Source: a virus (lineage: Duplodnaviria > Heunggongvirae > Uroviricota > Caudoviricetes). Taken from it: a stretch of 10,855 bases of DNA. The position numbers and the translations under genes are program-made. This document shows positions 1 to 10,855 of this stretch, piece by piece (position 1 is the stretch's first letter; every line of letters starts with the position of its first letter). The DNA is taken from IMG/VR virus record IMGVR_UViG_2537561727_000012. One strand, given 5' to 3'. The notes beneath the pieces are model-generated. The model made no database searches, had not been told where the DNA came from, and saw only the letters and a program-made list of their open reading frames with translations.

Positions 1-483
1 ATGACGAAGAAAAAAGCACATAAACCTGGTTCAGCGACCATCGCGCTTAACAAGCGCGCCCGTCACGAATACTTTATCGAAGAAGAGTTCGAAGCGGGAC
101 TTGCCCTGCAAGGCTGGGAAGTTAAATCCCTGCGCGCAGGAAAAGCCAATATCAGCGACAGCTACGTCCTTCTGCGTGACGGAGAGGCATTTCTGTTTGG
201 CGCTAACATCACGCCAATGGCCGTGGCCTCCACGCATGTGGTGTGCGATCCTACCCGTACCCGCAAGTTACTTCTCAACCAGCGCGAACTGGACTCATTG
301 TACGGTCGCGTCAATCGAGAAGGCTATACCGTAGTGGCGCTCTCCCTGTACTGGAAAAATGCCTGGTGCAAAGTGAAAATCGGCGTCGCCAAAGGTAAGA
401 AACAGCACGATAAACGTTCAGATATCAAAGAGCGCGAATGGCAGGTGGATAAAGCACGTATCATGAAAAACGCCCACCGTTAA
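1..483 (+). CDS. smpB: SsrA-binding protein SmpB (trans-translation cofactor)
   Basis: 160-aa ORF whose translation ([30 protein letters not shown]...) I recognise as enterobacterial SmpB; it lies directly upstream of the tmRNA gene, the conserved smpB-ssrA arrangement. Confidence 0.95.
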
Positions 484-677
484 ACCTGCACTCCAATTAT
501 TGACCAGTTCCTCACCGCGCCTCCCTCTCCGGCGGCGCGAATGAACATCTTATTGGCTATCACATCCGACACAAATGTTGCCATCCCATTGCTTAATCGA
601 ATAAAAATCAGGCTACATGGGTGCTAAATCTTTAACGATAACGCCATTGAGGCTGGTCATGGCGCTCATAAATCTGG

Positions 678-683
678 TATACT
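678..683 (+). promoter_or_regulatory. Candidate -10 hexamer (TATACT) of the ssrA promoter
   Basis: TATACT lies about 15 nt upstream of the mature tmRNA 5' end at 698, consistent with a short processed leader. No convincing -35 was found by eye. Confidence 0.3.
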
Positions 684-697
684 TACCTTTACACATT

Positions 698-1060
698 GGG
701 GCTGATTCTGGATTCGACGGGATTTGCGAAACCCAAGGTGCATGCCGAGGGGCGGTTGGCCTCGTAAAAAGCCGCAAAAAATAGTCGCAAACGACGAAAA
801 CTACGCTTTAGCAGCTTAATAACCTGCTTAGAGCCCTCTCTCCCTAGCCTCCGCTCTTAGGACGGGGATCAAGAGAGGTCAAACCCAAAAGAGATCGCGT
901 GGAAGCCCTGCCTGGGGTTGAAGCGTTAAAACTTAATCAGGCTAGTTTGTTAGTGGCGTGTCCGTCCGCAGCTGGCAAGCGAATGTAAAGACTGACTAAG
1001 CATGTAGTACCGAGGATGTAGGAATTTCGGACGCGGGTTCAACTCCCGCCAGCTCCACCA
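698..1060 (+). ncRNA. ssrA: tmRNA (transfer-messenger RNA, 363 nt)
   Basis: Starts GGGGCTGATTCTGGATTCGACGG and ends GGGTTCAACTCCCGCCAGCTCCACCA (tRNA-like acceptor/T-arm with encoded CCA). An internal tag reading frame at 787..819 (gca aac gac gaa aac tac gct tta gca gct taa) encodes ANDENYALAA-stop, the enterobacterial degradation tag. Confidence 0.93.
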
Positions 1061-1070
1061 AATAAATCAA

Positions 1071-1100
1071 GGGGTTACGTGAAAGCGTAGCCCCTTTTTC
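1071..1100 (+). terminator. Intrinsic terminator downstream of ssrA
   Basis: GGGGTTACG (1071..1079), loop TGAAAG, CGTAGCCCC (1086..1094): a 9-bp stem with one G-U pair, followed by TTTTTCTTT. Confidence 0.55.
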
Positions 1101-1118
1101 TTTGGTAGTGGCGGCAAA

Positions 1119-1157
1119 ATGGCGACAGACTTTTGCGTCCATCTTGCCTGTCGCCAT
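1119..1157. repeat. Perfect 10-bp inverted repeat ATGGCGACAG-N19-CTGTCGCCAT upstream of the cargo gene
   Basis: Arms at 1119..1128 and 1148..1157 are exact reverse complements. It sits 27 nt upstream of the ATG at 1184 and just upstream of its Shine-Dalgarno sequence. Candidate operator or 5'-UTR stem-loop. Confidence 0.5.
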
Positions 1158-1183
1158 CTTGAAATCATGCAAAGAGGTTTCAC

Positions 1184-1666
1184 ATGGAAGAACTTCACTT
1201 TGTTTACATCAATGCAAATGGTCGTATCGGTGTTCACTCTATACAGAGCATCAGTTATAGCGAAAATCATATACAGGGCATTTGTAAGAACACCGATCGA
1301 ATAAAAACCTTCCGAAAAGACCGCATTCTTAAACAGTACGATTCACCAGAACAAGCCATTCAGGAATGCGCGTCATTCCTCCCCGAAAGCTACTCACATC
1401 TCACTAAGCAGTCTGGTCCGAAAAAAAATACATTCGATGTGTGTTTCACCGGATTTAAGAAAGCAGATAAAGAAAGATTGGTTGATAAGGCGAATGAACA
1501 AGGATTAACGGTAAGAACCTCTGTAACCCAAAGCCTTCAGATGCTCTGTTGCGGTTACAATGCAGGCCCATCAAAAGTATCTGCAGCCAGGATGAAAGGC
1601 ACAATCATCATAGATGAGCCTGGCTTTATACATTTTCTTGAAACGGGTGAGATCCCAGATGAATAA
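1184..1666 (+). CDS. Hypothetical cargo protein: N-terminal WYL-like domain fused to C-terminal BRCT-like domain
   Basis: 160-aa ORF with a good Shine-Dalgarno (AAAGAGG, 1171..1177) 6 nt before the ATG. Residues ~5-50 (FVYINANGRIGVHSIQSISYSENHIQGICKNTDRIKTFRKDRI) match the WYL-domain pattern ending in R-x-F-R-x-D-R-I. Residues ~84-155 (FDVCFTGFKKADKERLVDKANEQGLTVRTSVTQSLQMLCCGYNAGPSKVSAARMKGTIIIDEPGFIHFL) align by eye to the C-terminal BRCT domain of NAD-dependent DNA ligase LigA. The gene is visibly more AT-rich than its flanks. Domain calls are from memory, not a search. Confidence 0.6.
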   Translation: MEELHFVYINANGRIGVHSIQSISYSENHIQGICKNTDRIKTFRKDRILKQYDSPEQAIQECASFLPESYSHLTKQSGPKKNTFDVCFTGFKKADKERLVDKANEQGLTVRTSVTQSLQMLCCGYNAGPSKVSAARMKGTIIIDEPGFIHFLETGEIPDE

Positions 1667-1692
1667 AAACCTGCCGTAGCAGGTTCTCTTTC
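1667..1692. terminator. Bidirectional intrinsic terminator between the convergent cargo gene and ogr
   Basis: Perfect 7-bp stem AACCTGC (1668..1674), loop CGTA, GCAGGTT (1679..1685). It is followed on the plus strand by CTCTTTCTC and on the minus strand by TTTTATTC. Confidence 0.5.
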
Positions 1693-1911
1693 TCAGAAAT
1701 TCATATGCCCCTGACCACCTGGCAATGGATGTGGAGGAGCAGTAGCAATCAGTGCGGGTGTCACAATAAACCGGACCACTGTTTCATGGGTAACAAAAGT
1801 GCTCCCGCAGTTAATATTTTGGCACTGGCAGTAACGCTCTTTGGTGCTTTCAGTTACTTGAAAACTGCTCCTTGTGTGTGCCGCATGACCACACTTTGGA
1901 CAATTCATCAT
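1693..1911 (-). CDS. ogr: Ogr-family zinc-finger late-gene transcriptional activator
   Basis: The 72-aa product from the internal ATG (MMNCPKCGHAAHTRSSFQVTESTKERYCQCQNINCGSTFVTHE...PHPLPGGQ) has the Cys-x2-Cys...Cys-x4-Cys motif and the length of P2 Ogr / P4 Delta. The ORF-track start at 1956 is a GTG and adds 15 non-conserved residues; an AGGGA Shine-Dalgarno precedes the ATG at 1911. Confidence 0.85.
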   Translation of the reverse strand: MMNCPKCGHAAHTRSSFQVTESTKERYCQCQNINCGSTFVTHETVVRFIVTPALIATAPPHPLPGGQGHMNF

Positions 1912-1979
1912 ATCCAGATCCCTACCTTTGCTATCAGAATCATTGCAATGATACACAAAATATCAATATTGAGAACACA

Positions 1980-3080
1980 TTATTCCATTTCAAGATCACT
2001 TATCCTCACTTCGAGTTCAATGCTGGTTGTAAAACCGTTATCCGGGCTGACGGTATGTGTCAGGGTGGTAATGGTCCATTCCGCATCATCTATCGGCTGT
2101 TTAAAGCCACTGACTTTCACTGGCATTTCCGTGTAGAGATCTGCCCGCCCTTCTGCCAGTTGTAGCGAAAATGACGCAACACCGCGTTGCAGGCGTTCCC
2201 ACTGCATTTTCGCTGCCCGTTCGGCGTTACTCCGATTGGCATAGGTGCGATTAAGTACCAGCACGTTTTCATCCGTACCCACCAGGTAATCGCCCTGCTT
2301 CGCTTCCGGCTCTTTCTTCTGCTTCTTAGTCCTGCGCTTACGCTTCACCGTGGTGCTTTCTTTCTTCGCGGGTTCGCGGGTATGCAACCAGCTGGCAATT
2401 ACTCCCGTGTAGGCTCCGCGATCTGCCAGGGTAAAGCGGTGACTGTCGCCGTCCTTGCGTGTGATAGAGATCACCGGCAGTGGTTTACCAGTGGCGCTTT
2501 TGCCCTGCCCCTGCCGGATGAATAACAGATTGCCATTTTTCACCGACGCAATAGCACCGTACTGGCGCGCCAGCCGCATCAGAAAACTGCCGTCACTCTC
2601 ATTAGTCTGGTCTATATGTTCCACGGGCTTATCCGACAGGTCTTTACCCAGTGCCATCTTCAGCTTGTGACGCGCGGCTATTTCCTTCACCACTTCCCCG
2701 ACGGTGGTCTTATGCCACGATTTTTCACGGCGGGTATTCAGCGTTTCCCGAAAATCAGCACTTCGCGCCCGGATAGTCAGGCGGTCCGGTGCGCCAGTGT
2801 GTTCAATCTCGTCCACTGTGAATGCCCCTTTCGGGAAAAGCGGCTGCCCCTTCCAGCCCAGCGCCAGCGTAATGACCGCACCACGGCGCGGCAGCACGAT
2901 TTTTCCGTCAGCGTCATCCAACTCCAGATCAAGCTGGTCCGCTTCAAAGCCCCGGTTATCCGTCAGCGTCAAACTCATCAGGCGGTTATCCAGCACAGTG
3001 GTGATATCCCTGCCCTCAATACTGATGCTGAATGCGGGAGTTTTGTTGCCTTTGTTAAGCAGTTCTGAGCTGAAATTCAC
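1980..3080 (-). CDS. D: Phage late control / tail protein D (gpD family)
   Basis: 366-aa ORF in the P2 position between U and ogr. Its start overlaps the U stop by 4 nt (ATGA). It carries an unusual Lys/Arg-rich insert (see findings). Confidence 0.85.
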   Translation of the reverse strand: MNFSSELLNKGNKTPAFSISIEGRDITTVLDNRLMSLTLTDNRGFEADQLDLELDDADGKIVLPRRGAVITLALGWKGQPLFPKGAFTVDEIEHTGAPDRLTIRARSADFRETLNTRREKSWHKTTVGEVVKEIAARHKLKMALGKDLSDKPVEHIDQTNESDGSFLMRLARQYGAIASVKNGNLLFIRQGQGKSATGKPLPVISITRKDGDSHRFTLADRGAYTGVIASWLHTREPAKKESTTVKRKRRTKKQKKEPEAKQGDYLVGTDENVLVLNRTYANRSNAERAAKMQWERLQRGVASFSLQLAEGRADLYTEMPVKVSGFKQPIDDAEWTITTLTHTVSPDNGFTTSIELEVRISDLEME

Positions 3081-3562
3081 GACAGCAGCCCTCCCACCGT
3101 TTTACTGATATCGCTTAAGGCAGACGTTGCCGTGTCCTGCAGATTATTCAGTTGCGCACTGAGATCACCGAACATATCGGACAGGGATTCATCCACTCGT
3201 TTGAGCGACAGGGTGAACTCAATCCGGCGCGGCATACCGTCGCGGAAAAACTCCGTTTTAGTCTGATTAAGTCCCTCAATCACATACATGCCGTAAATCG
3301 TGCCGCTGCCTTCAATCAGGGGCCATGCTTTCCCCTGTTCTGCCATCTGCTCCAGTGCCAGCAACGACAGCCTGCCGCCTGTTATCTCCGGCATAAGAAC
3401 ACCGGAAAGCGTCAGCATGTCGTTTTCCGGTCCCAGAAACTGCGTGGACGGACGTCGGTTTACCCGACTGTTTGCCGCATGTCGCCAGCTGCGTTGATAC
3501 TGCAGTTCCTGATACGGAACGGTGCGCAGCATAAACACGTACAATCCCAGCACCATCATCAT
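3077..3562 (-). CDS. U: Phage tail protein U (gpU family)
   Basis: 161-aa ORF (MMMVLGLYVFMLRTVPYQELQYQRSWRH...) in the P2 position between T and D. The first ATG overlaps the T stop (ATGA); the true start may be the second or third Met. Confidence 0.85.
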   Translation of the reverse strand: MMMVLGLYVFMLRTVPYQELQYQRSWRHAANSRVNRRPSTQFLGPENDMLTLSGVLMPEITGGRLSLLALEQMAEQGKAWPLIEGSGTIYGMYVIEGLNQTKTEFFRDGMPRRIEFTLSLKRVDESLSDMFGDLSAQLNNLQDTATSALSDISKTVGGLLS

Positions 3563-6500
3563 GCGTCGTATCCCCCCTGATCGCTGTAGTTACTCCTGGC
3601 TTTTGCCTTCAGCCTGCGTTCACGTTCATCAAGCTGGCGTGCCACCTCCCGCGCAATATCCTGCGCACTTTGTCCTGGCTGCGTCTGGATGATGATCTGC
3701 GTCGGTGCCTCAATCCGGTAAACGGGCGGCACAGTGGCTGCGCGACTCACCATCGCTTCACCGCCTTTCGCGGGAAGCGCCACAGGATGCAACGGTGGAA
3801 GCTCTGCTGGCGCGGCAGCAACGCCCATCATTCCGGCAACAACGGCAGCTAGTGCAGCTGTATTTCTCCGGCTGGTCACATTTGCCGGGCCGTTAACAAT
3901 TTCCGGCCCGTTTTCACCGACGATGCCAAACTGCCCGCGCGGGATATAGCCGCCGCTGTCATACATCCCCGCAAAGCCATATCCCCATGACGGAAAACCA
4001 CCCGATGGCATCATCACTTTACCGTCTGCATTCACCGTCGCAGGTTGCTGACGCGTCACGCTTTCCGGCAGTTTCGCCTTTGCAGCCTCTTTACTGACAA
4101 TGCCGAGTTTCTCCAGCAACCAGGAAACGCCGGATTTCAGGGAGTCCAGCGGATGCATGACCATATTCAGCCCTTCCGCCAGTGCCTCCCCGAATCGTCG
4201 CCCCATTGCCGCTGCACTCTGCAGTTCGGCAGAGGTCGACTTAACGGGCGTCAGCAGATCAGTAAACCAGCCCCACAGCGCCTGTACTTTGTCGCCAATC
4301 CACTGAAACACAGGCTTAAGTGGTTCGAATGCAGCACTGATGGGACCTGCCGCCGCTTTGAATCCTTCCACCACGCCGCCGAGAAATGCGGTGATGGGTT
4401 GCCAGTATTTCCAGACAACCAGCGCCACGCCCGCCAGTGCAGTAACCACAAGACCTATCGGACTGAGCAGAGCACCTAACAGACCAGATATGGCATACAG
4501 GGCAACGCGCAGCATCGCCAGCGGACCAGATGCAAGCACACGAAGCACCGCGCCTGCGGCAGCCAGTCCACCGCGCAGTACCGCCAGAGGATTCATAAAC
4601 ATCACAGCAACAGCACGTAAAGCGGATAATCCAGACCGCAATAGTGCAACCGGCGCACCTGCTACAGTTTTCAGGACATTTCCCGTCAGTGATGCCGTAC
4701 GGCGCAAAGACGACAACGGCGCAGTAAGTAAACCCGCTGCGTTACCCGATGAAGCAAGCCCGCGTCGCAGCACTGCCAGTGGAGCGCCAGCCAGCCAGAA
4801 CAACGCGCTGCTGGTTCGTGTTACTGCTGCCGTAACGGAAGGTAACGTTTTGATGCCCAGCACAGAGAATCCCAGACGGATGACTGCCAGCGGCCCCAGC
4901 ACTGCAGCCAGCGCCACAGCCAAGGTGCCGAGGCCTACGGTAACCGCAGCCACAATAGCGGCTACTTTCATCAGTGTGCCCGTCAGTTCCGGGTTAGCTT
5001 CCACCCAGCGACGCAACGCTCCCGTAACGCTTTTCACCGTGTACAGAATATCCATCAGCGGCTGGCGCAGCGTTTCGCCCAGGCTGCTGAAGGTATTCTG
5101 CGCTCCGGTTTTAACCAGCAACCACTGAGCAGAAAGTGAGTCCTTGTTGATGTCGGATTCTTTCTGCATGGAACCGAGCGCATCATTGCCCGCTGTCAGT
5201 TTTAGCTGGCGCTGTAGTTCCGGCAGGTTGTTTGCCAGTTTCGCCGCGTCATCGCCAAACTCTTTACCAAACAACATGGTCATGGCAGACAGACGCTTGT
5301 CCTGCGGCAGTGCGTTCACCTTCTCCAGCACACGCTGGATAGTTCCCATCGCATCCTTCGTCATCTGCTTTTCAATCACTTCAGGATTGAGTTTCAGCAG
5401 ATTCATCCCTTCAAAGAAACTCTTGCTTTGCATGGTGGCAATGGACAATTCACGCACCATCGCGTTTGCTGCACTGGCAGCAACCTCCGGCGCAGCACCC
5501 AGAGTCAGGAAGGTGGACCCCAGCGCCGCCGCTTTACGATAATCCAGACGGTCAGCCACACCGCCCAGACGTTGCATCACATCGATGATGTCCGCCCCTT
5601 TCGACATGGCGTTATCATCCAGATAGTTCAGCGCATCACCGAGCTGTTCAATATTGCGGGTAGGTATTTTGTAGAGCTGGGCGATTTTCCCCAGACTTTC
5701 TGACAGTTCATCCGCTGGCAGCTCAAAGGCTGTTGCCGCCTTTGCCGCCGTACTGGCGAAGGCCAGCAGGTCACGTTTCTGGTCTTCCCAGCTGTCGTCA
5801 GGGTTTGCGACGTTCATACGCGCACCACCTTCAACCAGTGCAGCGAAGTCCACCGCACCGTTTTCCATCGGCAACTGTTCGCTGGCAGCCTTGATGGCAT
5901 CCTGCATTTCATAAAAACGTGCAGTACGGTTTCCATTATCGTCACGCAGACCATTGACCTGCTTTGCCACACCTTTCATGGCATCTTCTATGCTGGTATA
6001 GCTTTTTACTGCCGCCATCACTGGCGTCCCCATTGCCAACCCTGCAGCCGTGGTAGTGGCTCCGGCTCCTGCAATACGATCGCGCACCTCCAGCGAACGG
6101 GCATAACTGGCACGCGCCGCATTCATCCTGCGCTGAGCTTCCCCCAGTCGCTTCAGCCGCGCCTCCTGTTTCCACAGTTCCTGGTTATAACGTGATGTTT
6201 CACGGGCTAAACGGGCAGTTGCTCCCGCATCATCTTTCGCAGAAATTCCCGCCCGGTACAGTTCTGCACGCACAAGCGCCGTTTGCTTCTGCAAATATTT
6301 TTGTTGTTCTTCCAGGCGTTGGACTGCCAGCGTTTGCCGACCTAAAGCCACAAGGTGCCGTTGTGATGGTTGTTCCATCGCCTCCAGCTCAGAGCTAAGC
6401 AAATTAGCCTTCTGTCTGGCATAGTTCAGCCTGTCGCCTAACTTCTTGTTATCGGCCTGCAGCTTGCGAAATTTTTCCAGGCTGTTACCCACCTGATTGA

Positions 6501-6636
6501 GTTGCTTTAATGCGTCACGGGAGTTTCTGATTGCGCCAGCCAGCTCTTTCGAACTGGCCTGTGCAGCACGGAATGGGCGGGTGAGTTTGTCAACCGCATT
6601 AAGAATGACCTGCAGGCGCAGGTTGTTATCACTCAT
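3559..6636 (-). CDS. T: Tail tape measure protein (gpT family)
   Basis: 1025-aa ORF with N-terminal coiled-coil-like segments and a central Ala/Gly/Leu-rich hydrophobic repeat region, in the P2 position after E/E'. Start MSDNNLRLQ overlaps the E' stop. Confidence 0.9.
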   Translation of the reverse strand: MSDNNLRLQVILNAVDKLTRPFRAAQASSKELAGAIRNSRDALKQLNQVGNSLEKFRKLQADNKKLGDRLNYARQKANLLSSELEAMEQPSQRHLVALGRQTLAVQRLEEQQKYLQKQTALVRAELYRAGISAKDDAGATARLARETSRYNQELWKQEARLKRLGEAQRRMNAARASYARSLEVRDRIAGAGATTTAAGLAMGTPVMAAVKSYTSIEDAMKGVAKQVNGLRDDNGNRTARFYEMQDAIKAASEQLPMENGAVDFAALVEGGARMNVANPDDSWEDQKRDLLAFASTAAKAATAFELPADELSESLGKIAQLYKIPTRNIEQLGDALNYLDDNAMSKGADIIDVMQRLGGVADRLDYRKAAALGSTFLTLGAAPEVAASAANAMVRELSIATMQSKSFFEGMNLLKLNPEVIEKQMTKDAMGTIQRVLEKVNALPQDKRLSAMTMLFGKEFGDDAAKLANNLPELQRQLKLTAGNDALGSMQKESDINKDSLSAQWLLVKTGAQNTFSSLGETLRQPLMDILYTVKSVTGALRRWVEANPELTGTLMKVAAIVAAVTVGLGTLAVALAAVLGPLAVIRLGFSVLGIKTLPSVTAAVTRTSSALFWLAGAPLAVLRRGLASSGNAAGLLTAPLSSLRRTASLTGNVLKTVAGAPVALLRSGLSALRAVAVMFMNPLAVLRGGLAAAGAVLRVLASGPLAMLRVALYAISGLLGALLSPIGLVVTALAGVALVVWKYWQPITAFLGGVVEGFKAAAGPISAAFEPLKPVFQWIGDKVQALWGWFTDLLTPVKSTSAELQSAAAMGRRFGEALAEGLNMVMHPLDSLKSGVSWLLEKLGIVSKEAAKAKLPESVTRQQPATVNADGKVMMPSGGFPSWGYGFAGMYDSGGYIPRGQFGIVGENGPEIVNGPANVTSRRNTAALAAVVAGMMGVAAAPAELPPLHPVALPAKGGEAMVSRAATVPPVYRIEAPTQIIIQTQPGQSAQDIAREVARQLDERERRLKAKARSNYSDQGGYDA

Positions 6637-7065
6637 CGTTGGCCCCGCTTCTCTGAATCGCTTTATACCGCCATTCCAGCACTTCGGTCAGCGGCATAAC
6701 GTCAGTAACGGATGGCGGCCAGTGAAAAATGGTGGCGATATCTGCCACCAGATCGTCAACCGTCAGGCTGTCGGTAAACCGGCAAGCACCGACTTCTTCA
6801 ACAAAAAAGTGACAACCTCAACCGACATGGCAGTGAGATCTGCCGGGTCCATCTCTGCAATTTCCTGTGCAGTCAGTGCCGGGCTGGAGATGCGGGGGAT
6901 CACGGTCATCATCGCGTTCACATCCATATCCATAATCGCCTGCAGGCGTGTACCGCGCAGCGCACCGGACTGCGGTTTACGCAGCACAATTTCGGTGATT
7001 TCTGTTTTACCGCGCTTGATGGGGGTATCCAGTTGAATGGTCTTTTCAGTCTGCTTATCGCTCAT
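6629..7065 (-). CDS. E+E' frameshifted tail assembly chaperone (predicted -1 frameshift product)
   Basis: Shifting -1 at the heptamer extends E by about 57 residues (VEEVGACRFTDSLTVDDLVADIATIFHWPPSVTDVMPLTEVLEWRYKAIQRSGANDE). The extension's stop overlaps the T start codon, matching the P2 E/E'/T arrangement. Confidence 0.6.
6763..7065 (-). CDS. E: Tail assembly chaperone E (gpE family), zero-frame product
   Basis: 100-aa ORF immediately upstream of T. It contains the slippery heptamer T-TTT-TTG near its 3' end, as in the P2 E / E+E' pair. Confidence 0.8.
   Translation of the reverse strand: MSDKQTEKTIQLDTPIKRGKTEITEIVLRKPQSGALRGTRLQAIMDMDVNAMMTVIPRISSPALTAQEIAEMDPADLTAMSVEVVTFLLKKSVLAGLPTA
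6802..6808 (-). other. Programmed -1 ribosomal frameshift site (slippery heptamer TTTTTTG)
   Basis: Minus-strand sequence ACT TTT TTG in the E frame (plus-strand CAAAAAA, 6802..6808). The -1 frame stays open from here to a TGA at 6629..6631. Confidence 0.6.
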
Positions 7066-7119
7066 TTTGCTGTCCTGTAAATTGGGTTCTGGCGCGGTAT
7101 CCCGCGCCGTTCAGATATA

Positions 7120-7635
7120 TCAGAGGCCGAGGGCGTTGCGGTGCGCTTCCATCAGGTCCACACCGTCCACAATTTCCACCATGTTGATAAGGTCCACTTC
7201 ATAGAGCACCTCACCATTGATGGTCAGCTTCGCGTAGCTGTTGGTACTGGTCACTTTGGTGGTGTTGCTTTCGCCCGTCTTCCACTCGCCGGAATCCACT
7301 TCTTTGTGACGTCCACGCACCACAAGCTCCACGGCCTGCACTTCTCCGGTATCGTCACGCTGGATAGAGCCGGTAAAGCGCAACTGGATGCCATCCACAG
7401 TGGCTTTGCCCATCTGCTTAAACAGCAGCAGTTCAGTACCACCAATGGAAAATTCTGTGTCCAGAGCACTGTCATCAAGCCCCAGATCCACATCCACCGC
7501 CCCCGGCATTCCGCCGCCGCGATACTTCTCATATTTGCGGGTGAATTTCGGCAGCGTCAGCGACTCTACGATCCCCTGCCAGTTGTTCCCGTCGTTAAAC
7601 AGGTTCAGATGTTTTAATTTGCGTGGTAAAGCCAT
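7120..7635 (-). CDS. FII: Contractile tail tube protein (gpFII family)
   Basis: 171-aa ORF (MALPRKLKHLNLFNDGNNWQG...) immediately downstream of the sheath gene, in P2 order. Confidence 0.9.
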   Translation of the reverse strand: MALPRKLKHLNLFNDGNNWQGIVESLTLPKFTRKYEKYRGGGMPGAVDVDLGLDDSALDTEFSIGGTELLLFKQMGKATVDGIQLRFTGSIQRDDTGEVQAVELVVRGRHKEVDSGEWKTGESNTTKVTSTNSYAKLTINGEVLYEVDLINMVEIVDGVDLMEAHRNALGL

Positions 7636-7644
7636 GTTGTCCCC

Positions 7645-8817
7645 TTACGCGCTGACCTGGCTGGCAAAATTCACCAGGTACTGATCGGTGATGCGCTGGC
7701 GCAGCATCAGATTTTCAAGTGGCGGCACTGGCGTGTAGTCATAGTCGATGGTGAGTTTTCCGGCTTTCAACGTGTCTTTGTCGTTCACCGACTCATCCAG
7801 CCAGCAATCACCACCAATGAGATACCCCTGACTGACCAGGCTGCGCATTTTGGCGCGGATACCTTCGATAATGTCGCGAGCCAGCGACGGATTCAGCGGT
7901 TTGTCCACCGCCCACATGTGCGCTTCTGCCATCGTGTCCGTCAGTACCTGCGCGGTTCGGGTGTAGTTTTCGAAGGCAAAGAGCGGGTCATCACTCAGAC
8001 AGCGGGAACCCCAGAAGCGGAAACCGTCTTTGCGGATAAGCGTGGTAACGTCGTTCTGGTTAAGCAGACCTGCATCGGTTGCCGGGTCCTGCAGATCCCA
8101 GAACACATCAGCAGAAATTCCGGTGACACCGTTCACGCCCACGTTGGACAGGCTTTTGTGCCATCCGGTCTGCTCATCAATTTTGGCGCGCAGACCGAGC
8201 GCACGAGCAGTGGCATATGCCGTTGCTTCGGCATTCAGCACCGTGTCCCAGCCCGTAAAGTCAGGCCAGATCAGCATCCCTTCGCGCTGGCTGAAGTTTT
8301 CACGGTAAGTGATCGCCTCCTGTACCGTCTTGCAGCCATACGCTGACAGGTAAGCAAACCCACGCAGGCTTTGCGCCACGCTCAGCAACTCAGTCGCAAC
8401 GGCTTTGTTATCGTGGCCTGGCACGCCGAGAATGCGCGGTTTAACGCCGAGCTGTGTCTGGGCAGATAACAGGGCTTTCATGCCTGTTTTTTTACCTTCA
8501 GCAGTCACTGCGCCGATGATATTGGTCGTGGTTTCTTCTTCCGTTTCACCCTGCGGCACACGCACAACAACGGTCACGGGTTTTGCCTGGTCAGCGATGG
8601 CATCCAGCGAACGGGCCAGCGTGCCGGACTCACCCGCTTTACCGCTGGCAGTCAGCACATCAGTGATCAGCACGGGTTTATTAAGAGGAAACATTTTTGC
8701 ATCGGCATCATCGCCCGTGCAGACCATACCCACGATGGCGGTGCTCACCGTGGTAATGGATCGGGTGCCTTCGTTGATTTCAACAACGCGCACCCCGTGG
8801 TGGTAATCCTGAGCCAT
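7645..8817 (-). CDS. FI: Contractile tail sheath protein (gpFI family)
   Basis: 390-aa ORF ([25 protein letters not shown]...) with an AGGAGG Shine-Dalgarno 8-13 nt upstream of the ATG; first gene of the FI-FII-E-T-U-D block. Confidence 0.9.
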
Positions 8818-8893
8818 AGCGGCGAACCTCCTGATTGGATTAGGCTTCGCCCTATGTTGAAGTGATTGTGCCCGACAAACAGCTAAGTGTAGT

Positions 8894-8911
8894 TGTACAG
8901 TTATTCACACA
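8894..8911 (-). promoter_or_regulatory. Candidate Ogr-responsive late promoter element (TGT-N12-ACA dyad) upstream of FI
   Basis: Minus-strand TGTGTGAATAACTGTACA ends 76 nt upstream of the FI ATG. P2-family late promoters carry a TGT-N12-ACA activator site centred near -55; spacing here is compatible if transcription starts about 25-30 nt before the ATG. Confidence 0.35.
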
Positions 8912-8959
8912 AAATGACGGTATTTGTCTACTTGCAGGGATAATCAAAATTATGCTGAT

Positions 8960-9526
8960 TCAGGGGGATTCACTGCTCTTATTTGCCGGAAATTTTCTAT
9001 AAATGGTAGAAACGCCCACATCAAAAATCAGTGCAATACGCTGTCTTGATTCTCCGGCCTCTAGTAAACGTCCAATCTGTGCCCACTGTTCGGTGGTCAA
9101 CTTAGGACGGCGTCCACCTACTCTGCCTTTGTCGCGAGCTGCAGCAATCCCCGCTCTGGTACGTTCAACTATCAGTTCGCGTTCCATTTCAGCCAGGGCA
9201 CCCATGACATGAAAAAAGAAACGGCCCATTGGGGTACTGGTATCAATACTGTCAGTCAGGCTTCGGAAATTCACGCCACGCTGGCGCAACTCTTCTATCA
9301 GCGTAACAAGATGCCGCATACTGCGTCCCAACCTGTCCAGCTTCCAGACAACCAGCGTGTCTCCTGCCGATAGTGTCCTGAGTAGTTTTTTCAGCCCCGG
9401 TCTGTCGGACTTAGTGCCACTGATTTTGTCCTCAAAAATCCGCTCACATCCCGCGCAGTTCAGTGCATTACGTTGCAAATCGGTGTTCTGGTCATTTGTT
9501 GACACGCGTACATAGCCAATAAGCAT
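8960..9526 (-). CDS. Serine DNA invertase (Hin/Gin/Pin/Cin family)
   Basis: Translation from the third Met (MLIGYVRVSTNDQNTDLQRNAL...GDTLVVWKLDRLGRSM...C-terminal HTH) closely resembles e14 Pin and Mu Gin, with the catalytic Ser in YVRVSTNDQ. The ORF-track start at 9532 adds MI; the 9526 ATG has the better Shine-Dalgarno spacing. Confidence 0.9.
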   Translation of the reverse strand: MLIGYVRVSTNDQNTDLQRNALNCAGCERIFEDKISGTKSDRPGLKKLLRTLSAGDTLVVWKLDRLGRSMRHLVTLIEELRQRGVNFRSLTDSIDTSTPMGRFFFHVMGALAEMERELIVERTRAGIAAARDKGRVGGRRPKLTTEQWAQIGRLLEAGESRQRIALIFDVGVSTIYRKFPANKSSESP

Positions 9527-9553
9527 GATCATTCCCCTGAATAAAAACCGGAG

Positions 9554-10087
9554 ATGATGCCAGTTAGCTGTTACCTCTGCATTTTCTTAAACGTTGGTTT
9601 GGGAGAAGGCTCTGCATTACCTGTTGGTGTGCCTGTTCCGTGGCCTTCCGCCACTCCGCCGACAGGCTGGCTGAAATGCAATGGTGCGGCTTTTTCTGCT
9701 GAAGAATACCCGGAACTGGCAAAGGCTTACCCGACAAATAAATTGCCTGATTTACGCGGTGAGTTTATTCGTGGCTGGGATGACGGACGTGGAGTGGATA
9801 ACGGAAGGGGATTATTAACGCTTCAGGACGGTGCGATTGTCAGTCATAACCACTATTGGGGAATCTGGACTTCACGAACTAACGACCAGACTCTGGAAAG
9901 TTTTACAGGCACCACGATTTTAAAACAAATCACGCCCCTGTCTCCGGCCATTGACTTCGATAATTACCCAATTCCCAACCCGGCTATTACAGAGGGTGGT
10001 GTTGTTGCGGCAACGACTAAACCTGCAGGTGCGAATGAAACACGCCCACGAAATGTCGCTTTTAACTATATTGTGAGGGCTGCATAA
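9554..10087 (+). CDS. Tail-fibre C-terminal variable segment, alternative (currently silent) cassette
   Basis: The translation (…PVGVPVPWPSATPPTGWLKCNGAAFSAEEYPELAKAYPTNKLPDLRGEFIRGWDDGRGVDNGRGLL…RPRNVAFNYIVRAA) is typical of the receptor-binding C-terminus of Mu S / P2 H-type fibres. It is on the opposite strand to the late operon and has no constant N-terminal part, so the first ~18 codons of the ORF (spanning the crossover site) are probably not native. It would be fused to the constant part after inversion. Confidence 0.7.
   Translation: MMPVSCYLCIFLNVGLGEGSALPVGVPVPWPSATPPTGWLKCNGAAFSAEEYPELAKAYPTNKLPDLRGEFIRGWDDGRGVDNGRGLLTLQDGAIVSHNHYWGIWTSRTNDQTLESFTGTTILKQITPLSPAIDFDNYPIPNPAITEGGVVAATTKPAGANETRPRNVAFNYIVRAA
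9582..9607. other. Candidate invertase crossover site (hix/gix/pix-like 26-bp imperfect palindrome)
   Basis: TTTTCTTAAACG-TT-GGTTTGGGAGAA has the AAAC(C)-nn-GGTTT centre of Din-family sites. It lies between the invertase start and the beginning of the fibre variable segment, the position gixR occupies in Mu. Confidence 0.4.
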
Positions 10088-10689
10088 TGAATAACGCAGA
10101 ATTAAACAGTGAATTAATTGCCACTATGGCAGGAGAAATTACTGTTTATAACTTTGATGTCATGAGTCGGGAATATATTTCAGCTTCAACTGAATATCTT
10201 GCTATTGGTGTCGGCATTCCGGCATATTCCTGTTTAGATGCCCCAGGCGCATACAAAGCTGGTTATGCAATCTGCCGATCTGCAGATTTTAACTCATGGG
10301 AATATGTGCCAGACCATCGCGGTGAAATCGTCTTTAGCACCGAAACAGGAGAATCAAAAGAAATCACAGCTCCGGGTGATTACCCTGATAATACAACCAC
10401 TATCGCCCCGTTAACGCCATACGATAAATGGGATGGTGAGAAATGGGTGACAGATACTGAGGCACAGCATAATGCCGCAGTAGACGCGGCAGAAGCACTG
10501 CGCCAGTCACTTATTGATGCAGCAATGGCTTCCATTAGTCTGATTCAACTGAAACTACAGGCCGGACGGAAGCTGACGCAGGCAGAAACCACCCGACTTA
10601 ACGCTGTGCTGGATTACATTGACGCGGTGACGGCAACAGATACCAGCACCGCGCCGGATGTCATCTGGCCTGAACTGCCGGAGGCGTAG
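10087..10689 (+). CDS. Tail fibre assembly protein (Tfa / Mu U / P2 G family), alternative cassette
   Basis: 200-aa ORF whose ATG overlaps the stop of the fibre segment (TAATG). The conserved N-terminal part and variable C-terminus are typical of tail-fibre assembly chaperones. Confidence 0.85.
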   Translation: MNNAELNSELIATMAGEITVYNFDVMSREYISASTEYLAIGVGIPAYSCLDAPGAYKAGYAICRSADFNSWEYVPDHRGEIVFSTETGESKEITAPGDYPDNTTTIAPLTPYDKWDGEKWVTDTEAQHNAAVDAAEALRQSLIDAAMASISLIQLKLQAGRKLTQAETTRLNAVLDYIDAVTATDTSTAPDVIWPELPEA

Positions 10690-10855
10690 GCCATTCAATA
10701 TCTGGCGCACTGGAGGAATCAACCAGTTCCAGTGCGTCCAGATAATCCAGCCACAAATTATATTGCGCCAGTTCATCATCTTTCAGACGACCAATAGCGG
10801 CTTTACCGGGCCATTGCTTACTGTTCATGTATTCGTTGGCCTGGTTAATTAGTAG
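10661..10855 (-). CDS. Tail fibre assembly protein, second copy in opposite orientation (3' part only; 5' end beyond window)
   Basis: The minus-strand frame reads …LLINQANEYMNSKQWPGKAAIGRLKDDELAQYNLWLDYLDALELVDSSSAPDIEWPTPPAVQAR-stop, a characteristic Tfa C-terminus. It converges on the plus-strand tfa and overlaps its 3' end by 29 nt (10661..10689), as for U/U' at the centre of the Mu G segment. Confidence 0.7.
   Translation of the reverse strand, partial: LLINQANEYMNSKQWPGKAAIGRLKDDELAQYNLWLDYLDALELVDSSSAPDIEWPTPPAVQAR

Follow-up and report, generated by a model that had tools for sequence, protein, structure and literature searches.

We conclude that positions 1016-1160 of the stretch of DNA studied here (10,855 nt in full length, called the window below) are very probably the attL of a temperate P2-like phage whose tyrosine integrase inserted it at the 3' end of ssrA, the tmRNA gene. 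By sequence comparison, we assign the phage to the Peduoviridae and its att and Int module to the SopEPhi/Fels-2 type. The evidence comes from the junction itself, from the phage genes beside it, and from the opposite end of the element in a contig that matches the window throughout.

Position of the junction within ssrA

On the host side, smpB (1-483, plus strand; Pfam SmpB, 1.5e-57; annotated as smpB in relatives) lies 5' of ssrA, and a sigma-70-like promoter, called as a consensus match only (654-683, plus strand; TGGTCA-18-TATACT with an extended -10 TG), stands just 5' of the mature tmRNA. The ssrA gene (698-1060, plus strand) was found by both ARAGORN, which gives the tag peptide ANDENYALAA, and Rfam, where the match to RF00023 is full length (295.8 bits, model positions 1-374) and includes the CCA end. 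It is identical at 363 of 363 nt to ssrA of occupied and of empty E. coli loci. The gene is thus intact to its CCA, as the sequence-only reading of this DNA had stated, and it stays intact because the phage brings an identical 3' end together with a new terminator.

The boundary was located by a four-way alignment of the window (attL), the far junction of E. coli M2 (attR), phage Cartapus (attP), and an unoccupied E. coli locus (attB). Left of 1016 the window follows attB, and right of 1061 it follows attP. All four sequences carry the 46 nt ATGTAGGAATTTCGGACGCGGGTTCAACTCCCGCCAGCTCCACCAA (1016-1061), the first 45 of which are the end of ssrA. The attL copy of the att core is this 45-nt identity block (1016-1060, plus strand), common to attL, attR, attP, and attB, and the final 45 nt of the tmRNA gene double as core; base 1061 (A) is also common to most core copies. 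In the alignment, attL consists of the left side of attB, the core, and the right side of attP, and attR consists of the left side of attP, the core, and the right side of attB. The same 46-nt core recurs, identical, in SopEPhi, Cartapus, RE2010, SEN8, and a Yersinia phage.

Unoccupied sites were sought with a 603-nt query in which ssrA is joined to the DNA beyond attR (the ypjA flank). Counting as a match one place that covers at least 80% of the query, 1389 of the 5426 complete E. coli genomes have ypjA directly after ssrA, and the 20 empty-site matches listed are all 100% identical across the whole query. The empty-site search and the alignment together show that an empty attB exists and that the prophage junctions are the reciprocal products of attP and attB. 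Judged by the alignment, strand exchange must fall inside the 45-nt block 1016-1060. No polymorphisms between attL and attR by which to map the crossover were found in the E. coli, Klebsiella, Salmonella, Citrobacter, or Photorhabdus cores; because all copies examined are identical at all 45 nt, the crossover point cannot be mapped within the core.

These comparisons fix the prophage boundary inside ssrA, at 1016-1060. The earlier reading had expected the core in roughly the last 20 to 60 nt of the gene, and both the 45-nt result and the unoccupied locus, which places the boundary at or within 1016-1061, fall inside that estimate. It had also described the terminator as being followed directly by prophage DNA. 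Prophage genes do follow, but the phage DNA starts earlier, inside ssrA, since the 45-nt end of the gene and the terminator are both part of the attP of the free phage and the empty site is without the terminator.

The intrinsic terminator (1069-1105, plus strand) has a 12-bp G+C-rich stem (1069-1096), followed in the terminator scan by TTTTTCTTT. It folds at -19.8 kcal/mol (z = -4.64), and none of 200 shuffled sequences folds as well. The hairpin begins 9 nt after the end of ssrA, in agreement with the earlier statement that a strong terminator stands within 10 nt of the gene. It is found in the Cartapus attP, in SopEPhi, and in a Klebsiella prophage and is missing from the empty site, which marks it as phage DNA. 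It is carried in the attP of the phage and in the lysogen supplants the native 3' flank of ssrA; on these comparisons, the ssrA terminator of the strain is phage derived.

Past the terminator, the P' arm carries two direct TGGCGRCA repeats (1109-1116 and 1120-1127, plus strand), 11 nt apart, as predicted 186-type Int arm sites. A third copy, TGGCGACA, is inverted (1149-1156, minus strand) and belongs to a 14-nt inverted repeat whose other half is 1115-1128. Of uncertain role, this copy is conserved neither in SopEPhi nor in the Klebsiella phage. Where 1.3 copies of TGGCGRCA would be expected, the window has 7, of which three fall within 48 nt, and the arrangement TGGCGRCA-N3-TGGCGRCA is found on both sides of the core (window 1109-1127; L021 11669-11687 in the far-end contig described below). 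The P' arm pair, 48-66 nt right of the core, is unchanged in 4 of the 4 right arms compared. The P arm pair, about 95-113 nt left of the core, is unchanged in 8 of 8 left arms of attR or attP, from Escherichia, Klebsiella, Salmonella, Citrobacter, and Photorhabdus, with the flanking sequence drifting. The reverse complement of the repeat fits tgccGCCActt, the 186-type arm-site consensus of P2-like phages (PMC3448106). From this conservation and the published consensus, we predict that the TGGCGRCA repeats are arm-type Int binding sites.

Phage genes in the window and the far end of the element

The phage DNA continues with a cargo gene for a 160-aa BRCT-like protein (1184-1666, plus strand), which lies between attP and ogr and is codirectional with ssrA. 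Its product matches phrog_2561 ("DNA ligase", 2.5e-77), resembles the C-terminal BRCT of NAD-dependent ligases, and is named "BRCT domain-containing protein" by PGAP; it has no match in Pfam and only weak matches in PADLOC (PDC-S48) and the PDB. The same slot is empty in SopEPhi and holds a different gene in a Klebsiella phage, and by such comparison it looks like a variable "moron" slot. Next to it is ogr, the late-gene activator and the last conserved phage gene before attP (minus strand; 1693-1911 as annotated in relatives, with Pfam Ogr_Delta at 1.3e-20 on the ORF 1693-1956). Gene D (1980-3080, minus strand; tail/baseplate hub, Pfam Phage_GPD) is followed by the tail genes U, T (the tape-measure gene, 3559-6636), E+E', E (tail assembly chaperone), FII (tube), and FI (sheath) (together 3077-8817, minus strand; Pfam), which share 96-97% nucleotide identity with phage Cartapus. 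In the Pfam order, the late-gene synteny of P2, FI-FII-E-T-U-D-ogr adjoining att, is present, and each of the nine phage genes in the window is an intact ORF that Pfam matches over its full length. The end that adjoins ssrA is thus the cargo-ogr-D end, as had been read, with the BRCT cargo, Ogr_Delta, and GPD in that order.

No tyrosine integrase is encoded in the 10,855-nt window, where Pfam identifies a serine invertase as the sole recombinase; the earlier statement that no integrase lies within 9.8 kb of the junction stands. The recombinase in question is a Gin/Cin-type serine DNA invertase of 190 aa (8960-9532, minus strand; Pfam Resolvase and HTH_7). It was considered as the integrase and rejected, being of the Gin/Cin type, flanked by gix-like repeats, and next to a segment that is flipped in another assembly. 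A 27-nt gix-like inverted-repeat site (9582-9608) marks the left end of an invertible tail-fibre segment, and the partner repeat lies beyond the window at window-equivalent 12552-12578. Past the invertase come tail-fibre and tail-fibre-assembly genes, the invertible segment spanning 9582 to window-equivalent 12578 (L011); in assembly L012 it is in the opposite orientation. Several draft contigs (L016-L020) end within the left repeat or a few hundred bases short of it (window 9179-9608), probably because of mixed segment orientations.

The far end was read in BNIZ01000001.1 (GCA_015472365.1, 4.89 Mb), the sole long contig found to be 100% identical to the window over all 10,855 nt, and the best available proxy for the source genome. 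Among complete RefSeq E. coli genomes the best match to the whole window is about 96%, and none is 100%; other assemblies with an identical tape-measure protein differ in layout beyond window position 9608. Two stretches of the contig were used (L011 and L021), which overlap by 3,547 identical bases. In window-equivalent coordinates, cI (22454-23086) stands directly before int (23090-24106, plus strand; L021 10001-11017), which encodes a full-length tyrosine integrase of 338 aa; the Int of a relative carries Int_N and Phage_integrase in Pfam. A 222-aa cargo gene (24117-24785) lies between int and the P-arm repeats, which in turn stand between this gene and a second, perfect copy of the 45-nt core (24871-24915), located 23,855 bp downstream in direct orientation.

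The same attL is found in three complete E. coli genomes, where a second perfect 45/46-nt copy lies 34,084 bp (M2), 33,699 bp (TW10690), and 33,680 bp (ACN001) downstream; in each, cI, the gene for a tyrosine integrase, and a cargo gene that varies stand ahead of this copy. The sequence-only reading had placed the integrase and the second att copy at the distal end, and both are there, in BNIZ01000001.1 and in the three complete genomes. It had expected the repeat about 30-35 kb away beside an integrase gene, a distance that holds in the three genomes (33.7-34.1 kb) but not in BNIZ01000001.1 (23,855 bp), where an 11-kb deletion reduces the spacing to 24 kb.

The cargo between int and attP varies among the elements compared and includes a GapS1 family protein, a RES-domain protein, a weak match to a 2TM effector, and the 222-aa protein (L001 34036-35556; L002 4676-5881; L004 33700-34629; L021 11028-11696). 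A slot at the portal gene holds DUF262, TIR-domain, CdiI/RNase, or AIPR genes (including L021 649-1251). Both slots are variable and may hold defence genes. An exact-match scan of species-representative genomes with the attL junction gave no match. The corresponding scan with the exact P arm and 45-nt core found only Citrobacter pasteurii, Citrobacter sp. FP75, and Photorhabdus australis (L006, L007, and L008); the presence of the same P arm and core in Citrobacter and Photorhabdus indicates that this att/Int type circulates widely in Enterobacterales.

The sequence comparisons show how this arrangement arises. In the circular phage, attP comprises, in order, a P arm with two predicted arm sites, the 45-bp core matching the ssrA end, the hairpin terminator, and a P' arm with two more such sites. 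It is flanked by cI-int-cargo on one side and by cargo-ogr-D on the other, with the ssrA fragment pointing as int does. Recombination of attP with attB therefore gives an attL in which host ssrA and the core are followed by the phage terminator, the P' arm, and cargo-ogr-D, as in the window, and an attR in which cI-int-cargo, the P arm, and the core are followed by the former downstream DNA, an arrangement seen 23.9 kb away in BNIZ01000001.1. Since the ssrA fragment in attP lies downstream of int and in the same direction, int is left at attR and the ogr side at attL. By analogy with the P2/186 integrase family, Int would bind arm and core sites together with IHF, and excision would need Int together with an Apl/Cox protein encoded beside cI. 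The earlier reading implied that finding the ogr end at ssrA was unusual. SopEPhi and the Klebsiella prophage have the same layout, and from these comparisons the ogr-proximal orientation is a family trait of SopEPhi-type phages and no anomaly.

Integrity of the prophage and alternative readings

The prophage in BNIZ01000001.1 is not complete. Relative to ACN001, it is without 11.1 kb (L005 11755-22896). The deletion took every head, lysis, and baseplate gene: it cuts off the N-terminal part of the tail-fibre gene H, runs through I, J, W, V, S, R, the lysis genes, X, L, M, N, O, and P, and includes the 5' end of the portal gene Q. At the deletion point (L011 ~3740; window-equivalent ~12897), the C-terminal part of H is fused to a 5'-truncated Q. 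A complete head, lysis, baseplate, and tail set is therefore missing, whereas relatives with the same attL are complete. Both att sites, int, an apl/cox-like gene, cI, cII, the replication genes, and the tail tube and sheath genes are kept. The deletion appears recent, because assembly L013, identical to the window up to 9608, keeps the lysis and baseplate genes. The invertible segment also contains a complete IS903-type element (IS5 family; 1,059 bp, with IS903-type terminal repeats, window-equivalent 11104-12162, L011 4475-5533), and a 9-bp overlap of the matches flanking it is consistent with target duplication. The loss of 11 kb and the gain of an insertion sequence point to a cryptic prophage that keeps its apparently functional integration module.

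One further assembly departs from this layout. L014 (GCA_000304075.2, JH954553.1, 1-7110) is identical to the window up to 9673 and then continues in inverted order, with a truncated parB, a serine recombinase, a P4-type int, attR, cargo, int, and cI. Either this genome has a large inversion (about 19 kb if the deletion is shared) that ends on one side within the tail-fibre segment, or the scaffolding is wrong. A real inversion would leave attL and attR mutually inverted, and the prophage could not excise.

Behind attR, a second island stands in tandem (L021 11827-16840; L004 34760-39771; L005 34741-39754). A terminator of its own stands right past the displaced end of ssrA. The island then encodes a 409-aa integrase of the P4 type, whose gene starts about 165 nt beyond this ssrA copy in the same orientation, followed by a large serine recombinase and two ParB-like proteins. 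Its "tRNA then integrase" shape is the commonest among tRNA-adjacent integrases. A P4-type integrase immediately 3' of the intact ssrA is absent in the window and is present only behind attR, in this separate tandem island. The Klebsiella and Citrobacter copies of attR have another flank beyond them, AAATTCTCCATCGGTGATTACC..., which presumably resembles the left end of CP4-57.

Three other readings of the junction were weighed. The window could be the edge of a degraded remnant whose far end has neither an integrase nor a second att copy, a view that gains something from the defective state of the BNIZ01000001.1 prophage, with its 11.1-kb loss and IS903-like insertion, and from the far part that appears inverted relative to the window part in L014. 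The earlier reading had named such a remnant as the outcome that would count against it; in BNIZ01000001.1 the element is a deleted remnant, but int and both att sites are kept. The cI and apl genes, the full-length int (338 aa), and the perfect 45-nt repeat refute the reading for that contig; the window's nine phage genes are intact, with full-length Pfam matches; and among the 5426 complete E. coli genomes the Int type occurs in 213, at least as many as the 165-175 with attL. We consider a remnant of this kind very unlikely.

The other two readings have, in our judgment, hardly any probability. The region 1061-1183 could be native ssrA flank, with the phage boundary to its right, close to the cargo gene or to ogr; a terminator for ssrA is to be expected at just this place, and such a boundary was implied by the first reading of the sequence. 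Genomes with an empty site, however, differ from the window from 1062 on (TCATGATTGG...) and have no hairpin there, and Cartapus, SopEPhi, and the Klebsiella prophage have the same terminator and arm repeats beside the core, by which this boundary is already refuted. A secondary rearrangement, whether an inversion or recombination between ssrA-linked elements, could also have put a prophage end at ssrA, and the tandem elements at ssrA in several genomes and the apparent large inversion in L014 would suit it. We nevertheless regard it as extremely improbable, as the junction matches the predicted attL base for base, attR is its exact reciprocal in direct orientation, and the same layout recurs in Salmonella and Klebsiella. 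Our preferred reading remains a simple attL formed by integration into ssrA.

Known elements at ssrA and consequences for the locus

The junction is a further E. coli example of a described system of integration into ssrA and as such is already known. The 3' end of ssrA had been read as the integration target, and the same site is published for SopEPhi and Fels-2: PMC3448106, citing Pelludat et al. 2003, states that both integrate into ssrA, and the 2003 paper is also cited in PMC10107115. SopEPhi, Fels-2, and SpaX are listed as P2-integrase elements at ssrA with an intact displaced fragment, CGCCAGCTCCACCA (PMC10107115, Table 1), whereas in P4-integrase islands such as CP4-57 the displaced fragment often has a one-base deletion that inactivates tmRNA on excision (PMC10107115).

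SopEPhi (Felsduovirus, AY319521) has the same 46-nt core at both ends of its record and the same terminator and two P' arm repeats beside the core. Its Int is 91% identical to that of BNIZ01000001.1 and 92% identical to that of TW10690. Its record reads att-orfY-int-cI ... FI-FII-E-T-U-D-ogr-att, which corresponds to the order found here, ssrA-attL-ogr-D-U-T-...-cI-int-cargo-attR. The two elements differ in host (Salmonella there, E. coli here) and in their tail genes, which are only about 80-84% identical at the nucleotide level. The E. coli element has the extra BRCT-like cargo between attP and ogr, a different int-side cargo, and no sopE moron, and its invertase is intact where SopEPhi has a fragment. 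Fels-2 of S. Typhimurium LT2 is likewise P2-like, with a P2/186-type integrase at ssrA and an intact CGCCAGCTCCACCA (PMC10107115, PMC3448106), a likeness drawn from the published description; the Fels-2 record was not among the matches to the att core. Its host and cargo differ from those seen here.

The closest relative along the window is Cartapus (Peduoviridae, Elveevirus, NC_070909), 96-97% identical to window 1016-9608, a span that takes in the core, terminator, arm sites, BRCT gene, ogr, and the tail genes. Its free genome has the attP order cI-int-cargo-core-terminator-P' arm-BRCT, with ogr and D following on the other strand. Cartapus is a complete phage of 33.4 kb with a RES-domain protein as its int-side cargo, in contrast to the BNIZ01000001.1 prophage, which has the 11-kb deletion, the IS, and the 222-aa protein. 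A Klebsiella pneumoniae prophage (Gegevirus) shows the same layout, with ogr next to ssrA. Coliphage 186 shares the integrase type, the cI-apl-cII-fil regulatory layout, and the arm consensus tgccGCCActt. It, too, integrates in the 3' part of a gene for a small RNA and restores that gene by a long identity block (PMC3448106), but its targets are tRNA-Ile genes, not ssrA. CP4-57 and other P4-integrase islands use the same target, likewise restore the ssrA 3' end, and supply a terminator of their own; their integrase (Arm-DNA-bind_3, Phage_int_M, and Phage_integrase; 409 aa) lies right after the ssrA copy, in the same direction. Both ssrA copies are perfect in the element studied here, unlike CP4-57 and as expected for the P2-integrase class.

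Integration may bear on the locus itself. In empty loci the first terminator-like hairpin, GAAAGCCCACAGATGTGGGCTTTTT, stands about 128 nt past the mature 3' end of tmRNA (L003 1802-1960), against 9 nt in the lysogen, so the trailer of the tmRNA precursor should differ in length, and integration could alter tmRNA 3' maturation. Between the ssrA terminator and the start codon of the cargo gene (1184-1666) no sigma-70-like promoter was found. The gene, with no apparent promoter of its own and lying downstream of the very strong ssrA promoter, could be expressed by leaky read-through in the lysogen only. The attP hairpin, which lies across from int, might stabilise int mRNA only in the circular phage, the reverse of a lambda-sib-like logic. 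Taken as a whole, the idea that insertion rewires regulation of the ssrA locus, through tmRNA maturation, cargo read-through, and int mRNA, seems to us unlikely.

The value of these results is mainly correct annotation, and current knowledge is not challenged. In BNIZ01000001.1, the cryptic prophage and the P4-type island form a tandem array at ssrA. As both copies of the ssrA end are perfect, excision of the prophage would leave a wild-type tmRNA gene behind, whereas that of CP4-57 inactivates tmRNA (PMC10107115).

Follow-up and report, generated by a model that had tools for sequence, protein, structure and literature searches.

The ssrA end of the prophage

The window, by which we mean the whole stretch of DNA analysed (10,855 nucleotides, IMG/VR record IMGVR_UViG_2537561727_000012), runs through smpB, ssrA, a hairpin, the inverted repeat under study, a gene that we refer to as the cargo gene, ogr, gpD, gpU, gpT and onward. 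To the right, the DNA belongs to a P2/186-like (Peduoviridae) prophage, of which it forms the ogr-side end, integrated in the 3' end of ssrA. The features surrounding the repeat are listed below in window coordinates.

1–483: smpB
698–1060, plus strand: ssrA (tmRNA), the 3' end of which is the integration target (ARAGORN, tag ANDENYALAA; Rfam RF00023, 295.8 bits)
1016–1062, plus strand: att core, 47 bp common to the phage attP and the ssrA 3' end (Fels-2 attP annotation and alignment)
1065–1077, plus strand: possible IHF site AATCAAGGGGTTA, matching WATCAANNNNTTR, the sole match to that consensus in the window
1069–1101, plus strand: terminator-like hairpin with a T run (terminator scan; 12 pairs followed by the T run)
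1109–1116, plus strand: predicted arm-type site 1, TGGCGGCA (minus-strand 11-mer TGCCGCCACTA, 9/11 against YAYCGCCAYTY)
1119–1128, plus strand: left arm of the repeat, with predicted arm-type site 2, TGGCGACA, at 1120–1127 (minus-strand 11-mer TGTCGCCATTT, 10/11 against the same consensus)
1134–1146, plus strand: putative degenerate inverted copy TGCGTCCATCTTG, 6/8 against the arm-type 8-mer (direct reading, compared with 186-like arms)
1148–1157, plus strand: right arm of the repeat, with a predicted inverted third copy, TGTCGCCA, at 1149–1156 (11-mer TGTCGCCATCT, 9/11 against the consensus)
1184–1666, plus strand: cargo gene, 160 amino acids, WYL-like beta domain and BRCT domain, not part of the recombination site
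1668–1685: hairpin between the convergent cargo and ogr genes (terminator scan)
1693–1911, minus strand: ogr/B-like late-gene activator (Pfam Ogr_Delta, E = 1.3e-20; coordinates as annotated in phage 500465-1, which is 98.5% identical)

The boundaries of the core follow from the Fels-2 record, in which attP is annotated as 33670–33693 joined to 1–23; position 1 of Fels-2 aligns to window position 1040, so that the 47-bp core corresponds to 1016–1062. All window DNA to the right of the core is phage DNA, and the repeat therefore falls in an arm of the attachment site, which the ogr/B-like gene marks as the ogr-side arm of attP. In the free phage genomes of Cartapus and MLG42 this core is likewise present, with int to one side of it and the cargo gene to the other. 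The interval from core to arm sites, in which the possible IHF site falls, contains an IHF footprint in phage 186; the site is a weak candidate since Fels-2 and MLG42 read AAACAA at this position. In the prophage the hairpin at 1069–1101 follows ssrA, whereas in the circular phage it follows the int operon, and a lysogenic-operon terminator is predicted at the equivalent position in phage 186. The second hairpin (1668–1685) corresponds to the one that follows ogr in Fels-2 and is likely to be a terminator acting in both directions.

Past ogr the minus strand encodes gpD, gpU, the tape measure, the tail tube and the sheath, followed by a Hin-like invertase. This Hin/Cin-like serine invertase (8960–9532, minus strand) adjoins ORFs past the sheath gene, including one at 9554–10689 on the plus strand, and inverted repeats lie near it (10103–10115/10136–10148); together these could constitute an invertible tail-fibre switch of host range.

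The cargo gene belongs to a family of proteins of ~160 amino acids found across Enterobacterales, 23 of 26 members of which match Pfam BRCT and four of 26 WYL. Its AlphaFold2 model (pLDDT 91) shows a five-stranded beta domain at the N-terminus and a BRCT domain at the C-terminus, the best Foldseek matches being the DNA-end-binding BRCT domains of RFC1 and LigA. The protein matches phrog_2561, and PADLOC reports a weak similarity to the C-terminus of the candidate defence protein PDC-S48 (E = 1.8e-7), which does not establish a role in defence. Phage records call the gene 'DNA ligase' or 'exonuclease'; it encodes a single BRCT domain and no catalytic domain.

The repeat and the arm-type motif

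Direct reading places the left arm, ATGGCGACAG, at 1119–1128 and the right arm, CTGTCGCCAT, at 1148–1157, separated by 19 nt, exactly as the first-pass annotation had described. Allowing one mismatch, a repeat search extends the match to 14 nt (1115–1128 against 1148–1161; 13/14, or 93% complementarity). The distance of 14 nt given there between the end of the right arm and the Shine-Dalgarno sequence is also borne out (AAGAGG at 1172–1177, ahead of the cargo ORF start at 1184).

The same annotation held that such a dyad was unlikely by chance in a short region. This is correct for the 121-nt stretch 1063–1183, where only ~0.5% of dinucleotide shuffles contain a perfect 10-nt dyad, but does not extend to the window as a whole, for which 0.49 perfect 10-nt inverted repeats with a loop of up to 40 nt are expected per shuffled window and at least one occurs in 30% of shuffles. 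The repeat is real and locally non-random, while a bare dyad considered over the whole window is unremarkable. Two other perfect 10-nt inverted repeats are present within coding sequences, one in the cargo gene (1226–1235/1288–1297) and one in gpD (2164–2173/2205–2214), consistent with the chance expectation for the window.

What makes the repeat non-random is the identity of its motif; the mere existence of a dyad does not. The 8-mer TGGCGRCA, present in both arms, occurs at 1109–1116 (plus), 1120–1127 (plus) and 1149–1156 (minus); the window holds seven copies against 1.3 expected, three of them inside 48 nt, and an exact third copy arises in the 55 nt past the first two in ~0.2% of shuffles. 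In the RefSeq record of phage 186 (NC_001317.1), the feature at 20889..21147 is described as 'predicted Int arm-type recognition sequences; consensus YAYCGCCAYTY; 3 sites to left of attP and 2 sites to right', and Nilsson et al. (PMC3448106) give the 186-type arm consensus as tgccGCCActt, the reverse complement of which is aagTGGCggca. On these two independent sources the 8-mer is the 186-type integrase arm-type recognition sequence, making the three copies predicted arm-type sites. The CGCCA core is exact in all three, which sit 47–95 nt beyond the att core. Sites 1 and 2 form a tandem, TGGCGGCA-aaa-TGGCGACA, with a period of 11 bp, that is, direct repeats one helical turn apart.

Between the tandem and the right arm lies a further stretch, TGCGTCCAtcttg (1134–1146), at a 6-nt gap from the tandem; this is the position of the inverted third site of 186-like phages, and it lies 15 nt before TGTCGCCAtcttg. 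It may be a degenerate inverted arm-type copy, although the resemblance is weak. The direct repeat CCATCTTG, found 14 nt apart at 1139–1146 and 1153–1160, is common to this stretch and to the right arm, and falls within a longer match between 1134–1148 and 1149–1163 (10/15 positions). Such similarity hints, weakly, that the perfect inverted copy may have arisen by a local 15-bp duplication.

The tandem recurs on the other side of the core in relatives of this prophage, whose own int-side arm lies outside the window. Cartapus, which is 97.7% identical across the query including the repeat, has the int-side tandem ATGGCGACAtttTGGCGGCA; Yersinia phage MLG42, ~70% identical in the cargo region, has ATGGCGGCActtTGGCGGCA; and Fels-2, which is 97.8% identical over window positions 1040–1128 only, has ATGGCGGCAtttTGGCGGCA. 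All three thus carry a tandem on both sides of an ssrA-type core. The window's int likewise lies outside the stretch, and in these relatives the Int protein is ~55% identical to that of phage 186 and carries W11, E14 and Y16 at N-terminal discriminator positions; W, E and Y at three N-terminal positions have been proposed as discriminators of 186-type arm sites (PMC3448106). In Cartapus a RES-domain gene separates int from the arm, and the arm sites stay with the core and not with int.

Conservation with the attachment site and with the cargo gene

A scan of IMG/VR for the tandem returned at least 120 stretches, which we pooled with the loci of cargo homologues. The cassette itself is present in ~170 complete E. 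coli genomes. Among the matches listed and these loci, at least 84 distinct sequences, in about 40 kinds, lie downstream of the tandem. Within the close clade of the window (19 haplotypes from 82 loci) none of the 16 tandem columns varies (0/8 in site 1 and 0/8 in the core of site 2), compared to 5/19 columns in the spacer, 3/10 in the right arm and 5/26 in the next 26 nt. With sites 1 and 2 invariant, and ahead of so many kinds of downstream sequence, the left arm behaves as a constrained att element, conserved independently of the cargo and whatever its neighbours. The right arm is polymorphic and confined to one close clade. Its three variants (1150 G>A, 1153 G>A and 1156 A>C) each break a pair of the dyad without compensation and damage the arm-type consensus, and one left-arm variant likewise breaks pairing uncompensated.

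Arms that lack cargo, in which the ogr terminator follows directly, have a direct third copy 11–13 nt past site 2 in all nine kinds among the matches listed, despite diverged spacers. Among cargo-bearing and other arms the third copy is absent from 28 of the 31 kinds listed, direct in two and inverted in one, the last being the type of the window. The third site appears dispensable on this distribution, since so many of the cargo-bearing and other kinds do without it.

Cargo homologues with ~70% protein identity retain an intact tandem, and at the position of the right arm they read CT(G)TAGCCGT, two substitutions away. Upstream of these homologues we found no comparable inverted repeat, the best being of at most 7 nt and located elsewhere. 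The right arm was found only in the clade whose cargo is at least 96% identical, and is absent in MLG42, a phage isolated on Yersinia pestis EV76-CN. As far as these alignments tell, the right arm is neither linked to the cargo nor visibly constrained, and the lack of any sign of purifying selection, given that its columns vary much as those of the spacer and the downstream sequence do, speaks against a role for it.

Directly past arm site 2 lies a hotspot for cargo, with about 30 unrelated sequences found there among the matches listed (e.g. window 1129–1666; L206, 2590–3400; L006, 1060–1470; L005, 1152–2357). Cargo at this position includes a reverse-transcriptase gene in E. coli 5735 and, in Klebsiella phages, a gene starting MKKSLLMLLLLASCNVFA that, read from the DNA, looks like a small secreted protein or lipoprotein and for which the Klebsiella phage record annotates a shorter hypothetical ORF. 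The RES-domain gene of Cartapus is an instance of cargo on the int side as well.

Further copies of the arm were seen away from intact ssrA genes. Many E. coli chromosomes contain a decayed and unannotated version of the stretch from the ssrA 3' end through hairpin and arm (...tagTGGCaGCAaaaTGGttgtag), for example near ypjA/ypjC in E. coli Ecol_224 (L205, 3000–3080). Found at the distal end of the ssrA island and truncated within site 2, it resembles the remnant of an earlier Fels-2-like integration, or else a secondary att site. In one IMG/VR contig (L054/L131) a degenerate copy of the ssrA 3' end, ctccgccagcccaccaaataaatc, replaces the intact ssrA ~70 nt upstream of the tandem, next to the same prophage arm and cargo, which suggests integration at a distal pseudo-att site.

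Proposed integrase arm sites and alternative explanations

We propose that the arms of the repeat are probably two of three copies of a 186-type Int arm-type site, located in the ogr-side attP arm of a Fels-2/186-like prophage in ssrA. Confidence differs between the two arms: it is very likely that the left arm is an Int arm site, while for use of the inverted copy in the right arm by Int the chances are roughly even. The proposal draws on the identity of the motif, its position within an att arm, the layout of the sites, their 11-bp phasing, the invariance of sites 1 and 2 and the recurrence of the tandem on the int side, all of which can be read directly from the sequences compared. Binding of the window's sites by Int would follow by analogy, and is a prediction even for phage 186. 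Heterobivalent tyrosine integrases are described as binding arm sites through a separate N-terminal domain, with IHF bending the DNA between arm and core (PMC3448106 and established background). On the model of lambda, P2 and 186, the arm sites would be contacted by the small N-terminal domain of Int and the core in ssrA bound and cleaved by its C-terminal domains, while bends induced by IHF would let Int bridge arm and core to form the intasome for integration and excision. The suggestion in the first-pass annotation that the repeat could be the binding site of a dimeric regulator is thus partly upheld, in that a protein-binding site is probable, but the predicted protein (Int) and the purpose are different.

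A less likely alternative is that only the left arm functions, as Int site 2, and that the right arm is a neutral by-product, leaving a dyad with no function of its own; on this view the right arm, travelling with the cargo cassette, might have been duplicated in this lineage alone or be what remains of an ancestral inverted third site in decay. Polymorphism of the right arm at the rate of its neighbours, with three uncompensated variants, fits such neutrality, as do its absence at the ~70% cargo homologues (CT(G)TAGCCGT), the lack of a third site in 28 of 31 cargo-bearing and other kinds among the matches listed, and the hint of a local 15-bp duplication given by the direct repeat at 1139–1146/1153–1160. 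Against neutrality, only ~0.2% of shuffles place an exact arm-type 8-mer in these 55 nt, the match to the complement of site 2 extends over 13 of 14 nt, an inverted third site is conserved in 186-like arms, and the cargo-less ssrA-type arms listed all keep a third site.

The other explanations give the dyad a role in expression. The first-pass annotation had remarked that it lies where a promoter or operator for the cargo gene would be, and its position, 26 nt ahead of the start codon and 14 nt ahead of the Shine-Dalgarno sequence, invites interpretation as an operator; moreover, in some elements recombination directionality factors and att-proximal sites also control transcription (reviewed in PMC7498355). 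Under this interpretation a dimeric regulator would bind the dyad, whether the cargo protein itself, the prophage repressor, Apl/Cox, or Int in a second role. However, a sigma-70 scan of 600–2200 found no promoter between the ssrA hairpin and the cargo start (1097–1183), where only poor −35/−10 hexamers can be picked out by eye, and neither arm tracks the cargo: the left is conserved whichever cargo follows and the right is not kept with cargo homologues. The cargo protein was rejected as the regulator on its domain content (WYL-like and BRCT, with no helix-turn-helix), contrary to the earlier suggestion that it might bind the repeat, and Apl/Cox sites were rejected because their phage 186 counterparts lie on the int side of attP and not on the B/ogr side. 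The only other regulator encoded adjacently is Ogr, a zinc-finger activator of late promoters. We therefore consider an operator improbable. A related idea, which we rate as very improbable, would combine the arm sites with control of the cargo: Int occupying both site 2 and the inverted site, whose centres are 29 bp apart, would loop or occlude the cargo leader, the third copy being a lineage-specific gain with a second use and cargo expression being coupled to Int occupancy. If so, expression of the WYL-BRCT cargo (e.g. by read-through from ssrA) would follow the integrated or excising state of the prophage.

A stem-loop in RNA, earlier offered as an equally good reading for the 5' UTR, now seems extremely improbable. 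Its sense-strand form would belong to the cargo 5' leader, for instance in read-through from ssrA, while an antisense form would shield ssrA as a weak terminator. The minus-strand fold has a free energy of −31.8 kcal/mol (z = −3.9) with a 16-pair stem followed by UUUUG, and the dyad is part of the minimum-free-energy fold of the sense strand. Yet the sense fold is unexceptional (z = −1.6), and the antisense stability comes only from a G-U extension of the same dyad. The three right-arm variants and the one in the left arm break pairs with no compensation, the ~70% cargo homologues have no equivalent, and a 19-nt loop with a run of four U is atypical of intrinsic terminators, none of which the terminator scan found here. 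Rfam at gathering thresholds matched tmRNA only.

If the repeat is made of integrase arm sites, as we propose, it is probably a routine component of phage integration rather than a switch for the cargo, and a mis-annotation is avoided, as a dyad that looks like an operator ahead of a prophage cargo gene belongs to the arm of the attachment site. The analysis also provides a usable map of ssrA-type attP (core, possible IHF site, hairpin, tandem arm sites and a variable third site). Cargo cassettes in these phages start directly past arm site 2, usually displacing the third site, which helps to delimit prophage cargo and to engineer their integrases. Should the third site truly be optional or indifferent to orientation, this would bear, incrementally, on how the 186-type intasome is built.

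Comparison with phage 186 and other attachment sites

In the attP stretch of phage 186 (L204) exact matches to the arm consensus occur at 880–890 (minus), 898–908 (plus), 909–919 (plus), 1127–1137 (plus) and 1138–1148 (plus), and a sixth lies inside int, giving six in 5 kb against 0.15 expected. The B/ogr-side arm of phage 186 thus has a tandem with an inverted copy 7 nt further out, and the int-side arm has a tandem. We infer that the '3 sites to left' of the phage 186 annotation include the inverted one, because the exact consensus matches fall in this way and the start of the feature coincides with the 5' base of the minus-strand site.

Inverted third copies are not confined to phage 186. 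Sixty loci in the IMG/VR scan have a tandem with an inverted copy within 3–19 nt. About 45 of these are 186-like arms consisting of a hairpin, TGGCGATA-aaa-TGGCGGTG, a 5–8-nt spacer, TACCGCCA and the ogr terminator, with varied spacers and flanks, and one (L247) is an ssrA-type arm. Gaps of 22–40 nt were found at 32 loci, which is near a rough chance level, with several AT-rich att-like families among them; the control pattern ACCGCYRY (the reversed motif) overlaps TACCGCCAC and found the same loci again, and only its ~25 new loci bound the expectation by chance. An inverted third site is, from these matches, a normal variant of the predicted 186-like arm architecture, in which the 21-nt gap of the window is unusual compared to the typical 5–8 nt.

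The closest relatives by attachment site are the ssrA-integrating Felsduovirus members Fels-2, SopEPhi and RE2010, which share with the window the 47-bp core, the hairpin and the tandem. BLAST homology to all three runs up to 1128 and no further, which is precisely where the left arm ends. Fels-2 lacks an inverted repeat because its third copy, TGGCGGCA, is direct, 11 nt past site 2, and it has no cargo gene. The attachment sites of lambda (P1, P2 and P'1–P'3) and P2 (Int arm sites tgTGGaCa) embody the same concept of short repeats in the attP arms away from the core, but their recognition sequences are unrelated to those of the window and the number, spacing and orientation of the sites differ.

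The order of elements in the window is that of phage 186: core, IHF match, hairpin, tandem, inverted third copy and, with the cargo gene intervening in the window only, ogr/B. Phage 186 and ssrA-type attP are alike in having CGCCA with its flanks, an 11-bp-phased tandem on each side of the core and an Int with the same type of N-terminal domain, although the arm sites of phage 186 are themselves predictions and not footprints. They differ in the core, which is tRNA-Ile (ileY) in phage 186 and the 3' end of ssrA in the window; in motif position 2, which is A in phage 186 and G in all ssrA-type sites; and in the distance from site 2 to the inverted copy, which is 7 nt in phage 186 and 21 nt here. 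Arm-type sites of P2/186-like integrases were already known, and an inverted third copy is implied by the phage 186 annotation; what the window adds is a further arm of this kind with wider spacing.

What the first reader, a model, noticed from the sequence alone, without database searches (positions are those of the whole stretch)
6629..6808. P2-type programmed -1 frameshift (TTTTTTG) producing an E+E' chaperone whose stop overlaps the tape-measure start
The E ORF contains the canonical slippery heptamer T-TTT-TTG 14 codons before its stop. The -1 frame then runs open for about 57 codons and ends in a TGA interlocked with the T start (GATGAGTGA). This conserved two-chaperone arrangement is what ORF callers routinely miss; the 127-nt apparent gap between E and T is in fact coding.
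Basis: partly seen in the sequence, partly recalled or inferred. Interest (0 to 1): 0.4.

Follow-up and report, generated by a model that had tools for sequence, protein, structure and literature searches.

The report
P2-type tail chaperone frameshift (E/E+E')
This is the well-known programmed -1 ribosomal frameshift that lets P2-like phages make two tail-assembly chaperones from one gene, here in a P2-like prophage of E. coli; the reading is correct but ordinary.

Summary
Gene E (7065..6763, 100 aa, Pfam Phage_TAC_7) has one in-frame slippery heptamer, T_TTT_TTG, at 6808..6802. Its TTT codon is 14 codons before the E stop. From 6802 the -1 frame stays open for 57 codons to a TGA at 6631..6629, which overlaps the tape-measure ATG (6636) by 8 nt. 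The 57-residue extension matches Pfam Phage_P2_GpE (E = 2.9e-18). The fused 145-aa protein aligns without gaps across the junction to P2 E+E' (49% identity, E = 4e-51). The P2 reference record annotates E+E' as a -1 frameshift product, with the same heptamer, extension length and stop/start interlock. All 71 relatives recovered from diverse Proteobacteria, analysed with the window itself, keep an in-frame TTTTTTN and a 53-71-codon -1 extension carrying the ADIATIFHW motif. Gene order is sheath, tube, E/E', tape measure, U, D, ogr, in a prophage next to smpB-ssrA that is widespread in E. coli. RefSeq and phage records of near-identical copies call E' a separate 39-aa GTG ORF, which is a routine mis-annotation. 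I found no convincing RNA stimulator. Verdict: already known, low interest.

The parts
7120..7635 (-). Tail tube gene (P2 FII homologue), immediately upstream of E
   Evidence: Pfam PF04985 Phage_tube, E = 8.8e-60. RefSeq calls it 'phage major tail tube protein'.
6763..7065 (-). Gene E: zero-frame tail assembly chaperone, 100 aa
   Evidence: Pfam PF10109 Phage_TAC_7, E = 1e-18. PHROG 103, 4.4e-44. Translation.
6802..6808 (-). Slippery heptamer T_TTT_TTG (E codons 87-88 plus the last base of codon 86); site of the -1 shift
   Evidence: Register read. It is the only in-frame XXXYYYZ in E. It is identical to the annotated P2 site. An in-frame TTTTTTN is kept in all 71 related loci.
6629..6802 (-). 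E' : -1 frame extension of 57 codons plus TGA (VEEVGACRF...RSGANDE*)
   Evidence: Translation. Pfam PF06528 Phage_P2_GpE, E = 2.9e-18. PHROG 1756 covers residues 3-57. Variability by codon position in this frame downstream of the E stop is 0.031 / 0.004 / 0.279.
6629..7065 (-). Composite E+E' coding region (145-aa fusion: residues 1-88 from frame 0, 89-145 from frame -1)
   Evidence: Ungapped 139-residue BLASTP alignment to P2 E+E', 49% identity, E = 4e-51. tblastn finds the fusion as two frame-shifted pieces covering at least 80% of the query in 386 phage records.
6629..6636 (-). 8-nt overlap of the E+E' stop (TGA 6631..6629) with the tape-measure start (ATG 6636..6634)
   Evidence: Read. The same 8-nt overlap is the commonest geometry among relatives and is present in P2.
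3559..6636 (-). Tape measure gene (P2 T homologue), 1025 aa
   Evidence: Pfam PF10145 PhageMin_Tail, E = 1.9e-18. RefSeq calls it 'phage tail tape measure protein'.
6813..6819 (-). Weak Shine-Dalgarno-like GAGGTTG, 4 nt 5' of the heptamer (GAGGTGG in most relatives); possible but unproven modulator
   Evidence: Anti-SD pairing peaks at -12 in 54 of 73 distinct loci. In the window it is no stronger than a synonymous-codon null: -6.8 against -6.78 kcal/mol.
6730..6750 (-). 7-bp hairpin TGGTGGCAGATATCGCCACCA followed by TTTTT, inside E', 47 nt 3' of the heptamer by the script's offset; role unknown, probably a by-product of the LVADIATIFHW codons
   Evidence: Terminator-like scan hit. 97% of cells are paired in the close clade, with one compensatory change. 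It is absent from P2, 186 and more distant relatives.

Best explanation
This is the E/E+E' tail-assembly-chaperone gene pair of a P2-like (Peduoviridae) prophage, inserted next to ssrA in an E. coli-type chromosome. Most ribosomes translate E in frame and stop at 6763, giving the 100-aa gpE. A minority slip back one base when the P and A sites sit on UUU-UUG (6807..6802), because tRNA-Phe and tRNA-Leu can re-pair on U_UUU_UU. In P2 this minority is reported as 2- to 3-fold above lambda's roughly 1:30. Those ribosomes continue for 57 codons in the -1 frame and stop at a TGA interlocked with the tape-measure start codon, giving a 145-aa gpE+E'. By analogy with lambda gpG/gpGT, the shared E part is thought to coat the tape-measure protein. 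The E' part is thought to recruit the tube protein. The fixed shift frequency would set the ratio of the two chaperones. What is shown here: the sequence anatomy, homology of both parts, conservation of the site, and gene context. What is inferred from P2 and lambda work: that the slip happens, its efficiency, and the chaperone roles.
For: The heptamer is in the correct register, and the open -1 frame is read directly. E matches PF10109 and the extension matches PF06528, E = 2.9e-18. The fusion aligns to P2 E+E' without gaps across the junction: 49% identity, E = 4e-51...VVTFLVEEVGA against ...VVGFLVAELGA. The P2 reference record annotates E+E' as a two-part joined CDS with the notes '-1 frameshift; essential tail protein' and 'site of -1 translational frameshift' at the same heptamer. 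Phage 186 is annotated likewise. All 71 relatives, from Enterobacterales, Pasteurellales, Neisseriales, Burkholderiales and Rhodobacteraceae, keep an in-frame TTTTTT[G/A/T/C] near the E 3' end. They also keep a 53-71-codon -1 ORF carrying ADIATIFHW. The zero-frame tail after the site varies in length (6-19 codons) and in sequence. Codon-position variability downstream of the E stop is 0.031 / 0.004 / 0.279 in the -1 frame. The gene order is sheath, tube, E, T, U, D, ogr. Literature: P2 frameshifts at TTTTTTG to give the 91-aa E and the 142-aa E+E' (PMC3091744). E' lacks an RBS and the arrangement is conserved in P2-like phages (PMC3931495). P2 efficiency is 2-3-fold above lambda G-T, and the G/GT chaperone mechanism is described (PMC5009743). 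All three cite Christie et al. 2002 and Xu et al. 2004.
Against: There is no direct evidence of the fusion protein for this locus. No convincing cis stimulator was found. The hairpin 8 nt downstream is not kept in diverged relatives and is absent from the RNAalifold consensus. The upstream SD-like motif in the window is no stronger than expected from its codons. Within the 12-codon dual-coded stretch, the two frames are about equally conserved. Public annotation treats E' as a separate ORF.
Confidence: 0.93

Rival explanations
1. E' is an independent 39-aa gene, initiated at GTG 6748 as in RefSeq/PGAP and several phage records, and is not a frameshift extension of E.
For: Near-identical copies are annotated this way: 'GpE family phage tail protein', 120 nt. 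A GTG lies at 6748..6746. The Pfam PF06528 model covers only the last 37 residues.
Against: No GGAG, GAGG or AGGA lies within 25 nt upstream of the GTG (read). Homology to P2 E+E' and to PHROG 1756 runs upstream of the GTG, right back to the heptamer. At the equivalent codon, 17 of 66 distinct relatives have ATC, ATT, ATA, GTC, CAG or CAA, so no start codon exists there. In P2 the reading frame is reported to lack an RBS and to be made as an extension of E (PMC3931495, PMC3091744, citing Christie 2002).
Confidence: 0.03
2. The same E+E' fusion is made by transcriptional slippage, not by the ribosome. RNA polymerase adds one extra U on the T6 run, so a minority of mRNAs carry the -1 frame in phase.
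For: The site is a homopolymer run. Some relatives have T7 or T8 (for example L008, L035, L045). The protein product would be almost the same, so homology cannot tell the two mechanisms apart.
Against: This rests on established knowledge, not on a test made here. Efficient bacterial transcriptional slippage generally needs runs of about 8-9 or more. Six T's is the commonest state in the family. The run is always kept in the X_XXY_YYZ register with a Phe-Leu or Phe-Phe codon pair, which matters for tRNA re-pairing but not for polymerase slippage.
Confidence: 0.03
3. The open -1 frame and heptamer are a chance or relic feature in a decayed prophage, and no E+E' is made.
For: TTTTTTG by itself is not over-represented: 2 found, 2.8 expected. 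By my calculation, a 57-codon open frame has about a 7% chance probability. Whether the prophage is intact cannot be judged from a 10.9-kb window.
Against: Pfam and PHROG hits of 1e-18 to 1e-22 fall on the -1 frame. The third-position variability pattern is strong. All flanking tail genes are intact. The window at 80% coverage or more is present in 162 complete E. coli genomes, at about 96% identity in the ten best hits.
Confidence: 0.01

Closest known systems
Bacteriophage P2 genes E and E+E' (FETUD tail operon; Christie et al. 2002, cited in PMC3091744, PMC3931495 and PMC5009743; record NC_001895)
   Same: The slippery heptamer TTTTTTG is identical and in the same register near the 3' end of E. 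The -1 extension has the same length, 57 codons. The 8-nt interlock of the E' stop with the T start is the same. The position between the tube gene and the tape-measure gene is the same. The fusion is 49% identical over 139 ungapped residues.
   Different: E is 100 aa here against 91 aa in P2, with a longer zero-frame tail of 12 against 6 codons after the site. E+E' is 145 aa against 142. The tape measure is 1025 aa here; the P2 T gene spans 2448 nt, about 815 aa. The prophage sits at ssrA. The closest phage records are Klebsiella phage 4LV2017 (Elveevirus, 98%) and Salmonella RE-2010 (Felsduovirus, 86.5% protein identity), not Peduovirus.
Coliphage 186 gene H (orf51/orf52)
   Same: It is a homologous pair annotated as 'probably produced by a translational frameshift from orf51 into orf52', with the same TTTTTTG and the same overlap with the tape-measure gene G.
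   Different: Protein identity is about 43%. The N-terminus of orf51 is longer. 186 lacks the LVADIAT-clade hairpin.
Phage lambda gpG / gpGT tail assembly chaperones (Levin 1993; Xu, Hendrix and Duda 2004, 2013, 2014, as reviewed in PMC5009743)
   Same: The logic and position are the same. Two proteins share an N-terminus and are made by a -1 frameshift near the end of the gene between the major tail gene and the tape-measure gene. The short form binds the tape measure and the extension recruits the tube subunit. The ratio is fixed by shift efficiency.
   Different: No sequence similarity was detected. Pfam gives only PF10109 and PF06528 for the window proteins. Lambda uses a different slippery sequence and a lower efficiency, and has a non-contractile tail.
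E. coli dnaX gamma/tau -1 frameshift
   Same: It is a tandem -1 slip on an X_XXY_YYZ heptamer in a bacterial system.
   Different: dnaX depends on an upstream Shine-Dalgarno element about 10 nt away and a downstream stem-loop. Here the SD-like motif is only 4 nt upstream and is weak in the window, and no downstream stem-loop is conserved.

Membership tests
P2-type E/E+E' frameshifted tail assembly chaperone pair | The gene lies between the tail tube gene and the tape-measure gene of a contractile-tail (P2-like) module. | tested here: met
   The minus-strand order is FI sheath, FII tube, E, T, U, D, ogr, by Pfam and RefSeq annotation.
P2-type E/E+E' frameshifted tail assembly chaperone pair | The upstream ORF is a gpE homologue (Pfam PF10109 Phage_TAC_7). 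| tested here: met
   E = 1e-18, 67.5 bits against a cut-off of 25. PHROG 103, 4.4e-44.
P2-type E/E+E' frameshifted tail assembly chaperone pair | An in-frame slippery heptamer T_TTT_TTN lies near the 3' end of E. | tested here: met
   T_TTT_TTG at 6808..6802, with the TTT codon 14 codons before the stop. It is the only in-frame XXXYYYZ in E. It is identical to P2.
P2-type E/E+E' frameshifted tail assembly chaperone pair | The -1 frame is open from the slip site and encodes a gpE' homologue (Pfam PF06528 Phage_P2_GpE). | tested here: met
   57 codons are open. PF06528 gives E = 2.9e-18, 65.5 bits against a cut-off of 23. The alignment to P2 E+E' is ungapped through the junction.
P2-type E/E+E' frameshifted tail assembly chaperone pair | E' has no translation start signals of its own. 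| tested here: met
   No SD-like tetramer lies upstream of the only candidate start, GTG 6748. 17 of 66 relatives lack a start codon at that position.
P2-type E/E+E' frameshifted tail assembly chaperone pair | The E' stop overlaps the tape-measure start. | tested here: met
   GATGAGTGA at 6637..6629, with 8 nt of overlap. The same geometry occurs in P2 and in most relatives.
P2-type E/E+E' frameshifted tail assembly chaperone pair | The slip site and extension are conserved across relatives. | tested here: met
   All 71 related loci plus the window, and 386 phage records with two-piece tblastn matches.
P2-type E/E+E' frameshifted tail assembly chaperone pair | The fusion protein is actually produced, at a frequency of the order of 10%, and E' is essential for tail assembly. 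| not testable with these tools
   This is known for P2 only from the literature (PMC3091744, PMC5009743, citing Christie 2002). It needs a reporter assay, MS or genetics on this locus.
Lambda gpG/gpGT family (by sequence) | Sequence homology to lambda gpG or gpT domains. | tested here: not met
   The Pfam scan at E <= 0.01 returns only PF10109 and PF06528. The resemblance is in organisation and presumed function only.
dnaX-type stimulated -1 frameshift | An upstream SD-like element about 10-14 nt from the heptamer, plus a conserved stem-loop 5-9 nt downstream. | tested here: not met
   The SD-like GAGGTTG is 4 nt upstream and at the synonymous-null level in the window. The candidate hairpin 8 nt downstream breaks in diverged relatives and is absent from the RNAalifold consensus.

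The most novel reading that the evidence does not exclude
The family may carry unrecognised cis elements that tune recoding or downstream expression. One candidate is an SD-like GAGGTGG placed only 4 nt 5' of the heptamer in about three-quarters of relatives. On average it is stronger than synonymous-codon expectation: mean -8.7 against -5.2 kcal/mol. The other is a clade-specific 7-bp hairpin plus U-run inside E' (6750..6730), built partly from paired synonymous sites, with one compensatory change. It might act as an attenuator before the tape-measure gene or as a distal frameshift modulator.
Probability: 0.1. Interest if true: 0.3.

Novelty: already known. Interest (0 to 1): 0.08.

Why it matters
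It matters mainly for annotation. The two-chaperone frameshift is a textbook feature of long-tailed phages and was shown experimentally for P2. This locus adds no new biology. The practical point is that RefSeq/PGAP and several phage records still describe E' as a free-standing 39-aa gene. The true 145-aa E+E' product is therefore missing from the protein records I inspected for this widespread E. coli and Klebsiella prophage lineage. Anyone engineering tails or tailocins from this lineage must keep the heptamer and the E'/T overlap intact.

Tried and rejected
1. Downstream RNA stimulator. A 12-bp irregular hairpin starting 8 nt after the heptamer (6793..6762) appears in the 211-nt fold but not in the 90-nt MFE. 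On 38 relatives it is 80% paired, with 6-16 broken cells per pair at most positions and few double changes. RNAalifold does not predict it. I rejected it as a conserved element.

2. The hairpin at 6750..6730. It is well kept in the close clade, but it is explained largely by the invariant LVADIATIFHW codons. It is absent from P2, 186 and distant relatives. I did not take it as part of the mechanism.

3. The upstream SD-like motif. The family-wide signal is real. Against a synonymous-codon null, the median percentile is only 0.22, and the window itself sits at 0.54. The loci are also phylogenetically non-independent. The result is inconclusive.

4. Frame discrimination inside the 12-codon dual-coded stretch. 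Pairwise amino-acid identity is about equal in both frames (0.633 against 0.632), so the test is uninformative. Downstream of the E stop the result is decisive.

5. Solved structures. There is no PDB relative of the fusion at E <= 1.

6. The primary paper (Christie 2002, PMC135442) is not held in the library. Its content is cited only through papers that quote it.

7. I did not run the large protein database searches or structure prediction, because the answer did not depend on them.

Full report
**Observation**

The genes of interest are on the minus strand. ORF listing gives a 100-aa ORF at 7065..6763 and a 1025-aa ORF at 6636..3559. The 100-aa ORF ends ...VVTFLLKKSVLAGLPTA*. Its codons 86-88 are ACT TTT TTG. 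This places T_TTT_TTG at 6808..6802 in the X_XXY_YYZ register needed for a tandem -1 slip. It is the only in-frame heptamer of that type in the ORF.

Reading from 6808 in the -1 frame gives FFVEEVGACRFTDSLTVDDLVADIATIFHWPPSVTDVMPLTEVLEWRYKAIQRSGANDE*. That is 57 sense codons after the slip, ending at TGA 6631..6629. The ATG of the long ORF is at 6636..6634, so GATGAGTGA interlocks the two with 8 nt of overlap. The apparently non-coding gap is 126 nt.

By themselves the heptamer and the open frame are not statistically remarkable. The heptamer occurs twice in the window against 2.8 expected. By my calculation the open frame has about a 7% chance probability.

**What it is**

Pfam identifies the neighbourhood as a P2-type contractile-tail module:
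- sheath, 8817..7645
- tube, 7635..7120 (PF04985, 8.8e-60)
- the 100-aa ORF, as Phage_TAC_7 (PF10109, 1e-18)
- tape measure (PF10145)
- gpU
- gpD
- ogr

The -1 extension matches Pfam Phage_P2_GpE (PF06528, E = 2.9e-18). It also matches PHROG 1756 over residues 3-57, that is almost from the slip site.

I built the predicted fusion, 145 aa, from residues 1-88 in frame 0 followed by 57 residues in frame -1. It aligns to P2 E+E' over 139 residues without a gap, at 49% identity and E = 4e-51. The junction reads VVTFL|VEEVGA against VVGFL|VAELGA.

The P2 reference record annotates E+E' as a joined CDS with the notes '-1 frameshift; essential tail protein' and a 'site of -1 translational frameshift' feature. 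The P2 sequence shows the same TTTTTTG in the same register, a 57-codon extension, and AATGAGTAA at the T start. Phage 186 is annotated in the same sense.

**Conservation**

A tblastn search with the fusion finds it as two frame-shifted pieces, covering at least 80% of the query, in 386 phage records. A scan of one genome per species returned 78 loci. All 71 loci that could be analysed, together with the window itself, have an in-frame TTTTTT[G/A/T/C] 8-21 codons before the E stop. They also have a -1 ORF of 53-71 codons carrying the near-invariant ADIATIFHW...WR..A..RS motif, usually ending 8 nt into the tape-measure gene. These loci span Enterobacterales, Pasteurellales, Neisseriales, Burkholderiales and a Rhodobacteraceae MAG.

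The zero-frame tail after the site differs in length (6-19 codons) and in sequence. Downstream of the E stop, column variability by -1-frame codon position is 0.031 / 0.004 / 0.279, a clear coding signature.

**Mechanism**

The best explanation is the established one. Ribosomes with tRNA-Phe and tRNA-Leu on UUU-UUG slip back one base and continue in the -1 frame, so a fixed minority of E translations yield E+E'.

The literature held in the library states the following:
- P2 shifts at TTTTTTG to give a 91-aa E and a 142-aa E+E', and no downstream structure is found in P2 or its Burkholderia relatives (PMC3091744).
- E' lacks a ribosome binding site, and the arrangement is conserved in P2-like phages (PMC3931495).
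- P2 efficiency is 2-3-fold above lambda G-T, whose products act as tape-measure chaperones, with the extension recruiting the tube subunit (PMC5009743).

The roles of E and E' here are inferred from those systems. Nothing about protein production was or could be tested here.

**Search for cis stimulators**

A hairpin 8 nt downstream of the heptamer appears in one fold of the window. It is not in the shorter fold, is broken in diverged relatives, and is not in the RNAalifold consensus.

A second hairpin lies at 6750..6730 and is followed by TTTTT, which makes it look like a terminator. It is kept in the LVADIAT clade with one compensatory change, but it is missing from P2, 186 and distant relatives. 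The protein motif largely dictates it.

An SD-like GAGGTGG lies 4 nt upstream of the heptamer in 54 of 73 distinct loci. Family-wide it is moderately stronger than a synonymous-codon null. The window's own GAGGTTG is not. None of these is needed for the interpretation. I list them as leads only.

**Rivals**

- Independent initiation of a 39-aa E' at GTG 6748. This is what RefSeq/PGAP and several phage records annotate. It is contradicted by the lack of any SD, by homology running upstream of the GTG to the heptamer, and by 17 of 66 relatives having a non-start codon at that position.
- Transcriptional slippage on the T run. It cannot be excluded by sequence, but it is unlikely for six T's. It also does not explain the strictly kept codon register.
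- A chance or relic ORF. The homology and the codon-position pattern exclude it.

**Context and provenance**

The window starts with smpB and ssrA, so the prophage abuts the tmRNA gene. At least 80% of the window is found in 162 of 5426 complete E. coli genomes, at about 96% identity in the ten best hits. The 701-bp core around the finding is 99% identical to a 37-kb circular E. coli 'plasmid' record. It is 98% identical to Klebsiella phage 4LV2017 (Peduoviridae, Elveevirus).

**Verdict**

This is a known feature in a common prophage lineage: already known, of low interest. The only practical consequence is the annotation error described above.

Noticed in passing
window 1..483 (+), 698..1060 (+), about 1060..1180: smpB and the ssrA tmRNA gene (tag ANDENYALAA) lie at the left end, and the P2-like prophage begins right after ssrA. 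The window therefore contains a prophage/chromosome junction at the tmRNA gene. I did not map the att core repeat.
   Followed up: partly
window 1184..1666 (+): A 160-aa ORF lies between the ssrA junction and ogr, on the strand opposite to the tail genes. It gives a weak Pfam BRCT hit (1e-3), PHROG 2561 'DNA ligase' (2.5e-77) and a C-terminal match to the PADLOC candidate PDC-S48 (1.8e-7). It looks like a prophage-end cargo gene of unknown role, possibly defence-related.
   Followed up: partly
window 8960..9532 (-), 9581..9606, 9554..10855: A serine recombinase (Resolvase plus HTH_7) sits next to a Hin/Gin-type crossover-like site, TTTTCTTAAACGTTGGTTTGGGAGAA. That site lies inside a tail-fibre C-terminal ORF (Collar domain). 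A tail-fibre assembly gene follows, and a second, converging one runs in from the window end. This points to an invertible tail-fibre host-range segment. The partner repeat is outside the window.
   Followed up: partly
window 7108..7091 (-): A 7-bp all-GC hairpin (GGCGCGG-GAUA-CCGCGCC; dG -17.4 kcal/mol, z = -3.2) lies in the 54-nt tube-E intergenic spacer, with no U-run after it. It is in the same position as the annotated 'tI partial terminator' of phage 186. It may lower expression of E, T, U and D relative to sheath and tube.
   Followed up: partly
window 6750..6730 (-): A terminator-like hairpin plus TTTTT lies inside E', formed by the codons for LVADIATIF. Two of its pairs join synonymous third positions. 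One relative (L043) has a compensatory GTC/GCG change. It is absent from P2 and 186.
   Followed up: partly
window 6819..6813 (-) and loci L008-L084: A Shine-Dalgarno-like GAGGTGG lies only 4 nt 5' of the slippery heptamer in 54 of 73 distinct relatives. The mean anti-SD pairing is -8.7 kcal/mol against -5.2 for synonymous resampling. The window has the weaker GAGGTTG. Whether it modulates the shift is unknown.
   Followed up: partly
L001 (CP019275.1, 37,446 bp circular 'plasmid p13P477T-2'): The best phage-collection match is a circular 37-kb record deposited as an E. coli plasmid, yet it carries the P2-like tail module. It may be an excised or circularised prophage, or a phage-plasmid.
   Followed up: no
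window 6629..6748 (-); L001, L002, L005, L086: RefSeq/PGAP and several phage records annotate E' as a free-standing 39-aa GTG ORF ('GpE family phage tail protein'), not as the frameshift fusion. The 145-aa E+E' product is therefore not annotated in any of the records I inspected for this lineage.
   Followed up: yes

Follow-up and report, generated by a model that had tools for sequence, protein, structure and literature searches.

A probable Pin/Gin-type inversion switch for tail-fibre cassettes in a P2-like prophage at ssrA of Escherichia coli

The 10,855-nucleotide stretch of DNA analysed here (the window) very probably belongs to a site-specific DNA inversion system of the Pin/Gin type, in a P2-like E. 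coli prophage integrated at ssrA. Its parts can be identified: a serine invertase, two inverted 26-bp crossover sites, and a fibre gene whose constant 5' part lies outside the segment while its two 3' alternatives lie inside it in opposite orientation, each with its own tail-fibre assembly (tfa) gene and both in frame with the constant part. The two orientations occur among near-identical prophages. In the proposed mechanism, the invertase would bind the site at 9582-9607 and its inverted partner inside fibre gene H and exchange strands at the central TT/AA dinucleotide; the segment would then flip, carrying the Collar-type cassette with its TfaE-like gene and the Gp53-like_C cassette with its assembly gene (tfa'), and whichever cassette came to face the constant 5' part of H would be fused in frame to it.

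The locus is already known, in that it is another copy of the textbook e14/Mu-type inversion switch. The same cassettes, with a 100% identical Tfa, already appear under annotation in phage pro483 and many E. coli genomes, and the value of the locus beyond correct annotation is little. It does offer a natural example of a segment that kept flipping after the loss of the head, the baseplate and most of the fibre gene, and this bears on the recent claim that inversion segments of cryptic prophages are kept for host defence.

Genes and crossover sites of the inversion module

The element hosting the module is a P2-like (Peduoviridae) prophage with the gene order FI-FII-E/E'-T-U-D-ogr, as judged from open reading frames, Pfam families and comparison with P2. 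The features of the module and its surroundings are as follows (window positions unless stated otherwise):

7645-8817, minus strand: tail sheath gene FI (Phage_sheath_1, Phage_sheath_1C, Gp18_domIII_N), the first gene downstream of the invertase module
8960-9526, minus strand: serine DNA invertase of the Pin/Gin/Cin/Hin (Din) family, 188 aa (Resolvase and HTH_7 domains, Gin homology)
9554-10087 (open reading frame), plus strand: StfE-like alternative fibre C-terminal cassette with a Collar domain (Pfam Collar, 9e-16), unfused
9582-9607, no strand: invertase-proximal 26-bp crossover site, TTTTCTTAAACG-TT-GGTTTGGGAGAA, central dinucleotide at 9594-9595
10087-10689, plus strand: TfaE-like tail-fibre assembly chaperone of the Collar cassette, 200 aa (Caudo_TAP, 4e-32)
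10661-10689, no strand: 29-nt overlap of the 3' ends of tfa and tfa' (stop codons at 10687-10689 on the plus and 10661-10663 on the minus strand)
10661-10855, minus strand: 3' part of tfa', the second, convergent assembly gene (Caudo_TAP, 6e-16, profile positions 75-130)
11018-12076 of locus L002 (window-equivalent 11104): IS903-like element (GGCTTTGTTGAATAAATC...) that splits the tfa' ATG

All four genes that a first-pass annotation of the window had described (invertase, fibre cassette, tfa and second tfa) are present as open reading frames with matching Pfam families. Comparison with P2 also bears out its placement of the invertase module in the slot of the P2 fun(Z) gene, directly upstream of FI. 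When the spacer between the invertase gene and FI was aligned to the P2 pF promoter, an Ogr site was unconfirmed, the two sharing only a short GACAAATA block.

The invertase open reading frame on the minus strand extends over 8960-9532 (190 aa), with an in-frame ATG at 9532, two codons upstream of the start at 9526 that is homologous to the starts of Gin and PinE and gives the 188-aa product. The Resolvase domain covers residues 5-137 (7e-53) and HTH_7 residues 140-183 (1e-15), and both the size and the arrangement, an N-terminal catalytic domain followed by a C-terminal helix-turn-helix, fit the Din family (a class of about 185-195 aa). Residues 1-184 align over their full length with Mu Gin (PDB 3uj3 and 4m6f, E=7e-93), and the protein is 84.2% identical to PinE of the K-12 element e14 and 72.9% identical to Gin of Mu. 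The catalytic Ser9 is kept within the motif YVRVST, where MLIGYVRVSTNDQNTDLQRNAL is the same as in 4m6f, the wild-type Gin structure (the Gin in 3uj3 carries the S9A mutation). The objection that the invertase may be inactive was checked against these features: the protein is full length and retains Ser9. The assignment to the Gin/Pin family, with a tail-fibre segment that is invertible and laid out as in Mu G/e14 P, is upheld. Strand exchange is presumably carried out by this very invertase rather than by another Pin-family enzyme in trans, and inversion would be expected to depend on Fis and an enhancer. No pair of Fis-like 15-mers 48 bp apart was found in the first 260 nt of the invertase gene, nor over the same length of pinE, gin and the pro483 gene, and because gin, the positive control, gave none either, the scan is without power.

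The cassette proper starts at the crossover centre, 9594/9595. Only 9595-10087 of the open reading frame at 9554-10087 lies within invertible DNA; the reading of this frame as a fibre cassette therefore stands in part, its first 13 or so codons, including the ATG at 9554, being outside the segment. The Collar cassette is 65% identical to StfE of e14, the first 80 or so residues being near-identical. The plus-strand tfa that follows is 87.5% identical to TfaE of K-12 e14, and its RefSeq homologues are named tfaE. On the other strand tfa' runs off the window, where the available frame covers the C-terminal half of Caudo_TAP; the complete gene encodes 147 aa (window-equivalent 10661-11104; called at 10575-11018 in L002) and its product is 50% identical to TfaP of e14. 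The 29-nt overlap between the two tfa genes is real. Its description as a sign of notable compactness does not hold, since the identical overlap is standard in segments of the e14 type, occurring in tfaP/tfaE of K-12 e14, in phage pro483 and in ETEC4089, another ssrA prophage.

The gix/pix-type site pattern, which recovered the annotated boundaries of the Mu G segment (gix) as a positive control, matches the window once, at 9582-9607, and had no match in 200 shuffled versions of that sequence. A second, inverted site beyond the window, within the fibre gene, had been predicted, and it was found inside H in L002 (12467-12492), where the plus-strand core reads AA against TT at the window site; the two sites fall in an inverted repeat of this locus (9496-9522 and 12466-12492). 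In this contig, which is 100% identical to the window, the partner lies 2.97 kb away, or 1.90 kb without the insertion sequence (2971 and 1903 bp between site centres, respectively). The pattern search gave exactly two sites in each of 10 loci, and a multi-site shufflon of the Min type or of the three-site EPEC type is ruled out on that count.

Sigma-70-like sites in the region 8700-10855 numbered 3, against 3.3 expected from shuffles, so the scan says nothing on promoters of the cassette or of the invertase. Terminator-like hairpins in the same region numbered 4, against 1.6 expected; one of them, at 9565-9546 of the minus strand, closely precedes the start of the invertase.

Orientation of the segment among related prophages

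In the orientation of the window, the plus-strand Collar/TfaE-like cassette is unfused, in agreement with the earlier identification of this copy as the one unjoined to the constant part of the fibre gene. Both orientations of the segment, whose detection in a population had been proposed as a check, are present across near-identical prophage assemblies when their sequences are compared. Loci L002, L015 and L019 represent one orientation and L006, L007 and L016 the flipped one, at 99.9-100% identity and with the breakpoints at the site. In particular, the window aligns with each of the flipped loci on one strand from position 1 or 400 to 9608 and on the opposite strand from 9591 to 10855, and the inversion breakpoints fall at 9591-9608. 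Draft contigs also break exactly at the crossover site (ends at 9591, 9592 or 9608), and one scaffold has a gap of 1950 N that begins exactly there.

The open reading frames continue across the site in either orientation. L002 encodes an in-frame fusion of the truncated H to the Gp53-like cassette (246 aa), and the flipped relatives L003 and L007 encode in-frame H-Collar fusions of 513 and 286 aa, respectively. Both arrangements are common in E. coli: the invertase-Collar junction occurs in 909 complete genomes and the invertase-Gp53-like junction in 282. These junctions also occur in e14 and other prophages, so the two counts do not give a clean ratio of orientations. In addition, the segment, of about 1.9 kb, is common, at 99-100% identity, to P2-like elements, Mu-like elements and a third tail type, and the homology ends at the crossover sites. 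The shared segment illustrates the modular exchange of host-range cassettes.

Deletion, insertion sequence and the state of the switch

BNIZ01000001.1 (L002) alone among the assemblies both matches the window at 100% identity and extends past it, and in this assembly a deletion reaches from the portal gene, Q, as far as the 5' part of fibre gene H. A 3' fragment of Q is fused to the last 107 or so codons of the constant part of H; at position 12812 of L002, homology to intact H stops and homology to the portal gene starts. Absent are the 5' part of Q, the genes P, O, N, M, L, X, holin, lysozyme, lysB/C, R, S, V, W, J and I, and the 5' part of H, so that the Phage_tail_fib N-terminal domain of intact H is missing from the deleted form. 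The junction (TGGTACTGAATTTCGGGTCACCGATCGCAGTGAAATGCAA) is also found in at least four further assemblies. An exact search for it among contigs representing one genome per species gave 0 matches, and as none of the complete RefSeq E. coli genomes in the collection spans it, the frequency of the deletion rests on few assemblies. The same contig carries the IS903-like element, which duplicates a 9-bp target (ATTCGTTCA), changes the tfa' start from CAT (plus strand) to CAG, and parts tfa' from its ATG and ribosome-binding site.

The first-pass annotation had taken the minus-strand copy to be the expressed one. In BNIZ01000001.1 this fails, as about 107 constant codons of H are left and the ATG of tfa' is split. 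We consider it probable, from the sequences compared, that the prophage from which the window derives is decaying, and that its switch may flip yet cannot alter host range. It is possible, though doubtful, that the locus is instead a fully working switch of host range in a P2-like phage that is viable and inducible, with the minus-strand cassette expressed in a complete H and the plus-strand cassette silent. Intact relatives with the full layout do exist at ssrA and elsewhere (L014, L003, L010), and scaffold KB732822.1 (L017), 100% identical over 1-9608, has undamaged V, W, J and I genes and an H that preserves its N-terminal 354 aa. The genes missing from the deleted form are intact in this sibling, so whether the gene set is complete depends on which assembly is the source. 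LZDX01000038.1 (L019), which is 100% identical to the window, ends 30 nt past it and thus stops before the informative region. Since that contig ends early and the KB732822.1 sibling has intact baseplate and fibre genes, the window may itself come from a complete prophage whose switch works. Against this stand the sole 100%-identical contig that continues past the window, with its Q-to-H deletion and its insertion at the start of tfa', and the recurrence of the deletion junction in other assemblies.

The view that the module is a frozen relic, its invertase or sites inactive and its orientations left by ancient events or by homologous recombination between the inverted tfa/site repeats, is consistent with the enlargement of the segment to 2.97 kb by the insertion sequence in the window-type contig and with continuing loss elsewhere, L007 being short of a further 2.4 kb (window-equivalent 4835-7201). 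We regard it as unlikely, however, because the invertase frame is unbroken and agrees with Gin at every residue around Ser9, the two sites are undamaged and their core dinucleotides match, and many draft assemblies break exactly at the site. Moreover, L006, L007 and L016 have the same 40-nt deletion junction as L002 and L015, which places the flipping after the deletion, and breakpoints lying exactly at the 26-bp sites in prophages that are 99.9-100% identical and share this deletion suggest that the flip was very recent.

That the segment kept flipping after the loss of virion genes would also fit co-option by the host, a reading we consider very unlikely. Here, an orientation-dependent frame starting at the ATG at 9554 would yield a free, short receptor-binding fibre tip that masks outer-membrane surface receptors and blocks other phages, and this use by the host would retain the invertase. 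If true, the locus would be a recombinase-switched anti-phage system like PinQ/StfE2 of e14, in a P2-like remnant and with different cassettes. The ATG and a hydrophobic leader upstream of the site are conserved (MMPVSCYLCIFLNVGLGEG here, MPFACYFFIFINVGLGEG in e14 stfE), and an e14 chimera from that ATG has been reported to block T2 adsorption (PMC12529663). The Gp53-like cassette, however, is just 29% identical to StfP, no promoter above chance was seen in the scan of 8700-10855, the GGAG is poorly spaced, 0-3 nt from the ATGs, and the small reading frame before the site may be no more than an accident of the invertase promoter region.

Comparison with known inversion systems

The P segment of e14 (stfP-tfaP / tfaE-stfE / pinE) has the same gene order as the locus described here, with the invertase outside the segment and divergent from the unfused cassette. 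The two also share the 29-nt overlap and the inner half of the crossover sites (GGTTTGGGAGAA), and the invertase, TfaE and StfE are 84%, 87.5% and 65% identical, respectively. The elements themselves differ, ours being a P2-like myovirus prophage at ssrA whereas e14 is lambdoid and lies at icd. The second cassette (Gp53-like_C with a 147-aa tfa' product) is also distant from its e14 counterparts (29% identity to StfP and 50% to TfaP), and the segment measures 1903 bp between site centres (2971 bp with the insertion sequence), compared to 1827 bp in e14. PinE, PinQ and PinR all invert the P segment of e14 (PMC12529663), and sequencing and PCR have demonstrated inversion for e14 and for P2-like EPEC prophages (PMC4272514).

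Among P2-like elements, pro483 (Peduovirus, NC_028943) also carries its invertase between the fibre genes and FI, and its cassettes match those of the window locus (94% DNA identity over 9159-10855, with the same 29-nt overlap). It is a complete phage, whereas the matching contig has the Q-to-H deletion, with loss of the 5' part of H, and an insertion sequence within the segment. The P2-like prophage of EPEC E2348/69 likewise has a recombinase gene directly upstream of FI. Fin of the P2-like prophage Fels-2 (Salmonella LT2) is cited in PMC12529663 and among the references of PMC4272514; it resembles the window invertase as a Pin-family enzyme on a P2-like prophage, and can act in trans on other invertible segments.

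The G segment of Mu with Gin, and the C segment of P1 with Cin, share the mechanism, the 26-bp sites and the layout Sc-[Sv-U / U'-S'v]-gin. Gin is 73% identical to the window invertase, which matches the Gin crystal structures at the E-value given above. The Mu segment is about 3 kb long, its U and U' genes are non-overlapping and 28 nt apart, unlike the tfa genes of the window, and its tfa proteins are only about 27-31% identical to those encoded here.

Gene content of the window

The right arm of a P2-like prophage lies on the minus strand beyond ssrA, and the DNA flanking it matches E. coli chromosomes at 99.9% identity. The invertase and fibre region (8960-10855) is upstream of FI in the sense of late transcription.

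Features of the window
1-483: smpB, at the window start
698-1060: ssrA (tmRNA gene)
minus, in the prophage right arm: ogr
1980-3080, minus: D
3077-3562, minus: U
3559-6636, minus: T
minus, between T and FII: E/E'
7120-7635, minus: FII
7645-8817, minus: FI
8960-9532, minus: serine recombinase (Resolvase, 7e-53; HTH_7, 1e-15)
9554-10087, plus: fibre cassette (Phage Tail Collar domain, 9e-16)
10087-10689, plus: tfa, tail-fibre assembly protein (Caudo_TAP, 4e-32)
10661-10855, minus: 3' part of tfa' (C-terminal half of Caudo_TAP, 6e-16), continuing off the window

The first-pass annotation had described 8960-10855 correctly as an invertase, a fibre C-terminal cassette, tfa and a convergent tfa', the last two overlapping by 29 nt; this overlap follows from the stop codons at 10687-10689 and 10661-10663. 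Over residues 1-184 the invertase can be aligned to Mu Gin (PDB 4m6f and 3uj3, E about 1e-92); the alignment takes in the YVRVST motif, which contains Ser9. Identity is 84% to PinE and 73% to Gin.

Several other features accompany these genes. A terminator-like hairpin with a T-run after it (9546-9565, minus) occupies part of the gap from the crossover site to the start codon of the invertase, which it might shield against read-through; such motifs number four in the scanned region (8700-10855), against 1.6 expected. Sigma-70-like promoter matches in that region were no commoner than by chance, at 3 against 3.3 expected. An ATG and hydrophobic leader 5' of the crossover site (9554-9594, MMPVSCYLCIFLNVGLGE) are conserved with e14 stfE (MPFACYFFIFINVGLGE), and GGAG stands only 0-3 nt from the ATGs in this stretch. 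E (Phage_TAC_7, 100 aa) and GpE (39 aa) ORFs at 6629-7065 (minus) overlap the start of T in the usual P2 E/E' -1 frameshift arrangement. Between ssrA and ogr is a 160-aa cargo ORF (1184-1666, plus) whose BRCT-domain match is weak (E=0.0011) and does not reach the Pfam cut-off; in some genomes RefSeq labels it a BRCT domain-containing protein.

Crossover sites and the two orientations

In the invertase family, two dimers on inverted sites assemble with a Fis-bound enhancer, and cleavage at the central dinucleotide followed by rotation inverts the intervening segment; this requires inverted sites with the same core. A scan for Fis-like motifs spaced 48 bp apart gave no pair in the first 260 nt of the invertase gene, nor in those of pinE, the pro483 gene or Mu gin itself. 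A search with the gix/pix-type pattern TTNTCNNAAACC-NN-GGTTTNNGANAA, which as a positive control picks out the G-segment boundaries annotated in Mu, gave a single match in the window (9582-9607, TTTTCTTAAACG-TT-GGTTTGGGAGAA), none in 200 shuffles, and exactly two sites per locus in ten related loci. In BNIZ01000001.1 (L002), a window-identical contig that continues further, L002 9496-9522 (window 9582-9608) and L002 12466-12492 form an inverted repeat. The second inverted site expected beyond the window is thus present at L002 12467-12492, and both sites, which are inverted relative to each other, share a non-palindromic core (TT; AA on the plus strand). The first site sits within the ORF at 9554-10087 and is translated there as the motif LGLGE; the cassette proper therefore begins at about 9595, and the first 13 or so codons are outside the invertible DNA.

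The full-length window is 100% identical to BNIZ01000001.1 (L002/L015) and LZDX01000038.1 (L019). Three further prophages (L006, L007 and L016) match it at 99.9-100%, one strand as far as 9608 and the opposite strand from 9591 onward; the segment is inverted in them, with breakpoints within the 26-bp site. Both orientations therefore occur among near-identical prophages, and the flip occurred within one prophage lineage, since the 40-nt deletion junction on the far side is common to these three and L002/L015. In addition, several draft contigs stop at window 9591, 9592 or 9608, and one scaffold has 1950 N in place of the segment, an effect of mixed orientation, or of repeated cassettes, on short-read assemblies. 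In complete E. coli genomes the invertase-Collar junction is found in 909 and the invertase-Gp53-like junction in 282, although this is not a clean orientation ratio as both also occur in e14 and other prophages.

In-frame fusions form in both states (H-Collar, 513 aa and 286 aa; H'-Gp53-like, 246 aa). Inversion would join the Collar cassette, with its TfaE-like chaperone, to the constant part of the tail-fibre gene H, and the alternate state would join the Gp53-like cassette, with tfa'. The proposal of a Gin/Pin-type invertible fibre segment is essentially right.

A decayed prophage in the contig that continues past the window

Features of L002 (window position = L002 position + 86)
10575-11018: tfa', 147 aa
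11018-12076 (window-equivalent 11104-12162, outside the window): IS903-like element, 1059 bp
after the IS: second fibre cassette (Gp53-like_C, 6e-12)
12467-12492: second crossover site, after the Gp53-like cassette

The IS903-like element has GGCTTTGTTGAATAAATC as its terminal repeats and is flanked by a duplicated 9-bp target, ATTCGTTCA. It interrupts tfa' precisely at the ATG (CAT to CAG on the plus strand) and parts the gene from its ribosome-binding site. The transposase frame of the element is broken into 67-aa and 224-aa ORFs, and none of the flipped siblings (L006, L007 and L016) carries the insertion.

Beyond the second site the constant part of H persists for about 107 codons. Homology to intact H genes stops at L002 12812, after which come the 3' part of the portal gene Q, in the opposite orientation, a TIR-domain gene and the early region; the Phage_tail_fib N-terminal domain (residues 1-150 in a relative's intact H) is missing. 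Thus P, R, S, V, W, J and I are gone from this assembly, as are the capsid and lysis genes, and both Q and H are missing their 5' parts. The deletion takes out every head, lysis and baseplate gene, and its junction at 12812/12813 recurs in L006, L007, L015 and L016. L007 also lacks window-equivalent 4835-7201 (2.4 kb; the 5' part of T, E/E' and the 3' part of FII), a progressive decay of the remnant in which the invertible segment is kept. The claim that the minus-strand copy is the expressed one is contradicted, by the deletion into H and the IS in the tfa' start, in the only assembly reaching past the window. Given that LZDX01000038.1 stops 30 nt beyond the window, and that V, W, J, I and an N-terminal stretch of 354 aa of H are intact in scaffold KB732822.1, whose identity to the window is 100% as far as the site, the window's own source is rather likely, though far from sure, to be the defective form.

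Two membrane proteins are encoded beside the Q fragment (L002 13652-14671, minus), at what we take to be the expected place of the P2 old/tin hotspot: one, of 200 aa, is membrane-anchored and has a TIR domain (TIR_2, 4e-17), and the other is a multi-pass ORF of 138 aa. They are probably an anti-phage cargo pair. A hairpin (L002 13620-13652) separates them from Q.

Relation to known invertible segments

The observation is real, but the system is already known. Inversion in e14 and in EPEC P2-like prophages has been demonstrated by sequencing and PCR (PMC4272514), and the e14 segment is inverted by PinE, PinQ and PinR, all three (PMC12529663). A chimeric e14 product is reported to block phage T2, and the e14 ORF that begins at the ATG matching that of window 9554 was reported in 2025 to give the anti-T2 protein after inversion (PMC12529663). 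That the host has co-opted the present flipping remnant for phage defence seems to us very improbable.

The ~1.9-kb invertible segment (compared over window 9589-10855) also occurs, at 99-100% identity, in a Mu-like prophage (L004, L009) and a third tail type (L005). This homology begins and stops at the crossover sites, so the cassettes pass between unrelated phages as a site-bounded unit. In an EPEC P2-like prophage at ybjL (L025 13732-17217; E. coli E2348/69, NC_011601.1), the entire V-W-J-I-H block is opposite in strand to the other late genes and an S-like gene is truncated at its edge, which looks like a large inversion involving invertase sites; the recombinase gene is directly upstream of FI.

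The P segment of e14 in E. coli K-12 is a close match, with the order stfP-tfaP, tfaE-stfE on the other strand, and pinE; TfaE is 87.5% identical to the window tfa and StfE 65% to the window cassette. The 29-nt overlap, which had been considered notable, is a family trait: tfaP (4133-4546) and tfaE (4518-5120) of e14 overlap by the same 29 nt, as do the genes of an intact ssrA prophage of ETEC4089 with different cassettes, whereas 28 nt separate the two chaperone genes of Mu. The sequenced Peduovirus pro483 has the same genes and overlap, likewise placed between its fibre genes and FI. In P2, as the first-pass annotation had remarked, it is fun(Z) that lies directly upstream of FI, in the slot taken here by the invertase module.

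Follow-up and report, generated by a model that had tools for sequence, protein, structure and literature searches.

A P2-like prophage remnant of Escherichia coli with a probable pixR-type crossover site for a Pin-family tail-fibre switch

In the window (the whole analysed stretch of 10,855 nucleotides), positions 9582-9607 are very probably the invertase-proximal, pixR-type crossover site of a Pin-family tail-fibre switch, carried by a P2-like prophage remnant at ssrA in E. coli. Comparison of public assemblies showed that inversion, as read from the assembled sequences, flips a segment in which two fibre-tip cassettes converge, each accompanied by a chaperone gene of its own. Either cassette A (Collar/StfE-like) or cassette B (gp53-like) was thereby shown to be fused in frame after ...AGLLAYL/GLGE, and the other one then stands behind a leader ORF near the invertase. 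The system is a pix/Pin system in a P2-like backbone; it is already known and not novel. A 26-bp site that had been called by eye could be verified purely from public assemblies, which are frozen in either one or the other orientation.

Results

Sequence and rarity of the crossover site

The following features were found in the window.

1-483: smpB, at the start of the window
698-1060: tmRNA gene ssrA
8960-9526, minus strand: Pin-family serine DNA invertase, 188 aa (Pfam, identity to PinE, match to the Gin structure)
9437-9508, minus strand: putative Fis-dependent recombinational enhancer, inside the 5' end of the invertase gene (homology to the annotated P1 cin enhancer)
9554-10087, plus strand: invertase-proximal ORF, consisting of a 14-codon leader MMPVSCYLCIFLNV, GLGE and cassette A (ORF list, Pfam Collar)
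9582-9607, plus strand: highly probable pix-type crossover site, 26 bp, invertase-proximal (exact sequence, uniqueness, match to pixR)
9594-9595, plus strand: central TT dinucleotide (2-bp core position in the published Din-family table; inside the identical run 9594-9608)
10087-10689, plus strand: tail-fibre assembly chaperone of cassette A, TfaE-like, 200 aa (Pfam Caudo_TAP, 3.7e-32)
10661-10855, minus strand: 3' end of a convergent second chaperone gene (cassette B) that leaves the window, corresponding to 8575-9018 (minus strand) in genome L007

The 26 bp at 9582-9607 consist of TTTTCTTAAACG (outer half), TT (core) and GGTTTGGGAGAA (inner half), which is the Din-family layout of two imperfectly inverted 12-bp half-sites flanking a 2-bp core. 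The 26-mer was unique in the window when both strands were searched with up to 3 mismatches to itself, and it was matched in none of 200 dinucleotide-preserving shuffles of the window, which served as the chance control for site matches. Additionally, a degenerate dyad pattern of the Hin/Gin/Cin/Pin type was written as TTNTCNNAAACCNNGGTTTNNGANAA and scanned at up to 3 mismatches. Its sole match in the window was again 9582-9607, where 17 of the 18 specified positions agree and the single departure is G12 in place of C; none of the shuffles (0/200) gave a match. The bare 12-nt centre AAACNNNGGTTT was found seven times in the window at up to 1 mismatch, compared with 2.6 expected. The bare centre is therefore not rare, and the significance rests on the full 26-mer. 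By analogy with related sites we infer that staggered cleavage and strand exchange occur at the TT of 9594-9595.

When further crossover sites were searched for at up to 4 mismatches to the consensus, only two were found in L007 and only two in L012, another genome with the same remnant. A multiple-inversion system of the Min or shufflon type was rejected on these counts and the single consensus-like site of the window. A weak terminator-like hairpin on the minus strand (9546-9565), between the invertase start and the site, is probably due to chance (1 found, 0.5 expected). Scanning 9300-9800 for sigma-70 promoters gave none.

Match to published pix sites

In the published table of Din-family sites pixR is given as TTCTCCCAAACC AA CGTTTATGAAAA (PMC3241671). 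The reverse complement of the window site is TTCTCCCAAACC AA CGTTTAAGAAAA, identical to the published pixR at 25 of 26 positions. The pinE-proximal site of the K-12 prophage e14, TTTTCATAAACG TT GGTTTGGGAGAA, is one base apart from the window site, which has T and not A at position 6 of the outer half; after its site, e14 continues with the cassette sequence that is found in the window too. The T variant at this position also borders the flipped segment in genomes L011 and L012. The first-pass annotation had called a 26-bp Din-family-like site here by eye and regarded its left half as degenerate. Exact sequence, uniqueness in the window and identity to pixR uphold the call, and the left half proved to be the normal outer half of pixR.

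A 2025 study located the inversion of the e14 P segment experimentally at the inverted repeat TTGGTTTGGGAGAAGG (PMC12529663), and window positions 9594-9609 are identical to this 16-mer. Sequencing and PCR of clonal K-12 cultures have revealed both e14 orientations side by side (PMC4272514). The e14 P segment is also inverted in trans by Pin-type invertases whose genes are elsewhere in E. coli, and once Pin has inverted it, the e14 protein StfE2 reportedly prevents phage T2 from adsorbing (PMC12529663).

The adjacent invertase and a putative enhancer

The site lies upstream of the invertase gene, 55 bp from its start. We placed this start at the ATG at 9526 (MLIGYVRVST...), as annotated in relatives; the listed ORF begins two codons earlier, at 9532. 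The protein contains the Pfam domains Resolvase (7.3e-53) and HTH_7 (1.2e-15), is 86% identical to K-12 PinE and matched the Gin structure 3uj3 with E=7.6e-93. In the YVRVS motif it has Ser where the crystallised chain of 3uj3 has Ala.

Inside the 5' end of the gene, positions 9437-9508 align with nt 19-90 of cin, with 56 of 72 positions identical in a stretch that is under coding constraint. These nucleotides of cin are annotated in NC_005856 as 'enhancer of Cin-mediated C-segment inversion'. Synonymous-site conservation was weakly raised in the putative enhancer (5/19 codons vs 9/91, Fisher p=0.065, four sequences).

Inverted partner site

The genome L007 (GCA_015472365.1) was found through an exact match to the 200-aa chaperone. 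Its 8769 bp that correspond to window 2087-10855 are 100% identical to the window, and a position in L007 equals the window position minus 2086. The candidate site has its copy at L007 7496-7521. An inverted partner had been expected in the fibre gene downstream of the window, and it was present on the minus strand of L007 at 10492-10467 (window-equivalent 12553-12578), reading TTCTCGCATACC TT GGTTTGGGAGAA. The partner is found about 2.9 kb downstream, beyond the end of the window, and is absent from the window itself. Both sites have in common the core TT, the inner half and one more base, which together make a 15-bp run (window 9594-9608); the outer halves disagree at 5 of 12 positions. In L001 and L002, which are more distantly related, the pair of site and partner ranked first among the inverted repeats of the region.

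Inversion and breakpoints in assembled genomes

For the flipped state we compared L007 with L012 (GCA_902810115.1) and L011 (GCA_045344525.1, NZ_CP148546.1), which contain the same prophage remnant. The flanks of the segment are 100% identical to L007 in L012 and ~99.9% identical in L011, both flanks being in one orientation, and the segment of L011 and L012 (99.93% identical) is opposite in orientation to that of L007. The strand switched at L007 7505-7522, corresponding to window 9591-9608, and at L007 10466-10480. In this comparison of assemblies the breakpoints thus fell at the site, where the first-pass annotation had anticipated them, and they were resolved to the 15-bp identical run 9594-9608, core included, not to the dinucleotide. 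Since both orientations occur in near-identical genomes, the flip is recent. It may have been made by the adjacent invertase or, as has been reported for e14, by Pin-type invertases that are encoded elsewhere and act in trans. An assembly of this locus may legitimately have either orientation.

The flipped state was also found in L008, a complete P2-like prophage, and between L001 and L004 cassettes A and B are swapped reciprocally, fibre side versus invertase side. Homology blocks across E. coli genomes also start or stop inside the site: among the 60 matches listed for a 601-bp probe that spans it, 16 ended at query 308-310 (window 9607-9609) and 14 started at query 290-295 (window 9589-9594). 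For phage records, 21 of 25 among the matches listed began at query 690-695, which is likewise window 9589-9594.

Fibre cassettes, chaperones and reading frame

The C-terminal domain of ORF 9554-10087 was assigned to Pfam Collar (8.9e-16), and cassette A is StfE-like. The exchangeable part extends from the core (9594/9595) onward, with distinguishable cassette A sequence from 9609. The chaperone gene of cassette A is located inside the invertible segment, and the identical 200-aa chaperone occurs in both orientations and in P2-like, Mu-like and e14-like backbones. Cassette B is gp53-like, and its chaperone, encoded at L007 8575-9018 (minus strand), has 147 aa and a Caudo_TAP domain.

In the 513-aa fibre protein of L008 the junction reads ...KDVAGLLAYL/GLGE/GSALPVG... 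(slashes separate the constant part, the GLGE motif and the cassette), and the core TT forms bases 2 and 3 of Leu codon 350. The corresponding junction is ...AYL/GLGE/GSALPVG... in L012, which is cassette A, and ...AYL/GLGE/AAKRDVG... in L007, which is cassette B. The constant/variable junction ...DVAGLLAYL/GLGE is followed by cassette A in L008, L011 and L012 and by cassette B in L007, and in L008, L011, L012 and L004 cassette A continues the constant part of fibre protein H in the same reading frame. The codon phase of the core TT is the same across L007, L008 and L012 and the fusions are all in frame. As both cassettes are in the same codon phase at the junction, inversion swaps the fibre tip together with the co-oriented chaperone gene, just as it does in Mu G, P1 C and e14 P. 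The site had earlier been placed at the constant/variable junction beside the invertase gene, and this agrees with the 55-bp distance to the gene with Resolvase and HTH_7 domains and with the frame at ...AYL/GLGE.

The cassette beside the invertase had been described as a silent fibre cassette with the site at its start. The site is indeed in the 5' end of the Collar-domain ORF, and 'silent' calls for correction in that the ORF has its own in-frame ATG (9554/9557). With this ATG and a leader the cassette is a stand-alone ORF, like StfE/StfE2 of e14. Relatives annotate it as a separate 'phage tail protein', but it is in fact a fibre-tip cassette that lies behind a crossover site and can be exchanged.

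Whether the backbone was P2-like, e14-like or Mu-like, all invertase-proximal sites that we examined came after an in-frame ATG and a leader of 13-14 open codons. Examples are MMPVSCYLCIFLNV followed by GLGE in the window (9554-9595), MMPFACYFFIFINV in e14 and MPLVSRMVILKNV in L009; the cases outside the window are at 5631 (minus strand) in L006, 9424 (minus strand) in L009 and 7496 (plus strand) in L010. Shared ancestry of the module of invertase and site could explain the conservation of the leader equally well.

Cassettes A and B and the identical 200-aa chaperone were observed in three unrelated tail backbones, which are Mu-like (L009 and L014), e14-like (L010, baseplate) and P2-like (L008). 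In the Mu-like L009 and L014, window 9589-10855 was matched at 99.8-99.9% identity, starting exactly at the crossover site. In the P2-like L008, window 9591-10855 was matched at 98.9% identity, and again the homology started at the crossover site. Because homology starts exactly at the site in unrelated backbones, the invertible segment moves between phages as a site-bounded module.

Prophage context and decay

Identity to prophage-free E. coli (up to 100%) ends at 1061-1062, immediately after ssrA, which identifies the host as E. coli and places the prophage at the 3' end of ssrA. Beyond this junction come an ogr/Delta-like gene and gpD. The P2-type tail module is on the minus strand and comprises gpD, gpU, a 1025-aa tape measure, gpE, tube and sheath, and then comes the invertase. 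The remnant is without baseplate, lysis and capsid genes, and L012 is additionally without window 4835-7201, part of the region from tape measure to tube.

In the source genome the cassette is received by a fibre gene of which a 5'-truncated remnant is left. Its ORF begins inside the constant part and is ~227 N-terminal codons short in comparison to L008. In L007 10107-12254, outside the window, the truncated fibre gene adjoins a fragment of the portal gene, and beyond this fragment are a TIR-domain gene, an ORF without a Pfam match and replication genes. The TIR-domain gene and the neighbouring ORF are possibly defence cargo. Because the receiving fibre gene is 5'-truncated, the switch is at present unable to alter the host range of any viable phage.

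The segment also carries an IS903-like element of 1059 bp at L007 9018-10076 (window-equivalent 11104-12162), which is bounded by the inverted repeats GGCTTTGTTGAATAAATC and has duplicated 9 bp of its target, ATTCGTTCA. It interrupts the ATG of the distal chaperone gene and is absent from the near-identical L011 and L012.

Discussion

By analogy with Hin, Gin, Cin and Pin, dimers of the adjacent serine invertase would bind the site at 9582-9607 and its inverted partner ~2.9 kb away in the fibre gene. The two sites would then synapse, probably with Fis bound to the putative enhancer in the 5' end of the invertase gene, and both would be cut with a 2-nt stagger at the TT core. Rotation of the subunits by 180 degrees and religation would complete the inversion.

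The 5'-truncated fibre gene, the portal fragment and the 1059-bp IS903-like element in the L007 segment all mark this prophage as a remnant, and they could suggest that the site is a relic, inactive in a decayed prophage through its variant outer half, through a dead or unexpressed invertase or through the lengthening of the segment by the IS. The 9300-9800 scan gave no consensus promoter in the interval from invertase gene to site, which would fit with an unexpressed invertase. However, the invertase still has an intact ORF with the catalytic Ser motif and 86% identity to PinE, which is active, and the remnant occurs in both orientations, each time with this variant half-site, between flanks that are 100% (L012) or ~99.9% (L011) identical, which argues for a recent inversion. 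Pin-type invertases also act in trans on the e14 sites, whose inner 16 bp are identical to those of the window site (PMC12529663). We therefore consider an inactive relic very unlikely.

It could also be argued that the sequence is a mere conserved coding motif of a GLGE hinge, with homology breaks that come from general or illegitimate recombination of fibre modules. The inner half-site does encode G-L-G-E in every cassette, the same cassettes are found in P2-like, Mu-like and e14-like backbones, and tail-fibre genes are notoriously mosaic. Yet the outer half on the invertase side is outside any constant region of a fibre and still keeps the TTxTC..AAAC half-site pattern, and the 26-mer agrees with the dyad consensus at 17 of the 18 specified positions. 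The exact reciprocal inversions switch within 15-18 bp, which is too short for efficient RecA-dependent exchange, and a dedicated invertase is adjacent in all loci examined. A hinge motif without a recombination site is hardly credible in the face of these observations, and a pixR-type crossover site of a Pin-family switch is by far the best explanation of 9582-9607.

The wider interest of the locus is that an intact pair of invertase and site persists, and is evidently still flipping, in a badly decayed prophage. This persistence fits recent claims that such switches can be co-opted by the host. Following the example of e14 StfE2, the switch in this dead prophage might be kept for the benefit of the host, where it would toggle a free-standing receptor-binding domain made of the leader and either the Collar or the gp53-like tip. 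We regard this as unlikely, but if true, the site would belong to a recombinase-operated switch against phages and not to a host-range switch with a silent cassette.

Comparison with known inversion systems

The locus resembles e14 in several ways. The 26-bp site is identical to pixR at 25 of 26 positions, and its inner half, core and next two bases make up TTGGTTTGGGAGAAGG; the invertase is 86% identical to PinE, and its distance to the site is 55 bp in the window and 54 bp in e14. In both, an StfE-like cassette with a TfaE-like chaperone after it stands next to the invertase, and both prophages are defective and continue to invert the segment. In contrast, the backbone of the window is P2-like (sheath, tube, gpE, tape measure, gpU and gpD, at ssrA), whereas e14 is lambdoid. 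The outer half of the fibre-side partner is TTCTCGCATACC here and CTCTCGAAAACC in e14, and cassette B diverges from that of e14 just after GLGE.

With the G segment and Gin of Mu and the C segment and Cin of P1, the locus shares the order of constant fibre part, site, Sv-U, U'-S'v, site and invertase. As in Mu, the invertase gene has its 5' end towards the site, the 12-2-12 layout is common to gix and cix, and a stretch homologous to the annotated cin enhancer is present as in P1. The core is AA/TT here, as in pix, cix and hix, whereas it is GA in gix, and the half-site sequences differ. The segment is 1.93 kb long without the IS, in comparison to ~3 kb in Mu and 4.2 kb in P1.

The closest named phage among the matches listed was the P2-like Escherichia phage pro483 (NC_028943), which matched 86% of window 8900-10855 at 94.5% identity. 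The annotations under this match are 'DNA invertase', 'tail collar fiber protein' and two assembly proteins. The E. coli prophages L001, L002, L005, L008 and L013 have the same gene order as the window. From P2-like phages with an invertible segment the locus differs in that the copy in the window belongs to a deleted remnant.
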